DNA from: a virus
Reading direction: 5' to 3' (one strand)
Virus record (IMG/VR): IMGVR_UViG_3300042691_052885
Coordinates: 2,255-66,254 of that record
DNA: 64,000 bases
Shown: positions 1 to 64,000 of the stretch, piece by piece
Position numbering within the stretch: the stretch's first letter is position 1
Layout: each line of letters opens with the position of its first letter
Program-made: the position numbers and the translations under genes
The notes under the pieces: generated by a model
Told to the model about the DNA's origin: nothing
Seen by the model: the letters and a program-made list of their open reading frames with translations, nothing else
Database searches by the model: none

Positions 1-14
1 AGAGGATCAGCGGA

Positions 15-1691
15 ATGAAAATACTATCAGTAGAATTTAAGAACTTTGCGTCTTATGGAAATAGGACTCAAAAAATTTCCTTTGAAGGGTCGGCCGGCGC
101 TTTTTATGTAGTCACTGGTCATAATGGCGCAGGAAAATCCACTATATCGGATGTGATTAAGTACGGCCTATACGGAAAACTTGATAACAAAAAGAACCGG
201 GATATTCCAAATCGCTTCAATGGAAATATGTATGTAAAAATTGTAGTAGAAAAAAGGCCTGGCCTAATCGCTACAATTGAAAGAGGATTAGCACCTAATT
301 TTTTCCGGGTGTTTATTAATGGAGTAGAGTACGACCAGGCCGGAAAACGAAATGTGCAAGACTTTTTGGAAGAAGAAATCTTAGGCATCCCTTACTATAT
401 TTTCAACAATATTGTTTCGCTTTCAATTAATGACTTTAAGTCTTTTTTAGGCATGAGTCCGCATGATAAACGACAGATTATTGACAGACTTTTCGGGCTG
501 GAAATTCTTGGTCATTTACGGTGGTATGTAAAAGAGCATCTTAAAGGTATAAAAGAAGGAGTCACCGGTATTAGCACAGAAATTGCTGTGTTAGAGAGAT
601 CAATTGAAACGTCAAGCCGGGAGCTTGAATCTTTATTTGAAAAACTAAAGTCAGCTGATGAAGAGAAAAAAGGGCAAATTATTGAAAGCATTCAAAAAGT
701 ACATGAGTACATCAAGGAGGCTGATAAGAAAATTGAAGAAATTGCAGAAAAAGAGTCTCGAGTAAAAGAAACTCTTCGAGGCTGGAACAAGCAATTAACT
801 GAAAAGCAATATCAGCTTCGCGCAAAGAAAGAAAAGGACAATCTGTATAAAAATGACTGCTGTCCTACATGCGGTTCAGATTTGCATACTGACTTTCATA
901 AATCTCTTATGGAAGAAAACGCAAAAGATATTGAAGCTATTGAATCCGAACTTACCACTATCAAGGAAACGCTTTCTCAAATGGAAGAAAATTCCAAGAA
1001 AATTGATGCAATAAAAACGGATATAACTTCTAAGAAAGCAGCAGCTCGGCAAAAAGCAATTGCTTTGCAAAAAGAACTCGATTTGTTATCTGACGGCAGT
1101 GTTAAAGATGAACAAACAAATTCGTTAAAGAGTATTATTGAGGAAAGCGAAACCCAAAAAGTGGTGGCTACCAAGAAACGTGATGAGGAAGAAAAGAAAA
1201 TTAACTTCTACAAAATAGTGGAGGAAATCTTTGGAGACCGCGGAGTTAAGCTTTCTGCAATTAAAAGAATTGTACCAGTTCTAAACCAGGAAATACGTAA
1301 AGTTTTAGCAGAACTGAATGTTGACTACCGTGTAACATTTGAAGAGGATTTTAGCGTCAAGCTTATGCACATGGGATATGATGTATCGGTGGATCAATTA
1401 AGTACCGGCGAAAGAAAGAAGATTGATTTTGCAGTAATTATTGCTCTCATTCGTATTATGAAAATAAAATTTCATGGATTAAACCTAATCTTCTTGGATG
1501 AAATCTTTTCATCCATTGATAGCGATGGTATTTGGCATATTTTAGGCGTGCTCTCTCGGGCATCGGTAGATTTAGGTATTCATACCTTTGTAATCAATCA
1601 CAGTAATCTGCCAACAGAGTTGTTTAACTATAAAGTAGAAATTGAAAAAAAGAACGGGTTTTCCGAGCTTACCATTGAACCAGTAAAGTGA
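15..1691 (+). CDS. SbcC/Rad50-like recombination endonuclease ATPase subunit (T4 gp46-like)
   Basis: Walker A GHNGAGKS, zinc hook CPTCG in a long coiled coil, signature LSTGE, Walker B IFLDE, H-loop. Confidence 0.93.
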   Translation: MKILSVEFKNFASYGNRTQKISFEGSAGAFYVVTGHNGAGKSTISDVIKYGLYGKLDNKKNRDIPNRFNGNMYVKIVVEKRPGLIATIERGLAPNFFRVFINGVEYDQAGKRNVQDFLEEEILGIPYYIFNNIVSLSINDFKSFLGMSPHDKRQIIDRLFGLEILGHLRWYVKEHLKGIKEGVTGISTEIAVLERSIETSSRELESLFEKLKSADEEKKGQIIESIQKVHEYIKEADKKIEEIAEKESRVKETLRGWNKQLTEKQYQLRAKKEKDNLYKNDCCPTCGSDLHTDFHKSLMEENAKDIEAIESELTTIKETLSQMEENSKKIDAIKTDITSKKAAARQKAIALQKELDLLSDGSVKDEQTNSLKSIIEESETQKVVATKKRDEEEKKINFYKIVEEIFGDRGVKLSAIKRIVPVLNQEIRKVLAELNVDYRVTFEEDFSVKLMHMGYDVSVDQLSTGERKKIDFAVIIALIRIMKIKFHGLNLIFLDEIFSSIDSDGIWHILGVLSRASVDLGIHTFVINHSNLPTELFNYKVEIEKKNGFSELTIEPVK

Positions 1692-1700
1692 GATATATAG
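1692..1700 (+). promoter_or_regulatory. Putative late promoter GATATATAG
   Basis: Identical 9-mer at 1692, 3274, 13764, 18326, 24230 and 43768, mostly ahead of virion genes; resembles T4 late TATAAATA. Confidence 0.7.
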
Positions 1701-1715
1701 AAAAAGCCTTTTATA

Positions 1716-3248
1716 GTGCCATCTAACTACCTACATAAGTATAACACAGACAATGTACACGCAAGAGCGGTTATCATTGGTTTGGTAAATTTGCTAAACA
1801 GCAAGGTTCAATTTGAAAACATTTATTCAGACACTCAAAAAAGTATAGTAACTGTACCATTTTACTATAACTTTGGTGGCGACGAACGGTTTTTACAAGA
1901 CTACTTCTTAGAATGGAATGAATGTGTTACTCAGCAAATGGTAGATGGAAACGTTGATCCAATACCTCGTGGAATTGTAACCTTAACTTCAAGCACCATT
2001 AATACTAATATGCTTACTAACCGTTTTATACGCGGCAATTACGTAAAGCAGGTTGGTAATGAAGTTCTTACCTACAATTCATTTATTAATCCAATACCGC
2101 TTACAATGAATTTTGAGGTAAAGATTGTGGCGGACACTTCTCTTGATGCTTTTAAGATACAACAAGCAGTATTGGAAACTTTCTACAAAACACAGGTGTT
2201 TTCAGTGGAATTTAGAGGATTTCGTATTCCATGCCAAGCAGGGTTTCCTGAAGATCAAGGGATTGAAAAGACATTTGAATTTACGTATCAATCAGAAACC
2301 GAGATATCCTTTAATGTTCCTATTGAGCTTGAAACGTATTTCCCGGTAACAGATCCTACTACGGAAAGGTTTGGCGGAAACCGTATGAATTATCCTGGAG
2401 GGCCTAATATTGAATGGATTGCAGATGAGCAATACAATTTACCCAGGATAACTATTAAGTCGCCAACCGCTGACGAAACCTATTTCTCAGGAGGAAAACT
2501 TCCTATAACATGGACAAACACCGGTCCTATAACAAGAATTAATCTTTTTTATAGAATGGCCGGAGCAACCGAATGGATTCCAATAGTAAAGAACATACAA
2601 AATTCAGGATCCTATGTATGGGATGTTCCGTTTTTTAATTCGCAAGGCGTTAAGGTAGCAAAGGAGCCCACAAAGGTAACAGTGGCTACTACTTCAGGAA
2701 AGTTTTCACATTTAAGAGCAATCATTGATTCCACAGGCTCTGTTGATAAGATTGTAATACTTAATGGAGGACTTGGATACTATGGTGAAGATGAGGTAAA
2801 GGTATTTGATGAAACTAATCAAAATACAATTTCTCCGGTAATTTCACCTTCAGTGTCTGGCGGTATTATTGTAGGAACGAATGTTCTAGCAGTTGGCGCA
2901 GACTTTACTCCTACTCCTCTGAATAAAATTGAGTTAAAAATTGAAAACGCAAATAACGAAAGAGTTTTTGCTATTCTTTCAAAAACTACTCAATTTTATG
3001 CAGATACAACGGAAAGCCTTAGCGTTATTGAGAATTTAATACCAAACATCTCAGTACCCGAAAACCTGGCCTCTTTGAATTTGCAGGTAGGCCAGCCAAT
3101 TGAAGGAGCAGGTATACCACAAGGAGCAAAAATTGCATCTATAGATGCTGGTTTTAACACTATTGAAATAAATGCCCCAGCAACACAAACATTTACAGAA
3201 AACCCTCTGGTAGGCGCTACCTACACAGGAAACATCACAATACAGTAA
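1716..3248 (+). CDS. Tail terminator/sheath stabiliser (T4 gp15-like) with C-terminal Ig-like extension
   Basis: N-terminal VPFYY...IPRG...PIPLTMNFEV pattern of gp15; C-terminal ITIKSP...ITW...GSYVWDVP beta-sandwich; GTG start after late motif. Confidence 0.65.
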   Translation: MPSNYLHKYNTDNVHARAVIIGLVNLLNSKVQFENIYSDTQKSIVTVPFYYNFGGDERFLQDYFLEWNECVTQQMVDGNVDPIPRGIVTLTSSTINTNMLTNRFIRGNYVKQVGNEVLTYNSFINPIPLTMNFEVKIVADTSLDAFKIQQAVLETFYKTQVFSVEFRGFRIPCQAGFPEDQGIEKTFEFTYQSETEISFNVPIELETYFPVTDPTTERFGGNRMNYPGGPNIEWIADEQYNLPRITIKSPTADETYFSGGKLPITWTNTGPITRINLFYRMAGATEWIPIVKNIQNSGSYVWDVPFFNSQGVKVAKEPTKVTVATTSGKFSHLRAIIDSTGSVDKIVILNGGLGYYGEDEVKVFDETNQNTISPVISPSVSGGIIVGTNVLAVGADFTPTPLNKIELKIENANNERVFAILSKTTQFYADTTESLSVIENLIPNISVPENLASLNLQVGQPIEGAGIPQGAKIASIDAGFNTIEINAPATQTFTENPLVGATYTGNITIQ

Positions 3249-3273
3249 TTACAAAAAATCTTTTAAGGACAAA

Positions 3274-3282
3274 GATATATAG
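3274..3282 (+). promoter_or_regulatory. Putative late promoter GATATATAG
   Basis: Repeated motif upstream of ATG 3309. Confidence 0.7.
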
Positions 3283-3308
3283 TTAGAAGAAAATAAAATC
3301 AAAGGCAC

Positions 3309-4883
3309 ATGTCTAAACTACAAAATAGAATTGAGAATTTGCAATCTAAGACTACTTCGACTGCAGTTCTTGAAGCATGCAATGAGGCTATCAACAAGAT
3401 TCAGAAAAACCAAAGCTTTTCAGTATCTGCTGCGGAGAATCAAATGTTGGAATCAGAAGTCATTAGTGATTTAGTAGAATCACTTTCAAAAGTTGAAGAT
3501 GAAGCTGCAAAGCAGTTCGTTTCAATGGTAATGGTTGAAAAGAGAGTAGAAAATCTCGATAACCTCGGTGTAAAGAAAGCTGTTGCTGCTATTCGCGAGT
3601 CAAGCATTGTTAACCACCCAGCATTTACTTACGTATTTGAAAAAGTTGCCGCTATGGCTAAGCAACCTGAATGGATGGTAATTGAAAGCGCTATTTCTGC
3701 TTTAACACCATTTAATTGGGATGCAACGGTTAATGAATGTTTAATTGCTTTAACTGAAAACGCAGATAAGTATCGTGAAGAAATCAAAATCTACTCTATT
3801 GTAGAAAATTTGAAAAAGTCTTCTTCTAGCTATTTGCTTCCTTCTATATCAAATTTGTTGGAAAGCTACCTAACAAATCGTGGAAGTTCTGAAAGAGTAA
3901 GATTAATGGAAAGAGCTTCTCAGTTCTTATTTGATCCACATGTTAAGAGTTTACATAACTTTTTAGCAGAATCTGAAAGAGCATTTCATGTTGCTACTAA
4001 TGATAATAGCTGTACAGTAAACCGCGTTTACTCTCCTATTGTTCTTTCTGAGGCATGCGAATACTTTATTGTAGAAGGACAAGTTTACAAAAAGTTTGAA
4101 GATACTATCAGTATTGCAAATGAGGAAGAAATCAATGCATTGCCCGAGTCATTTAAGGCAGTTGCTGAAATTCTTTCTTGGGATAACACCGTAGTTTCTG
4201 AAGGAAACGTTAAGGTTTATTCAGGAGACAAGATCATTGAGGTTACTGAATCTGAAGTAAAAATTAATGGTCACGCCGTAACTACTTCTGATATTCATAA
4301 AGTTTATTTGAACTCAGGAGTATTCAAGATGAATGAGCGCAAGCACATCGATGCTATCTTCGTTATTAAAGAAAATTGGAATACAATTTTTGAAATGGAT
4401 ATGGTAAAAACTATCAAATCAAAAGTTGATCCAGCTAAAACGGTTTCTATCTTTTTTGTAGGCGAAAACATCTACATTAATAAGTCAAACCGTATGATGA
4501 ATGAAAACGTATTCTATAAGAATTGCACTGCAATTCAAACCAAGAATTTGGTTATGGAATATATGAAGACTGACATTTCTTCTACTTTCTCTCAATTGCT
4601 AAATGAAGAGGAAAAGCAAATTAAAGAAGCAAATCGTTTGAAAGAAGAGTTTATTCAAGCAATTAATTATTTGAATGAGCAAAGACAGAAGTTGGAATCT
4701 GCTGTTGCTTCAATAGGAGAAAGCCAAGAAATCAAGGATTTGATATCTGCAATTGATGAAGAAATCTCTTTCGTTAAAGCTGAGTATTCAAAAGTTTCCG
4801 CTGCTCAAACATCAGCAACTACCATTTCTGAAGGTATGGGAGTTAATGTTGGCGATGAAGCCACGCTAGGAAAAAAAAAGTAA
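3309..4883 (+). CDS. Late coiled-coil protein (possible head/scaffold component), short form
   Basis: 524-aa ORF after late motif, Glu-rich helical; ends GGA AAA AAA AAG TAA. Confidence 0.55.
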   Translation: MSKLQNRIENLQSKTTSTAVLEACNEAINKIQKNQSFSVSAAENQMLESEVISDLVESLSKVEDEAAKQFVSMVMVEKRVENLDNLGVKKAVAAIRESSIVNHPAFTYVFEKVAAMAKQPEWMVIESAISALTPFNWDATVNECLIALTENADKYREEIKIYSIVENLKKSSSSYLLPSISNLLESYLTNRGSSERVRLMERASQFLFDPHVKSLHNFLAESERAFHVATNDNSCTVNRVYSPIVLSEACEYFIVEGQVYKKFEDTISIANEEEINALPESFKAVAEILSWDNTVVSEGNVKVYSGDKIIEVTESEVKINGHAVTTSDIHKVYLNSGVFKMNERKHIDAIFVIKENWNTIFEMDMVKTIKSKVDPAKTVSIFFVGENIYINKSNRMMNENVFYKNCTAIQTKNLVMEYMKTDISSTFSQLLNEEEKQIKEANRLKEEFIQAINYLNEQRQKLESAVASIGESQEIKDLISAIDEEISFVKAEYSKVSAAQTSATTISEGMGVNVGDEATLGKKK

Positions 4884-5506
4884 CAATCACAGCAGTTGAT
4901 TCTGCTGGAAAATTTGTTACTACTGTTGATGAAGAGGGATCTTCATATAAAGCAAAAGTTACTGACTTAAAAGATATTTCTAAGAAAAAACGTGGGGTTC
5001 CTGGTAACCCCACGGAAATTATTACACAAGGAGATGGCGTAACTGTTGCCATTAAAGAAAAAGAGGAAGGTTATGTTCCCGCAACCCTTTCAGTCGAAGC
5101 AGGCGGTCTACCTGCTGGATCAAAGGTTTTAGTAAAAGCTATCGATTATACATCAAAATCCGACACTGAAAATGTGGAGGTTATTCTTCCTGGGAAAAAA
5201 TCAGTCTCAGTCAAAAAATCCGATGTAAAACTTTTTGAAGCTGGCGTATATAATTCTGAAACGGATATAAACAACAATCCTAAAACAGATGAAAACAAGC
5301 CAGACGAAACTACTGAAAAACTCCAAAGCATTCTTGATTTGGTGGACGGAACTATTGCACACTTGCAAGAACTAAAATCCGCGGTAGATGAAGGAACCTC
5401 GCTTTCATCGGAATCATTAGAAAAATGCATAACGGAACTAACAACCTACAAACAGAATCTGCAGTCGGAGTCGGAGTACTCCCAGAAAGCGGAAGTAAGC
5501 GCGTAA
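4880..5506 (+). CDS. -1 frame C-terminal extension of the 3309 protein (includes track ORF 5174..5506)
   Basis: Frame open from 4859 to 5506 with no ATG/GTG/TTG until 5174; reached by -1 slip at A AAA AAG. Confidence 0.65.
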   Translation, partial: VTITAVDSAGKFVTTVDEEGSSYKAKVTDLKDISKKKRGVPGNPTEIITQGDGVTVAIKEKEEGYVPATLSVEAGGLPAGSKVLVKAIDYTSKSDTENVEVILPGKKSVSVKKSDVKLFEAGVYNSETDINNNPKTDENKPDETTEKLQSILDLVDGTIAHLQELKSAVDEGTSLSSESLEKCITELTTYKQNLQSESEYSQKAEVSA

Positions 5507-5862
5507 AGAAAACGCCTTCAAATTACTACATTAATCCTGCCGAGTTACGAGAGGAGGTTATTAAGTCAAAAGAAAGAAATGAGCTTACGCCGCGCGCGGT
5601 TGCAATGTTTCAAACTATGGCTAAAGAGGCTTCCAAAAAATTAAGATACCGTGATGAGGAAGATCGTAAAGACTGCATTGCATTTGCAATGATGGATGTA
5701 GTTCGTTATTGGAGAAGCTACAATCCAGAAAAATCAAAAGATCCGTTTGCATATTTTACGCAAATGATTAAGAATGGTTTTGCAAAAGGCTGGAGAAAAT
5801 TACATCCGCTTTCTTCAGGAGAAAAGGTATCACTTAGTCACGATAACATATATACAATGTGA
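5425..5862 (+). CDS. Late-transcription sigma factor (T4 gp55-like)
   Basis: YYINPAEL...YNPEKSKDPFAYFTQ motif typical of gp55; no sigma region 4. Confidence 0.8.
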   Translation: MHNGTNNLQTESAVGVGVLPESGSKRVKKTPSNYYINPAELREEVIKSKERNELTPRAVAMFQTMAKEASKKLRYRDEEDRKDCIAFAMMDVVRYWRSYNPEKSKDPFAYFTQMIKNGFAKGWRKLHPLSSGEKVSLSHDNIYTM

Positions 5863-6377
5863 GGCAACAGACTAATAAACATAATGGTCCACAAAGAAGA
5901 GGAAGATACCGTCAGGGTTATTACATACCAACAAACCCTACAAAATACATAGGCGATCCTTCCAAAATTATTTTTAGATCTTCATGGGAATACTATTTTT
6001 GTAAGTATTGCGATGAAACTCCTGAAATTCTTACATGGTCTTCTGAGCCTATTGCCATTCCGTATATTAGTCCGCTTGACAATAAAGAACACAGTTATTT
6101 TGTAGACTTTTATATGAAGCTTCAGAAAGGCGAAGAACAAATAGAATACCTGGTAGAGATTAAGCCTTCCAAATCATTAAAACAACCTATGATGAAAGAA
6201 GGCCTAACCACTATAAAACGACTAAAGGAATATAATGAAAATGCAAAAACTTGGGTGGTCAATCGCGCAAAATTTAGAGCTGCCGAAGAATTTGCTAGAA
6301 TAACAAACAAAAAATTCATTATAGTAACTGAGGAGTTTTTATTCAAAAGATCTAATGGAAATGGAAAGTCCCGCTAA
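5859..6377 (+). CDS. Head completion protein, TnsA-like nuclease fold (T4 gp4-like)
   Basis: PTNPTKYIGD, FRSSWE, WSSE, YFVDF, VEIKP, IVTE motifs. Confidence 0.88.
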   Translation: MRQQTNKHNGPQRRGRYRQGYYIPTNPTKYIGDPSKIIFRSSWEYYFCKYCDETPEILTWSSEPIAIPYISPLDNKEHSYFVDFYMKLQKGEEQIEYLVEIKPSKSLKQPMMKEGLTTIKRLKEYNENAKTWVVNRAKFRAAEEFARITNKKFIIVTEEFLFKRSNGNGKSR

Positions 6378-7086
6378 AAGCTATCAATCAAATAAGGATA
6401 ATGTAGAAATGCGTAAAAACGCGTATCTCTACTTTATGAAAAAATACTTTAAGGATCCTTTTAAGGATGACGGGTTTTTGGATTCAACTGAGAGGCTTTC
6501 CGGTAAAAAAATGAAAAGGTTTATACCCGGAAAAATTTATACCTTTAGATATGATCCACTGTATAAAGACATTTTGGATTATTACGACAAACAGCCAATC
6601 ATACTTTGCTGTGGCCAATGGGACGCGGAAACTACCGGAAATACTATAGTCACTGGAATTAACTTGAACTTTTTGCCAGAGATTGCACGGGTAAATACTT
6701 TGGAGTACTACTACCAATCGGTAAAGGAAGACTTAAATATGGCTTATAGTAAAACTATGCAAACCAATGAAGTTTCATTTATTAAAAAAGCTATACTTGT
6801 TTTGCAAGATGTGGTAAAATCATTTAATGTGTTTAACCGAGCTGGACAAATAGGTTATCAATTTGCAATGAGAAACTATATAGTAGGCGGGCGTATGCAA
6901 AAAGTTTCAATTGTAGAATACGATGATTGGACATGGATTCCGTTTATACAAACCAAAGACATTGTAGGAAAAAGCTTAAAGGAAATTCAACAGGAATACA
7001 TTATGCAAAAAAGAGAACTTGCAAAAAAACAGCCTCCGATATTACGCGGAGAAAAAACAAAAAAGAGAAAATACACAAACAGATAA
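6355..7086 (+). CDS. DNA end protector (T4 gp2-like)
   Basis: PGKIYTFRYDP...YYDKQP...GINLNFLP motifs; next to gp4. Confidence 0.8.
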   Translation: MEMESPAKSYQSNKDNVEMRKNAYLYFMKKYFKDPFKDDGFLDSTERLSGKKMKRFIPGKIYTFRYDPLYKDILDYYDKQPIILCCGQWDAETTGNTIVTGINLNFLPEIARVNTLEYYYQSVKEDLNMAYSKTMQTNEVSFIKKAILVLQDVVKSFNVFNRAGQIGYQFAMRNYIVGGRMQKVSIVEYDDWTWIPFIQTKDIVGKSLKEIQQEYIMQKRELAKKQPPILRGEKTKKRKYTNR

Positions 7087-7110
7087 ATACATTTGAAATA
7101 AGAAAAAGCT

Positions 7111-8718
7111 ATGGCAGGATTTATTGATAGAGTAGGTACAAACCCTATATTTGGACAAATATCCAAAAGTTTGAAAAACCTATCGTCACTCGGCATGAAA
7201 TACGAGGACATGGTGGTTAAACAATCTCGAGCAGTCGGTGTTACCGAAGCCGAGTTTGGATTGCAGGGTTACTTACCCGAAGAGTTTCTGTATTCCCTTG
7301 CGTTATCTGACGTTGGTCAAAAGAAGTTTATTGCATTTTTTGATAAGGACTATAAGTCAAGAAGAGATTATCTTCGTAAGTTTGCAATGAATCCAGAAAT
7401 TGAATTCATTCTTGATACAGTGGCAGATGAAGCCATTGTATACGATGACACTAATTTCTTTGCAGAAATTGATACCACTCTCCTAAAAGGTATTTTGGAT
7501 CCGGAAAATGCTAAAGAGATCTTAAATGAAATTAATGCAACCTTCCGAAAAACATATGCTCACTTTCACTTTAATGAAGGCCATGATGCATGGGGCTATT
7601 TCAGACAGTTTTTGATTGATGGCTTTCTTGCATTTGAAATTATTTATGATCCCGAAGGAAAGAACGTAATTGGTTTCAAAGAACTTGATGCTACTTCTCT
7701 TCGTCCTGGCGTAGAAAAGAGCGGCGATAATATCTATCGCAAAATCTGGGTACAGTACGAGGATATTCCTTCAATGAAACGCGTACTCCTTGATTCTCAG
7801 GTAATTTACATTTCATATGCCAAAGGTAATTTTACAGGACGTATTTCCTACGCAGAACGTCTGGTTCGTTCGTTTAACCTATTGCGTATCATGGAAAACA
7901 GCCGTGTAATTTGGAACATTATGAACAGTAGTTTCCGTCTTAAAATGGTGGTTCCTATTGGTACTAAATCTCCGCAAAAGGCTAAGGAGAGCTTGGCAGA
8001 AATGATGGCAATCTATAAGGAAGATATCTCTCTTAACTATGATTCAGGCGAACTTACGGTAAACGGAAAGCCTGCAATGCAGTTCTATAAAAACTATCTC
8101 TTCCCGTCAAAGAATGGCGAACAGCCCGAGATTGAAACGATTGGCGGGGATGGCTATGATCTTAGCGATACTGATGCGTTGAAATACTTTGAGGACAAAT
8201 TAAAGATGGACTCAAAAATTCCATTTAGCCGTTTTGACAAATCACAAGATGGTGGATCTTTCAGTATTAGTTCTGACGGAATGGCTCGTGATGAAATAAG
8301 GTTTGCCCGCTTTATCAACCGTTTACGTTCGGTATTCCAAGAAGTGCTGGTTAAACCGGTGTTCTTACAAATCGGCATTAATCATCCGGAACTTGCTGAA
8401 GATGAATTGTTCAAATCTGCAATTGCTCTTAAATACATTACCGATAACCTATTTGAGGAAATGAAGGAAATGGATGTATTAGAGAAACGTTCATCCTTTA
8501 TCCAGTCAATGATGGGAATCAACGAAAAACAACCAGATTCTACCGGTATGATGCAAGACGTTCCGTACTTTGATCCTAAGTTCTTAATTGAAAAGTATTT
8601 AGGTCTGACTAAAAATGATATTGATCGTAATGAAGCTTACAAGGAGGAGCAAAAAATTAAAAATGATGCTGCAATGAAAGCCGCAGCACAAGCCTCTGGA
8701 ATGGCAGGCATGATGTAA
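7111..8718 (+). CDS. Portal protein (T4 gp20-like)
   Basis: PEIE...DEAIV, FRQFLIDG, LRIMEN, SKIPFSRF, RDEIRFARFINRLR motifs. Confidence 0.92.
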   Translation: MAGFIDRVGTNPIFGQISKSLKNLSSLGMKYEDMVVKQSRAVGVTEAEFGLQGYLPEEFLYSLALSDVGQKKFIAFFDKDYKSRRDYLRKFAMNPEIEFILDTVADEAIVYDDTNFFAEIDTTLLKGILDPENAKEILNEINATFRKTYAHFHFNEGHDAWGYFRQFLIDGFLAFEIIYDPEGKNVIGFKELDATSLRPGVEKSGDNIYRKIWVQYEDIPSMKRVLLDSQVIYISYAKGNFTGRISYAERLVRSFNLLRIMENSRVIWNIMNSSFRLKMVVPIGTKSPQKAKESLAEMMAIYKEDISLNYDSGELTVNGKPAMQFYKNYLFPSKNGEQPEIETIGGDGYDLSDTDALKYFEDKLKMDSKIPFSRFDKSQDGGSFSISSDGMARDEIRFARFINRLRSVFQEVLVKPVFLQIGINHPELAEDELFKSAIALKYITDNLFEEMKEMDVLEKRSSFIQSMMGINEKQPDSTGMMQDVPYFDPKFLIEKYLGLTKNDIDRNEAYKEEQKIKNDAAMKAAAQASGMAGMM

Positions 8719-8725
8719 AACATTT

Positions 8726-8800
8726 TGTTAATAACTTTAGACCCATAGATTTTTTTCTATGGGTTTTTTGTTTTATTTTTATACTATCAAATTAAATTAT
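8726..8800 (+). repeat. Gene-leading cassette element copy 1 (box + hairpin + T-tract + -7 element)
   Basis: TGTTAATAAC...CCCATAGA-T6-TCTATGGG-TTTTTT...TATTTTTATACTATCAAATT, ATG at 8801. Confidence 0.9.
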
Positions 8801-9073
8801 ATGAACACACCAAGATTTAACCGTCACGATCAAATGGATTCTGCAACTCGTCGTAGGATTTTAGATCTCATCTCAGATCTATCCATCACTGAAAATTGCA
8901 ATGCAAGCAATGTAATCAACATGCTCTACGGTGCATTTGATGGTTTTGATTACTCCGATGAAATATTTGCACAACACACTCTTCTTAACAGCTTAAATGA
9001 TGGTGGAAACACTCATTTAGTAAATGAAATCTTGGCAATCGCTAAAACTATCAAGTCCTATGAAAAACTCTAA
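8801..9073 (+). CDS. Hypothetical protein (start moved to ATG 8801)
   Basis: ATG directly follows the repeat element; the upstream track extension is the repeat itself. Confidence 0.7.
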   Translation: MNTPRFNRHDQMDSATRRRILDLISDLSITENCNASNVINMLYGAFDGFDYSDEIFAQHTLLNSLNDGGNTHLVNEILAIAKTIKSYEKL

Positions 9074-9674
9074 ATTTGCACCACAGCCTAAGCCTTTCAA
9101 AGAGCGGGCAAAAAACTTTGCACAGAGTATGCTATTCTGGAAAGGCCGACGTAAAGGCATGATTCATACATCCGACGTTAAGTTGGAAGATATCCGTGCT
9201 GTGTTTTTTCCGAAGAATTTTCATGAAAAATACCGGTATCTTGGCTCAATTCCGTGGAATGAAAACGGTTCATTGTTTGCGGCAATGGAATCATTAGTCA
9301 TTTTTATGGACTATAAAGCTAGACCAGCATGGTGCCCCAGGTGGTTTTTACGTTTCTTGCACCTGTTTGGCTCTGACAACTCGGTTGTCAGAGTACGTAA
9401 CCGCCGATTGCATAATCTTCAAAATAGGTTAACTCGTGGCATTTTTATGTATGACTACAAAACCAAGTGGGAGTGGTACGACTTACGTATTAGTGTTTCG
9501 GGCGACCAACAAATACAAAACTTGGCAGATGATATTGAAGAACGCTATTACTATCGAGGAGAACGTCAAGAGTTAAAGGAACGTATCCTGAAGAAAAACC
9601 CTGAAAGAAAACAAACTTACTGGGGAAGCAATCGAGAATTGGCCGAAGAATTAAACTCATTACAAATAGACTAA
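9060..9674 (+). CDS. Hypothetical protein
   Basis: ORF overlapping previous gene end; Trp/Arg-rich. Confidence 0.6.
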   Translation: MKNSKFAPQPKPFKERAKNFAQSMLFWKGRRKGMIHTSDVKLEDIRAVFFPKNFHEKYRYLGSIPWNENGSLFAAMESLVIFMDYKARPAWCPRWFLRFLHLFGSDNSVVRVRNRRLHNLQNRLTRGIFMYDYKTKWEWYDLRISVSGDQQIQNLADDIEERYYYRGERQELKERILKKNPERKQTYWGSNRELAEELNSLQID

Positions 9675-9685
9675 AACATAAAGAA

Positions 9686-9997
9686 ATGGCATTTCATTTA
9701 AGAAGAATTACAGATGGCGCCGGGGATTCCGGTGCTCGTAGCGAAGCCCTCTCTTGGAAAGAGGATGGCAAACTTGATAAAGTAGTTGACTATAAACCAA
9801 CTGTTGGCTGCTCAATGCTTGTAGGTTCTATTACCGCAAGATCTTACTCAGCCAATGATTATTGGTTAACCACACCAGTTACGGAAATCCTGGAAACAAT
9901 CGAAAACGAGGACACAACCTATTACAAATTTCGTACCGGCAATTCGGTTTATGAATGGTGGAACGGGTCATATCCATCAGAAACTTCCAAGAACTAA
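9686..9997 (+). CDS. Hypothetical phage protein
   Basis: WLTTPVTEI...FRTGNSVY small beta-protein motif common in phages. Confidence 0.65.
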   Translation: MAFHLRRITDGAGDSGARSEALSWKEDGKLDKVVDYKPTVGCSMLVGSITARSYSANDYWLTTPVTEILETIENEDTTYYKFRTGNSVYEWWNGSYPSETSKN

Positions 9998-10036
9998 GTA
10001 TACTTTACTGAATATAAATACTACAATACAATAAAT

Positions 10037-10987
10037 ATGATTCAAGAGCTCTTTACAGAAAAGTACCGTCCACAAAGTTTGGACCAAACCATTTTACCAA
10101 CTCGCATTCGTAAAGCTATTGGTGATGGTAAATTACATCAAAATTATTTGTTTTACGGGCCTCCCGGTTTAGGTAAAACAACCTTGGCAAAAGTACTTGC
10201 CAAAAACTATCCAACTCTTTACATCAACGTTTCTGATGAAAGTTCAGTGGATGTTATTCGCGAAAAGATTACGAATTGGTGTTCAACCATTAGTCTTCTT
10301 GACGGCGCTGAACAATTTAAGGTAGTGCTTCTCGATGAGATGGATGGTGCATCTGACCAGTTCTATAAAGCACTTCGTGCTACTATCGAAAAATTTGCTG
10401 CTACCGCAAGATTTATCGGTACTTGTAATTACATTAACAAGGTTCCAGATCCGGTTCAATCTCGTTTTACTTGCATCAACTTTGACACAGTTTCTAAAGA
10501 AGAAGAAAAAGAAGTAATGTTGGAATTTGCAAAACGAGCATATGCAATCTTTCAAAAGTCCGGTATTACAATTTCTAAGGAAGCATTGGGCGAATTTGTT
10601 AAACGCAACTTCCCGGATATGCGTTCCATTGTCAACAAAATTCAAACCTTTGTGGTACAAGGTGTAACCAATATTGAAGCCGAGGATGTAAAGAAATTGA
10701 ATTACTCATTCCGTGATTTGTTTGAATTGGTTTCTAAACCTGCGGATGCTTACGAAAACTACAAATTCTTAATGGTAAATTACAGCAGCAAAGTAGATGA
10801 AGTACTTGCCGCGCTGGGTTCTGAATTACCTGAGTTTATTCGCGATAACCATCCCGATAAGGTTGCAAAAATTCCACAAATACTCATAACGGTTGCAAAT
10901 CATCAGGCGCAAAGAGTACACGTAATTGATCCAGCAGTAACTATGTTATCTGCGGTGTTTAATTGTCAAATCATTTTCAACTCATGA
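10037..10987 (+). CDS. Clamp loader large subunit (T4 gp44/RFC-like)
   Basis: EKYRP, GPPGLGKTT, LLDEMD, SRF, PDMR motifs. Confidence 0.93.
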   Translation: MIQELFTEKYRPQSLDQTILPTRIRKAIGDGKLHQNYLFYGPPGLGKTTLAKVLAKNYPTLYINVSDESSVDVIREKITNWCSTISLLDGAEQFKVVLLDEMDGASDQFYKALRATIEKFAATARFIGTCNYINKVPDPVQSRFTCINFDTVSKEEEKEVMLEFAKRAYAIFQKSGITISKEALGEFVKRNFPDMRSIVNKIQTFVVQGVTNIEAEDVKKLNYSFRDLFELVSKPADAYENYKFLMVNYSSKVDEVLAALGSELPEFIRDNHPDKVAKIPQILITVANHQAQRVHVIDPAVTMLSAVFNCQIIFNS

Positions 10988-11364
10988 TAAGCATTGAAGA
11001 TATTTTACTGATGGCGCATAACCGTGGAATAAAAGATGCGGTTATGAAAGCTGTATTGAATTACAATGATCACGAACTTACAAATCGGTATGATAAAGCG
11101 TACCACCAAATACTTAAAGAAAAAATGGAAAACGGAACTATTGAAAAACACGTATTAGAATCTTCTATGTTGGCGTCAGCCACCTACAACTACAATGAAG
11201 AAACTCTTCTTATTGAATTTAATAACGGAGCAGAATACTGCTATACCGGAATCACCTCTGATGAATTTCGTGATTTTTTGAAAGCGGAATCCAAAGGACA
11301 GCACTTTACAAAGAATATCCGAAACAAACCATTCACAAAAGTCAATGCAGATCAACCGAACTAA
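10984..11364 (+). CDS. KTSC domain protein
   Basis: ESSMLASATYN...LLIEFNNG..Y.Y...AESKGQHF..NIR. Confidence 0.85.
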   Translation: MISIEDILLMAHNRGIKDAVMKAVLNYNDHELTNRYDKAYHQILKEKMENGTIEKHVLESSMLASATYNYNEETLLIEFNNGAEYCYTGITSDEFRDFLKAESKGQHFTKNIRNKPFTKVNADQPN

Positions 11365-11599
11365 AGAACTAAAGGCTTATATCCTACAGAAGTATTCTTT
11401 TTTGGATTCCAGAAAATTTGATATTGTAAAGGTAGGAGTACGAATCTATATGTATTATGTAGATCGTGAAGGCAATCTTGCTCGTGAACAGGTATTTCAA
11501 GGTCATCTCCCATCAATCCAGGGGGTGCCAAAATTGCGTGAACGGCTTGATCAATTAATTGAGTATGCCGTTAAAAAATGGCAGGGTGTTAATAACTAA
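11345..11599 (+). CDS. Hypothetical protein
   Basis: 84-aa ORF; its last codons overlap repeat copy 2. Confidence 0.55.
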   Translation: MQINRTKELKAYILQKYSFLDSRKFDIVKVGVRIYMYYVDREGNLAREQVFQGHLPSIQGVPKLRERLDQLIEYAVKKWQGVNN

Positions 11600-11659
11600 T
11601 TGGCCATACATTTTTCTATTTGAAAAACTTTGGTTATATTTGCAATATAAATTAAAACT
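11587..11659 (+). promoter_or_regulatory. Degenerate cassette element copy 2 with canonical Bacteroidota -7 box TATATTTG
   Basis: TGTTAATAACT...CATTTTTCT...TATATTTGCA, ATG 11660. Confidence 0.75.
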
Positions 11660-12775
11660 ATGGTACTAATATTTGACGGAAACTACTTATTCTACAAATC
11701 GCTCTTCGTATTTTCATCTTACGGATCTAGCGGAAAATTACTTGAAGATGAAAAGGATCAGGCAATGTTTATGCGTAAAATTGCAACGGACATGTCTTAT
11801 GCCATCCGTCAATTTGGAAACCCTGATCATGTAATCTTTACAATTGATTCCCGTTCTTGGAGAAAAGACATTGAGATCCAGGACGGTTCCTACAAAGGTC
11901 ACCGTGAAAAAGACGAAAGCAAAGTTAACTGGGACAATTTTTACCAGTGTATGAATGACTTTGCCAAGGTGCTTATGACTCGTGGATTTATTGTATCGCG
12001 TCAGGAAAAAGCGGAAGGCGATGATTTAATGGCTCTCTGGTCCAAGGCCTTAATGGATAATGGAATGGACTCAGTTATCATTACTGGTGACAAGGACTTA
12101 ACGCAATGCGTGGATTCCAATAATTCCAATTATGTGCTCGTCTACAATCCAAATTCCAAAACTCGTAAAGTTTATGCTCCACAAAATTTCAGTAAGTGGA
12201 TGTCTAAAGGATCTGACGAAATTGATATTTTCAACGCAGGTTCCTACATGAATAATGGCCGTGATTTGATTAATGATGCCTTAAATAATGTGGAGGTAAG
12301 CGAAATTGATCCGTTTTACATTGTATTTGAAAAGGTAATCATGGGAGATGCAGGCGACGCGGTTCCACCTATTTTTACTTGGCAAAAGGACAGCAAAACT
12401 TTCCGTATTACTGCTGCTAAATGTTTGCGTATCTGGGAAATTCTAAACCTGGTCAAACCAGTAGAAGATATCATGGATTTGCCTAACCGTGCTGCTGAAA
12501 TTGCAAACGCTATATCTGCTACGGTAAAGCAAAATCCGCCGGTCGATCTTATTCGTCACAACTTACAAAGAAACATACAGTTGGTCTATTTGGATGAACG
12601 CGTAATTCCTACTCAAATAATTGAAGAATTCCGTCCACACTTTGAGGCACTATGTAAACGTAAAAAACTTTCTGCTCGTACCTACGATATGCATACTCTA
12701 TTGGAAGGCACTCGGTATATCAGTGAAGGGAAAACTTTTGAGGCGGATATATTCAAAGCATTAGGAGGACGTTAA
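11660..12775 (+). CDS. RNase H / 5'-3' flap exonuclease (T4 rnh-like)
   Basis: IFDGN, DSRSWRK, YKGHR, EGDD, ITGDKDLTQ, GDAGD motifs. Confidence 0.9.
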   Translation: MVLIFDGNYLFYKSLFVFSSYGSSGKLLEDEKDQAMFMRKIATDMSYAIRQFGNPDHVIFTIDSRSWRKDIEIQDGSYKGHREKDESKVNWDNFYQCMNDFAKVLMTRGFIVSRQEKAEGDDLMALWSKALMDNGMDSVIITGDKDLTQCVDSNNSNYVLVYNPNSKTRKVYAPQNFSKWMSKGSDEIDIFNAGSYMNNGRDLINDALNNVEVSEIDPFYIVFEKVIMGDAGDAVPPIFTWQKDSKTFRITAAKCLRIWEILNLVKPVEDIMDLPNRAAEIANAISATVKQNPPVDLIRHNLQRNIQLVYLDERVIPTQIIEEFRPHFEALCKRKKLSARTYDMHTLLEGTRYISEGKTFEADIFKALGGR

Positions 12776-12776
12776 T

Positions 12777-13145
12777 ATGAAATTACCTAAAAGAGTATTC
12801 ATTGAAATTCCATCAGCTGACGATTTTGAAAGCATGGAGTATCTTAATGCATGGTTTGAAAACAATCGTGAAATGATACACATAACTTCGTTGGATGCAT
12901 GCTGGCAGTTTGTAAAGAATCCTGGATTGGCCTTAATTACTATATTTGAAATTTTTGAAAAACCCGAAGACCCAGATATGCAGGCAGATTTACTGGCCTT
13001 TATTGATATAGGTATTGATGATGCTATCAAAAATTTAGAGGAAACCGAAAGTTATTTTGTTTCCATTGAAAATTACGAAAGTGCGGCAAGCGCTGTTGAA
13101 TGCCGCAAACAAATTGAACTCTTAAATAAAAATGACTATGAATAA
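12777..13145 (+). CDS. Hypothetical protein with C-terminal UVR-like helix pair
   Basis: ENYESAA motif. Confidence 0.55.
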   Translation: MKLPKRVFIEIPSADDFESMEYLNAWFENNREMIHITSLDACWQFVKNPGLALITIFEIFEKPEDPDMQADLLAFIDIGIDDAIKNLEETESYFVSIENYESAASAVECRKQIELLNKNDYE

Positions 13146-13344
13146 ATTCAAAAAAATCGCAATCTATACATGGATTGCTGTCCAAGTTGTTATTATGATT
13201 TGGCTATGGGGTATTTTGTTATACACCGCATTTACTAATCAAAATTTGCCTGGTTTCATTCACTGGGAATGGTGGGTATTCTTTTTTACTCTAGACTTAT
13301 GGTCTGCGAAATTCTATAAAGAACTAAATAAAGCTACTGAATAA
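13132..13344 (+). CDS. Small membrane protein
   Basis: Two hydrophobic segments. Confidence 0.55.
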   Translation: MTMNKFKKIAIYTWIAVQVVIMIWLWGILLYTAFTNQNLPGFIHWEWWVFFFTLDLWSAKFYKELNKATE

Positions 13345-13351
13345 AAGAATT

Positions 13352-13765
13352 ATGGAACTATTTGAAATGATAAACTCAATGTTCTCCAAGCGAGACGAGT
13401 TTGCTAAAACTACTCTGCATGAAAGAGGACGACACATGTTTATGGTAAACCGATTGATGGCAATTCAATATCCAGTTCCAGCGCAGTTTCTTAACCATAC
13501 AAAAATTCATCCTGGAAACGTGGTTACCTACTGGGCAGAAACCGTAGGTACACGTTTCAGTAGGACTCCTAATTGGATGTGGGTAAAAACTAAGAAGGAA
13601 AAGGAGAAGAAAGCCGCTGCCAATCCAATTAATGAATCTACCATAAAGTACTACTGTCAAAAGAATATGTGCTCACGTCGAGACGTGGATGAAGCCATCA
13701 AATTATTAGGAGATCCTTTTATTGAGGAGCTCAGAAGTCTTCAAACGCTTATAGAGAAAAACTGA
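13352..13765 (+). CDS. Clamp loader small subunit (T4 gp62-like)
   Basis: FMVNRLM, aromatic+K-rich WMWVKTKK, IKYY...S.R....AIKLL pattern. Confidence 0.65.
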   Translation: MELFEMINSMFSKRDEFAKTTLHERGRHMFMVNRLMAIQYPVPAQFLNHTKIHPGNVVTYWAETVGTRFSRTPNWMWVKTKKEKEKKAAANPINESTIKYYCQKNMCSRRDVDEAIKLLGDPFIEELRSLQTLIEKN

Positions 13766-13805
13766 TATATAGTCAAAGGCGTTACGCCAAAAAAGACTAT
13801 ATTTG

Positions 13806-15797
13806 ATGGTACTTGCAACTCTTAGCCAGATTGGAGACTTTGCTAAAATTTCTTACAATCATTCTATAAATTACGTCACCAAGTTGACCGGATACGATTA
13901 TGAGTATTCCGGTGCTGGTGATGTGAAGCTTGAATTTAGGTGGTCAACCACTAATCAGATTAAAACTGCTTGGATTGATTTAACCAATGAAAATTTGGTG
14001 GATGTTAAACTTGACCCTAACAATGATTTGTGGATTGATTTTCGTGTTACACTAGTTAGCGGCGGGCCAGTAATGGTTAATGCTATAGGAGTTAAGTACG
14101 AGCAGGATCCTATTGCTAAAGACAAATTTCTTGGCTTTAAGCCAATTGCAACAGCTTGCCAATGTGGCAATATTACTTCTCTTACAAAAATTGAAAATTT
14201 TACATTTAGGCCGTACCAGGTAAACCCGGCAGTTTCTCTTTTTAGAGATCTCAGCTACACAGTCAATCAATTATTTGGACACAGCGTAGAATACGCAAGA
14301 GCGATTCCATTAATGAACGGCCGTGATGTTACTCTAAAGGAATGGACTTTATACGATGTAGATGATCCGTGCTGTATTAAGGTATTGGTTCCAAATAATG
14401 AATTCCCAGATAACAAAATTAATTTTGGAGCAATGGGATTGGATTTTGAAATGCCTTTTGAGGTCCACATTCCAAAAGACTATTTTGAAGATATTTTTGG
14501 TGTAGGCTCAGGACCTCAGAAAAGAGACATCGTATATTTTCCAATTACCAATAGGATCTATGAAGTACAGAGTTCTTATCTTTTCCGTGACTTTATGCAA
14601 AAACCGGTATACTGGAAAGTTGCACTAATGAAATACGCGCCAAAATCAAATCGTACCGAAACACAAGATCATCGATACTTTTTGGATTCAATATCAGTAG
14701 ATACCGAAGAGGTATTCGGTCAACAAATAGAGGACGAGGCTTTGGAAACTACCAAGCCGCAACAGTATGATCCAAAGATAGGATCAAGAGCCTATGATCC
14801 TATTCGAGATTCTATAGATGACGCGTTAACTATTACCAGCGCTGATGTTAAAAATTACTACACCGTAGTTTCTAATTCGCAATACAATCTAAACAGCATT
14901 TACGATGTAACCGAACAAAAAAATGCGGTTGTATACAAATCAGATGTAGATTTTGGAATAACCGATAACCGCGCATTTCTTGCCTGGTTTAAGGATGAAA
15001 CTCCAAAATATACAGTGTACCGCGATTTAGTCCAGAGTAATTTTACAGTGGTTACAGCAAATGCAGAATACGCTTTAGTTCAATTTAACATAGCGGCTTC
15101 CCGTAACTACAAACCCGGAGATTACATCAAGTTTAGTAGGCCTAATGGAATCCTTTTTTATGGAGAATGGGTGTCATCTCCAGCCTCCGGGGTACACCGA
15201 GTAAACCTTCCTATTGCCGTGTATAACTTTTTACAAGCACAGCACTCTGGATGGCAGTCGGCTGGATCTTTTTACGCAGAACAAACATTTGAGAAAAACA
15301 TATTCTGGGGGTACGATCCAATTAATTCAAAAGGTTGGAAATTAGATTTAGTAGTTGGAAAATACATTAAGCTCTTTTTGAATAACACAGTTCATTATTT
15401 TGTAATGCCAACAACTCTTGCTCCAAATGAATGGTACGCAATATTTGTTAACCTTTCAAATGAGTATTCACAGGTGTCCATCAATATATGGAAACGCAAA
15501 TGGATTGAAAACGATCCTACACCGCAGAACACAACTGATTTAGAGAATATATATGCTATAGCAAAACAAGTGACAGCAGCAGATTACTCAACAATAAGTG
15601 CAGACTGGAGAAAGTATCGATTAATAGGTACTCCGCTTTCAATTACCAACATTAGGTTATTTGATTCTCTAGAAAATGACACTGAAAAACAAATGACTCT
15701 ACTTAACGAAGCAATTGTAGAAGATGCTCAACTCGCAATCATAATTGATAACGCGTTACCAAGACTTCGTTTACCGTGGATTGCCAAAACCAAATAA
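13806..15797 (+). CDS. Neck protein (T4 gp14-like) with extra domains
   Basis: FGHSVEY, FEVHIPKDYFE...GPQKRDIVYFPITNRIYEV; late motif at 13764. Confidence 0.65.
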   Translation: MVLATLSQIGDFAKISYNHSINYVTKLTGYDYEYSGAGDVKLEFRWSTTNQIKTAWIDLTNENLVDVKLDPNNDLWIDFRVTLVSGGPVMVNAIGVKYEQDPIAKDKFLGFKPIATACQCGNITSLTKIENFTFRPYQVNPAVSLFRDLSYTVNQLFGHSVEYARAIPLMNGRDVTLKEWTLYDVDDPCCIKVLVPNNEFPDNKINFGAMGLDFEMPFEVHIPKDYFEDIFGVGSGPQKRDIVYFPITNRIYEVQSSYLFRDFMQKPVYWKVALMKYAPKSNRTETQDHRYFLDSISVDTEEVFGQQIEDEALETTKPQQYDPKIGSRAYDPIRDSIDDALTITSADVKNYYTVVSNSQYNLNSIYDVTEQKNAVVYKSDVDFGITDNRAFLAWFKDETPKYTVYRDLVQSNFTVVTANAEYALVQFNIAASRNYKPGDYIKFSRPNGILFYGEWVSSPASGVHRVNLPIAVYNFLQAQHSGWQSAGSFYAEQTFEKNIFWGYDPINSKGWKLDLVVGKYIKLFLNNTVHYFVMPTTLAPNEWYAIFVNLSNEYSQVSINIWKRKWIENDPTPQNTTDLENIYAIAKQVTAADYSTISADWRKYRLIGTPLSITNIRLFDSLENDTEKQMTLLNEAIVEDAQLAIIIDNALPRLRLPWIAKTK

Positions 15798-15798
15798 T

Positions 15799-16482
15799 AT
15801 GCCAAGAAAAGTTGATCCTGAGAAGAAAGAGCAAATGATGCTCCGAGATGAATTAGAAAAATTAATTTCCGAAGATACCGAGGTAATAAGATCTCTTACC
15901 GCGCAAGCAACGGATATTCTCCCGAGCCGCGCAATTCGTCCATTAGATTATCAAAATGTAAAAGTTGAATGCGAAGACTCTGCTGACGATATTGTTAATG
16001 CAGTGGCTAACTTTTATTTAGATGAAAAAATTATTGAAAGAACTCCGTATGTTAAACAAAAAACTGCGGTAGATCACATTACAGTTTCAAATTTGCTTTT
16101 CCAAATGAAAACTGCAGAACATGCAATTATCAAATTGTTGGAGCAAATTGACGAAGGTAATATGCATCCGCGAACCTTTGAGGTGCTCTCATCATTACAG
16201 CGTTCAAAGATGGAAATTGTTAAACACCTTGCCCAGTTTATGATCATTATGGAAAACAATTACAAAAACCTTAAGAATGATTATCAAATTAAGGCAGCAG
16301 AAACCAGTGATACTGATCATGAAGAGATAGACAGTAACCCTATGCAGACTCGTGGAACTCGTGGTATGCTAGAGGCTTTGCGTCAAGCGGTTCCCGAGAA
16401 AAGAGCGCAAGGACGGATGGACCAAATGGAAGACATAAATTTAGACGAAGCATATGGCGAAGGGGAAGGTTTGGACGACTAA
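15799..16482 (+). CDS. Terminase small subunit (T4 gp16-like)
   Basis: HPRTFEVL motif; directly upstream of the large subunit. Confidence 0.7.
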   Translation: MPRKVDPEKKEQMMLRDELEKLISEDTEVIRSLTAQATDILPSRAIRPLDYQNVKVECEDSADDIVNAVANFYLDEKIIERTPYVKQKTAVDHITVSNLLFQMKTAEHAIIKLLEQIDEGNMHPRTFEVLSSLQRSKMEIVKHLAQFMIIMENNYKNLKNDYQIKAAETSDTDHEEIDSNPMQTRGTRGMLEALRQAVPEKRAQGRMDQMEDINLDEAYGEGEGLDD

Positions 16483-18313
16483 AAGAATTAATGAGGAATT
16501 CAAAAAGATGGAACAGGGGTTGCCCTCTGATACATCCGGCTTTTTTGAAGGTAACCCTCAATATAAAGGTCCTAATATTGTATTTGAATATACAAAAGAA
16601 GAGCTTGCTGATTTAGCACGCTGTGCTGATGATGTAGTTTATTTTGCAAATAAATTCTGTTATTCTATGACGGATGAAGGGGTACAGCAAATTACTCTTC
16701 GTCCGTACCAGGAAAATATGTTAGAGGATTTTCAGGATAACCGATTTGTGGTAATGCTTGCATCCCGTCAGATTGGTAAAACTGTAACATCATCTATCTT
16801 TATTGCCTGGTATTTATGTTTTCACTTTGACCGTAACGTAATGATTGTAGCTAACAAAATGGCTACAACCACAGAAATTGTGGATAAGGTAAAAACAATC
16901 ATTAAGAATCTTCCGTTTTTCATTAAACCCGGAGTATCTTCAGCAGGGGCTACAGGTATGAGATTTGATAACGGTTGCCGTTTATATTCTCAAGCAACTA
17001 CTAAAACCGCGGCAATCGGATTTACTATTCACTTATTATATGCGGATGAGTTTGCACATATCCATCCAAACTTCTTAACACAGTTCTATCGATCCATATA
17101 TCCTACGCTGTCGTCTTCCAAAATATCGCGGATTATCATATCGTCAACACCGAATGGTATGAACCTATTTTACGAATTGTATACCGGAGCGCTGGAAGGC
17201 AAAAACAGCTATAAGGCGATACGGGTTGACTGGTGGCAGGTTCCTGGACGTGATGACAGATGGAAAAAACAAGAGATTGCAAACCTTGGTAGCGAAGAAC
17301 TCTTTAACCAGGAATACGGAAATCAATTCTTGGCGTCATCGCGATTGTTGCTCCCAGGTAGAGTATTAGAACTACTTAACCGTGTTTCCAAGAAGTATGT
17401 TTACAAGGATCACGAAGCCTTTTACAATAATCCCGAGCTGTTTAAGGATATGACATGGCATCCAGATTTTGAGCCGGACCGAATTCAAAAAGGAGAAAAA
17501 TTTGCGGTTGCTATTGATATTGGAGACGGTGTAGGCCGGGATTTTAGCGTAATCAATGTATTTAAGCTGGAACCTCAATCAATATCCATGATTCGTAAAC
17601 TAAAAGATTGGCGGGATGAAACCGGGTTTTTTAGGCTTAAACAGGTTGGTTTATACCGCTCAAATGTGGTATCCGTAGAAGACCTTGCTAATGTGTTGGA
17701 AACTCTTATGTTTTCCGTATTTGATGCAGAGGACGTTAAGGCTATAATGGAAATTAATTTCAAAGGAAATCTTGTTTACGAAAGAGTAGGTAGAAATCGC
17801 GAATTCTTTCCTGAAACTTTTTTGCATACAAAACACAGTATGAGTGCTCCAATTCTTAAGCCTGGAGTTAAAATGCAAAAAGACAATAAAGAAATCTTTT
17901 GCCGAGAGTTGCGTAATCTGGTAATAAACAAAAAGGTTATTATCAATGAAGAGCGTACGGTAGTGGAGCTGGCCTCTTTTGGCATTAATTCCGCTGGAAG
18001 CTATTCTTCCCAGATTGGAAATGATGATGTTGCAATGTCATGCGTAAATATGGTAAGTTTCTTTGACTCTACAGATTTTTATGATATGGTTGAAGACATT
18101 TATGATGAAACTGCTGACAGCGTTAAACGTGCAATTGAAAAATCCATAGAACTTGGCGGCGGCGCGGATGAAATGCCAGAAGGGTTTCAGCTACTTAAAG
18201 GGCTGGATGAAAGTTTAGGGTACGCGGTTAGGGACATGGCAGAGCAAATTAGAGCTCAACAAAAAATCCATCTTAGCAAATCAGGTAACGGCCGAGGCAT
18301 TGGTAAAATCTGA
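16454..18313 (+). CDS. Terminase large subunit (T4 gp17-like)
   Basis: LRPYQ, SRQIGKT, DEFAH, SSTPNG, FNQEY, DIGDGVGRDFS, NDDVAM. Confidence 0.95.
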   Translation: MAKGKVWTTKRINEEFKKMEQGLPSDTSGFFEGNPQYKGPNIVFEYTKEELADLARCADDVVYFANKFCYSMTDEGVQQITLRPYQENMLEDFQDNRFVVMLASRQIGKTVTSSIFIAWYLCFHFDRNVMIVANKMATTTEIVDKVKTIIKNLPFFIKPGVSSAGATGMRFDNGCRLYSQATTKTAAIGFTIHLLYADEFAHIHPNFLTQFYRSIYPTLSSSKISRIIISSTPNGMNLFYELYTGALEGKNSYKAIRVDWWQVPGRDDRWKKQEIANLGSEELFNQEYGNQFLASSRLLLPGRVLELLNRVSKKYVYKDHEAFYNNPELFKDMTWHPDFEPDRIQKGEKFAVAIDIGDGVGRDFSVINVFKLEPQSISMIRKLKDWRDETGFFRLKQVGLYRSNVVSVEDLANVLETLMFSVFDAEDVKAIMEINFKGNLVYERVGRNREFFPETFLHTKHSMSAPILKPGVKMQKDNKEIFCRELRNLVINKKVIINEERTVVELASFGINSAGSYSSQIGNDDVAMSCVNMVSFFDSTDFYDMVEDIYDETADSVKRAIEKSIELGGGADEMPEGFQLLKGLDESLGYAVRDMAEQIRAQQKIHLSKSGNGRGIGKI

Positions 18314-18367
18314 TAGGAAAGGTGAGATATATAGTTCAGAATATCCATAAAATAAAGAGAAGAAAGA

Positions 18368-21300
18368 ATGGCTAAAATCACTCTCGACCTGAATAAATTT
18401 AAGGCATCTGGTGTATACACCATCGAATTTGATGCCTCCGAGAGAATCGTTGTAACTACCCAAACTATTCGTTTGGTGGTTGGTTTCTCACGCATAGGTC
18501 CTATTAACGCACCGGTATTTTTAAGAGACATAAATACCAGTCGCAGAATTTTTGGAGAAATTGACACCTTCCTTGAGAAGCGTGGATCTTTCTTCCATCG
18601 TGCACTTGAGACATGTTTGTCTGTTGGGCCGGTATTTGCACTGAACCTAATGCCTCTTAAGAGTAAACCAATTAATGAAGGCGGCGATGCAACAAACTAT
18701 CGTAGTTTTGCATTGGCGGCTGATGAGGAAAACGGTCCTGTAACCCGCGCATTAGTAACATCATTCTATAACCAAGAGCGTTTTTGGTTTCCAGATGCTG
18801 AGTATGTAATTGCAACACAGGATGCAAAGCCTGTTAACCGTGATTATCTAATGACAGTGGTAAACCTTTCACAAGCTCCGTTGTCCGTACTTGTTAGAAA
18901 ATCTACAAATGCACGTCAATATGAAATTGCTGCAAAGGATTATTATGGTTTAGGTAATGTTCCTGACTTTATGAATGACAACGACTTTTTGTCTGACTTC
19001 TTCTTGGATCTTATCATTGTAGAAGGCGATTGGACAAATCTTGCCGTTCTTTCACAAGATCCTAATTATTCAAAGTATTTTGATACTCGCGGAATTAAGG
19101 CTGATCAATTAGATGCTTTCCTTTCTTTGGATAACATTACACTAGTAGGTGCATTTACTGGAACAATCATTCCTGATTTTGTAGATAACAATGGTTCAAA
19201 CCAAAACCTTGAAACTATTGTTAATGCTGCTGTTGGATTGACTGGAACTTTTATTGCAATCAACAATGCAAAGATTGAAGATTACGCAAATAGCTTACAT
19301 AAAATTGATACCATTGGTAATACCTTAATCAGTACTACTGATGATACAATTGACTTCTTATCTTACAACACCCCAATTAAGAGTATTGTTGAATTTACTG
19401 GAGCTGAGGATTTGAATCCTGCTGGTTCTATTGATGTAACAACTTATCAAAATCTTGATAATTCTACTTCAAACGCGTTTATTAAGTCATATCCTTTTGG
19501 CGGAGCTAGCGGTAAATTTAATAACGTATTGGTGTTGCCAAAGCCTGAGCCTGGTGATACTACGTTTTTACCAAGCCAGTATCAATATATCTTGGATAAT
19601 TTAAGTTCAAATTCTTTGATTCTTACTTATGGTGTAGATACATTGCAAACTGAAAAACCAAGTGACTATGTAAAGGTTGAAAACGTAATTGATACTGGTA
19701 CCTCTATTGAAATACAGTTAAGTACGCCTCTTCATACCACAACAAACTATGAGGACAGCTTTATTTTTACAGGTTCCGCTACCGCGGTTCCTTCTGCTGC
19801 TAATCAAATTGCAGTAACTGACTTAACACCAAAAGACGATTCCAACGGTGCACCTCACGTTCCGCAACAATACGATATTCTTTTGGTAGAAGCACCGGGT
19901 TTCTATAAATACTACGAGGTTCAATCTTATGTTGCAGGATCTAATGGTGGAACCGTTACTGTTAAGGACGACGTTGCTAATACATTATCTCCACAAGCTC
20001 CTTATTATCTTTCAAGGTATGCTGGAAAAGGCTTGAGCATTGATGATTACTCATCTTATGTTCAGCCCGCGGACATTAAAGTTACATTGTTTGCTGTTGA
20101 CTATACAGCTACTGCTGATAATTATGCCGTAACTGGCAATGCAACAAATATCAATGCAAATAACTCGGTTCCTTCACAGGGATACAACGCGCCTTTTCAA
20201 TTATCTGACACAAGAATATCTGAAATCTCAATTGCATTTACACCTACCGTAACTGTAAACAGTTTTGAAGGTATTGGAAGTCTTCTAAATCCAGGCAGCG
20301 TGCCTATTAACCCTGGTACCGGTTGGGACAGTATTGCTGCCACTGCATATAACGTTACGCAAGATCTTACTGAATCTGGTCCGTTTTATCTAAAAGAAAT
20401 TAATACTGCAGCGTTTCCTTCTGCTGGAACAAATTATGTAGTTCTTGTAGATGCTACAGGTGCTGATGTTGATTGGGGCGCAGCATCTTGGGCTTCTGGA
20501 GATACTATTAAGATTACAATGACTCAGTCCGGTGTTTCATTTACTGGAATACTTGACGTTGGATTAATTAGCATTGAAGGCGTTGACATCAATAAGCTTC
20601 AATATATTGAGTCTTATTCCAATTCAAAAATCACAAAGTCTGCAAATACAGGTTTGCTTGTTAATGAGGATAGCGTTAAATACTACTCTGGAAATTCTAC
20701 TTACAATTACTTGGGTATTATTAAGAACTGGAGTAAGTCTGCAACAACTGGAGAAAAATACATTTATTCTCAAGTTGCTTATGGTATAAAAGGTACAAAG
20801 GTTGTTCAGTACACTGATACTACTTTGTCAACCCGTGCTAACTTAACCTATGCAGAATTGAATAATACTTATGAAGATTCAATTGTATACGCCGATGGAT
20901 CTGGAACAACAAATGACTTGGCAGTTTATTCTTCTGTTGCAAAAAATATCAGTTCTAATGTAGAAATAATTGGAACTCTTTATGGCGGCGGAAAGAAATT
21001 CCAAGTAAGCAATGCAAATTCTTTGAATTTGAATGTAGGTGATTTGATTGTGGATAGCAGCGTAACTCCTAAACTTACCCGTGTAACTCAAAAGGTAAAG
21101 AAAGTGAATCCAGCTACTGGCGCTGTTACATATGAATACACTGTATTGGATGTTCCCGCAGTTGATACTGTAACAAACACCATTACTAAGTTTACTCCTA
21201 TTCAACAATTCTGTGATCGTTTACAATTTAGTTTGTTAAACGGATATGTATTGACTGATTATCATTTACCAAACAATACCGATACACAAATTGACAAAAT

Positions 21301-22291
21301 CTATAGTGTAATTGAAAACACCAATATCGGCAAAACACTTGCAAGCCGCGATATTATTTCCTTCCGTTACATTATTGATACATTTAATGGCGGTATTGCA
21401 CCTCAGATGGGTCCAAAATCAATCTTATCAAGATTGGCTAAAAACCGTCAAAAGTGTATGGCAATCTTGAATGCTCCATCAATTAAACAATTTGTTGAAA
21501 GCACAGATCCAAGATTTACTGAATTGCCAGATCCAAATGCTGGAATTCCAAAGCCAGTTCTTAATACTGATTATATTGCAACTGGTGGTAATTTGAGTCT
21601 TGGTCCAAGCTTCCGTTTTACTCTACCTGATGAAGATAACGGTGCTAAATTTATTGGTGTATTCTCACCAAACATTATTATCCGTGAAAATAACAAAAAT
21701 AAGAGCATTCCTCCAGCAGCTGACGTATCAAATAACTTTGTTCGTAAGTTTATCAATGGTCAACCATATTCAATTGTGGCTGGTCCAAGAAGAGGAGTTA
21801 TTTCTAATCCAAAATTTGCTGGTTTAGAGTATGAATTCTTATTGCAAGATCGTGAAAATCTTGAGCCAATCGGTATCAATCCAATTGTTACTGTAAAAGG
21901 TATCGGACCAATGATCTTCGCTAACCAAACCGCTTATCAAAAGACATTGTCTGCATTTAATAACTTACACGTTAGAGATTTGCTAATCACTATTGAAGAA
22001 GCAGTAGAAGATGTACTTGCACAGTATTTGTTTGAGTTCAACGACGCATCAACTCGTCTTGAAATCCGTACAATTGTTGAGAACTACCTTGACACTGTAA
22101 GAAATGCTGGCGGTGTTTATGACTTTGCTGTTATCATGGATGAAACTAACAATACTCCTGCAATCATTGACCAAAACTTTGGTATCATTGATATCGGACT
22201 TGAGCCAGCAAGAGGATTGCAAAAGTTCATCAACCGTGTAACAATATTGAAGACTGGTGCAATCTCTTCAGGTGGATTCAGCGCAGCATAA
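18368..22291 (+). CDS. Tail sheath protein (T4 gp18-like) with large internal insertion
   Basis: SGVYTIEFD N-terminus, AGPRRG, INPI, LHVRDLL, DETNNTPAIID C-terminus; late motif at 18326. Confidence 0.92.
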   Translation: MAKITLDLNKFKASGVYTIEFDASERIVVTTQTIRLVVGFSRIGPINAPVFLRDINTSRRIFGEIDTFLEKRGSFFHRALETCLSVGPVFALNLMPLKSKPINEGGDATNYRSFALAADEENGPVTRALVTSFYNQERFWFPDAEYVIATQDAKPVNRDYLMTVVNLSQAPLSVLVRKSTNARQYEIAAKDYYGLGNVPDFMNDNDFLSDFFLDLIIVEGDWTNLAVLSQDPNYSKYFDTRGIKADQLDAFLSLDNITLVGAFTGTIIPDFVDNNGSNQNLETIVNAAVGLTGTFIAINNAKIEDYANSLHKIDTIGNTLISTTDDTIDFLSYNTPIKSIVEFTGAEDLNPAGSIDVTTYQNLDNSTSNAFIKSYPFGGASGKFNNVLVLPKPEPGDTTFLPSQYQYILDNLSSNSLILTYGVDTLQTEKPSDYVKVENVIDTGTSIEIQLSTPLHTTTNYEDSFIFTGSATAVPSAANQIAVTDLTPKDDSNGAPHVPQQYDILLVEAPGFYKYYEVQSYVAGSNGGTVTVKDDVANTLSPQAPYYLSRYAGKGLSIDDYSSYVQPADIKVTLFAVDYTATADNYAVTGNATNINANNSVPSQGYNAPFQLSDTRISEISIAFTPTVTVNSFEGIGSLLNPGSVPINPGTGWDSIAATAYNVTQDLTESGPFYLKEINTAAFPSAGTNYVVLVDATGADVDWGAASWASGDTIKITMTQSGVSFTGILDVGLISIEGVDINKLQYIESYSNSKITKSANTGLLVNEDSVKYYSGNSTYNYLGIIKNWSKSATTGEKYIYSQVAYGIKGTKVVQYTDTTLSTRANLTYAELNNTYEDSIVYADGSGTTNDLAVYSSVAKNISSNVEIIGTLYGGGKKFQVSNANSLNLNVGDLIVDSSVTPKLTRVTQKVKKVNPATGAVTYEYTVLDVPAVDTVTNTITKFTPIQQFCDRLQFSLLNGYVLTDYHLPNNTDTQIDKIYSVIENTNIGKTLASRDIISFRYIIDTFNGGIAPQMGPKSILSRLAKNRQKCMAILNAPSIKQFVESTDPRFTELPDPNAGIPKPVLNTDYIATGGNLSLGPSFRFTLPDEDNGAKFIGVFSPNIIIRENNKNKSIPPAADVSNNFVRKFINGQPYSIVAGPRRGVISNPKFAGLEYEFLLQDRENLEPIGINPIVTVKGIGPMIFANQTAYQKTLSAFNNLHVRDLLITIEEAVEDVLAQYLFEFNDASTRLEIRTIVENYLDTVRNAGGVYDFAVIMDETNNTPAIIDQNFGIIDIGLEPARGLQKFINRVTILKTGAISSGGFSAA

Positions 22292-22325
22292 TAAATAGAG
22301 AAAGAAAAAATAAAAGCATAAAGCA

Positions 22326-22883
22326 ATGGCAGGTTTACCCCACTATAGAAATTCGCAAGCCTCGATGGCTAAATACGAACCGTTGTACCACGCACAGTTC
22401 GAAATCCTTCTTACCCCTCCACCCGCAGTTGGTGGATGGGATCTTGTTATGGAACAAGTACTAAAAGTTGATGGTATTGAAGTCAACAAGCTACCTGGTA
22501 CTATTGAACAAAAATACAAATCAGCAAAACGTTCTTTTGCGGGTGGTATGGTTGATGATACAACAGTAGAGGTTAAACTTGATTTTGAAGTCAACCTTGA
22601 TGATAACAACTCCGCTTACGTTTACAAGGCTCTTCGTAAATGGACCGATTTAATTTACGATCCTCAAACCGGTCGTATGGGTCTAAAGAGAGACTACACT
22701 GGTGGACCAATGATTATCAACTACTTTAATAAAGCTGGTGATATCTACCGTCAAGTAAGATTTGCTTCAGTATTCCCTGTAACTCCGCTTCCTCCAATTG
22801 GATCAGATTACAGCGATAATGAAATTTACCGCATTCAAGGTTTTACTCTTAGAGCAGACTACTGGGAAGAAACCATTCTTTAA
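22326..22883 (+). CDS. Tail tube protein (T4 gp19-like)
   Basis: Follows sheath; RKWTDLIYDPQTGRMGLKRDY, VFP, DYWEE. Confidence 0.85.
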   Translation: MAGLPHYRNSQASMAKYEPLYHAQFEILLTPPPAVGGWDLVMEQVLKVDGIEVNKLPGTIEQKYKSAKRSFAGGMVDDTTVEVKLDFEVNLDDNNSAYVYKALRKWTDLIYDPQTGRMGLKRDYTGGPMIINYFNKAGDIYRQVRFASVFPVTPLPPIGSDYSDNEIYRIQGFTLRADYWEETIL

Positions 22884-22917
22884 GAAATCATCTCTGGGTA
22901 TTCTATTACTCAGACCA

Positions 22918-22946
22918 AGAGGGAACCAAAAGTTCCCTCTTTTTTT
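22918..22946 (+). terminator. Rho-independent terminator
   Basis: AGAGGGAAC-caaaa-GTTCCCTCT then T run. Confidence 0.85.
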
Positions 22947-23002
22947 GTCAAAAAACTAAAACTTTTTCAAAGTTGGTTATATAGAATAACAAATCTATTT
23001 TT

Positions 23003-23959
23003 ATGAGTCAAGACTTACTACACAATTCAAACACAGAAGATGAAGCACGCCGTTTAGTAGAACAGGCCGAATCTTCAATGGCTCCCGAGCCCGCAATTAC
23101 CAGTCTTGGTAAAGCGCAAAAATTTATGCACCAGGAGGAATCGCCTCTTGCCGGAGATATTGGATGGAAAAATGTTCCATTACAAAATTTGCCTTCACAA
23201 GGATTCTTTTATCCAGAAGGAACCGAAATTACTATCAGATCTGCATCAGTTGCGGAAATTCGTCACTGGTCTACCATTGATGAAAACGATGCATTGGCAA
23301 TTGACGATATGTTAAATTTCGTTGTAGAAAAATGCTGCCGTATCCGTATGTCTGGTCGTCCTGCAAACTTTAAGGATTTGAAAGAAATTGATCGTTTCTA
23401 TCTTATTTTTGCAATCCGTGATTATACCTTTAAGAACGGAGAAAACAAATTGTTTACATCTGTTGAAAACGAAGATGGCACAGAAGAAAGAGTTGAAATT
23501 ACAAAAGACGTAATTAATTACTTCAATCCAGATGATACATTAATGAAGTACTACAATTCAGATAAGAAATGCTTTGTATTTCAAATGAAATCCGGAGATG
23601 TATTTGAATTACACTTTCCAAGCCTTGGTGTTATGGCGTTTATTAAGTCTTATGCGAAAGCAAAGGCTCAAAAAAATCAGCAGTTTGATAAAGCATTTTT
23701 GAAATATGCTCCGTTTTTGCTTGCTGAATGGCGAGGCTTAACTGAAAGAGAATATGACAGAGCTCTACAAGAATCTGTTACCTGGTCCATTCAAAAAATC
23801 TCGTTGATGGATAAGATTACCAATATGCTGGCGAGTTCAATCAACCCCGAAGTTCGCTACATGAAGGCAAGTGGCGAGGAGGGCACTATACCGCTTTCCT
23901 TTCGAGGAGGGATTAAGTCTCTTTTCCTTATTCCAGATATCCTTGACGAATTGGTCTGA
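23003..23959 (+). CDS. Baseplate hub / tail assembly chaperone (gp26/gp51-like)
   Basis: LPSQGFFYP, IDRFYLIFAIR motifs; lies between tube and tape measure. Confidence 0.75.
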   Translation: MSQDLLHNSNTEDEARRLVEQAESSMAPEPAITSLGKAQKFMHQEESPLAGDIGWKNVPLQNLPSQGFFYPEGTEITIRSASVAEIRHWSTIDENDALAIDDMLNFVVEKCCRIRMSGRPANFKDLKEIDRFYLIFAIRDYTFKNGENKLFTSVENEDGTEERVEITKDVINYFNPDDTLMKYYNSDKKCFVFQMKSGDVFELHFPSLGVMAFIKSYAKAKAQKNQQFDKAFLKYAPFLLAEWRGLTEREYDRALQESVTWSIQKISLMDKITNMLASSINPEVRYMKASGEEGTIPLSFRGGIKSLFLIPDILDELV

Positions 23960-24197
23960 GATTGAGTATTATTTGCTTAAGCAACTAAAACTACAACCTA
24001 GTGAATTGGACCGTCTTGAATTTTGGAGAGCGGAAACCTTAATTGAAATTCATAAGGATAAGACAGAAGAGGAAAACCGAAGAAGGAAAAAGGAAAATGA
24101 GCAGCAGGGCGCGTCGGTACCAAGTATGGGATCCTTTATGAATCAACAACAGAGCATGTACAAAAATTTAAGTAGTGGCTTAAAAATGCCAAAGTAA
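23919..24197 (+). CDS. Frameshift-accessed C-terminal chaperone segment (GT-like)
   Basis: No ATG near start; LQPSELDRLEFWR motif typical of GT C-termini; overlaps the end of the upstream ORF. Confidence 0.65.
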   Translation, partial: LFSLFQISLTNWSEIEYYLLKQLKLQPSELDRLEFWRAETLIEIHKDKTEEENRRRKKENEQQGASVPSMGSFMNQQQSMYKNLSSGLKMPK

Positions 24198-24229
24198 AGC
24201 TTGGGGAACTCCCAAGCTTTTTCTTTTTT
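24196..24229 (+). terminator. Rho-independent terminator followed by late promoter
   Basis: AAAGCTTGGG-gaact-CCCAAGCTTT + T-rich tail; GATATATAG at 24230. Confidence 0.85.
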
Positions 24230-24256
24230 GATATATAGAAAAAGTCTCGTTAATAC

Positions 24257-27200
24257 ATGGCAGCAAGAGATACCGCTCTTCTCGGTGAAATCCTTAGTAC
24301 GCAAAAAGCAATTCTTGCTAAGCTCAATGAAATGGGCCGGGAAAAGGAAGATGAGAAAAAAGCTGGAGCGCCTGGCTCGCCAAATGTTCCAGGTGCACCA
24401 AATACACAGATTCAAAATGGGGGTGGCGTTGGCGGTTTTAACGAAATGCTTGCTGAGCTTAAGAGTCTGAATGAAACAAATAAAGAGCAGCTCACAGTAT
24501 TAAAAAGTATTGACAAAAAAATTGCAGGCGGATCTGGTACTGGTGGCGGCATAAAGGTTGATAATACCATAGGAGAAAAACTAGAATCAATTGGCGGCGG
24601 TATGGTATCGTTGGCAGTTGGCATGGTTGCCTTAGTTGGCGGATTGCTGTTTACTCTTTTGTTGGTTCCAGCCGCGCCATTTCTTTTAATCTCCTTGACG
24701 GTATTAGCGCTATCAATAAAAGTGCTGACCTCAATATATGAAAAGTTAGGAGGCGAAGAATTTGCACAGACAATAGTAAACGGAAAGAAGGCCTTGTTTG
24801 GCATGGCAACTGGCATAGGAATGTTTACGCTTTCCATTGTGTTGTCTTCACTTGCACTTGAATTAGTAAGTGGTGGTCAGTTAGCCGTTCTTGGATTAAC
24901 GATGGTTGGTTTTGCTGGTCTGTTTTTCTTATTAGGAAAAGGCGGCGAAACTATTCAAAAAGGAGCAAAGGCAGCCGCATGGATGGGAATTGGAATGGCT
25001 TCAATTGCTCTTGGTATAGTTTCCCTTGCAATTGGTATCAGAGCAGCCGGCGAAATACTAACGGGCAACGGGGCAAACGCATTAGTTGGCGGTCTTGCTG
25101 CTATTGGTATAGTATCGGTATCAGCAATTGTTTTTGGGATAATCGGCCTTGCTGGAAATACTATACGAGAAGGCGCAATGACGGTGGGTGTTATGGGTCT
25201 TGGACTTGCTGCATTTGGTCTTGGACTTGCGGTTTATCTTACACAAATTGCTGGAATTCTTGGTGTTGGCGGCGGCGGAATTGCAGGCGGTACAAAAATA
25301 TCTGGAGGATTCTTTGAAACCGTAGGATCCATGTTAGTTGGTCTTGGCGTAATTGCAGTAGGTGCAGTAACCCTTGCCTTATACGGAACTATATTTGCTC
25401 TTGCCGGGCAGGCTGAATTAGGAATACCCGAAGCCATTTTGATGGGATCAATATCAATGGCAGCGGCTTCTCTGTCTCTTATAGTTTTTGGGTTTGGACT
25501 TGATTACTATTTAGGTGTGGTTGCTAAACATGCCGGAGTATCTGGCGAAGGTAAAGAAATGTCAATTACCGCGGAATCTTTTGTTAGCGGTGGAGTTGTA
25601 ATGGCTGGAGGCTTAGGTCTTCTTTTAGGCGTTGGTAGTTTGTTTGCGCTAGCAGGTACGGTATCTCCGCTTATTATTTTAGGAGCAGCTGCAATCGGTG
25701 CTACTGGAGTGGCAATACTTTCATTAGGATTTGGCATTAATAAGTTTATGGAACTGGTGCCGCCTGGCTCAAATATAGGAGAAGAGCTGGAAACAAATCT
25801 TGTAACTATACGGGATGCCATGCTGGCATTTGTAGGTCAAGAGGATATTAATAGTGGTGGAGTTGTTGGCGCGTTCAAAGGGCTTCTTAAAGGGGCAGCA
25901 ACTGGTGGCGCATTAGCTTTCGCTATATTAAATGCCATGATGTTAGGCCCGGCACTTAGCAGTATTGCTTCGGGTATTGGATCATGGGCAAATCTTCAGA
26001 ACATTCCAAAAATTAAAGGTTATGACGATAAAGGTCAACCGATATATGATACTACACAAACTGCAAATGTTGATCAGGCATTAAAGAATATAACTGAGTA
26101 CTTACCAAAAATAATGCAGCCGTTTGTGGATTTGTCAAATACCGCAAATCTGCAACAGGAAGAAAGCCTGCTTTCAATGATGACTGGAATTAATTTCGGT
26201 ACATCACCGTTTAATCGAGGTATACGCGCTGCGGCTGGTATTGGTGAAACCTTAAGTTCAATTGCTCAAGGTTTAAGCGTATTTTCAAATCTTACGCAAG
26301 CCCCAAAAATAATAGGTTACGACGACAGAGGTCAGCCTATTTTTGATAAAGGCCAGACTGTTAATATGCTGGATGCAACCAAGAATCTATTTGATATTCT
26401 TAGTGTTGATGGTCCAGGCAGTGTAATTGCTCCGTTTGTAAATTTATCAAAAGAGGCAGGACTACAAGAAGGTGGTTCTTGGCTGAAAATGATAATAGGC
26501 ACAGATTTTGGTTCTTCTCCTTTTGAACGCGGTATAACTATCAGTGGAAAAATTGGAGCAACCTTAAGTGCAATTGCAAAAGGTGTAGGTGTATTTGCAA
26601 ATTTAACGCAAGCTCCACTAATTACTGGGTATGACGAAAACGGGCAACCTATTTTTGGTGGAACCATTAATGCATTAGATGCAATCGGCAATTTAGGAAA
26701 GATTCTTGGTACAACCGGTGAAGGTAGTTTGGTTGCTCCGTTTATTGCTCTTGGGCAAAACGCTGCACTCGATGAACCGTTTTCGCTTGGCGGATACATG
26801 ATGAAAATGATGTACGGTGTTTCCACTGGTGAATCCGATTTTGATAAAGGTTTGCGAGTTGCGCTATCAATGGGAGAAGTGGTATCAAATTTTGGAGCGG
26901 GCTTAGGGCAGCTTGCAAATCTTGCCTCCATTCCAGTAATTAAAAGCTATGATAAACAAGGTCGTCCAGTTTACGGCGAACCAATAAACGGCCTATCTGC
27001 AATTTCCAATTTAGGAACTATAATGGGTCAGTTAATGCAAGAATTTGCAAAGGCGTCCAAAACCATTGGCCCATACGGGGATCCCGAATCAATGGAAGCA
27101 ATCGGTCCACTTGTTAGTGGAGTTCTTGGTGGAATTGTGGAATCACTAGATATTTTCTCCAATCCGGATAAGCTTAAGAAGATAAAAGGTTACGATGCAA

Positions 27201-28192
27201 ATGGCAAGCCAATCTATTATGAAGATCAGTTTGTAAGCGTCAATCAGGTAATAACAAATATGATTAATGTTATTACACGAATGGTAAAAGCTTTAGCAGA
27301 TCCTGCAATTGTAGACGCGTTAGATGAACTTGATCTTGCGGATGATGGAATGGAAATTGGACCGTTCTTAACGCAATTCATAGAGCCAATACAAAAATTA
27401 GTCGAAGTTGAAAAGACCGCTGGCAATACTCTTAATAACATTGGTTGGGGAATTGGTGAAGGCATTAAATACATTGCAATTGCTGCTAAATTTACCCAAG
27501 AAGCCAACATTCAAAGCAGCCTAAAAGATGTAGGTAAAGGACTTGGAGTATACGCTGAGAGTTTAGGTGAATTGGCAGAGGTTGCTACTGATATTAAAGA
27601 AAAGGAATTAGATCCATTTAAGTCAATTTATTCTACACTAGAAATAAATGTAAAAGATCCCAAGAAGAGAACTTATCTTGCACAGTTTACTGATGAAATT
27701 ACTCGTCTGTCCTGGACCGCTACCGCGTTTGAAAAGTTTGTAAACTCTTTTGGAAAAATGGCAAAGGACATGAAAATCTTTGCTGAAAACTTTAAGATTA
27801 TGGATTCCGACGCTATTAATGCGTTTAGCACCTGGACAGAATCTATTGTTACCTTAAGCACAGCAAACCCTGAAACGTTTTCCGCAAATGTTATCACTGC
27901 TAATAAAGCTATTAATGCCGGATTTGGAATGAATGATGGAAATACCGGTACGATGGAACCATCCGATGCTGTAACTGGAAATGTACCTGCCGCGCAAAAA
28001 ACGGCGGCAATTAAGGACGCTAATAATCCAAACGCGGCAGCAGCTCCTGGCGTAGCAAAGACAGAAAAACCTGGTACTATTGATTACGCAAAATTGCAGC
28101 AAGCGTTTCAAGCAGCTCTGGAAGCTGCAACTGTTGACGTTAAGGTATCATCCACTGATGCCGAAATAATAATAGGAAACAGAAGAAAATAA
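24257..28192 (+). CDS. Tape measure protein
   Basis: 1311 aa, Gly/Ala-rich with hydrophobic helices and internal repeats; canonical position after the chaperones. Confidence 0.75.
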   Translation: MAARDTALLGEILSTQKAILAKLNEMGREKEDEKKAGAPGSPNVPGAPNTQIQNGGGVGGFNEMLAELKSLNETNKEQLTVLKSIDKKIAGGSGTGGGIKVDNTIGEKLESIGGGMVSLAVGMVALVGGLLFTLLLVPAAPFLLISLTVLALSIKVLTSIYEKLGGEEFAQTIVNGKKALFGMATGIGMFTLSIVLSSLALELVSGGQLAVLGLTMVGFAGLFFLLGKGGETIQKGAKAAAWMGIGMASIALGIVSLAIGIRAAGEILTGNGANALVGGLAAIGIVSVSAIVFGIIGLAGNTIREGAMTVGVMGLGLAAFGLGLAVYLTQIAGILGVGGGGIAGGTKISGGFFETVGSMLVGLGVIAVGAVTLALYGTIFALAGQAELGIPEAILMGSISMAAASLSLIVFGFGLDYYLGVVAKHAGVSGEGKEMSITAESFVSGGVVMAGGLGLLLGVGSLFALAGTVSPLIILGAAAIGATGVAILSLGFGINKFMELVPPGSNIGEELETNLVTIRDAMLAFVGQEDINSGGVVGAFKGLLKGAATGGALAFAILNAMMLGPALSSIASGIGSWANLQNIPKIKGYDDKGQPIYDTTQTANVDQALKNITEYLPKIMQPFVDLSNTANLQQEESLLSMMTGINFGTSPFNRGIRAAAGIGETLSSIAQGLSVFSNLTQAPKIIGYDDRGQPIFDKGQTVNMLDATKNLFDILSVDGPGSVIAPFVNLSKEAGLQEGGSWLKMIIGTDFGSSPFERGITISGKIGATLSAIAKGVGVFANLTQAPLITGYDENGQPIFGGTINALDAIGNLGKILGTTGEGSLVAPFIALGQNAALDEPFSLGGYMMKMMYGVSTGESDFDKGLRVALSMGEVVSNFGAGLGQLANLASIPVIKSYDKQGRPVYGEPINGLSAISNLGTIMGQLMQEFAKASKTIGPYGDPESMEAIGPLVSGVLGGIVESLDIFSNPDKLKKIKGYDANGKPIYYEDQFVSVNQVITNMINVITRMVKALADPAIVDALDELDLADDGMEIGPFLTQFIEPIQKLVEVEKTAGNTLNNIGWGIGEGIKYIAIAAKFTQEANIQSSLKDVGKGLGVYAESLGELAEVATDIKEKELDPFKSIYSTLEINVKDPKKRTYLAQFTDEITRLSWTATAFEKFVNSFGKMAKDMKIFAENFKIMDSDAINAFSTWTESIVTLSTANPETFSANVITANKAINAGFGMNDGNTGTMEPSDAVTGNVPAAQKTAAIKDANNPNAAAAPGVAKTEKPGTIDYAKLQQAFQAALEAATVDVKVSSTDAEIIIGNRRK

Positions 28193-28212
28193 AGCAAATA
28201 TAAATAGAGTAT

Positions 28213-28527
28213 ATGTCACGATTTGCAAACTTTAAAGATTGGAAAACTGGAAAAAAAGTACAGGTGTCCGAAGAGGAAACAATTAAAAATGAAGAGCAGA
28301 TTCAGCCAAATTCTGAGCTGCTTGCTCTTATTGAAGATTTGGAGAAAAAAAGAAATGAAGCCTCTCGAGCTAATGATGGAATTGGAAGACAAATTCATGA
28401 TTTGGATATTCGAATTGCAAAACTTGAAATGCAAAAGAATGAAATGATTGCCAAGAAAAAAGAGTTAGAAGAAGCCAAAACTATTTCCGAAACTCGTAAA
28501 CGTGTACCCCGAACAAACCATGAGTAA
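28213..28527 (+). CDS. Hypothetical late coiled-coil protein
   Basis: Exact TATAAATA at 28199 upstream. Confidence 0.6.
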   Translation: MSRFANFKDWKTGKKVQVSEEETIKNEEQIQPNSELLALIEDLEKKRNEASRANDGIGRQIHDLDIRIAKLEMQKNEMIAKKKELEEAKTISETRKRVPRTNHE

Positions 28528-28720
28528 GAAAAAACACACAACCACATTTGAGGAGTTTGATAAGGCCAATACAGATAATTGGGCGCCTCCCGAGTATTTA
28601 GTTAAACCACAGCCAGGAGATAAAGGATTTGCAATAGTAAAGTCCGGGTTTAACAATATGACTAGTCATTTTAAGCCAGGAATTAAAGATGCCGGTTTGG
28701 ATCTTCCAGAGGATGAATAA
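28520..28720 (+). CDS. Hypothetical protein
   Basis: ATG overlaps previous gene end; TTFEEF N-terminal motif. Confidence 0.55.
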   Translation: MSKKKHTTTFEEFDKANTDNWAPPEYLVKPQPGDKGFAIVKSGFNNMTSHFKPGIKDAGLDLPEDE

Positions 28721-28725
28721 GAATA

Positions 28726-28826
28726 CATCTAGGCAATTTTAATCTTTTTGATAAGATAAACTATATCAAATGCCGTTAAGTACCTCTATGGTCACTAGAT
28801 GAACTAAGAATAGCTCCGTAGAGTAC
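28726..28826 (+). ncRNA. Candidate structured (pseudoknotted) intergenic RNA
   Basis: Helices GTACCTCTATGG/CCGTAGAGTAC, CATCTAG/CTAGATG (crossing), TTTGATA/TATCAAA, GGCA/TGCC. Confidence 0.4.
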
Positions 28827-28847
28827 AATTAAGTAATAAACAAAAAT

Positions 28848-29903
28848 ATGTCCTTTTTAAGCTTTACATCGTTTGTTAACCAAAAAATACCGGCAAGGAT
28901 CGGTTTTTTTGGCGATATTTTTTGTAACACTTCAAAAGCTCTTAAAACCGTTGCAGAAAAGGATCCTTTTCTTTTTATTAATGGATGGCTATCTACATTA
29001 AATTACAAAACAGTAAACCTTGAAACTACTTTAGGAAAGCAAACTACAAACTTTCCCAGGTTTTCAGCAGACGAGTCTTTTGCAAGCTTTATTAAAAAGC
29101 ATTTTGATTTAGTGTTTACTGCAAATAACCATTGTTTTGATTATGAATTACCTGGACTGTTAAACACAGTTGATGTTTTAGAAAAATACCGAATCCCGTA
29201 CTTGGGTACAAATAAGCCTACCAAGATTCAAAGGCAAATTAACATTAGTGTAAATGGGCATAAAATATCGTATTTGTGCTACACTGCTACTGTTAATGGA
29301 AAAATTATGGATAGCGGTCCATTTCAAAATTATACGCCTACCAGTAAAACCAAGAATTTAATTAGTTTTTATGATGAAGACCTGGTAAAATCTGATATTG
29401 AAAAGGCAAAAGAGTCTTCAGATATTGTTGTAATTGAAATGCATAAAAGAAAGGGCAGTGATGAAGATGAGCATTCTGATAACCCTACAGAAGAACGAAA
29501 AGTTTTTATAGAAGAACTGCTAGATTTTGGCGCAGACATTATAGTAGGCGGGCATCCACACGAATTTCAAGGAGGCAAGGTTTTTGCAGATGGAAAGGCA
29601 ATTACGTATTCTCTCGGAAGCATATTTAGTGACATGGGTCGAGATGAATACGATGCAGGATGCATTATGGTATTAAAGATTGACGCGTTTGAAAACCGCT
29701 CATATTCTTTTTTACCAACCGCAACTATTAATACAGATGATTTTGGCTTGGTGGTTCTTCCGCTTGCACAAATAGCGGAAGGCGTTTACAATTTTTTGCC
29801 AAATGATGTTACAAAAAAGTATTCGGAAAAACTGAAAAGCATGCGTTCAGTTCTGCAAAGAAATAATTTAGAAGAAGAAATCATTCCACAACATTTGTTG
29901 TAA
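28848..29903 (+). CDS. CapA/PGA_cap family metallophosphoesterase
   Basis: GD, NLET, ANNHCFDY, H, GADIIVGGHPH, YSLG motifs. Confidence 0.88.
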   Translation: MSFLSFTSFVNQKIPARIGFFGDIFCNTSKALKTVAEKDPFLFINGWLSTLNYKTVNLETTLGKQTTNFPRFSADESFASFIKKHFDLVFTANNHCFDYELPGLLNTVDVLEKYRIPYLGTNKPTKIQRQINISVNGHKISYLCYTATVNGKIMDSGPFQNYTPTSKTKNLISFYDEDLVKSDIEKAKESSDIVVIEMHKRKGSDEDEHSDNPTEERKVFIEELLDFGADIIVGGHPHEFQGGKVFADGKAITYSLGSIFSDMGRDEYDAGCIMVLKIDAFENRSYSFLPTATINTDDFGLVVLPLAQIAEGVYNFLPNDVTKKYSEKLKSMRSVLQRNNLEEEIIPQHLL

Positions 29904-29919
29904 TTTTGTATGTTTAGCA

Positions 29920-29945
29920 AAACTTTTTTCCTGTTTTGAATATAA
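29920..29945 (+). promoter_or_regulatory. Putative ECF-sigma promoter AAACT-N14-GAATATAA
   Basis: Same spacing at 29920, 30716, 32202 and 44103. Confidence 0.7.
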
Positions 29946-29950
29946 CATAT

Positions 29951-30184
29951 ATGGAAAACAACTTAAAACAGAAAATTGACTCTTTTAAGAAACAGGAGTC
30001 CGCAAAAACTATTTTTTATGCGTTAGCAGTAGTATGCATGGAATCATTCCTTGTATTCTGGGGCTGGAACACAATGGAAAACTCATTTGGTTTTACGCAT
30101 CTTTCATATCTTGATGTGTTATCAATTATGGTTGGCGTTCGTGCACTGTGTATGTTACTAATTGATCCATATACAACAAAATGA
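29951..30184 (+). CDS. Small membrane protein
   Basis: Two hydrophobic segments. Confidence 0.6.
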   Translation: MENNLKQKIDSFKKQESAKTIFYALAVVCMESFLVFWGWNTMENSFGFTHLSYLDVLSIMVGVRALCMLLIDPYTTK

Positions 30185-30735
30185 AAAAGAGAGTAATACT
30201 GGTAGGGCACGGAGCTTCAGGTAAAGATCACGCCCGTAAAATTTTGCAAAAGGTTCTTCGAATGCCTTATCAAGTTTCGTATACTACACGGCCGCCAAGA
30301 GAAGGTGAAGAAGATGGAAAGGACTATTTCTTTATTTCCGAAGAGCAGTTTAATAAGATGGCAGCATCGGATCAATGGTATGAGTATGTTACATTCAATG
30401 GATGGCATTACGGAACCACTAAAGAGCAGTTTTATACAGATGGCTCCGTGTTTATTATGACACCAACTGGGCTGTCCCATTTAACGCCAAAAGATCGAGC
30501 AGACTCCTTGGTGTTTTTCTTTAATATAGATGAAGAAATACGCAGAGAACGAATGAGCCAAAGAGTTGGTAACGCGGATTCGGTGGAAAGACGTTTGGAA
30601 GCAGATCGTAAAGATTTTCATAACTTTACGGATTGGGATGAACAAATAAAAAATCCTGGGTTTGAGTTGGCGGATGTTGCACATTCAATTAGAAAAAATG
30701 TTGTAATACCAATTGAAACTTTTTTTAACGCGTGA
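30181..30735 (+). CDS. gmk: Guanylate kinase-like protein
   Basis: GHGASGKD, SYTTRPPREGEEDGKDYFF, WHYGT. Confidence 0.88.
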   Translation: MKKRVILVGHGASGKDHARKILQKVLRMPYQVSYTTRPPREGEEDGKDYFFISEEQFNKMAASDQWYEYVTFNGWHYGTTKEQFYTDGSVFIMTPTGLSHLTPKDRADSLVFFFNIDEEIRRERMSQRVGNADSVERRLEADRKDFHNFTDWDEQIKNPGFELADVAHSIRKNVVIPIETFFNA

Positions 30736-30761
30736 ATATAAAGTAAAACAATAAAAGAAAA

Positions 30762-31043
30762 ATGGAACGTAAATTTGAACTAAAGCCTGAGTTTAAGGCT
30801 ATGGCGTTGGAAGCTTTATCAAAATTAAGCTTTTCACAAGTACATCAAGTAGCTGGCTTGATTAAGAGAGAAACTACCGTGTATACGGAAACTGAGGCAA
30901 ATGCCGTTGTTGGCTTCTTGGGAGAAATGGCGTATCGCGATGTTGCCCATATCTTTGAAGCAATGCCTAAATTGGTAGTTGAAGTTACCGATGAAAACCC
31001 AGAGGTGGAAGAACCACAAAAGGACGAGGCTGTAGCCAATTAA
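30762..31043 (+). CDS. Hypothetical protein (two helical repeats)
   Basis: After ECF-like motif at 30716. Confidence 0.6.
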   Translation: MERKFELKPEFKAMALEALSKLSFSQVHQVAGLIKRETTVYTETEANAVVGFLGEMAYRDVAHIFEAMPKLVVEVTDENPEVEEPQKDEAVAN

Positions 31044-31060
31044 GTTTTTGAAAGCATATT

Positions 31061-31090
31061 GCCAGAGGATACAAAGTCCTCTGGCTTATT
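31061..31090 (+). terminator. Terminator-like hairpin
   Basis: GCCAGAGGA-tacaaag-TCCTCTGGC + TTATTT. Confidence 0.7.
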
Positions 31091-31092
31091 TG

Positions 31093-31171
31093 TGTTAATA
31101 ACTTTATCACAAATAGTTTTTTTCTTTAATTAAAATGTATTATTTTTATCCTATCAATAAAAAACAAATAT
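31093..31171 (+). repeat. Cassette element copy 3 (hairpin degenerate)
   Basis: TGTTAATAACT...GTATTATTTTTATCCTATCAA, ATG 31172. Confidence 0.8.
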
Positions 31172-31795
31172 ATGTCAAAAACGAAATCACCGCTACAAGA
31201 ATTAGGAATCAATTTTTTCAACTCGAGATCTGAATCAGATTTCAACAAAGTTTACTACCGACTAAAGCCTACCGTAAACTATTACCTTCGCGATTTGCTA
31301 CCATCATTTGATGATCGCGAGGAAGCACTAGCAAATACCTTTTCAAAAGTATGGACTAAAATTCATATGTATGATCCGTATTGGAATTTCAGTACCTGGG
31401 TTTACCGTATTGCTCGTAACGAGGCTCTTCTTATGTTAAGGCATACTCGTCGAAATTATTCTATTCAAGCAATGGAAGAACGTGGAATTAAAATGGATTC
31501 TAAAGTAGCGCCAGTCCAACCGCAATATGAAAGCAACTCGCAAAATCTTGATGCTATTGATTCCCTTTATGATTTTGCAATTACCGAAATCTCTAATTTG
31601 CCAGAAACATATCGAATTGTAATGGAAAAGCGCGAGATTGAAAAGAAAAAATACGAGGATATATCTGCTGAACTAGGGTGGAAACACAATACCGTAAGAA
31701 CTCGCATCCGTAAAGGTCGCGAACTCTTAAAGAAAAGTTTATTGGAAAAATATCCACAACTTGTACGTGATTTTGAAAAACAAGAAGAAATATGA
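31172..31795 (+). CDS. ECF-type RNA polymerase sigma factor
   Basis: Region 2 FSTWVYRIARN; region 4 LPETYR...YEDISAELG....VRTRIRKGR. Confidence 0.9.
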   Translation: MSKTKSPLQELGINFFNSRSESDFNKVYYRLKPTVNYYLRDLLPSFDDREEALANTFSKVWTKIHMYDPYWNFSTWVYRIARNEALLMLRHTRRNYSIQAMEERGIKMDSKVAPVQPQYESNSQNLDAIDSLYDFAITEISNLPETYRIVMEKREIEKKKYEDISAELGWKHNTVRTRIRKGRELLKKSLLEKYPQLVRDFEKQEEI

Positions 31796-32202
31796 GAAAA
31801 ATTTGGTACGACTTAAAAGTTTTTTACATACTTCGCAGCGAAGTTATTAAGCATCGAAACTCTCCGGACTGGGCAAAATACAATTTACGCCATGATTGGC
31901 TATATCGGGTTTATACGGTGGTGAACCCCACAGAAGCCGATAAAGGCGATGATGATAAAATGATTGAAATGAAAGCAATTGATAGGCTTACTCCTATAAG
32001 TAAATACATTCTTTCGATGGGGTTAGGCGAAATTGTTACGTTATCAATGGAACGTGTACCTGATACCAATTCTTTTTTGGCAGTATACTATCCAATTTAT
32101 CGTTGGCTATCGCTCTGGAGAATTTTAAGTAGATCCGTTATGCTAATTATTTTAATAAGCTTATTGGCGTCTTACTGGAACGATATTGTTTCATTTTTCT
32201 AA
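31792..32202 (+). CDS. Hypothetical membrane-anchored protein
   Basis: C-terminal TM helix; LRHDWLYRVYTVVN. Confidence 0.6.
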   Translation: MRKIWYDLKVFYILRSEVIKHRNSPDWAKYNLRHDWLYRVYTVVNPTEADKGDDDKMIEMKAIDRLTPISKYILSMGLGEIVTLSMERVPDTNSFLAVYYPIYRWLSLWRILSRSVMLIILISLLASYWNDIVSFF

Positions 32203-32245
32203 AACTTTTTGAAATCACTGAATATAAACATCAAATATAACATAT

Positions 32246-32788
32246 ATGGAAAAGAACACAGGAAAAATGCACGTGGTTAAAAATGAAAAAGCCACTAAGT
32301 CCATTAAGGACATGACAGCCGATGAGCGTAAAGAGGCAATTGCTTCTCTTGAGCAGGAAATTAATCAGCGCAATCGTGAAATTGCGGAAAAATTCTATGT
32401 AGTAGAAGGAAGCGACCGAGTTGCTAAAGCGGTATTGAAATTTATGACCGAGGAGGCTAAATGGAAATTTACTGAAGCAATTGGCGTGGTTGAATGCATT
32501 AAGGAAATTGAAAAGGCGTTGGATAAAACTAAAGGTGGAAAAGAATTCTTTTTGCAGGTTCTTCCTCTTGAAGCAATTTGGTTTTTCATCAATAAAGTAG
32601 AAGGCACTGGTTTGGAATCCGCGGTGTACTACCAGGATAATTTGTTAAAGCCAATTGGCGATGCTCTTGGAAGAGTTAAAGCAGACCGTGATGCAGTTAA
32701 CCAAATGACAATGGACTTGGGAAGCCTTGAGGTTGGCGCTGATTTTGAAGCCGAACCCGAACAGCAACCCGCTGATGTAAATGCGTAA
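32246..32788 (+). CDS. Hypothetical protein
   Basis: 180-aa helical ORF after ECF-like motif at 32202. Confidence 0.65.
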   Translation: MEKNTGKMHVVKNEKATKSIKDMTADERKEAIASLEQEINQRNREIAEKFYVVEGSDRVAKAVLKFMTEEAKWKFTEAIGVVECIKEIEKALDKTKGGKEFFLQVLPLEAIWFFINKVEGTGLESAVYYQDNLLKPIGDALGRVKADRDAVNQMTMDLGSLEVGADFEAEPEQQPADVNA

Positions 32789-32791
32789 TTT

Positions 32792-33082
32792 ATGGGAAGC
32801 ATTAATCAGTTCCTTGATAACCACTACAGAAAGATCTTTTTCTTTCTGTTAGTGGCAATCTTCTTAAATACCTGTGGGAATCCTAACAAGGTAACAAATA
32901 GAAGACTTGATACTCTCACTGCAAAAATTGATTCTTTGCAGAGGATCACGGTAACTCAAAAAGATCTTCAAGCAGAAGGTTTGCGAGTTGAAAAGAGAAT
33001 GATCCAATCTACCGATAGAAAAATGATGGATGTTCAACGTCAAACAGCAATTGATGAAGAACTTAAATCTTTAGAAAAATAA
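32792..33082 (+). CDS. Membrane-anchored coiled-coil protein (possible lipoprotein/spanin-like)
   Basis: Hydrophobic N-terminus ending LNTC, then coiled coil. Confidence 0.5.
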   Translation: MGSINQFLDNHYRKIFFFLLVAIFLNTCGNPNKVTNRRLDTLTAKIDSLQRITVTQKDLQAEGLRVEKRMIQSTDRKMMDVQRQTAIDEELKSLEK

Positions 33083-33100
33083 TAGTTACAATAAACATTC

Positions 33101-33127
33101 AAGGAGAGGGTTATCCTCTCCTTTTTT
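33101..33127 (+). terminator. Rho-independent terminator
   Basis: AAGGAGAGG-gttat-CCTCTCCTT + T run. Confidence 0.85.
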
Positions 33128-33145
33128 GTGAATATATAGTTTGAT

Positions 33146-33802
33146 ATGAAGAACAAATTAACTCATAACTTTATTATAGGCACATTTGTATCACTGTATG
33201 TAGTGGTCAGCCTTATTTCAACCATTCACGTTATTGACTTTTTTAAGTTGAGTAACCCTGATTGGCTGGCAATTTCTCTTGCAATTGCGTTTGAAATTGG
33301 AGCAGCCGCTTCGCTTGCTGCATTAATTGCTCTTAAACGAATGAGTAAGTGGATGGTATGGGGAGTCTTTATTATATTGGCAGCCATGCAAATGATGGGA
33401 AACACATATTACGCCTTTACACATTTGCATGATTTTCAAGGATGGTCGGAGTTGTTTGGCCTTAATGAAGAAGAACTCATTTATCAAAAGAGAATGCTAT
33501 CAATTATCAGTGGTGCAATACTTCCACTGATTGCTCTTGGGTTTATCAAATCCTTGGTGGACTATATACGTCCTGAGGAATTGCAAGATTCAAAGGTTGA
33601 AAAACTGAAAGAAGATTTTGAGGACTATTTGGATGATTACATTGAAAGCAAGGAAACAAAATCTCCAATTAGCAATATTGAAGAGGAGCCGCTAACCAGT
33701 GAAAGTACGGAGTTAACTCAAGAAGATATCAATTTCTACAAAGAAAAAACTAAAGGCGATAATTCGCCAGAAAATCCCCAGGTTCTTCCTGGCGTAAACT
33801 AA
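33146..33802 (+). CDS. Four-TM membrane protein with acidic tail
   Basis: Four hydrophobic helices; late-like AATATATAG at 33131. Confidence 0.65.
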   Translation: MKNKLTHNFIIGTFVSLYVVVSLISTIHVIDFFKLSNPDWLAISLAIAFEIGAAASLAALIALKRMSKWMVWGVFIILAAMQMMGNTYYAFTHLHDFQGWSELFGLNEEELIYQKRMLSIISGAILPLIALGFIKSLVDYIRPEELQDSKVEKLKEDFEDYLDDYIESKETKSPISNIEEEPLTSESTELTQEDINFYKEKTKGDNSPENPQVLPGVN

Positions 33803-33812
33803 CCAATAACAA

Positions 33813-34979
33813 ATGTCTGTAAAACCAAAACTAGTATGCCCACCTGATTATAGCATTCTGTCGCTAAGATTTACCGAGTGTAAAAAATTAGGTGTTGTAA
33901 AAGGCATTAATACTCTAGTTCAGTATGACCTAAGTAATTTTTTCATACCTCTAACAAATTATTCTGACCGCAGATTTACGGTAAAAGGCGGCACCAAGAA
34001 AAAATTAGATATTGGTGACCTTGCGGTTTACGGAGAAATTCAGGAGTCATACAGCTTTAAGTCGTCTTCAATTGATTCGATTGAAAATGGCACATCACAT
34101 TCATTTCAGATTTTTGATGAAACTGGAACCACCTCATTGGCATTAATTACGTTTACCGTGGATTTTGATGATCCTGCATACCAGGATTTTGCCACAGGAT
34201 TTCAAACCGCGTTTTCGCAAAACACAGTAATGGACAATATAATAAATGTCACATACAGTGTTACCGATTCTACTGGGTTTACAGTTACCGCAGCAAAACC
34301 TGGAGTTCAATACCGTTATACTATGATTTATGACACAGTGTCATGGTCTACACCGGTTCCATATACAACTCCTGGCACACTGGTAACTCCGCATTTGAAA
34401 TATCCAGAAGGCCGAGTACGTGGTTTTTTCCTTTTTGCTGATTATGCAAAAGTTGATACCAAAACATGCACATGCGGTTGTACCGATGCGTCCGGCGATT
34501 TGTTATCAAATGTAAAGAATTTCAAATGGGCGTGGGATGGCGATTATCAAAAGAAGCAGCCAGCAAATACACTTACCGGAGTATTGATTAACGCGGATTC
34601 TTCATCAGCATCACAAAGAAATCTTAATGGTACACAAACGTTTCAATGGTTATCAACCGGAGCATATGCGCCGTATCAAATAAAGGTAGGAGATCTGATC
34701 ACTCTTAATTCTTCTTCCAATAGTCCGTACGCGTATATTACAGAAATTGATGGCTATAACATTACGGTAGATCGTCAAGGCTTTGGAAATGGAACAAATA
34801 CCGACGCAATAGTAAAGAAATACTTTCCGTCAGAAATTGAGTGGAAAGTTGCAGGTGAAATGCTGTACATACCAGGCGGTCAGGATGTTTATGATACAGA
34901 CCGTTTGCTGACTGAAACTATTTGGATTCACAACCCTCAAGGGTTTGATATACCTTTCAATGTAATTGTAATAAGTTAA
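33813..34979 (+). CDS. Hypothetical beta-rich protein, probably virion
   Basis: Thr/Ser/Asp-rich; in a late operon. Confidence 0.55.
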   Translation: MSVKPKLVCPPDYSILSLRFTECKKLGVVKGINTLVQYDLSNFFIPLTNYSDRRFTVKGGTKKKLDIGDLAVYGEIQESYSFKSSSIDSIENGTSHSFQIFDETGTTSLALITFTVDFDDPAYQDFATGFQTAFSQNTVMDNIINVTYSVTDSTGFTVTAAKPGVQYRYTMIYDTVSWSTPVPYTTPGTLVTPHLKYPEGRVRGFFLFADYAKVDTKTCTCGCTDASGDLLSNVKNFKWAWDGDYQKKQPANTLTGVLINADSSSASQRNLNGTQTFQWLSTGAYAPYQIKVGDLITLNSSSNSPYAYITEIDGYNITVDRQGFGNGTNTDAIVKKYFPSEIEWKVAGEMLYIPGGQDVYDTDRLLTETIWIHNPQGFDIPFNVIVIS

Positions 34980-34982
34980 AAT

Positions 34983-35483
34983 ATGATAGTAGCAAAAAAA
35001 TTCTGGCCAATTAAGGTTGCAAACTTTGCACCTGAGGCTAACCCGGTTTTAACCCTTTTTGGAAATGCAAACTCCACAGGCACTTCAATAGTAGCGGTAA
35101 AGAGAGAAGAGTTTAACGCAATAATTGCAGTAGGCATTGACAACGTACGAGTTATTGATCAAATACATGGGGATGCGCTTGATAAGACTATTGTTTCTGC
35201 AGATTCTGATACTTTGACAATAGAATTTTCTGGAAAGGTTTGTGATACCGGGCAAGTGCAAATTATGCTGGTTGATATTTCGCGTCCAGTTGCTGGAAGA
35301 GATATCGAAATTCAGGCAATGCTTTGTCTAAACTCGAGTCATAGTGAGTTTATATTTAAGGATGAAAATCACCGGCAGGTAAGAATACCACCAGCAACAA
35401 TGGTAAAGGGAGCAATTTATTATTTCCAAATAAGAGAAGTTGTAAATTGCAGTGAGGGAGACTTTATAGGTTACGCTTCGTAA
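34983..35483 (+). CDS. Hypothetical protein
   Basis: 166-aa ORF in operon. Confidence 0.6.
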   Translation: MIVAKKFWPIKVANFAPEANPVLTLFGNANSTGTSIVAVKREEFNAIIAVGIDNVRVIDQIHGDALDKTIVSADSDTLTIEFSGKVCDTGQVQIMLVDISRPVAGRDIEIQAMLCLNSSHSEFIFKDENHRQVRIPPATMVKGAIYYFQIREVVNCSEGDFIGYAS

Positions 35484-35508
35484 GAAGCCCTAAAATAACT
35501 TATTGGCC

Positions 35509-35934
35509 ATGAAAGATGTAAAAAAGGCCATTAACCGAGTGATCACTTCAATTGATTGGAGAAAGATCAAATCATACCACGCAAAATTAGGCATACGCTG
35601 GGAATACGAGGTTGATAAGGAAATAATAAGAAAAGTCCCATCAATTCCAGAGCTAAAAGAGGAACTCTCATCTATTTTGTTTCACATGGATGAAGAAAAC
35701 CTTGAGTACATATCGTACGGAAGCTGGGTAATTTTTTGGGATCGTGAAACAAATGGAGACATCCGTGTAATTTTTAGACTGGCAGACTTCTCATTTGAGG
35801 ATTCAGCAGGTACCAAAGAAGATCTGGAAAGCGCTCTGCAAAAAGCAGTAGAAAGCGAGGACTATGAGTACGCTGCACTCATTCGTGATGAGATAAATAA
35901 TAAGAACAAAGATGCCAGTAACAATATCAAATAG
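35509..35934 (+). CDS. UVR-domain protein
   Basis: LQKAVESEDYEYAALIRDEI is a UvrB/C (UVR) motif. Confidence 0.75.
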   Translation: MKDVKKAINRVITSIDWRKIKSYHAKLGIRWEYEVDKEIIRKVPSIPELKEELSSILFHMDEENLEYISYGSWVIFWDRETNGDIRVIFRLADFSFEDSAGTKEDLESALQKAVESEDYEYAALIRDEINNKNKDASNNIK

Positions 35935-36370
35935 AAACGTTGGTTCAGGAAACGGATCCCTTATGGTTCCGTTGGTTGCCAATAACCCTGCTTTCAAAGT
36001 AGAAATCTTACCGGTTGACGGAAGGTTAGAACAGAAACCGTTTGCCAAAGACGGAACAAAAGAAATTGAAAGTATTAAGGTCGGCGATCTTGTTCGTGGC
36101 GATATTGTCAATTCTTCAAAAAATATCAAAGGGAAGGTTTTGCAAATCAATCGGCAAAACGGAGAAATTGTTTCGTATAAAGTCTTGGACGCTGATGGCG
36201 AAGAGGTTTTAGTTGATCCAACAACTGCTCAAAAGTTTGTAGATCACGGTCAAGAATCCGGTTCGACTGATAGCCCAGAAGTCCATAAAAATCAACAAGG
36301 ACTGTATGGAGAATCATACCAAGTCAAGACCTTTGAAAGCTGGATCTCTGAAAATGCTAGTTCGCTCTAG
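35912..36370 (+). CDS. Hypothetical protein with SH3-like barrel
   Basis: IKVGDLVRG...GKVL...YKVLD; C-terminal VKTFESWISE. Confidence 0.6.
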   Translation: MPVTISNRNVGSGNGSLMVPLVANNPAFKVEILPVDGRLEQKPFAKDGTKEIESIKVGDLVRGDIVNSSKNIKGKVLQINRQNGEIVSYKVLDADGEEVLVDPTTAQKFVDHGQESGSTDSPEVHKNQQGLYGESYQVKTFESWISENASSL

Positions 36371-36433
36371 TATAGGTCTAACTCCTACCTCTACTGATAC
36401 TCTTTTTATACACCTTCTGAAAAAAGTTTTCAA

Positions 36434-36513
36434 TGTTAATAACTTTTTGTTAAAACATTTTTCTATGTGGTTCTTTTGTATTATTTTTATTCTATCAAAT
36501 TAATACTGATAAC
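36434..36513 (+). repeat. Cassette element copy 4
   Basis: TGTTAATAACT...GTATTATTTTTATTCTATCAAATT, ATG 36514. Confidence 0.8.
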
Positions 36514-36771
36514 ATGAGAACGTATTCAACTAACACATACTTTGAAACTCAAGCTGCTGCAATTCATTGCATAGAGGAATCCATTGAAAAGAGAAAGTAT
36601 CAAATGGTTCCGACCGATAGCTTGAGATTTGAACACGTTTCCTACGAAACAACCGTTCACTACAATATTCCGCTACAACGTACCGATGGCAAAAACACTA
36701 AGCGTTGGTTACATATTCAAATGTACCGAATGCCATCTGGAAGATATGAAGCAAACTACTACTTATCATAA
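36514..36771 (+). CDS. Hypothetical phage protein
   Basis: LHIQMYRMPSGRYEANYY motif. Confidence 0.65.
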   Translation: MRTYSTNTYFETQAAAIHCIEESIEKRKYQMVPTDSLRFEHVSYETTVHYNIPLQRTDGKNTKRWLHIQMYRMPSGRYEANYYLS

Positions 36772-37208
36772 TGAAAAAAGCAGTTAACATTGAAAACCGC
36801 AAGGCTCGGTATGAATATCATTTTCTGGAAGAATATGAAGTAGGAGTTTGCCTGGTAGGCAGTGAGGTTAAGAGCATTAAAGACGCTCGGGTAACAATGG
36901 TAGATGCCTTTTGCTATTTTGATAGCGGAGAGCTCTTTGTTAAAGATCTTACAATTACTCCGATTGACAAAAACTATACTCACGAACCAAAACGATTGCG
37001 TAAACTATTGCTTCACCGAAAGCAGTTAACATCCCTTGAAAAAGGACTAACCGTTGGTAAAACTATTGTACTTACACGTATAAAAGAATCTAACGGTAAA
37101 ATAAAGTTTTGCATTGCGTTGGCTCAAGGTAAAAAAGATTACGATAAGCGCCAAACAATTAAAAAACGCGAGGCGGATCGTGAAATAAAAAATGAAAGCC
37201 ATGCATAA
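36771..37208 (+). CDS. smpB: SsrA-binding protein SmpB
   Basis: NRKARYEY, LVGSEVKS, HEPKRLRKLLLH, GKKDYDKR. Confidence 0.93.
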   Translation: MKKAVNIENRKARYEYHFLEEYEVGVCLVGSEVKSIKDARVTMVDAFCYFDSGELFVKDLTITPIDKNYTHEPKRLRKLLLHRKQLTSLEKGLTVGKTIVLTRIKESNGKIKFCIALAQGKKDYDKRQTIKKREADREIKNESHA

Positions 37209-37476
37209 GCAACCTAAAATGTGGGATATTATTGCAACCGCCGATGGGCCTAACTGCATCAATATTGAAATACACGAAGAGCTTATTATAGAAAAAGCTC
37301 ACATTAAAGTTCTTGGGCAAAACCGAAATTTGCTATTGTCCAGTAACATTACTGAAAGAAACATTAAGTTTTGTGTGGAAACCGGAACACCTACATTTGT
37401 AGAACTAAGTACCTGCTGTGGTACCGTTGTTACCTACGTAAAAGGCTCAGGCTATGAAGCGTATAAACTTAACTAA
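37192..37476 (+). CDS. Hypothetical protein
   Basis: 94-aa ORF ending at repeat copy 5. Confidence 0.5.
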   Translation: MKAMHKQPKMWDIIATADGPNCINIEIHEELIIEKAHIKVLGQNRNLLLSSNITERNIKFCVETGTPTFVELSTCCGTVVTYVKGSGYEAYKLN

Positions 37477-37477
37477 T

Positions 37478-37553
37478 TGTTAATAACTATAGTCCCAAAG
37501 ATTTTTTTCTTTGGGTTTTTTGTATTATTTTTATCTTATCAAATTAATTAAAT
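37478..37553 (+). repeat. Cassette element copy 5
   Basis: CCCAAAGA-T6-TCTTTGGG perfect hairpin; ATG 37554. Confidence 0.9.
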
Positions 37554-37859
37554 ATGAAACCAACAAATCAATCATCAAACGGAACAAGTTTCCACGGTGA
37601 GGTATTTAATGCCTCAGTAAATGATCTGAAAAAAATCTGTGGAGAACCTGCCATTGTACAAAACGACGGTTCCGACAAGGTAAACTTTGAATGGGAAATG
37701 GAAACCGAAAACGGCGATGTTTTTACAATTTATGATTGGAAAGAATACCGTAAGCTTAGCGAAACCGAAATTGTTGAATGGCACATTGGCGGTCATAACA
37801 GTGGTGTAACATTTCAAGCGGTAAATGAAATTGCAGACGCATTAAACAATTTAAGATAA
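37554..37859 (+). CDS. Conserved phage protein (paralog of 56876..57205)
   Basis: CGEP...DKVNFEW...FTIYDWK...WHIGG. Confidence 0.7.
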   Translation: MKPTNQSSNGTSFHGEVFNASVNDLKKICGEPAIVQNDGSDKVNFEWEMETENGDVFTIYDWKEYRKLSETEIVEWHIGGHNSGVTFQAVNEIADALNNLR

Positions 37860-38308
37860 TGAAAGCACGTATATACCTAGATGACGTCCGCACTCCAAAG
37901 GAGCCAGGGTGGACCGTAGTTCGCAATTATGAAGAATTTGTGGACGTTGTAACTAAAATTGGTTTGGAAAATATTGAGGTGGTTACCTTGGATCATGACC
38001 TTGGCGATACTGCTATGCAGGAATACTTTAATAATGTAAGCCCAAACTACACATTGGATTACGCTAACATTAAGGAAAAGACCGGTCTTGACTGCGCAAA
38101 ATGGCTAATTGACCACTACCTTGATAATTATGTTACGCTGGAAAGCCGCCGAGAAAAACGTGATAGCGGAATTGTTTTTCCAAACGTATACACCCATTCA
38201 GCAAACCCGATTGGCTCTGCTAATATCATGGGTTACATCAATAACTTTTTAATGAATGAAGCGCAACCACAAATATGTGTACGCGTTAACATTCCACACA
38301 CAGTGTAA
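37859..38308 (+). CDS. Cyclic-phosphate-processing receiver-like domain protein
   Basis: IYLDDVR, VVRNYEEF, LDHDLG, TGLDCAKWL, HSANPIG. Confidence 0.8.
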   Translation: MKARIYLDDVRTPKEPGWTVVRNYEEFVDVVTKIGLENIEVVTLDHDLGDTAMQEYFNNVSPNYTLDYANIKEKTGLDCAKWLIDHYLDNYVTLESRREKRDSGIVFPNVYTHSANPIGSANIMGYINNFLMNEAQPQICVRVNIPHTV

Positions 38309-38327
38309 ATTCTTAAAATCAAATAAT

Positions 38328-38546
38328 ATGAACAAAATCTCAAAGCAGCTGCAAAAAGCAGAAACCGAAGTTAAAGAAATTGAAATGAACCTTTTGTGGC
38401 ATGACCGCGCGGTTCGTCACCGTGGTTTTACCAATTATTCTGGTATGATGTCTAAGGAGGAGGCTACTGAGTCTCGCGAGCGTCGCACCAGCTTAAGAAA
38501 CTTCATTCGTGAAACTCGCAAATCAGTTAAGCAGAATGGAAACTAA
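38328..38546 (+). CDS. Hypothetical protein
   Basis: ATG after A-rich leader. Confidence 0.5.
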   Translation: MNKISKQLQKAETEVKEIEMNLLWHDRAVRHRGFTNYSGMMSKEEATESRERRTSLRNFIRETRKSVKQNGN

Positions 38547-38910
38547 TTACCCTGCACCTGTCATGGATTGGATGGAATCAATCCATGACACTTTATCTCA
38601 ACCAGATGCTGAGACAAATGAACCCAGTTTTTATCAGGATTGCGGTATTGTTGAGGAGCATGGAAAAGAGGCGCTGTTTAGCCTAATCGGCCCTCCTTCT
38701 TTTGCCTCTTGGATTGATACTGGAAATCCTGCTATTAATATGGATCAAATGTCTGCCGCGTTGGAAAAGGTTCCAATTGCCGCTGCTCTCATTGGACTAA
38801 AGAAAAAAGGTTTGCTTGAATCTATTGAAGATGAAAACGGTGAAGAGGTATTTTGGTTATCTGACACTGGAAAAAAGGCGGCACAACTATTAAAAACCCG
38901 AGAAATATGA
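38536..38910 (+). CDS. Hypothetical protein (C-terminal winged-helix-like)
   Basis: LKKKGLLES...FWLSDTG. Confidence 0.55.
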   Translation: METNYPAPVMDWMESIHDTLSQPDAETNEPSFYQDCGIVEEHGKEALFSLIGPPSFASWIDTGNPAINMDQMSAALEKVPIAAALIGLKKKGLLESIEDENGEEVFWLSDTGKKAAQLLKTREI

Positions 38911-39047
38911 GTTGGATATTTGCACTTATTTGTTTTTGGGCAGGCTCCATTTTTGGTTTAACCGTTGCTGCATTAGCAGTCGCAGCCAGCAAAAATTCAG
39001 AGGCAGAAGAAAAGGAAAATGAAATTCTTAAAAAGGAAGAAAAATGA
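38907..39047 (+). CDS. Small membrane protein (not in ORF track)
   Basis: MSWIFALICFWAGSIFGLTVAALAVAASKN...; ATGA overlaps at both ends. Confidence 0.65.
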   Translation: MSWIFALICFWAGSIFGLTVAALAVAASKNSEAEEKENEILKKEEK

Positions 39048-39529
39048 TATGTAAGTGTGGTGAAACCGTGCATCCCGTAAGAATTGGTATGGGCTACCGT
39101 ACATGCGTTGACTGCTCTACCGAAAAGAAATGGGGAGTGGTCTCGGTGGTTTACCATAAAACGGGGAATACTGTAGAAGTGGTAAAAGATCCTGAGGTTG
39201 CTGCTCGCGTAAATGCAATGAGTATGCGTACGGGATTTGGAGTACTGAAAGGTATGACTGGCAATTACGCCAAACTGAACAGCGGTCCAGCAAAACCGGT
39301 GGAAACCTTGCCTGAAAAGCCAATAACTGACCGTGTACTTTCCAGAAAGCCGATTGAGACTGACTGGGTTCGCGTAGGCGAAGAGGCAACTGAAATTGCG
39401 GAATCCTACGGTATAGAAGCAGCGGAACACCATTTGCAAAAAGCCCGAGATGAAAAGCGGATATATCGCTTAGATCATGAAAGATTATTAGAAATCATAA
39501 AACACATCAACAATGAAAGAACAATTTAG
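39044..39529 (+). CDS. TraR/DksA-like C4 zinc-finger protein
   Basis: CKCGETVHPVR......TCVDC. Confidence 0.6.
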   Translation: MICKCGETVHPVRIGMGYRTCVDCSTEKKWGVVSVVYHKTGNTVEVVKDPEVAARVNAMSMRTGFGVLKGMTGNYAKLNSGPAKPVETLPEKPITDRVLSRKPIETDWVRVGEEATEIAESYGIEAAEHHLQKARDEKRIYRLDHERLLEIIKHINNERTI

Positions 39530-40070
39530 TATTGGTGGAAAAACCATACAAGTAACCGATGATACAACTCGATCATTTGAAGGCGATATTGTTATCACGG
39601 ATCCATGCTATTTTATTAGCGATTCCATTTGGCAAAAACTTTGCGAAATTTGGTTTAACGAAGATGGCACGGCTTCTCCGTATGCAGAGGCTGGCACAAT
39701 TTACATTGATGGCAAACCTATTCTCTACTCTTCAACTGCGCATGGCGATGGCGCTTATCGAGTAACCGGCGTTCCGCGAGTAAAGCATCCGGAATTTGGT
39801 GTTGACTCGGGTACTATGGCGATAGTTTCGCTTGAAGATTTTGAGGCTCTTACCAATGATAAAATTCAACCAGGGTTGCACGCACTTGTCCTTGATTTTG
39901 ATGGTAATGTTTGCGCCGATGAAGAAGGAAATTTTGTTGGCGACCTGGAAGTAAATACTTCTGCGTGGGGAGAAGATGAAGATACCTATGATGACAATGA
40001 GGATGACACCTGGGAAGAAGACAATAAGTCATGGAATTCTTATGGTGATGACGAGGATGATGATTATTAA
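39513..40070 (+). CDS. Conserved phage protein with acidic tail
   Basis: ITDPCY, STAHGDGAY, FGVDSG motifs; D/E-rich C-terminus. Confidence 0.65.
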   Translation: MKEQFSIGGKTIQVTDDTTRSFEGDIVITDPCYFISDSIWQKLCEIWFNEDGTASPYAEAGTIYIDGKPILYSSTAHGDGAYRVTGVPRVKHPEFGVDSGTMAIVSLEDFEALTNDKIQPGLHALVLDFDGNVCADEEGNFVGDLEVNTSAWGEDEDTYDDNEDDTWEEDNKSWNSYGDDEDDDY

Positions 40071-40079
40071 ATTTCAAAT

Positions 40080-40156
40080 TGTTAATAACTTTAGACCCAA
40101 AGATTTTTTTCTCTGGGTTTTTTGTATTATTTTTATCCTATCAAATTAATACTGAT
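40080..40156 (+). repeat. Cassette element copy 6
   Basis: CCCAAAGA-T6-TCTCTGGG; ATG 40157. Confidence 0.9.
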
Positions 40157-40390
40157 ATGGAAAACAACATTGAATATCTTGAGGTTACAGAAGGAAACCT
40201 CCGAGCGGTAAAATGCACCGATGATTTTGGCGGCCCTAATATGTGGAGGCTTTACGTTAAAAGAACCGACGGCTTTTTTGACAGCGTACAATGGATGTAT
40301 GTTGGAAACGTTCAAAAATTTTTCTCCAAAAAATTGCCGGTATATGAGGAGGCTCAATCAGAAAAGAAATATAAATTAATCAAAAAATAA
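40157..40390 (+). CDS. Hypothetical protein
   Basis: Start reassigned to follow the repeat. Confidence 0.65.
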   Translation: MENNIEYLEVTEGNLRAVKCTDDFGGPNMWRLYVKRTDGFFDSVQWMYVGNVQKFFSKKLPVYEEAQSEKKYKLIKK

Positions 40391-40394
40391 GAGT

Positions 40395-40730
40395 ATGAAG
40401 TTTACACACAAAGATCTAACAATAGATCGAACACACCCAGATTTAGTAATTCTTTGCAGGTTCACAGGAACTAAACCTGATGATTTGCGAGGAACGTCAT
40501 CCTCAGTTCCAGGCGGAAGCATTTCCGGAAACTACCTAAAGGACCATTCGGTTAGAACCTGGACTAACATGGATATTGAAAAGCTTAAGCAACAAATTCG
40601 CGATGCTAACCGTTTAACGGAAGAATATGAATTTGAATATGTTGGCGTTTCTGACTACGAAGTTGAATGGGATAATGACCGAATATGGCCTGCAGATTTC
40701 CGTTTCGTATCCCGTAAAAAGAAAGCTTAA
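40395..40730 (+). CDS. Hypothetical protein
   Basis: 111-aa ORF. Confidence 0.6.
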   Translation: MKFTHKDLTIDRTHPDLVILCRFTGTKPDDLRGTSSSVPGGSISGNYLKDHSVRTWTNMDIEKLKQQIRDANRLTEEYEFEYVGVSDYEVEWDNDRIWPADFRFVSRKKKA

Positions 40731-40804
40731 TCTGTTAACACTGGGATCACTGGATCAAAACTCTTAATACTTAAAAGCATATAAAATAGTAAACCATATA
40801 CAAA

Positions 40805-41113
40805 ATGTCAGATATCACTAAAGATCACTCTATGACCTACCATTTATTCGGCGAGGCATACCAGGTAACTCTACAAAAAAGTACCTACAAAAATGGCGGA
40901 ACTGCCATACAATTATTTGATGCGGTGGACGGATTTCCGTTTGCAACCGCAACTACCTGGATGCCTGACTTGGCGGAAAATGAAGTAGCAATAAAAAACT
41001 ATTCTGAAAATGTAGGTATGCTCAACTTTCTTATGGAAAACGGAATTGTAGAAGCGCCTCACCGTGAAATTGAATCTGGATTTACAATTGTACCTGTATG
41101 CAAACTGAAGTAA
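40805..41113 (+). CDS. DUF4313-like protein
   Basis: YKNGGTAIQL...PFATAT...IKNYSEN...ESGF. Confidence 0.65.
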   Translation: MSDITKDHSMTYHLFGEAYQVTLQKSTYKNGGTAIQLFDAVDGFPFATATTWMPDLAENEVAIKNYSENVGMLNFLMENGIVEAPHREIESGFTIVPVCKLK

Positions 41114-42063
41114 TTCCTTACCATAACCGCGTTGGCTATGCCTGTATCAATATGACGCTAGCCCAAGAAGGAATTATGACAAATCGTGATGCAATCAAAA
41201 GAACATTTGAAATTAAAGGTCTTTCGCATATCAGTAAGCTGGCGCTTGCAAATGTAACTGACTTGGAAAAAATTGTTCACTGGAATGAACAAAATGGTTT
41301 TAAGTTTTACCGTGTATCATCGGGCCTATTTCCTTGGATGACGGAATACAATTTTGAGGATTTGCCTGACTGGGAAGAAATCAAAGTGGTGCTGCGCAGA
41401 ATTGGTAAGGCGGTTACCCGCGCTGGTGGCACAGGTCAAAGGTTGGAATTTCACCCAAGCCATTTTACTATTCTCGCTTCGCCTAATCCCAAGACTGTTG
41501 AAAAATCCATTAAAGATCTGGAACAGCACAGCCGCATCTTTGATGAAATGGGTTTGGAGCCATCTCATTGGAATCCTCTAAATATCCATGTAGGTGGAGC
41601 GTACGGAAATAAGGAAGAAGCAGCGCATCGTTGGTGTACAAACTTTTTGCGTCTGTCGGAAAATTGCCGTAAACGTGTGGTGGTGGAAAATGATGACAAG
41701 GCCAATATGTATTCCGTGGTGGATCTTCATAATATGATCTACCAAAAAGTAGGTGTTCCAATTACCTTTGACATCTTTCATCATACTTTTTGTACTGGCG
41801 ACTTGTCCTCACAGGAGGCTGCGGATCTTGCGGCAAGTACCTGGAAAGACGCTCCGATGGTAATTCACTGGTCTTCTTCAAAAAGAAATTATGAAACGCC
41901 TGACGCCAAAACGGTAGCACACGCGGATTACATATATGACGAATTTAATGACTGGGAAACTGGTGGTTGGTTTATGTGTGAGTCGAAAGCCAAAGAACTT
42001 AGTGTTTTGGAATACTGGGAAAAGGGCCCACGTCCACAGTTGTTAACAGAGAAAAAACTATAA
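41098..42063 (+). CDS. uvsE: UV-damage endonuclease UvsE/UVDE
   Basis: GYACIN, YRVSS, HPSHF, NIHVGG, ENDDK, FDIFHH, HADY, ESKAKE. Confidence 0.93.
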   Translation: MQTEVIPYHNRVGYACINMTLAQEGIMTNRDAIKRTFEIKGLSHISKLALANVTDLEKIVHWNEQNGFKFYRVSSGLFPWMTEYNFEDLPDWEEIKVVLRRIGKAVTRAGGTGQRLEFHPSHFTILASPNPKTVEKSIKDLEQHSRIFDEMGLEPSHWNPLNIHVGGAYGNKEEAAHRWCTNFLRLSENCRKRVVVENDDKANMYSVVDLHNMIYQKVGVPITFDIFHHTFCTGDLSSQEAADLAASTWKDAPMVIHWSSSKRNYETPDAKTVAHADYIYDEFNDWETGGWFMCESKAKELSVLEYWEKGPRPQLLTEKKL

Positions 42064-42085
42064 ACATCAATTGTATAAAAGAATT

Positions 42086-43426
42086 ATGAAACCAAAATAT
42101 ACGCCCGACACCATAAAGGCAATGATTAAAAATCCAAATCATGGTACGCCGGAAGCTGCCGAGTATTCCGAGGGCTTTTCTTTGAGAGAATACGGAAGAC
42201 CCCGTTCTTTTGACTATGTTAATCAGGTTCAACTGTATTCCAATGAATTCCCGGAAATACAAAAAGATCCGGATGTTCTTAAAATTCCTATGTACGCTCA
42301 CACGGTAAAGTACAATGTGGCGTATAATTATTTGAAAGAGGACGGCTGGGATGTTTGTTGGCTACGCAGTACATACACGGTACGCGAAATGGAAAAGCCA
42401 AACATGGTTTATATGACCAATCCCAAGTACCGTGGTTACTTATTGGAATTTGATTTGTCAGGGTATTCCATAGGAGCGGTAAAGCGTAAAAAATTCCAGC
42501 AACGGGAGGAAAATGCAATTGCTCCAAATATGCTAAAGCCCGATAGCAGATACAATGTTATTGTGACTGATATTACCGCAATTGATGAAATGACCCTGTA
42601 TACTCCAGGTAGAAATACGGAATACTGGAACGGGGAAATGGTTCAAGGGCTAATGGATTTTTTGAATGCAAATTGCGAAAAAAATGTTGACTATGAAGAG
42701 TCATCGGTTAACATTATTGTTGCAACCCGTGAAGGCTATAATGTCAAAAACTTTTCATTAGAAGCAGCTGCTCGAGAGTTTAACTTTCCAGATTTGCATT
42801 ATGGAGAAGGCTTTCAAAGTTTTCATGAGAATCTTCTTACCCGCATTAACGATGAAACCAAAGGCCTGGTACTTTTTCATGGAGATCCTGGAACTGGTAA
42901 AACCCAATACATCCGTCATTTGCTGCAAAAAATGAGTTCACTCAATAAGGCAGTTCTCTATTCTCCACCCGCGGTTACCGCTTCACTGGCAGAACCTCAA
43001 ATGATTAATTTCATTTCGGATTGGATCATGGAAGAAAACCGCGATTGCATACTGCTGATTGAGGATGCGGAACCGCTATTGGAATCACGTTCTGGTGGAG
43101 CCGATGGCCGAAGCAGTGGAATCTCAAATTTGCTGAATATCACCGATGGAATCCTAAATGATATCTTGGGACTGATGGTAATTGCCACCTTTAATACAAG
43201 CATTGATAACATTGATTCGGCGCTGCTGCGTCCTGGACGTCTGATTGCTCGAAAGGAATTTAAGAAAATGCCTCGGGAGCGCGCATACGAATTGGCAAAA
43301 GAATTAGGTTTGGAATTCAGTACGGATAAACCTGAAGTTTCTATTGCGGAATTCTACAATGGTTCAAACGATTCACGAGTTCTTACTCACGAGCATAAGG
43401 AAACAAAAAAGAAAATGGGCTTCTAA
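42086..43426 (+). CDS. AAA+ ATPase
   Basis: GDPGTGKT, LLIEDAE, IDSALLRPGR. Confidence 0.88.
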   Translation: MKPKYTPDTIKAMIKNPNHGTPEAAEYSEGFSLREYGRPRSFDYVNQVQLYSNEFPEIQKDPDVLKIPMYAHTVKYNVAYNYLKEDGWDVCWLRSTYTVREMEKPNMVYMTNPKYRGYLLEFDLSGYSIGAVKRKKFQQREENAIAPNMLKPDSRYNVIVTDITAIDEMTLYTPGRNTEYWNGEMVQGLMDFLNANCEKNVDYEESSVNIIVATREGYNVKNFSLEAAAREFNFPDLHYGEGFQSFHENLLTRINDETKGLVLFHGDPGTGKTQYIRHLLQKMSSLNKAVLYSPPAVTASLAEPQMINFISDWIMEENRDCILLIEDAEPLLESRSGGADGRSSGISNLLNITDGILNDILGLMVIATFNTSIDNIDSALLRPGRLIARKEFKKMPRERAYELAKELGLEFSTDKPEVSIAEFYNGSNDSRVLTHEHKETKKKMGF

Positions 43427-43439
43427 ATTAAACAACAAT

Positions 43440-43769
43440 ATGAAAACAAAAAGATTATTCTTAGCAATCCGTAAAGCACGCAAAGCATTTACTAAATCTA
43501 TTATTGATGATGTGGATGATTACCGTGTATTCAAGAAAAAGGCTCCGTATCACAGCAGATCTGCTTCGGTTGAAATGACAGAAAAAGATGAGCATCAGCT
43601 AACTCCAAAAGAAAAGATATTTGCATTGGAGCAGGCCATTCATAAAGTTCGTCTATGTGTTATGGATAACGAAGGCGAAAGCCGTGGCCGTCTCACTCGT
43701 GAGCAGTCATATATGCTTTGCGTATTCAAAAAGGAAATGGACGCTATAAAAAGTGGAGAGGTTTATTGA
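43440..43769 (+). CDS. Hypothetical protein
   Basis: ATG after A-rich leader. Confidence 0.55.
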   Translation: MKTKRLFLAIRKARKAFTKSIIDDVDDYRVFKKKAPYHSRSASVEMTEKDEHQLTPKEKIFALEQAIHKVRLCVMDNEGESRGRLTREQSYMLCVFKKEMDAIKSGEVY

Positions 43770-43835
43770 TATATAGAATGCTTAACTATCGAATAGCAAC
43801 TAGGCCTTCTAAAAAATATACCCCTATGGACAGTA

Positions 43836-44069
43836 GTGACAGTTCCACACCACAAAAAAGCGAGCCTTCCCCGGCCATCAACTTTAGCGCTCATCATTGC
43901 AACGTTCTTCAATCCTCTTGGATTCGACGCACTTTTTGCTTTGGCGATGAAATGGACTGGTTCTTTTCTAATAACGGACCTCATTTTTTATTGCGTATCA
44001 ATCCTCTTTTTCTGTTTGTATTACATCTTATCGAAAAGAGAAAAGCATAAACACAACAACATTCAATAA
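43836..44069 (+). CDS. Small two-TM membrane protein
   Basis: FFNPLGFDALF; between late motif 43768 and terminator. Confidence 0.55.
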   Translation: MTVPHHKKASLPRPSTLALIIATFFNPLGFDALFALAMKWTGSFLITDLIFYCVSILFFCLYYILSKREKHKHNNIQ

Positions 44070-44070
44070 G

Positions 44071-44097
44071 AAAGCCCAGAGTAATCTGGGTTTTTTT
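44071..44097 (+). terminator. Rho-independent terminator
   Basis: AAAGCCCAGA-gtaa-TCTGGGTTT + T run. Confidence 0.85.
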
Positions 44098-44133
44098 ATG
44101 AAAAACTTTTTACATCAAAAGAATATAACTAAT

Positions 44134-44310
44134 ATGGATAAAAAATTGGTAGAAACCGTAGCTCTTCTTGAAAAGAAACTAAAGTATTTAGAGGACAGAG
44201 TTAAGGCTTTGGAAAAAGCCAATTCCATGCATGCAAAACAGTTAAAAGAACATGGCGTTCAAATGGTGCATGCTCGCAAATCCGCAAAAAAGAAAACACC
44301 GTCCGTATGA
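44134..44310 (+). CDS. Small coiled-coil protein
   Basis: After ECF-like motif 44103. Confidence 0.55.
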   Translation: MDKKLVETVALLEKKLKYLEDRVKALEKANSMHAKQLKEHGVQMVHARKSAKKKTPSV

Positions 44311-44615
44311 AAATAATTAAGCATCGTAATCTGAATGATTGCAAAGTTTTAGTAGAATCAGAAAAAGGTGGAAAACACTATGCATTGGTCCAAACATCAA
44401 TGAGGAAAGTTTGGAGTTGGAAAGCAGGCTGGCATTGGAAAGAAACAACCAAAGACATATACTATATTTTGTGGGGGAACGAGCCCAACTACGAAACTAT
44501 GGGGTACACGGGAGTATTTACTGAAAAAGGCAATGCTGTAAAGAGTCAGTCAAATGCAATTAGTCTGTTTACAAAAATGATGATTGCCGGTGAACACCTC
44601 CATTTTAAGATGTAA
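44307..44615 (+). CDS. Hypothetical protein
   Basis: ATGA overlap. Confidence 0.6.
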   Translation: MKIIKHRNLNDCKVLVESEKGGKHYALVQTSMRKVWSWKAGWHWKETTKDIYYILWGNEPNYETMGYTGVFTEKGNAVKSQSNAISLFTKMMIAGEHLHFKM

Positions 44616-44827
44616 TGAGAAGGATTTTTCAAAACGGAGATAAGTACTACGTAGTTATTAGAGAAATTCCGTTACATAACTTTATGCGAAAGGACGGTAG
44701 CATTGTTTCCGAGGCCTTTAACGGTTGGAAGGAGCATTTAGGTGCAGAACATGTTCTGAAAAACAGTACTCACTTTCTCTTTTGCCACACAGTAGATGAT
44801 ATTAATTACCAAGAAATACCAGAATAA
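44615..44827 (+). CDS. Hypothetical protein
   Basis: TAATG overlap. Confidence 0.6.
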   Translation: MRRIFQNGDKYYVVIREIPLHNFMRKDGSIVSEAFNGWKEHLGAEHVLKNSTHFLFCHTVDDINYQEIPE

Positions 44828-44829
44828 CT

Positions 44830-45042
44830 ATGAATGAACGCGTTAAAATTTTGTTGCCTCTTTTTGTTTTTGCAATATTGTTAGCACTTAAAATGTTTGG
44901 TGGTCCTACTTTTGAAAGCATGAGTTGGTGGACCGTAACCATGCCATTATGGATCGGACCAGTTGTAATATGCATTGCACTTGTATGTGTGATTGCCTTT
45001 TCGATTGTAATGAGCTTTTTTGATGATGGTGTGGACCGTTAA
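44830..45042 (+). CDS. Small membrane protein
   Basis: LALK...SWWTVTMPLWI motif. Confidence 0.7.
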   Translation: MNERVKILLPLFVFAILLALKMFGGPTFESMSWWTVTMPLWIGPVVICIALVCVIAFSIVMSFFDDGVDR

Positions 45043-45045
45043 AAT

Positions 45046-45124
45046 TGTTAATAACTAATTGCCCAAACATTTTTTTCTTTGGGTTTTTGGTATTATTTTT
45101 ATCCTATCAAATTAATAATTAAAT
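45046..45124 (+). repeat. Cassette element copy 7
   Basis: CCCAAACA-T6-TCTTTGGG; ATG 45125. Confidence 0.9.
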
Positions 45125-45997
45125 ATGCGTAACAAACAATCACTTTTTAATCGGGCATGCGAATTTGTCAATACCGTTCCCGTAGGTTCCGCCTTCACAA
45201 GTAAAGAATACATTGGTGCAATTGGCAACTATGAAAATTCAACACCTTGGAAACGCGGTAATGGAAACCGTCATTACAACTGTCATCAGTACAAAGGGTA
45301 CCTAAAGAAAGCCGGGTTTATTAGTAAAATTGAACATGGCGTTTGGGGAGTAGACCGACACATTCCAAATTGGTTTGATTTTGGCCACCTATCGGTATTG
45401 TTAGGTTACGGCCCTCCCGTATACAAAGGTATGAACTACACGGATATCATTGCTCAGCTTGATCATGATGCTCACCATCCAAACGGAGTTAAACCACGAA
45501 AAAAATTGGCTAAGTTATACTCAACTAACCGTGAAACCTACGAATTCTTTATCCGCCGTGTAAAGGATATGGAAATCAATCTTTTCAAAACCAAGAATGA
45601 ATTGGCTGCATTTATTGAAGAAATCAAATGGCCTGGTATTGCAAGCGATGGCTCAAAGCCAACATACGCGGTTAAAGGAAACTACCAACCAATTATCGAT
45701 CACTTATTGGCTGACGGTTGGATTACTCAATTCTTTGACGGCTACCGATATTCATACACCGTAAATTATGATAAGCCGTATTCTGCAATGGTTAATAAAA
45801 GCAGCGAGTCAAAACCCGCTGGCCGTAAACAGGTTCGCGCCGCAGTGGTATCAGCAATCAGAACGGTGCCGCCTAACAAAACTAATTCTATTGATACTTC
45901 AAAAATGTTAAACCGTCTTGAAGCAATGGAACGGGTTGCAATAGCAATGGCTGAACAATTAGGTGAACTTATTCAAATCGTAAAAACACAATCATAA
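45125..45997 (+). CDS. Hypothetical protein, possibly two winged-helix domains
   Basis: LKKAGFISKIEHGVW and LLADGWITQ..GYRYSY. Confidence 0.55.
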   Translation: MRNKQSLFNRACEFVNTVPVGSAFTSKEYIGAIGNYENSTPWKRGNGNRHYNCHQYKGYLKKAGFISKIEHGVWGVDRHIPNWFDFGHLSVLLGYGPPVYKGMNYTDIIAQLDHDAHHPNGVKPRKKLAKLYSTNRETYEFFIRRVKDMEINLFKTKNELAAFIEEIKWPGIASDGSKPTYAVKGNYQPIIDHLLADGWITQFFDGYRYSYTVNYDKPYSAMVNKSSESKPAGRKQVRAAVVSAIRTVPPNKTNSIDTSKMLNRLEAMERVAIAMAEQLGELIQIVKTQS

Positions 45998-46009
45998 AAA
46001 TTAATTACT

Positions 46010-46390
46010 ATGGGATTAGACATGTATGCTTACCGTACATCGGTAAAACTTAGCAAATCGGTAGATTTCGCTAATGAAATTGAATGGGGAACCGCGACTG
46101 AATTCGCATATTGGAGAAAGCATCCAAACCTACACGGATGGATGGAAAACCTCTATTACAAAAAAGGCGGAGAGTCCGAATTTAATTGCGTTCCGGTAGA
46201 ACTTGTTGCAGAAGATTTGGATCGTCTTGAGAAAGACATTAAAGCAGGAAATCTTCCACACACTGGTGGATTTTTCTTTGGTAATTCTGACGGCAGCAAT
46301 GAAGAAACAAAAAAAGATTTGGAATTTGTAAACACGGCTCGTCAAGCAATCCTCGAAGGCGACCGTGTTTTTTACGATAGCTGGTGGTGA
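46010..46390 (+). CDS. Conserved phage protein (MGLDMY...YWRKH family)
   Basis: MGLDMYAY, YWRKHPNLHGWM, GFFFG, YDSWW. Confidence 0.75.
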   Translation: MGLDMYAYRTSVKLSKSVDFANEIEWGTATEFAYWRKHPNLHGWMENLYYKKGGESEFNCVPVELVAEDLDRLEKDIKAGNLPHTGGFFFGNSDGSNEETKKDLEFVNTARQAILEGDRVFYDSWW

Positions 46391-46394
46391 AAAT

Positions 46395-46814
46395 ATGAAA
46401 ATTAAAGACGGGAATAAAATTCCTGACCTGGTGGTATGGACGGAAGCTGACGGATTTGACGCCCGCTTAAAAAAGTACCCTACAAATCTAGGTGCGCCGG
46501 CTTTCGAGGCTCCTAATATGCAGCTTGCCAAAGCCGGCGCCGCTCAAAAAATGCTATCGGTATTTGAGCGGGAACGCCTTGAAATTATTGAAAAGATGAA
46601 GGACCTTTATGAAGAGTATGAAACTTCAATGATGGTATGGAACTCAAAAATTTCCTTTGAACCAATTGTTGGCCATACATATCATTTATACGAGTTCTCT
46701 TCCGGTAAAACTCTTTCATTGATTTCACCAAGCGAGTGGAAAAAACAGGATTGCTATATTGGCAGTTATACATTGACATCCGAAAACAAATGGAAAATTG
46801 TTAATAACTTTTAA
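46395..46814 (+). CDS. DUF2452-like protein
   Basis: FEPIVGHTYHLY...LSLISPSEW. Confidence 0.7.
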   Translation: MKIKDGNKIPDLVVWTEADGFDARLKKYPTNLGAPAFEAPNMQLAKAGAAQKMLSVFERERLEIIEKMKDLYEEYETSMMVWNSKISFEPIVGHTYHLYEFSSGKTLSLISPSEWKKQDCYIGSYTLTSENKWKIVNNF

Positions 46815-46876
46815 CCCAAACATTTTTTTCTTTGGGTTTTTGGTATTATTTTTATCCTATCAAATTTATTAAAAAT
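46799..46876 (+). repeat. Cassette element copy 8
   Basis: Contains the stop codon of the upstream gene; ATG 46877. Confidence 0.9.
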
Positions 46877-47239
46877 ATGAACTACACAAATTTTTCTAAA
46901 TCGCGTAAAAACGCAATTGAGTACATCTGCATTTCTATGAATGTGCAAGACATCACAACTCCACGCCAGGAAAAAAACGGAACAACCATGTTGTATGATC
47001 CAATTTCCGAAGCAAAATACACTTTGCATACAAACGGTTACATTCGCCGTTACACACAAAAACAATTTTGGCCTTACTCTGGACAATGGGTTGGATATCA
47101 ATTGAACCGCACTAAAAAAGTTTTTGGCGGAACTGAAAGAATTATGGCTTCTGCCGATGAGCAGATTGTAATTCTTATCAATGCAATTGTTAACTACCGC
47201 ACCTCGTATCTTAAATGCTTTAACCATACAAATTACTAA
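46877..47239 (+). CDS. Hypothetical protein
   Basis: Start reassigned to follow the repeat. Confidence 0.65.
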   Translation: MNYTNFSKSRKNAIEYICISMNVQDITTPRQEKNGTTMLYDPISEAKYTLHTNGYIRRYTQKQFWPYSGQWVGYQLNRTKKVFGGTERIMASADEQIVILINAIVNYRTSYLKCFNHTNY

Positions 47240-47727
47240 TGGGAACCAACTATTACCGCATACCTTCTGAAGAGGAAATGCAAAAACGCAAAGACGATTT
47301 GCTGAAAAGAATAGAAGAGATGGACATATCCGCTTCCGCGGCTTCCACAAATTTTTGCATCACAAATCCAGATGGGTGGGAACAATACAGTCCATGGGAT
47401 CTTTTTACAGAAGGTACCCGAGTACACTTAGGAAAACGCTCAGGCGGCTGGAAGTTTACTTGGAATTTCCATGAAGAGGAATACTACCAAGATAAAGCCA
47501 CGCTGGAAGCTTATGTTCGAAGTGGCCGTGTAATTGATGAATACGGTGAAGAACTTACACCTGATGAATTTTTGGAAATGGCGTATAATTGGTGTATTGA
47601 TGGATGGGACAGCCAAACCTATTATGAAGAACATCCGGAAAGCAGTATAGGCTGGATTGATTACAGTAAGCATATTGATCGCTACGTTGACGGTTTACGT
47701 GTATTTTCATCAACAGATTTTTGCTAA
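47239..47727 (+). CDS. Conserved phage protein
   Basis: MGTNYY, HLGKRSGGWKF, IDEYGEE motifs. Confidence 0.7.
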   Translation: MGTNYYRIPSEEEMQKRKDDLLKRIEEMDISASAASTNFCITNPDGWEQYSPWDLFTEGTRVHLGKRSGGWKFTWNFHEEEYYQDKATLEAYVRSGRVIDEYGEELTPDEFLEMAYNWCIDGWDSQTYYEEHPESSIGWIDYSKHIDRYVDGLRVFSSTDFC

Positions 47728-48194
47728 TGGCACTGGATAAAAACAAGGTTTGCAATGTTATGCTAGGCATGATGGGTGAACGGATTGTTGCCAAAATTCT
47801 ACGGGATCGCGGACAACAAGTGGAAGAATCGCTGGACCCTTTTGACGCAGAAAAAGATATGTTTGTTGACGGTGAACGGGTAGAAGTAAAAACCCAGGTT
47901 CCAATATTGACAGAAAATTCATTTGCGGTATCGGTTAGGCAGAGGACTAAATTGTACAATTGCAGATACGTCTATTTTGTTAGTGTTCCGCCTTCCAAAT
48001 GGCCGGATGAACTTGGCGGAAATGTATACGAATTGGACATGGCGGCTGACGTAAAGGCGTACCGGTGGTCAACAAATAATGGTAGAGAAATGATATGCTT
48101 TCCACGAAATCAATCTGCTATGAAACTCATTGGAAAGGTCACAGATGAGCGGCTGATAAATACAATGAAAGATCTATCAACCTCTTATTTGTAA
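47727..48194 (+). CDS. PD-(D/E)xK nuclease-like protein
   Basis: GMMGERIV...D.....VEVKT. Confidence 0.65.
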   Translation: MALDKNKVCNVMLGMMGERIVAKILRDRGQQVEESLDPFDAEKDMFVDGERVEVKTQVPILTENSFAVSVRQRTKLYNCRYVYFVSVPPSKWPDELGGNVYELDMAADVKAYRWSTNNGREMICFPRNQSAMKLIGKVTDERLINTMKDLSTSYL

Positions 48195-48199
48195 TTTGA

Positions 48200-48949
48200 A
48201 TGCAGCAACTCTACGTTTACATACCTTCATATTTTGGTAGTGGAGAAAAACGCAAAGAGAGAATACGCATTCATAATCAGCAATTAAATTGGTTATTGCA
48301 GTCGCCAAGAGTAAAACACATTTTTGTGTGTTCACAGGATTACCATTTTGGCGAAAAGAAAAAGCACGAAAAGATTTCATATATAGATCATCCACAAATT
48401 TCCCCTGCCTCTGCTCGAAATGTTTTGCTAGAACATTTTTACCAATCGGAAAATCCATTAGCAGTTTTTCTTGACAACGACATTTTTTCCGAGGACTACA
48501 GTTTTGATTTCTTTTGCAGATTTGCAGATGCGGTAAAGGAACACACGGATTACAATGTACTAATGTTTGCTGGGCAGAAAGAAAGTCCGTCCACAAAAAT
48601 TGCATGCCGGGTTAGTCCTACCACTTCATTCATTACCCAGTTTTTCTTTATCACAAAGAACACTGAACAGTATTTTGATGAAGCGCTAAAAGATATGGAG
48701 GACTATGAATTCGGTATACGTTTAAGATGCAATGGAGGCCAGTTATACAGCGCAGAGGATCATGGATTTTATCATCACACGTACGAAAACAGCGTAATAT
48801 ACGAATCATGGAGCGAACGCCAAACAAAGTATTCCGGCGTTAGAAATGAAATACACGAAAGATACGCAAAAATACTTGGGCTGCCTCTGTATCACTGGTT
48901 AGCTTTGCAGGAACACAAAAATATCACAATACAATTGAATAGGCTATGA
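48200..48949 (+). CDS. GT-A fold glycosyltransferase
   Basis: VYIPSY, ASARN, FLDND, MEDYEF. Confidence 0.7.
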   Translation: MQQLYVYIPSYFGSGEKRKERIRIHNQQLNWLLQSPRVKHIFVCSQDYHFGEKKKHEKISYIDHPQISPASARNVLLEHFYQSENPLAVFLDNDIFSEDYSFDFFCRFADAVKEHTDYNVLMFAGQKESPSTKIACRVSPTTSFITQFFFITKNTEQYFDEALKDMEDYEFGIRLRCNGGQLYSAEDHGFYHHTYENSVIYESWSERQTKYSGVRNEIHERYAKILGLPLYHWLALQEHKNITIQLNRL

Positions 48950-50526
48950 AAAAACTATTACTACTCTTATTGCTAATTCCAACATTGGTTTTTGGCCAAT
49001 GCGCTGGAAATCAGTCATTCACGCTTAACCCGGCGCCAGTAAACGGTACATATCAGCCAGGCACCGTAGTAACTATGTGTTATACCATGAATGGCTGGGA
49101 CACTGGCTTTGGATCTAATTGGATAGAAGGATTCGGTATTACGTTAGGTCCAGGCTGGGTTTCCTATACTCCGGTATCAGGACCCGATGACTGTGGAGGC
49201 GCTGTTGTAGATCAGGGCTGGCTTTGGCTCGAGACCATAACCAATAACGCAGGCACACTTACGGTAGGTCCAGGCTATTTTTATGAAGGTCCTACTGGCG
49301 TAATTGATGGCAACCCAGGAAATGATTGGGGAGACTTTGGTACCAATTGTTTGTGGACTTTTTGCGTTCAATTACAGGTGTCTGACGAATGTGATCCATT
49401 ATCGCTGTTAATAGAAGTAACGCCATACGCCGATGGCACAATGGGTAGCTGGGGAAATGAAGCTTGCTTTGATCCACCGTTTCAGGTGTTTGGAGGCACG
49501 ATAGCCGGCGGTGATGTTAATACGGATCCAATAACTCCGTGCCCAGATACGGTTTGCGATTTTACAACATCAGTATACGCTGTAAACAATACGCCAGGAT
49601 CTATTTATGATTGGCAATTAAGTGGAGGAGGCGCGCTAACAACTGATGGAGGACACGATGTTTCGGTATATTGGGGTGACGTTGATGGCGATTATATTTT
49701 AAGCGTTCAGGAAACCACTGCCGACGGCTGTGTAGGAGAGATCCAAACTTGTAGTGTACACTTGGTTAATCATAATAATTTTGTAACTCTTGGCGTTTCC
49801 GAGTACCGTTTATGTCCAGGCGAAATAGTTCCTCTGTTTGCAAGTCCATCAAACGGAGTATGGACCGGTGAACATGTTGTAGGACCGTTTTTTAATGCCG
49901 ATGAACCAGGCATATTTTATCCAACTTATCAATTGGATGTGTACGGTTGCCTATTTACTGGAACCACTACGGTATATGTAAGACCACCCTTTGAAGCGCT
50001 CCCAATTACGGCGTCAAGCAATTTTATTGATTTTTGCTATCAACCGTATCGCCAAATATATGAAGCACCGGATTCTGCGGGTTTTACATATACCTGGTAT
50101 GTGGATGGAGAAATCTTTAATGGAGTTGGACCAATTATAGAAGTGGATTATCCTGACAGCTCAATGAGCCATACTATAGAAGTTTTTGCAACCGATTCAA
50201 TTGGATGTAAAAGCGAAAAAACTGGAATACTTATAGATACTCAAGCCTGCTTACGTCTGTATGTTCCTCAATCGTTTACGCCAAACAATGATGGATATAA
50301 CGATGCTTTTACTGTTGTAGGATCAGCAATATATGAACCAAGACTTACAGTGTATAATCGATGGGGAGCGCCTATATTCTTTTCAAATTCTCTAAGACCT
50401 GGGTGGAACGGCAATGATGGTAACGGATATTATTGCGAACCTGGAATCTACCCCTGGTACTTTTCATACAAAGATGATCGAGGCTTTAACCATTCAACTC
50501 AAGGACATGTGGTACTTATTCGATAA
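48946..50526 (+). CDS. Secreted protein with T9SS type-B (gliding-motility-associated) C-terminal domain
   Basis: Sec signal MKKLLLLLLLIPTLVFGQ; LYVPQSFTPNNDGYND...YNRWG...WNG...GIY...GHVVLIR. Confidence 0.88.
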   Translation: MKKLLLLLLLIPTLVFGQCAGNQSFTLNPAPVNGTYQPGTVVTMCYTMNGWDTGFGSNWIEGFGITLGPGWVSYTPVSGPDDCGGAVVDQGWLWLETITNNAGTLTVGPGYFYEGPTGVIDGNPGNDWGDFGTNCLWTFCVQLQVSDECDPLSLLIEVTPYADGTMGSWGNEACFDPPFQVFGGTIAGGDVNTDPITPCPDTVCDFTTSVYAVNNTPGSIYDWQLSGGGALTTDGGHDVSVYWGDVDGDYILSVQETTADGCVGEIQTCSVHLVNHNNFVTLGVSEYRLCPGEIVPLFASPSNGVWTGEHVVGPFFNADEPGIFYPTYQLDVYGCLFTGTTTVYVRPPFEALPITASSNFIDFCYQPYRQIYEAPDSAGFTYTWYVDGEIFNGVGPIIEVDYPDSSMSHTIEVFATDSIGCKSEKTGILIDTQACLRLYVPQSFTPNNDGYNDAFTVVGSAIYEPRLTVYNRWGAPIFFSNSLRPGWNGNDGNGYYCEPGIYPWYFSYKDDRGFNHSTQGHVVLIR

Positions 50527-50788
50527 ACTAAAATGCTCCATTAGGATTCACCAATGGAAAACCTTTTTTGTAACCAATGGCAACATTATGAGAGAATGCA
50601 AACATTGCAAAACTCGTCAATATATGATGTTGGATAAGGCCAACCGTGAATTTACATGGGTGTCAAAACCAAAGTGGAAAACCGTAAATTACACTACAGA
50701 AATTATTGACTATCGAATAAAAAAGAAAAGCCAGACAAAACTTTTTACACTTTCGAGAATAAAAAACTTATGGAATTCAAAAACTTAA
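50507..50788 (+). CDS. Small Cys/His zinc-ribbon-like protein
   Basis: C...HQW...RECKHC. Confidence 0.5.
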   Translation: MWYLFDKLKCSIRIHQWKTFFVTNGNIMRECKHCKTRQYMMLDKANREFTWVSKPKWKTVNYTTEIIDYRIKKKSQTKLFTLSRIKNLWNSKT

Positions 50789-51078
50789 ATTTCTCTCCCA
50801 GAATGTTTGGTGATGGTTGGGGTTGCCAAACGCAAATTGGAAATTATGTACTCAGTGTACAGGCAGGGGAAGGCCTCTACTGTTCGCCCCGCGCTAACTT
50901 GGATTCTCCTGATTTGTATAAAACTTTTGAAGTTGCGGTATGGGAATCTGGAGACTCGCAGGGCTGGGCGACTCAAATGTTTTTTCCGGAAAATGGAGAT
51001 GACGTAGTATCAAATGTTACCCGAAAACAAATTACCGAGCTTATGAAAAAAATGGAAATGTATGGCACAGAAAAATGA
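50770..51078 (+). CDS. Hypothetical phage protein
   Basis: LSVQAGEGLYCSPR, FEVAV motifs. Confidence 0.65.
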   Translation: MEFKNLNFSPRMFGDGWGCQTQIGNYVLSVQAGEGLYCSPRANLDSPDLYKTFEVAVWESGDSQGWATQMFFPENGDDVVSNVTRKQITELMKKMEMYGTEK

Positions 51079-51340
51079 ACCCCGCGAAATCTATTTGATG
51101 ATTATTTTTGCATTGCTTATTTTACTGATAGCTACTGCAAGTTCTCCGATAAAAAAACCAAAAAAGATAGAAAGAACAGCAAAACCTATTGCATATCAAT
51201 ATTTGAATGATTCGGTAAAAGTTTGGTTTGTATGGACTGACAGCTCTGCAAATAAAATAATGAGCGCAGACACATCGGTGTTTTATCACAAGAGTCAGGC
51301 TCCAGGAATTAATGATATTGTAACTATTAAAATTCGCTAA
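51062..51340 (+). CDS. Hypothetical membrane-anchored protein
   Basis: N-terminal hydrophobic helix. Confidence 0.5.
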   Translation: MAQKNEPREIYLMIIFALLILLIATASSPIKKPKKIERTAKPIAYQYLNDSVKVWFVWTDSSANKIMSADTSVFYHKSQAPGINDIVTIKIR

Positions 51341-51342
51341 TA

Positions 51343-52548
51343 ATGAATTCAATTGATACTCAATATAAGCAACTGCTTAAAGACATATTAGATTTTGGCT
51401 CCGATAAGTCAGATCGTACTGGTGTTGGAACTCGATCCATTTTTGGCTATACCATTAGGCATAATATGCAGGACGGCTTTCCTCTTCTCACCACAAAGAA
51501 AATGTATTGGAAAGGTATTGTAACAGAACTACTATGGTTTTTAAGAGGCGATACCAACATTAAATTCCTTGTTGATAATGATTGTCATATTTGGGATGGT
51601 GATGCCTATAAAGCCTATCAAAATCATTTTGTCGGGCACGAAGATATTCCTTCAAAGGATTGGTTTATACATGAGATTAAGACTAATGATGAGTTTGCTA
51701 AGAAGTGGGGTGAATTAGGACCTGTGTATGGTAAGCAATGGAAAAATTGGAAAACATTCTTTACTCAAAAACAAGGTATAGACCAAATACAAAACCTAAT
51801 CAATGACCTTAAAACAAACCCAGACAGTAGACGACTAATGGTTTCGGCTTGGAATGTAGGTGAATTAAACGAAATGGTTCTTCCGCCTTGTCATTATGGA
51901 TTTCAGGTTTATACAAGAGAGTTGACTTGGGAAGAGCAAGTACAGTGGGTGATGAAGAATACTAATGTTGAATTAGAAAATTTCTACATTGTTGAAGAGA
52001 TTGCTAAAGATTCAACTCCTAAGCGAGCAATCTCTCTAATGTGGAATCAACGTTCAGTAGATACATTCTTAGGTTTACCATTCAACATCGCCTCTTACGG
52101 TTTGTTACTTGAAATCATTGCTAAAGCAGTTAATATGGTTCCTGACCAGCTGATTGGAAATTTAGGTGATGTTCATCTCTACAATAATCATTTTGAGGCA
52201 GCAAATGAAGTAATAGGAAGACCTTACGATCATACAGAACGTGAGGCTATGTTAAAGGCTGCAATGGGTACCGAAGATTACGAATACGCAATTTCACAAC
52301 TCGCACCGTTTGGAGGAGGCATGGGTTTGCATTACGATCACCATAAAATTCCTAAAACAACTCGTGAACCGTACACACTGCCGAAGTTGGTAATCAATAC
52401 TGAGTTTTGGCCAACGGAATCTGGAGAATGCGGAGTAGGTCCTTTGCATTCTAACATTGATACACTTATCAATAATATGCAGATTGATGACTTTCAAATA
52501 GTAGGTTATCAGTCGCATTCAGCAGTAAAAGCAAAACTCAATAACTAA
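51343..52548 (+). CDS. thyA: Thymidylate synthase
   Basis: DRTGVGT, FPLLTTK, ELLWFL, GPVYGKQW, SRRL, LPPCH, QRSVD, FNIASY, HLYNNH. Confidence 0.95.
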   Translation: MNSIDTQYKQLLKDILDFGSDKSDRTGVGTRSIFGYTIRHNMQDGFPLLTTKKMYWKGIVTELLWFLRGDTNIKFLVDNDCHIWDGDAYKAYQNHFVGHEDIPSKDWFIHEIKTNDEFAKKWGELGPVYGKQWKNWKTFFTQKQGIDQIQNLINDLKTNPDSRRLMVSAWNVGELNEMVLPPCHYGFQVYTRELTWEEQVQWVMKNTNVELENFYIVEEIAKDSTPKRAISLMWNQRSVDTFLGLPFNIASYGLLLEIIAKAVNMVPDQLIGNLGDVHLYNNHFEAANEVIGRPYDHTEREAMLKAAMGTEDYEYAISQLAPFGGGMGLHYDHHKIPKTTREPYTLPKLVINTEFWPTESGECGVGPLHSNIDTLINNMQIDDFQIVGYQSHSAVKAKLNN

Positions 52549-52549
52549 T

Positions 52550-52957
52550 ATGAATCTTGACGAAAGAAAAAGCCGAGTTAAAAAAATGTCGGCGCTAAAA
52601 ACACAAGCTCACCGTGCATGGGAAGCTGGAGATAATGATGGCGATCCCAATGAACGTGACTACTGGGTTCATGGTTATGTTGCTGCAATTTTAGGAACTA
52701 GCGGAAAACGTTTAGGCCTGCTAAATTTTGAAGGCGACGTGTTATCAATAACAAAAGAACATCATGGAGCCATTCACGTATATGATCAATGGAGTCACGT
52801 AGTTATGGTATGTACTCGTGAAGAACTGGATGAATGGCTTGATGGAAAATGGGCATGGACCGACAGCAGCGGCAAAATTTGGAATTACACGACCGAGCAT
52901 GAGGATGCCCGTACGCCTATTGAAAAAATTCATCACTTTTTAGACACAAATAAATAA
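52550..52957 (+). CDS. Hypothetical protein
   Basis: 135-aa ORF. Confidence 0.6.
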   Translation: MNLDERKSRVKKMSALKTQAHRAWEAGDNDGDPNERDYWVHGYVAAILGTSGKRLGLLNFEGDVLSITKEHHGAIHVYDQWSHVVMVCTREELDEWLDGKWAWTDSSGKIWNYTTEHEDARTPIEKIHHFLDTNK

Positions 52958-52960
52958 AAC

Positions 52961-53614
52961 ATGCAAAGATACGATATCATTAATAAGCTCATTAAGGAAA
53001 ATAATTTTAAGAGCTATTTAGAAATCGGAGTGCGCAATCCCGCATACTGTTTTGATTTAATTGATTGTGAAACAAAAGAAGGTGTTGACCCAGGAATTGA
53101 ATTTGAAGCAAATCCGGTTAAATATCCGTATGAGTCTGATACTTTTTTTGAAAAGCTTGAAAGCAATGAATTGGATAAAGATCCGGATTTTAAGTGGGAT
53201 ATCATCTTTATAGATGGTTTACATGTAAGTTATCAAGTTTTGCGTGATATAAAAAATTCATTAAAACATTTAAGTCCAAATGGATTTATTGTTTTGCATG
53301 ATTGCAATCCGCAAGATATCTTTTTTGCTCGTGAAGACTATTCTGTTAATGGCAGGCCTGCTGCATGGAATGGCACTGTTTGGAAAGCATTGCATTATTT
53401 AAGAGTCAACTCGTCTTTGGATATTTGTACCTTAAACACAGATTGCGGTTGCGGAATTATTCGGTTTGAAAACCCAGATAAACCAAGGCCTTCTATAGAA
53501 TTTGATAATCATTTTTATGAGTATAATACAATGTCAAAAAAACGCAGAAAAGATCTTGGATTAATTGAATTGCATGAATTCGAAGATTGGCTTACATACA
53601 AATTACGTGTATAA
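52961..53614 (+). CDS. Class I SAM-dependent methyltransferase (Methyltransf_24-like)
   Basis: YLEIGV, GVDP, DIIFIDGLH, GFIVLHDCNP. Confidence 0.85.
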   Translation: MQRYDIINKLIKENNFKSYLEIGVRNPAYCFDLIDCETKEGVDPGIEFEANPVKYPYESDTFFEKLESNELDKDPDFKWDIIFIDGLHVSYQVLRDIKNSLKHLSPNGFIVLHDCNPQDIFFAREDYSVNGRPAAWNGTVWKALHYLRVNSSLDICTLNTDCGCGIIRFENPDKPRPSIEFDNHFYEYNTMSKKRRKDLGLIELHEFEDWLTYKLRV

Positions 53615-53641
53615 CATTTTATCATATAAAACAAATACCAC

Positions 53642-53911
53642 ATGGAAAACAACATTAGTCCAAATGAGGCAAAAGACCGAGAAGATTACACCTTTGGCGC
53701 ACTAGTTTTTGCAAAGGCTTTACACCATATTCTTAAAGAAGGCATGGGTGTTGCTATTGAAATTGAGGAATCCGAAAAGCATTCGTCATTTCCAGAATCT
53801 ACCAAGTTTATCGTGTATTCCTTAAACGGAACAATACAAATAGAACCAGCAACTCAGCCGCTAGAGCCGGGTGAAGTTTTTAATGTTTTAGATTGGCAAA
53901 ACAATTTATGA
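53642..53911 (+). CDS. Hypothetical protein
   Basis: 89-aa ORF. Confidence 0.55.
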   Translation: MENNISPNEAKDREDYTFGALVFAKALHHILKEGMGVAIEIEESEKHSSFPESTKFIVYSLNGTIQIEPATQPLEPGEVFNVLDWQNNL

Positions 53912-54534
53912 GCACCGAAGAAATTTTTAAGTCAACAACGGATTGGCCGTCCTTTGTATGCGTAGACAATTTTTATGATAACCCTGATGCAGTTCGAAAT
54001 TTTGCGCTTTCACAAGAATTTATAGCGCATGAGCAGTATCACAAAGGAAAGAGAACTGAGGTCTTATACCGTCCAGAAAGTCTAAAACAAAAGTTTGAAA
54101 AAATCCTTGGAAGGAAAATTACAAAGTGGGTTGATTACGGCGTAAACGGCTGTTTTCAGCACTGCGTTGCAAAAGACCAAATAGTTTATCATTATGATAC
54201 ACAGAATTACGCCGGTGTAATTTACCTAACGCCCGACGCCCCGCCAGAAAGTGGAACCACTTTTTATCGTTCTCGACGAAACAAATTAATGAAGATTCTG
54301 AATTCAAAGCAAGCATTGGCAACGGGAAAATCTTTCAATCAATTGCAAGCGGAAACTTTCTACAATGGGTTTTTTGATAAAACACAGTTTGAAATGGTGG
54401 ACACCGTTGGCAATGTTTACAATCGTTTAGTCTTATGGGATGCTCATATTTTGCATGCGGCAACTTCTTATTTTGGAACCAATCTTCAAAATTCAAGACT
54501 ATTCCATCTTTTCTTTTTTGATGTTGAAAAATAA
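53908..54534 (+). CDS. 2OG-Fe(II) oxygenase-like protein (DUF6445-like)
   Basis: VDNFY.NPD.VR, HYD, AGVIYLTP, GTTFY, YNRLVL, HAA, RLF. Confidence 0.8.
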   Translation: MSTEEIFKSTTDWPSFVCVDNFYDNPDAVRNFALSQEFIAHEQYHKGKRTEVLYRPESLKQKFEKILGRKITKWVDYGVNGCFQHCVAKDQIVYHYDTQNYAGVIYLTPDAPPESGTTFYRSRRNKLMKILNSKQALATGKSFNQLQAETFYNGFFDKTQFEMVDTVGNVYNRLVLWDAHILHAATSYFGTNLQNSRLFHLFFFDVEK

Positions 54535-54542
54535 TAATCATT

Positions 54543-55034
54543 ATGGCAAACAATAACTTTCCAATATACGCGGATGATCGAGGATTTATTTCAGTGTTTG
54601 AAATTTTTAGCGGATGCGTACAAATAAACACGTCATACAATAAAAACAAATACACCTTTCGCGGAATTCACACTCAAATAAACGGAGCTGAACAAACCAA
54701 GGTTATTCGAGTTTTATCCGGTAAAGCGCTAGTAATTACAATTAATCTTAATAGGTCCTCACAAAATTTTGGCGAAATTTCCGAAACTTTATTGGAAGTA
54801 GGCCAGGAAATTACAGTGCCGAAAGGATTTGGAAATTCTTTTTTGACATTGGAAGATAACACATTAATTCAATACGGCGTAGATTATCCGTATTCACCGG
54901 AAAATGAAAAACGCATTAATTGGAAAAGCATACCTGACATTAAGAAAACCGTGATTTCGTATTCGCAAGGAAACCCTATTACAATTAGTGAACAGGACAA
55001 TACTGCTCCGCTTTTCCAATTCTCGGATTTTTAA
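54543..55034 (+). CDS. rmlC: dTDP-4-dehydrorhamnose 3,5-epimerase-like cupin
   Basis: DDRG, FRGIHTQ, QTKVIRV, VPKGFGNSFLTLED, YSPENE. Confidence 0.8.
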   Translation: MANNNFPIYADDRGFISVFEIFSGCVQINTSYNKNKYTFRGIHTQINGAEQTKVIRVLSGKALVITINLNRSSQNFGEISETLLEVGQEITVPKGFGNSFLTLEDNTLIQYGVDYPYSPENEKRINWKSIPDIKKTVISYSQGNPITISEQDNTAPLFQFSDF

Positions 55035-55043
55035 TACTGCACT

Positions 55044-56879
55044 ATGAAAAAATTAGCATTTGTTACCAGATGCGTTCGTCAAAATAATTTAGAAGCAATT
55101 GCAAAATCTCTCAAGTCTGCAATTGAAAAAGGCCATGAATGGCATGTAATTTTTGACTCTTCTGCAATAACACAGATTGAAACTAAATCTATAGAAATAC
55201 TTCAAAAAGCCAACGCACATTTTTATTTTAGAAGTAGCACCCCGCAAAATTTTGGGTATGACAACATTAACTATGTTATTTCTGAAAAAATAGAAGGCGA
55301 TCCATGGTTACATATTATTGATGACGATAATACCTTGCATCCGGATCTGGTAAAAGAATTTGAGTCTTTAGAAGAGCTTACACCGTGTATTGTAATTAAT
55401 CAGTATGTAGGCGGAAAGGACTTTACAAAATTAGAGGTTCGAGAAGCCAAGCCAGAAAATATGAAATGGCAAGGCGTGGATATTGCCCAGGTGTTAATAC
55501 AAAAAAGTTTTTTGCTAGAGAAGACAAAGGGCTTTTTAATGGGTTATTCTGGAGATGGCTACACAATTGAAAAACTTCATAAAGACTATCCAGAAAGTTT
55601 TAGCTACATTGAAAAAATACTCTGCTATTACAATGATTTGGAAAAGCCATTTGGGTCTGAGCCGCGAATTCTTTATTTAGGTGATCTACCAAATACTGCA
55701 CAGACCTGCAAATCATCGGCGCCTTTTGAATCTGATAAGCTAAACATTTTATACGAGCCTACTGAAGAAAATCTAACAAAAAGAATTAAGGAATTTAATC
55801 CCGACGCAATCATAACGCGTTCATCTGATTGGCGCAATTTTTCAAAGTTAACGCGAATGCCAGAAAACATTCGAAGAAAATGGATGCATTTTCAAAATGA
55901 TGTTGATGATAATAAGGGGGATAACATTTACAATGTAGCAATGCATGCAATGCTGGAACCCGATACAAAACTTGCATCAATATTTACATCGGCGTACAAC
56001 ATTAAGGATAAAATACTTAGAACATACAAATCAATTGCAGCGCAAACATACCAAAATTGGGAGTGGGTAATTGTAAACGACTCTACCGATGGCGGTGCAA
56101 CACAAAAAGTTCTTGACCAATTAAGTGAGCAAGATCCACGAGTTAAAGTATATGAGTTTCGAAAGAAGTCAGGCGGCGTTGTAGGGGAAGCGAAATATCG
56201 AGCAGCTGCTTTATGTAAAGGCGAATACTTAATGGAAATGGATCATGACGATGAGCTTACAGAAGATGCGGTTGAGCTAATGGTAAAAGCATTCACGGAA
56301 TACCCTGATGCCGGATTTGTTTATTCGGATTGTATAGAAAGCGATGAAAAATTAGCCACCCGCAAATATCCAAAAGGGTTTGCATTTGACTATGGAAATT
56401 ATTATGAAGATACAATAAGAGGACATAAAGTTTCTGTATGTGCATGCGTTCCAGTAAACCCAAAAACAATTAGGCATATTGTAGGTGTACCTAATCATTT
56501 TAGAGCATGGCGTCGTACACACTATTTTGAAATCCGTGGACATAACCGAGGATTGACAATTGCGGATGACTACGAATTGATTGTTAGATCCTTTCTTACA
56601 ACTCGATTTGTAAGAATTCCAAAATGTTGCTACATACAGTATTACCATACCGGTAATACACAAAATGCAAATGGTGGTGCAACTCGAAAAGACATTCAAA
56701 GAAGAGTAAAAACTATTGCAAACCATTACAATGAAAGAATTGCAAAAAGATTTGAAGAGCTTGGAATGGAAGACTGGGCTTACAAAGAAAATCCGCGTAG
56801 CCCTCTTAATGTTAAAAGCATTATGGACGCGCCAGACGCGGCATATACATTAGAAATCAAAATAAAGGAAACAATATGA
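55044..56879 (+). CDS. Tandem GT-A glycosyltransferase (GT2)
   Basis: N-domain IDDDN; C-domain FTSAYN, WEWVIVND, EMDHDD, ADDYEL. Confidence 0.85.
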   Translation: MKKLAFVTRCVRQNNLEAIAKSLKSAIEKGHEWHVIFDSSAITQIETKSIEILQKANAHFYFRSSTPQNFGYDNINYVISEKIEGDPWLHIIDDDNTLHPDLVKEFESLEELTPCIVINQYVGGKDFTKLEVREAKPENMKWQGVDIAQVLIQKSFLLEKTKGFLMGYSGDGYTIEKLHKDYPESFSYIEKILCYYNDLEKPFGSEPRILYLGDLPNTAQTCKSSAPFESDKLNILYEPTEENLTKRIKEFNPDAIITRSSDWRNFSKLTRMPENIRRKWMHFQNDVDDNKGDNIYNVAMHAMLEPDTKLASIFTSAYNIKDKILRTYKSIAAQTYQNWEWVIVNDSTDGGATQKVLDQLSEQDPRVKVYEFRKKSGGVVGEAKYRAAALCKGEYLMEMDHDDELTEDAVELMVKAFTEYPDAGFVYSDCIESDEKLATRKYPKGFAFDYGNYYEDTIRGHKVSVCACVPVNPKTIRHIVGVPNHFRAWRRTHYFEIRGHNRGLTIADDYELIVRSFLTTRFVRIPKCCYIQYYHTGNTQNANGGATRKDIQRRVKTIANHYNERIAKRFEELGMEDWAYKENPRSPLNVKSIMDAPDAAYTLEIKIKETI

Positions 56880-57205
56880 AAAAAGCAGAAACTAGACCCG
56901 AGGCAAAAGACCTTGTTTTTACAAACCATCGAGTTTTAGCATCCGTAAACCAATTGATTGCTGTTTGCGGCGAACCTTCACATCGCGGAAAAGTTGAAGA
57001 GGAAGTTCAATTTGGTTGGGATATGCAAACTGAAGAAGGCGACTTCTTTGCAGTATTTGACTGGAAAGAAAACCGTGAATTCCCAGAAGACGAAATTCTT
57101 ATTTGGAATATAGCATCGCAAAATGCGTACGCGTCTGCAATCGGGCAAGAGGAAGTGTTAGAAGCGCTGGATAAACATGCCGCAAATTCTCAGCCTGCGG
57201 AATAG
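56876..57205 (+). CDS. Conserved phage protein (paralog of 37554..37859)
   Basis: CGEP...W.MQTEEGD.F.VFDWK...WNI. Confidence 0.65.
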   Translation: MKKAETRPEAKDLVFTNHRVLASVNQLIAVCGEPSHRGKVEEEVQFGWDMQTEEGDFFAVFDWKENREFPEDEILIWNIASQNAYASAIGQEEVLEALDKHAANSQPAE

Positions 57206-57215
57206 GCGTAAATTT

Positions 57216-57292
57216 TGTTAACAACTAATTACCCAAAGATTTTTTTCTTTGGGTTTTTTGTTTTATTTTTATACTATCAAATTAATACTGAT
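57216..57292 (+). repeat. Cassette element copy 9
   Basis: TGTTAACAAC variant, perfect CCCAAAGA/TCTTTGGG hairpin; ATG 57293. Confidence 0.9.
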
Positions 57293-57679
57293 ATGGAAAA
57301 AACACTGTTCTTACTTCGTGGCTTACCAGGCGCTGGTAAATCTACATTAGCAAAAGCGCTAGGCGTAAAACAATTTGAAGCGGATATGTATTTTGTCAAT
57401 GAAAATGGCGAATACAATTTCAATCCTGCCAAAATCCGAGATGCTCACCAATGGTGCCAAAACAATGTTGCTCATACAATGAGCTTTGGAGTTCCTGTGG
57501 CTGTATCAAATACGTTTACGCAGGAATGGGAAATGGACGCTTACTACGAATTGGCGGAAAAATACGGATATACCGTTTTTTCTCTTATTGTAGAAAATAG
57601 ACACGGTGGTAAGAACATTCACGGATGTCCTGACGAGCACGTTGAGGTAATGAGAAACAGATTTCAAATACAACTATAA
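57293..57679 (+). CDS. P-loop polynucleotide-kinase-like protein (AAA_33/N4BP2-like)
   Basis: LRGLPGAGKST, EADMYF, AHQWCQ, VSNTF, NIHGCP. Confidence 0.82.
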   Translation: MEKTLFLLRGLPGAGKSTLAKALGVKQFEADMYFVNENGEYNFNPAKIRDAHQWCQNNVAHTMSFGVPVAVSNTFTQEWEMDAYYELAEKYGYTVFSLIVENRHGGKNIHGCPDEHVEVMRNRFQIQL

Positions 57680-58036
57680 ATGAAAAACATTAACAACATT
57701 AACTTTGACAAGTACAAACATACGTCTATCAAAGTTGAGAAGGTAGAGGATACTAAGTTTGATGGTGATCATCTAAACGGGTACAATCCTGGATTTAAGA
57801 TTGACGGTTGTTTGATTAACTTAACACTATCCAACCAACATTGTTGCTTATTTGTGGACTACGGAGATAGATGGTTCCATACATCTGAAGTTCGTAAGCA
57901 GGAAGAGTGTGAAGGTTATGACTTATTGCACACACTTAACTCAGTGTACAAGGTAACACCAAACTTCGTAGCTATTCCAGGAGCGCAAGAAAAGTACTCA
58001 CTAACATTAGAAAGCGATGGCGAAGAGGTTGAGTAG
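57680..58036 (+). CDS. Hypothetical protein
   Basis: FHTSEV...HTLNSVY motif. Confidence 0.6.
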   Translation: MKNINNINFDKYKHTSIKVEKVEDTKFDGDHLNGYNPGFKIDGCLINLTLSNQHCCLFVDYGDRWFHTSEVRKQEECEGYDLLHTLNSVYKVTPNFVAIPGAQEKYSLTLESDGEEVE

Positions 58037-58310
58037 GCAAGAGAAGATTGATCAAGCAATCAAGGACCTAATCAACAAGATGTTTGAGATTGCTGGTCAT
58101 GATGTTACCTATGAAGATATCATAGGAAGAACAGACAACTGGTACACCAACTGGACTATGACTATGGCTCAGGCTGAGGAGTGGAAAGGTTGGGGTGTAG
58201 AATACCTACGCAAGAGTTTGAGAATGTCTAAACAAGCAGCAGAACGAGAAATGTTGTGGGCGAATTTACAATGGGGATTAAAATACGAAGACTATAGAGA
58301 TGGAAAATAA
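58017..58310 (+). CDS. Hypothetical protein
   Basis: 97-aa helical ORF. Confidence 0.6.
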   Translation: MAKRLSRQEKIDQAIKDLINKMFEIAGHDVTYEDIIGRTDNWYTNWTMTMAQAEEWKGWGVEYLRKSLRMSKQAAEREMLWANLQWGLKYEDYRDGK

Positions 58311-59421
58311 TAACTCAGTGTGCTATGTAGCACGCATAAACGAAATCAAACCAATCCCAGGTGCTGATAACATCGAACAAGGCGTAATCGGAGGATGGAA
58401 TTGTATTTTCAAGAAAGGGGAATACAAAGTAAATGACTTGGTAGCCATTGCTACAACAGATGCTGTTATACCCCAAGGGCTTTCAGATGCAATGAACGTG
58501 ACTAATTACTTACGCAAAGGACAACGTGTACGTACTGTGAAGCTGAGAGGGGTATATTCCGAGTGTTTAGTAATTCCTAACCAATTTTTACCGGTTGGCT
58601 ACAACCCAGAAGGTAAGGATCTGATGGATTCGTTGAGTATCTTCAAATACGAACCACCGGTAGTACAAGTACAATTGGCGTCAGGGCGTAAGATCAGATA
58701 CCACCAAAATCCTAACTTCCATGTCTATTACAAGTTTCCAAACTTAAAAAATGTGGCTGGAATGTTTAATGAAAACGATGCTGTAGAAATTACTCGTAAG
58801 TTGCATGGTACAAATGCTCGTTACGGTATTGTAAAGAAGACCAGGCTTTCCATTTTAGATCGAATAAAGAAATTCTTGAGAATCGGAAAACATATCGAAT
58901 ATGAATTTGTATACGGCTCTCATAACGTAGAAAAAGGATCGGATTCACAAGGTTTTTATGACACGGATGTTTGGAAGACAATTGCAGAAAAACATAACAT
59001 TCGAGAAAAGCTTTGGAATTTATTTGATTTGTCAAAGGACCTATATGATATTCAAGAAGGAATTGTAATTTACGGAGAAATCTATGGTCCTGGAATCCAG
59101 AAAAATTATGACTATGGATTGACTGAATTAAAATACGCAGGATTTGATGTTACAATCAATGGTCAATATTGTGAAGGCGCCAGAAGTTTTGCAATTCATA
59201 ATATCATGGGACTTGATTATGTTCCTGAATTGTATATTGGTCTTTGGTCGCAGGAAATACAAGACAAATACACTTTCAATAACTTTATTGAAGGAACCCA
59301 AATTCCGCATGAAGGTATTGTTATCAAATCTATAGATGGCAATCGACAAAAAGTTGCTAAGGTAATTAATCCGGATTATTTGATCTATGGAGAAAAGCAT
59401 GATGTTGGCGACAGCCATTAA
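58300..59421 (+). CDS. ATP-dependent RNA ligase (Rnl2/DRB0094-like)
   Basis: PIPGADNIE OB domain, KLHGTN motif I, GEIYGPGIQ, FD, EGIVIK. Confidence 0.88.
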   Translation: MENNNSVCYVARINEIKPIPGADNIEQGVIGGWNCIFKKGEYKVNDLVAIATTDAVIPQGLSDAMNVTNYLRKGQRVRTVKLRGVYSECLVIPNQFLPVGYNPEGKDLMDSLSIFKYEPPVVQVQLASGRKIRYHQNPNFHVYYKFPNLKNVAGMFNENDAVEITRKLHGTNARYGIVKKTRLSILDRIKKFLRIGKHIEYEFVYGSHNVEKGSDSQGFYDTDVWKTIAEKHNIREKLWNLFDLSKDLYDIQEGIVIYGEIYGPGIQKNYDYGLTELKYAGFDVTINGQYCEGARSFAIHNIMGLDYVPELYIGLWSQEIQDKYTFNNFIEGTQIPHEGIVIKSIDGNRQKVAKVINPDYLIYGEKHDVGDSH

Positions 59422-59424
59422 TTT

Positions 59425-59502
59425 TGTTAATAACTTTAGGCCCAGAGATTTTTTTCTCTGGGTTTTTTGTATTATTTTTATCCTATCAAATTTATACTGA
59501 AT
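59425..59502 (+). repeat. Cassette element copy 10
   Basis: CCCAGAGA-T6-TCTCTGGG; ATG 59503. Confidence 0.9.
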
Positions 59503-59709
59503 ATGAATAACACAACAAATACTTACACATTCCTTGGAACCCGCTGGGTACCTGGTTACAACGATTTTGATTTTGATGATTTCACAATTATCGCTACCAA
59601 TGAAACGGAGGCATGGGATATTCTTTGGAAATTGAGTGGAAGATTTACCTGGGGAGAAGTCAACCTGGTGTACATTAACGGTGAGTTGGTTGAAAGGGAA
59701 AATTGTTAA
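59503..59709 (+). CDS. Small acidic protein, single-gene cassette
   Basis: Bounded by repeat copies 10 and 11; its stop is the TAA of TGTTAA. Confidence 0.7.
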   Translation: MNNTTNTYTFLGTRWVPGYNDFDFDDFTIIATNETEAWDILWKLSGRFTWGEVNLVYINGELVERENC

Positions 59710-59780
59710 TAACTTTTGGCCAAAACATTTTTTTCTTTGGGTTTTTGGTATTATTTTTATCCTAACAAAATTAATCATAT
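59704..59780 (+). repeat. Cassette element copy 11
   Basis: TGTTAATAACTTTTGGCCAAAACATTTTTTTCTTTGGG...; ATG 59781. Confidence 0.9.
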
Positions 59781-60986
59781 ATGGAACTAACTGTTGCAAA
59801 ACAAACATTCAAAAAGGTATCAGACATTGAGGTACCAGAAAAACTCTTTAACACCATCAAAACCGATTCTCCGGAACTGGACAATGTCCTTTCGGAAATA
59901 GGTGGTATGGTCCCATCGCAAGTTGTACTGGTAACGGGGAATCCTGGATCTGGAAAAACAACTCTTTGCGCGGTGGTAGGTTCCCGAATTGCGGAACGCG
60001 ATTCCCGCCCGGTAGTTTTCCTTTCCTATGAAATGTCCGACTTCCAATTAAAACTGCAGGCCAAGAAAATTGCAGGTTTCAATTCGCTGCTTGTAAGTAC
60101 TCACGAGTTTCATACACAGCCTGGCGGTATTGATACCTTGTTCCAAGCCCTGGATAGTCTGGATCCATCAATGGTTATTGTGGACTCACTACAGAAAATG
60201 GCTTCTAAAATGCCAGATGGTCCAACCCGCGGACAAGTGGTTTTGGTGGAGCGGTTTACCAAATGGGCCAAGACCTCCTTTACGCCAGTTATGCTGATTG
60301 GCCACAACGATAAAGGTGGAAACTATGCAGGTCCATCGTTCCTCAAACACGAGGTGGACTCACATATGACGGTATGGTTTGACAAGGAAATCCGTGAGCG
60401 TCTCTTTTCCATGAGTAAGAACCGTTTTGGTGGAAACATGGAAAGTTATTCTTTCCGCATCACTCCCGACGGAGTCTTTATCGGTTCGGAATGGTGGAAT
60501 CTTGTAGACAGCCAGACTTCCGATGATGTTCGGGATATGATAATGGACTACAAAGGCAGTTCCACTGGGGAATCGCTAAACTGGGAAAAGTTTAAGGATT
60601 CCGCGGAAACCTTGGTTTCCTACCTTAACCGTAAGCACGCCGAGCGGTTCCCGACAAACACCTTTATTGGTTCCACTGATAAGATCAAACTCACGTGGGA
60701 AGGCCGCCGTGCTTTTTGCAACTACAAAACTGGTCAAATCAATTTCGGTAAGAAGTTTTTTGATCGGGTAACTGACAAATCTTGGGATCGCGTAGGCTAC
60801 CGTTCCGAGCGTCCGTTTATCCATGCACACGTAAAGAACAAGGAGGAGGCCGCCCTTTGGGTTATCCTACATGAATGGGTGCATCTCTTCAAAGGTTATC
60901 AGCATCATACCAAGAAAATGTGGAAAGAAATCTCTCGAATTGCAAATGAGGAATCCTGGTTATGGTCTGTGCCTGCCACGGCATAA
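59781..60986 (+). CDS. RadA/Sms-like ATPase fused to SprT-like zinc metalloprotease
   Basis: GNPGSGKTT, DSLQ, AGP..LKHEVD, KNRFG; C-terminal LHEWVH...HH. Confidence 0.8.
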   Translation: MELTVAKQTFKKVSDIEVPEKLFNTIKTDSPELDNVLSEIGGMVPSQVVLVTGNPGSGKTTLCAVVGSRIAERDSRPVVFLSYEMSDFQLKLQAKKIAGFNSLLVSTHEFHTQPGGIDTLFQALDSLDPSMVIVDSLQKMASKMPDGPTRGQVVLVERFTKWAKTSFTPVMLIGHNDKGGNYAGPSFLKHEVDSHMTVWFDKEIRERLFSMSKNRFGGNMESYSFRITPDGVFIGSEWWNLVDSQTSDDVRDMIMDYKGSSTGESLNWEKFKDSAETLVSYLNRKHAERFPTNTFIGSTDKIKLTWEGRRAFCNYKTGQINFGKKFFDRVTDKSWDRVGYRSERPFIHAHVKNKEEAALWVILHEWVHLFKGYQHHTKKMWKEISRIANEESWLWSVPATA

Positions 60987-60990
60987 TCAT

Positions 60991-61067
60991 TTAATATAAG
61001 ATTAACATTCAGTTAATACCTAGTTAACATTGAGGTATTATTTTTATTCTATCAAAATTAATAAAAA
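60991..61067 (+). promoter_or_regulatory. Promoter with four 11-bp-phased TTAAYA direct repeats (copy A)
   Basis: TTAATA 60991, TTAACA 61002, TTAATA 61013, TTAACA 61024, then GGTATTATTTTTATTCTATCAAA. Confidence 0.8.
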
Positions 61068-61376
61068 ATGGAAAAACACAATCTTCAATTAACTGACAAA
61101 GAAAACAAAGTTTTGGAAACCTTCATCAGTAGCCTCTATGCTGAACCCGGTTTTTCTGACGTAGATGCACATGATCTCTCAAGAGATACTGGAATCTCTA
61201 CCCGTTCAATCCGCGGAGTACTCTCTTCCTTGGTTCAAAAAGGCATTATTACAATCGTTGGAAACTATGCTGGTTATCAAATCATCTACCTTAATGAAAG
61301 TTACTGGTACTTACATCCTGAATGGAAAACCGAATACGAGTTTAGAACAGAGAATTACGTTGCATCAAAATCTTAA
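61068..61376 (+). CDS. Winged-helix DNA-binding protein
   Basis: LTDKENKVL...DLSRDTGISTRSIRGVLSSLVQKGII. Confidence 0.75.
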   Translation: MEKHNLQLTDKENKVLETFISSLYAEPGFSDVDAHDLSRDTGISTRSIRGVLSSLVQKGIITIVGNYAGYQIIYLNESYWYLHPEWKTEYEFRTENYVASKS

Positions 61377-61379
61377 GTT

Positions 61380-61709
61380 ATGAATTACTCAGAAATTACA
61401 ACCGCTCTTGGCAAATCCATGGATACATTATCAGACAGCGATTTGCGCTCACTCAACAATATGTTGGTAGACGAAATTAATAGCCGAATTGCTAAAGCCC
61501 GTCAAACCATTAAACGCACTCTTGGAAAAGGCGCCCAGGTAACTGTGGATGATCCTCGTTGCGCTGGCAAAACATACACCATCGAAAAGATTTCTGCCAA
61601 AATGGCGCTGCTCATAGAAAATGGTTCGGAATACCAGCATCCAGTTTTTGGCACGTCGGTTTCCAAGAAAATCCGTGCTTCACTTACAATGATTAAGGCT
61701 GCAATATGA
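61380..61709 (+). CDS. Hypothetical protein (helix + SH3-like)
   Basis: LGKGAQVTV...TIEKI pattern. Confidence 0.6.
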   Translation: MNYSEITTALGKSMDTLSDSDLRSLNNMLVDEINSRIAKARQTIKRTLGKGAQVTVDDPRCAGKTYTIEKISAKMALLIENGSEYQHPVFGTSVSKKIRASLTMIKAAI

Positions 61710-61825
61710 AAACTGTAGAATTAACATTGCAAGAGATCCAAATGGCAACCCGCCCTAATGTCTACCGCAATAAGAAGAAGTACAACCGTAAGTCCAAGCA
61801 TAAAAACCAAAAGTATGATCAATAA
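61706..61825 (+). CDS. ArfA-like basic peptide (39 aa, not in ORF track)
   Basis: MKTVELTLQEIQMATRPNVYRNKKKYNRKSKHKNQKYDQ; ATGA overlap with the upstream gene. Confidence 0.6.
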   Translation: MKTVELTLQEIQMATRPNVYRNKKKYNRKSKHKNQKYDQ

Positions 61826-62429
61826 TCTTGAACGCATTAAGCCGCTTCTCAATTATTCTGAGCCTGGCGATTTCTATATGCTCTATGTTTTTAAGCGTAA
61901 GAAAGACCAGCCCGCGGAGGACCGTGATAATCATCAGTCAGTTCGTACCATTAAGACTTATTGTATTGAGAGTATTGAACACCTGGAAAGTCGGTACGAT
62001 GAAATCAAACAGCTGTGCGAAATGTTTAAGGCTCGAGCCTACATTCATGTTCAAAAGCAAAATCACCATGATGTTTCCTTAAATATGATGGTGGCCTTGG
62101 CCGAACGCATTCGTAACGGCCAAACCAATCAAAAAGGATTGTTTGACTCTGTGGTTGGACAAATCAAAACTCAGGAGAAGAGATGGATTGTTGATATTGA
62201 TACGAAAGACGAAGTAGACGTTCACAGGGCCGCGCACATCATTGATGGCATTCGACCCGACGGCCCAAAAATTGAGGCAGTCATTCCTACCAAGAACGGC
62301 TATCATTTTATTACCAAGCGTTTTGATGTACGGGAATTTGACAGAAGAATCTGTGAGTTTGGTCAGGTACCGGACATTCAGAAGAAAAATCCAACTCTCC
62401 TCTACCTGCCAAATAGTTTAAATTGTTAA
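61815..62429 (+). CDS. AEP (primase-polymerase) fold protein
   Basis: WIVDID and PTKNGYHFI motifs; start reassigned to ATG 61815. Confidence 0.6.
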   Translation: MINNLERIKPLLNYSEPGDFYMLYVFKRKKDQPAEDRDNHQSVRTIKTYCIESIEHLESRYDEIKQLCEMFKARAYIHVQKQNHHDVSLNMMVALAERIRNGQTNQKGLFDSVVGQIKTQEKRWIVDIDTKDEVDVHRAAHIIDGIRPDGPKIEAVIPTKNGYHFITKRFDVREFDRRICEFGQVPDIQKKNPTLLYLPNSLNC

Positions 62430-62500
62430 TAACTTTTGGCCAAAACATTTTTTTCTTTGGGAAAAATGTATTATTTTTATTCTATCAAAATTAATCATAT
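62424..62500 (+). repeat. Cassette element copy 12
   Basis: 5' half identical to copy 11; contains the upstream stop; ATG 62501. Confidence 0.88.
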
Positions 62501-62767
62501 ATGGAAAACACAAACAAAGCAATCCCGGAAAATCTTTACCAAGATGATCTCAATGTTAACCTTTACGAATACATCTTGGAAGATGGCGAGGAGTTAACAC
62601 TTAAAGAATTAAAGGAACTGAATGCCGCTGGGTACGTCTACCATTCAGAACAGACTGACATCGATTTTGAGGACGAATTTAATGGTGCTCCTTGGATCCG
62701 CAGTATGAATATCTACTACTTCTCCAAAGCCGCAGAAAACATTCACGAAAACCAAATCCCTGCCTAA
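62501..62767 (+). CDS. Small acidic protein
   Basis: Follows the repeat; D/E-rich. Confidence 0.65.
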   Translation: MENTNKAIPENLYQDDLNVNLYEYILEDGEELTLKELKELNAAGYVYHSEQTDIDFEDEFNGAPWIRSMNIYYFSKAAENIHENQIPA

Positions 62768-62768
62768 T

Positions 62769-62999
62769 ATGAAAGCACAATTTGCCGATACCAATGGCCT
62801 GGAATACACATTCAATCCTGCTGCCACTCTTACAGTTCTCATTCGCAACCGCTGGGTAGAAACTGACCCGTACTTCTTCCGCTCTTGGGGAGGCCAACGA
62901 CAGGTCAATGGAAAAACCTACGAAGGCCCAGTTTACAATTTAGGAAGCAATTTAATAGAAGCACCGGTTACACAAACCGCAAAACACATAGCACAATGA
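62769..62999 (+). CDS. Hypothetical protein
   Basis: FRSWGG.R..NG..YEGPVY motif. Confidence 0.6.
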   Translation: MKAQFADTNGLEYTFNPAATLTVLIRNRWVETDPYFFRSWGGQRQVNGKTYEGPVYNLGSNLIEAPVTQTAKHIAQ

Positions 63000-63628
63000 A
63001 AGAATACTTATTGAAAATCACTGCCTACGAATTTGAAGAACTCACCGACGAGGCACAAGCACGAGCAATTGAAAACTCACGATATTCCGAAGTGGAACAT
63101 GATAACTGGTACTTGCCAGTATACGAGGATCATACGGATCAGCTTGCACAGGTAGGTGTTGCGGACCCAACAATTCGTTTTAGTGGTTTCTTCTCGCAAG
63201 GCGACGGGGCCTGCTTTATGTCAGACAACATAAATCTGCCAGTATTACTTGCTGCCATGAAAGACGGCGGTTACCGTGTGGACCCGGTATGGGAAACGGA
63301 AGCCATAAGTGGAGCCTTAACAGTGGACATCCAAAAAGGCACTGCAAGTTTCTGCTACCACTATGATCATTCCAATACCATTACTGCCTATGCCCAGTAT
63401 GTGGGAGACCTGATGAGCTCTGCCGAGGTCGCGGATTTTGAGGACGCGGTTACACGGTGGGCCAAGAAAACCGCGGACAGTATTTGCCGAGATTTGGAAA
63501 GCTTCTACAACGAGCTTACCTCCGATGAGTACATTTCCGATCTGCTCATTGCAGGTGGAAACCTCTTTGACCAACGCGGTAATCCGGTAATCATTGGTCC
63601 GGGTACGGAATGTATTAGCGAGGGATAA
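62996..63628 (+). CDS. Conserved acidic phage protein
   Basis: YEFEELTDEAQARAI, FSGFFSQGDGACF motifs; ATGA overlap. Confidence 0.7.
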   Translation: MKEYLLKITAYEFEELTDEAQARAIENSRYSEVEHDNWYLPVYEDHTDQLAQVGVADPTIRFSGFFSQGDGACFMSDNINLPVLLAAMKDGGYRVDPVWETEAISGALTVDIQKGTASFCYHYDHSNTITAYAQYVGDLMSSAEVADFEDAVTRWAKKTADSICRDLESFYNELTSDEYISDLLIAGGNLFDQRGNPVIIGPGTECISEG

Positions 63629-63631
63629 CAT

Positions 63632-63708
63632 TTAACATAAGGTTAACATTCCCTTAATAATGAGTTAACATTGAGGTATTATTTTTATTCTAACAAATTA
63701 ATTAATAT
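63632..63708 (+). promoter_or_regulatory. Promoter with four 11-bp-phased TTAAYA direct repeats (copy B)
   Basis: TTAACA 63632, TTAACA 63643, TTAATA 63654, TTAACA 63665, then the same core. Confidence 0.8.
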
Positions 63709-64000
63709 ATGGTACATACAAATCACACCGCAATCCAACAAGTTATTTCAGCTGTAGCTGAACAATGGAACATCACTGCTGCTGACATTATCGGTCCCCG
63801 CCGTACAGGTGCAATTGCTCAAGCCCGTCAGGCTTCAATGGCAATCTGCTACTGGAACGGTTACGGTAATCTGAAAGCAATCGCGGCAAGTCATAACCGT
63901 GACAACCATGGAACAGTACTTCATGCCTGTAACGCGGTGGAAGCGGATACCCGCCGTAACCCTCAATATAAAGCAAAGGTAATGGCTGTTACCGCTGCAC
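63709..64000 (+). CDS. Stand-alone DnaA domain IV (DNA-binding) protein, runs off the window end
   Basis: VISAVAEQWNITAADIIGPRRTGAIAQARQASMAI...LKAIA...RDNHGTVLHACNAV aligns with DnaA VAEYY..DLLSKRR....RQMAM...RDHTTVLHAC. Confidence 0.85.
   Translation, partial: MVHTNHTAIQQVISAVAEQWNITAADIIGPRRTGAIAQARQASMAICYWNGYGNLKAIAASHNRDNHGTVLHACNAVEADTRRNPQYKAKVMAVTAA

Follow-up and report, generated by a model that had tools for sequence, protein, structure and literature searches.

A stand-alone DnaA domain IV, here called mini-DnaA, is encoded at the very end of a 64,000-nucleotide stretch of viral DNA (the window; bases 2255-66254 of a 66,254-base contig), and the same stretch carries a class of promoters that open with a DnaA-box-like word at a fixed distance from the promoter core. 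Compared with chromosomal sequences the word is a natural variant of the Bacteroidota DnaA box, and the phage boxes are probably functional sites for DnaA domain IV proteins. The case was built from domain identity, motif statistics, fixed geometry and the chromosomal match, all observed in sequence.

The contig has no terminal repeat, and the long ORFs of the window are all on the + strand. PHROGs matches in the window were an SbcC-like nuclease subunit, a portal, a large terminase and a tail sheath. By the large terminase the closest cultured phages (Sphingomonas phage PAU, Tenacibaculum phages PTm1 and PTm5 and the Prevotella Lak phages) are only 33-39% identical, and uncultured megaphages are also among the nearest terminase matches at this level of identity. 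Related IMG/VR fragments are 100-202 kb long and rated 35-66% complete. The terminase and PHROG matches, together with the size of these part-complete relatives, indicate that the window is a piece of a jumbo myovirus. No match to GenBank phages was found by megablast with the window end, and a scan of bacterial genome contigs revealed no close bacterial or prophage copy of mini-DnaA, the best hits, at 46% identity, being chromosomal DnaAs. The tail sheath ORF (18368-22291) encodes 1307 aa; its PHROG sheath match covers only residues 966-1296 or so, the N-terminal 960 or so residues being unmatched. A second very long ORF, 24257-28192 (1311 aa), has no PHROG match, and the 24001-26000 interval in this ORF has a GC of 0.44, against about 0.37, with a GC skew of 0.24.

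The first-pass annotation had read the last ORF of the window as a clear DnaA domain IV with no AAA+ domain upstream, and both claims hold. Pfam Bac_DnaA_C (PF08299) matched residues 9-77 over its full profile (1-69/69) with an E-value of 6.9e-15 and 55.3 bits, the cut-off being 31.5. Only 8 residues lie ahead of the domain in the protein; AAA+ domain III and the N-terminal domain I, both parts of a full-length initiator DnaA (TIGR00362), are absent. Directly 5' of the gene there is a promoter-like spacer, preceded by the stop codon of an unrelated ORF (62885..63628) in another frame, which indicates that mini-DnaA has no AAA+ module. The ORF (63709..63999, + strand, 97 aa) is open at the window end; since this is also the contig end, the truncation stems from the assembly and is not biological. 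The members of 15 related 90%-clusters are all exactly 98 aa long, so that the contig end removes only the last residue. One relative (P0006) agrees with the window protein at all 97 residues and has one more, a Leu, at its end, thereby supplying the C-terminus of the 98-aa full-length protein, and another copy (L001), 74% identical, terminates after residue 98. The AlphaFold2 model built with the family alignment has six helices and a pLDDT of 93.3, and the best PDB matches found by Foldseek were 3pvp and 1j1v, two DnaA DNA-binding domains on DNA (TM 0.83-0.86, rmsd 1.2 A). By profile and predicted structure, mini-DnaA is thus a domain-IV-only DnaA. The window and the other viral contig with a mini-DnaA gene (G005:C1:1845-2048) both end within 2 kb of the gene, and assemblies may be breaking in this cassette-rich region.

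An ungapped HMMER alignment to E. coli DnaA (1j1v) equates R399 with R32, R407/Q408 with R40/Q41, H434 with H67, T436 with T69 and H439 with H72, and these mini-DnaA residues are invariant in 16 family members. Eight E. coli positions are base-specific (399, 423, 432-435 and 438-439), according to the relevant passages of PMC5043019; such residues are also named in a passage of PMC7561715, and a passage of PMC5742627 has R399 reading the 5' TTA and the helix reading the 3' TnCACA. Four of the eight are changed in mini-DnaA, namely P423 to K56 (variable), R432 to D65, D433 to N66 (invariant) and T435 to G68 (A in relatives), and its specificity may consequently differ from that of host DnaA. 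In a local alignment, N433 together with A435 was common to Bacteroidales-type chromosomal DnaAs, most sampled Bacteroidota DnaAs having RDHST. Three mini-DnaA clades could be distinguished, and in all of them D433 is replaced by N or Q. The second clade stands at 38-40% identity; the third, on a contig found by the box pattern only, is 93 aa long and has the helix KQHGS.

The word TGTTAAYAAC occurs 13 times in the window against 0.48 expected, and none of 100 shuffles reached 13. Twelve of these copies are on the + strand, and each opens the same promoter cassette, in which the box is followed by a T-loop hairpin, GTATTATTTTTATCCTATCAAATTAA and an ATG 73-80 nt from the box start (counted where the ATG opens an ORF of at least 40 aa). 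The box lies 41 nt before the core TTTTAT, always in the same orientation. The 12 promoters with a box at a fixed distance proposed in the first-pass annotation are therefore confirmed, as is its variant ninth copy. We take the sole - strand copy (42039) as chance, because no cassette surrounds it and both strands carry long ORFs at this place. The exact bottom-strand word TTATTAACA is present 11 times in the contig against about 2 expected, 11 out of 11 copies falling in cassettes, and only this TA variant is enriched. Hairpin stability varies: 5 of the 12 cassettes fold at -11 kcal/mol or below, and 3 reach -2.5 at best. Many relatives have a weak hairpin or none, while box and core are unchanged. 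When the contig was searched with the core promoter only, 14 cassette promoters were recovered, 12 with a single box and two (61035 and 63676, beyond those already annotated) with a different upstream module, an array of four sites.

Scanning IMG/VR with a gapped pattern gave 88 stretches, of which those with the 41-nt gap are true cassettes. Stretches with a total length of 50-58 were dropped as unrelated repeats of other phages, and two further ones, L059 (61) and L074 (62), do not look like cassettes. Cassettes with the 41-nt gap were counted in 20 contigs, a figure that leaves out L074 despite its 41-nt gap, and amount to 55 unique cassettes including those of the window; a few others have a longer gap (+11 nt in L093) or one shifted by about 1 nt. 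PTm1 contains only 3-4 box words, none of them in a cassette context. Two small genes at 62501-62999 have homologues in the related contig L095 (6117-6473 and 9377-9616) that are placed differently relative to mini-DnaA, which fits a cassette-mediated shuffling of gene order as judged from the two sequences.

Two features point to promoters of the host Bacteroidota type. The Bacteroidetes -7 consensus given in a passage of PMC2483708 is TAnnTTTG; the cassette cores of relatives contain a perfect match (TATATTTG) and those of the window TATTTTTA, a 7/8 match. A conserved ATTTT run is found about where a -33 element is expected; the hairpin stem also has a TTTG, which lies no more than 12 nt away from the -7 word. 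Of the 70 window ORFs of at least 100 aa, only 5 have an SD-like word in front of them. It is from the -7 word match and the scarcity of SD words that we assign the promoters to this type. Judging from these sequence features, the phage is an uncultured jumbo myovirus with Bacteroidota housekeeping-type promoters, of which the window is a fragment, and with a start predicted from the -7 word the box would lie at about -50 to -60.

Table 1. Mini-DnaA gene, promoter elements and box motifs in the window.
Feature	Position	Strand	Remark
Cassette box 1, TGTTAATAACTTT (bottom strand AAAGTTATTAACA)	8726..8738	+	motif match
Cassette box 2	11587..11599	+	motif match
Cassette box 3	31093..31105	+	motif match
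Cassette box 4	36434..36446	+	motif match
Cassette box 5	37478..37490	+	motif match
Cassette box 6	40080..40092	+	motif match
Cassette box 7	45046..45058	+	motif match
Cassette box 8	46799..46811	+	motif match
Cassette box 9, variant TGTTAACAAC (box position 3 A->G)	57216..57228	+	motif match
Cassette box 10	59425..59437	+	motif match
Cassette box 11	59704..59716	+	motif match
Cassette box 12	62424..62436	+	motif match
Second array, four TTAAYA half-boxes (60991, 61002, 61013, 61024)	60991..61029	+	11-bp spacing; before promoter 61035
102-aa winged-helix-like protein	61068..61376	+	DnaD_N 26.1 bits (cut-off 27), TrmB weak; array-type promoter upstream
Four TTAAYA half-boxes (63632, 63643, 63654, 63665)	63632..63670	+	exact 11-bp spacing; adjoins mini-DnaA core promoter upstream
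Mini-DnaA core promoter (GTATTATTTTTATTCTAAC...)	63676..63701	+	TATTTTTA, one base off the -7 word TAnnTTTG
Mini-DnaA gene, stand-alone DnaA domain IV	63709..64000	+	ATG; 97 codons visible, contig end cuts gene

One of the two array promoters drives mini-DnaA itself and the other precedes the winged-helix-like gene. In both arrays the half-boxes are opposite in orientation to the single boxes and reach into the -33 region, and each unit matches only 5-6 of the 9 box positions. In E. coli the cooperative filling of such arrays requires the AAA+ domain, which mini-DnaA does not possess. Just upstream of the array-type promoters lie genes for a KaiC/RecA/DnaB_C-like ATPase (59781-60986) and an RNA ligase with an OB-fold domain (58300-59421).

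The site arrangement at the mini-DnaA promoter was compared between related contigs. Arrays are found in the window and in L098, and a head-to-head pair, (G)ATAACAA-T-TTGTTAACAC, in L001/L091/L092 (one locus), L094, L095, L096 and L099. In L100 and L103, which belong to the second clade (38-40% identity), the promoter has two full boxes at a distance of 20-21 bp; L108 combines a partial with a full box, L093 has one box with a longer gap (+11), and L105 has no site. Overall, 10 of the 12 distinct loci have at least two sites at this promoter, compared with 1 of the 13 other promoters of the window. One or two small genes next to mini-DnaA are preceded by these operators as well, so that the operators mark a small local group and not mini-DnaA alone.

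To characterize DnaA boxes on Bacteroidota chromosomes we used 41 genomes of the phylum of Millionella massiliensis, which gave 30 dnaA loci, 25 of them usable (three had no ORF by our filter and two no upstream sequence). In 9,764 nt upstream of these 25 genes (400 nt each) we found 64 copies of TTATNNACA, compared with one in 35,000 nt of dnaA coding sequence and none in a reversed control. The NN dinucleotide of the 64 sites is CC in 31, CA in 19, TA in 5, GC in 3, TC and AA in 2 each, and GA and CG in 1 each; TA, which corresponds to TTATTAACA, is thus the third commonest variant. Position 6 is C or A, once G and never T, and the three 5' flanking positions are A in 40, A in 44 and G in 36 of the 64 sites. 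From these data we derive a Bacteroidota dnaA-side box, aAAG-TTATyMACA, in which A is tolerated at position 6. The phage box agrees with it in variant, in AAG flank and in orientation: AAAG-TTATTAACA is present in 8 of the 12 boxes, TTAG in 3 and ATAG in 1, and the phage orientation relative to the downstream gene is that of 57 of the 64 chromosomal boxes. The first-pass annotation had placed the word one position off the DnaA box. It is indeed not a 9/9 match to the E. coli consensus TTATNCACA, TTATTAACA having A for C at position 6, and the comparison with oriC-like and dnaA-side boxes, run at the level of the phylum, indicates that this word is a natural variant of the Bacteroidota box. Chromosomes mostly have CC or CA, whereas the phage uses the TA variant only.

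Other chromosomal sites resemble those of the phage. The exact 10-mer TGTTAATAAC occurs 11 nt before the dnaA ATG in one locus, neighbouring chromosomal boxes have a modal spacing of 11 bp (8 pairs), and in one low-GC MAG the dnaA promoter carries TTATTAACA twice plus TTATTCACA. The 2.9-Mb genome of M. massiliensis has only 13 exact TTATTAACA, 9 of them in three clusters, one of which is an intergenic oriC-like array of TTATCCACA, TTATTCACA and TTATCAACA plus three TTATTAACA. An apparent cluster of TTATTAACA-like words in Tidjanibacter turned out to be coding sequence and not an origin. In M. massiliensis, tandem pairs of TGTTAATAAtttTGTTAATAA (about 1885-1905 and 2331-2351 of G012:C1:1047500-1051500) flank some 440 bp of non-coding DNA; the adjacent ORFs, judged by their first residues, look capsid- and protease-like, and the region may be prophage-like and use the same DnaA-box variant.

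A second set comprised 26 dnaA loci, mostly of Rikenellaceae, recovered from metagenomes and genomes. In 21 of them the 350 nt upstream contain one or more TTATNNACA, and in 18 of these 21 the box lies at -38 to -71 from the ATG. The Rikenellaceae loci mostly have a single TTATNNACA in + orientation, 38-71 nt before the ATG, and the other sampled Bacteroidota several boxes in - orientation further upstream, so that from sequence there appear to be two dnaA-promoter layouts within the phylum. Upstream of dnaA in N433-type chromosomal loci (Rikenellaceae), box position 6 is mostly C (14 of 26 sites), and N66 (for D433) is therefore not supported as the cause of A at this position in the phage.

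The reading we prefer, tentatively and at a little under an even chance, is that host DnaA and mini-DnaA act in sequence, the truncated protein being a competitor and an autoregulator. Each cassette would carry a Bacteroidota-type DnaA box (AAAG-TTATTAACA on the bottom strand), a site for DnaA domain IV proteins. When infection begins, host DnaA would be the only such protein in the cell; bound to the boxes, it would assist RNA polymerase or gate it. The phage would then make its 98-aa domain IV, which keeps the basic-loop Arg and the His/Thr/His of the signature helix. Because it lacks the ATPase/oligomerisation and helicase-recruiting domains, mini-DnaA should compete with host DnaA at every DnaA box. 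On phage promoters this competition could act as a feedback or a temporal switch, and it would probably extend to the host origin and dnaA promoter, blocking host initiation. The several sites that reach the -33 region at its own promoter would make the mini-DnaA gene autoregulated. A circuit of this kind, with host DnaA and/or the phage protein on the boxes, had been proposed in the first-pass annotation; of its elements the domain IV protein, the DnaA box and the fixed geometry stand, and which protein binds, the sign of the regulation and the effect on the host are parts that we infer. That the boxed genes are early and follow the replication state of the host would be predictions of that circuit. 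We regard as rather unlikely a bolder form of the same scheme, in which every boxed promoter would depend on host DnaA as an activator placed at a fixed helical phase, phage expression thereby reading the replication status of the host, and mini-DnaA would then displace host DnaA everywhere, shut the boxed promoters and, through the multi-site operator, its own gene, and cap the host origin, stopping host replication.

Two observations bear on the respective shares of the two readers. The 10-mer of the box is invariant across phages whose mini-DnaAs are 37-40% identical and have the recognition helices DNHAT, KDNHAT and KQHGS, a pattern more readily explained by a conserved reader of the host than by a phage reader that evolves fast. 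The exclusive use of the TA variant and the special operators at the mini-DnaA gene, for their part, argue that the phage protein reads the boxes as well. PF08299 was found in 1 of 10 motif-bearing IMG/VR records (G001-G010; 14-66% complete), where about 3 would be expected if the gene were universal, a difference that is not significant, and the boxes may work without the phage protein; in two of these records (G001 and G002) the cassettes lie toward the contig ends. The four changed base-specific positions of mini-DnaA, the incomplete match of the array units together with the missing AAA+ domain, and the prevalence of CC and CA on chromosomes also speak against our preferred scheme.

An alternative that we consider improbable is that mini-DnaA is the phage's own dedicated factor, an activator or repressor tuned to TTATTAACA, with no meaningful part for host DnaA. 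It would account for the TA variant being the only one in every single-box cassette seen, for the replacement of D433 in all three mini-DnaA clades and for the multi-site operators at the mini-DnaA promoter, and the single, direct and inverted arrangements of sites suit a monomeric reader. However, the behaviour of N433-type chromosomal DnaAs means that N66 alone predicts no preference for A, the match of box and flank to chromosomal boxes implies that host DnaA should bind too, PF08299 was not found in the nine other motif-bearing fragments, and a 98-aa domain of this type has no known activation surface. Very unlikely, in our view, is a sink, whereby dozens of high-affinity boxes per genome, multiplied by phage replication, would titrate host DnaA from oriC, promoter position being secondary and mini-DnaA separately capping host boxes. 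Twelve consensus boxes in 64 kb are compatible with it, and passages of PMC5835720 describe plasmid-borne boxes and datA as established titrators of DnaA in E. coli. If the boxes served as a sink, neither their distance from a promoter nor their orientation or helical phase would have to be fixed. The 41-nt gap is nevertheless kept in 55 unique cassettes, with a few others at a longer gap or shifted by about 1 nt; moreover every cassette promoter is boxed, and exact TTATTAACA is confined to cassettes.

There is also little likelihood that TGTTAATAAC is read by some other regulator of phage or host, or by RNA polymerase as an upstream element, with mini-DnaA working elsewhere, for instance at a phage origin or host oriC. 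In its favour, GTTAATAAC forms a 4+1+4 palindrome, further candidate DNA binders are encoded in the window, among them the winged-helix protein at 61068 with the same array-type promoter, and mini-DnaA lies among replication-type genes (the KaiC/DnaB_C-like ATPase and, on reading the translation, a DnaB-like fragment at the contig start). Set against this, chance is a very unlikely source of a 12-13-nt match to the Bacteroidota chromosomal box family that includes both flank and orientation (four 12-mers of 4^12 per offset), and the palindrome fails for TGTTAACAAC, TTGTTAACAC and the TTAACAT arrays, which have only the asymmetric core TGTTAA in common. The palindromic operator GTTA-A-TAAC, put forward in the first-pass annotation as an alternative, is weakened accordingly, because TGTTAA occurs singly, directly repeated and inverted at spacings unfit for a rigid dimer; a search for WTAACAWTTTGKTAA with at most one mismatch in 5 large records gave one match, which is the control rate.

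DnaA initiates replication and at times acts as a transcription factor, and small binding proteins are a known means by which phages attack it. Mini-DnaA shares with the DnaA domain IV structures on DnaA boxes (E. coli 1J1V, M. tuberculosis 3PVP) the fold, the Pfam family, the basic-loop Arg and the His/Thr/His of the signature helix, but differs in being a free-standing 98-aa, phage-encoded protein without domains I-III and in positions 423, 432, 433 and 435 (K or variable, D, N, and G or A, respectively). DnaA-regulated promoters include that of dnaA, which is autoregulated, and lambda pR, where host DnaA acts. As in these, the phage boxes lie beside promoters and the regulator's own gene has several of them; ahead of Bacteroidota dnaA genes, too, the word is found in this orientation, no further than 400 nt from the ATG and mostly within about 300 nt. 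The phage, in contrast, has a whole promoter class (14 in 64 kb, to which related contigs add dozens of cassettes), a fixed 41-nt gap and its own truncated reader. E. coli oriC has arrays of low-affinity DnaA sites at 11-bp phasing, which the phage arrays, with four same-orientation partial boxes exactly 11 bp apart, resemble, except that they lie on two promoters and not at an unwinding element. T4-type phages have PeSL (promoter-early stem-loop) cassettes, likewise a repeated unit of hairpin and promoter between small genes whose order is shuffled between relatives; the unit described here differs in carrying a DnaA box and, in many relatives, a weak or absent hairpin with box and core fixed. 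With YfdR and YqaH, small phage or prophage proteins acting on DnaA, mini-DnaA would share the likely outcome, interference with host initiation; those proteins bind DnaA itself, whereas mini-DnaA would mimic its DNA-binding domain and compete for sites.

A full-text literature search returned, among the papers it covered, no phage stand-alone domain IV and no boxed phage promoters, and no printed description of a Bacteroidota DnaA box (aAAG-TTATyMACA, with A tolerated at position 6) was found; a comparative definition of this box is provided here. If our reading is correct, a giant phage has wired a promoter class through the recognition word of the host initiator and added a decoy of its DNA-binding domain, a strategy distinct from that of small DnaA-binding proteins. 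It would offer a directly testable case of a virus that couples its gene programme to host replication control and then overrides it.

Free-standing domain IV proteins extend beyond this phage group. A profile search of 1.84 billion representatives gave 3,772 proteins at E<=0.001; among the best 150 of these, 56 are at most 130 aa long, which indicates that such proteins are common in metagenomes. To our knowledge they have no assigned role, and one worked example would inform many of them. Searching GenBank phages with mini-DnaA by tblastn gave only 11 records, and several of these are apparently host DNA deposited under a phage name. Lastly, an unrelated small phage contig (L004, 8728-9179, and L042) encodes a 145-aa protein with an N-terminal coiled region and a domain-IV-like end (tblastn E about 1e-5), and immediately after the stop codon of this gene stands TGTTAATAAC.
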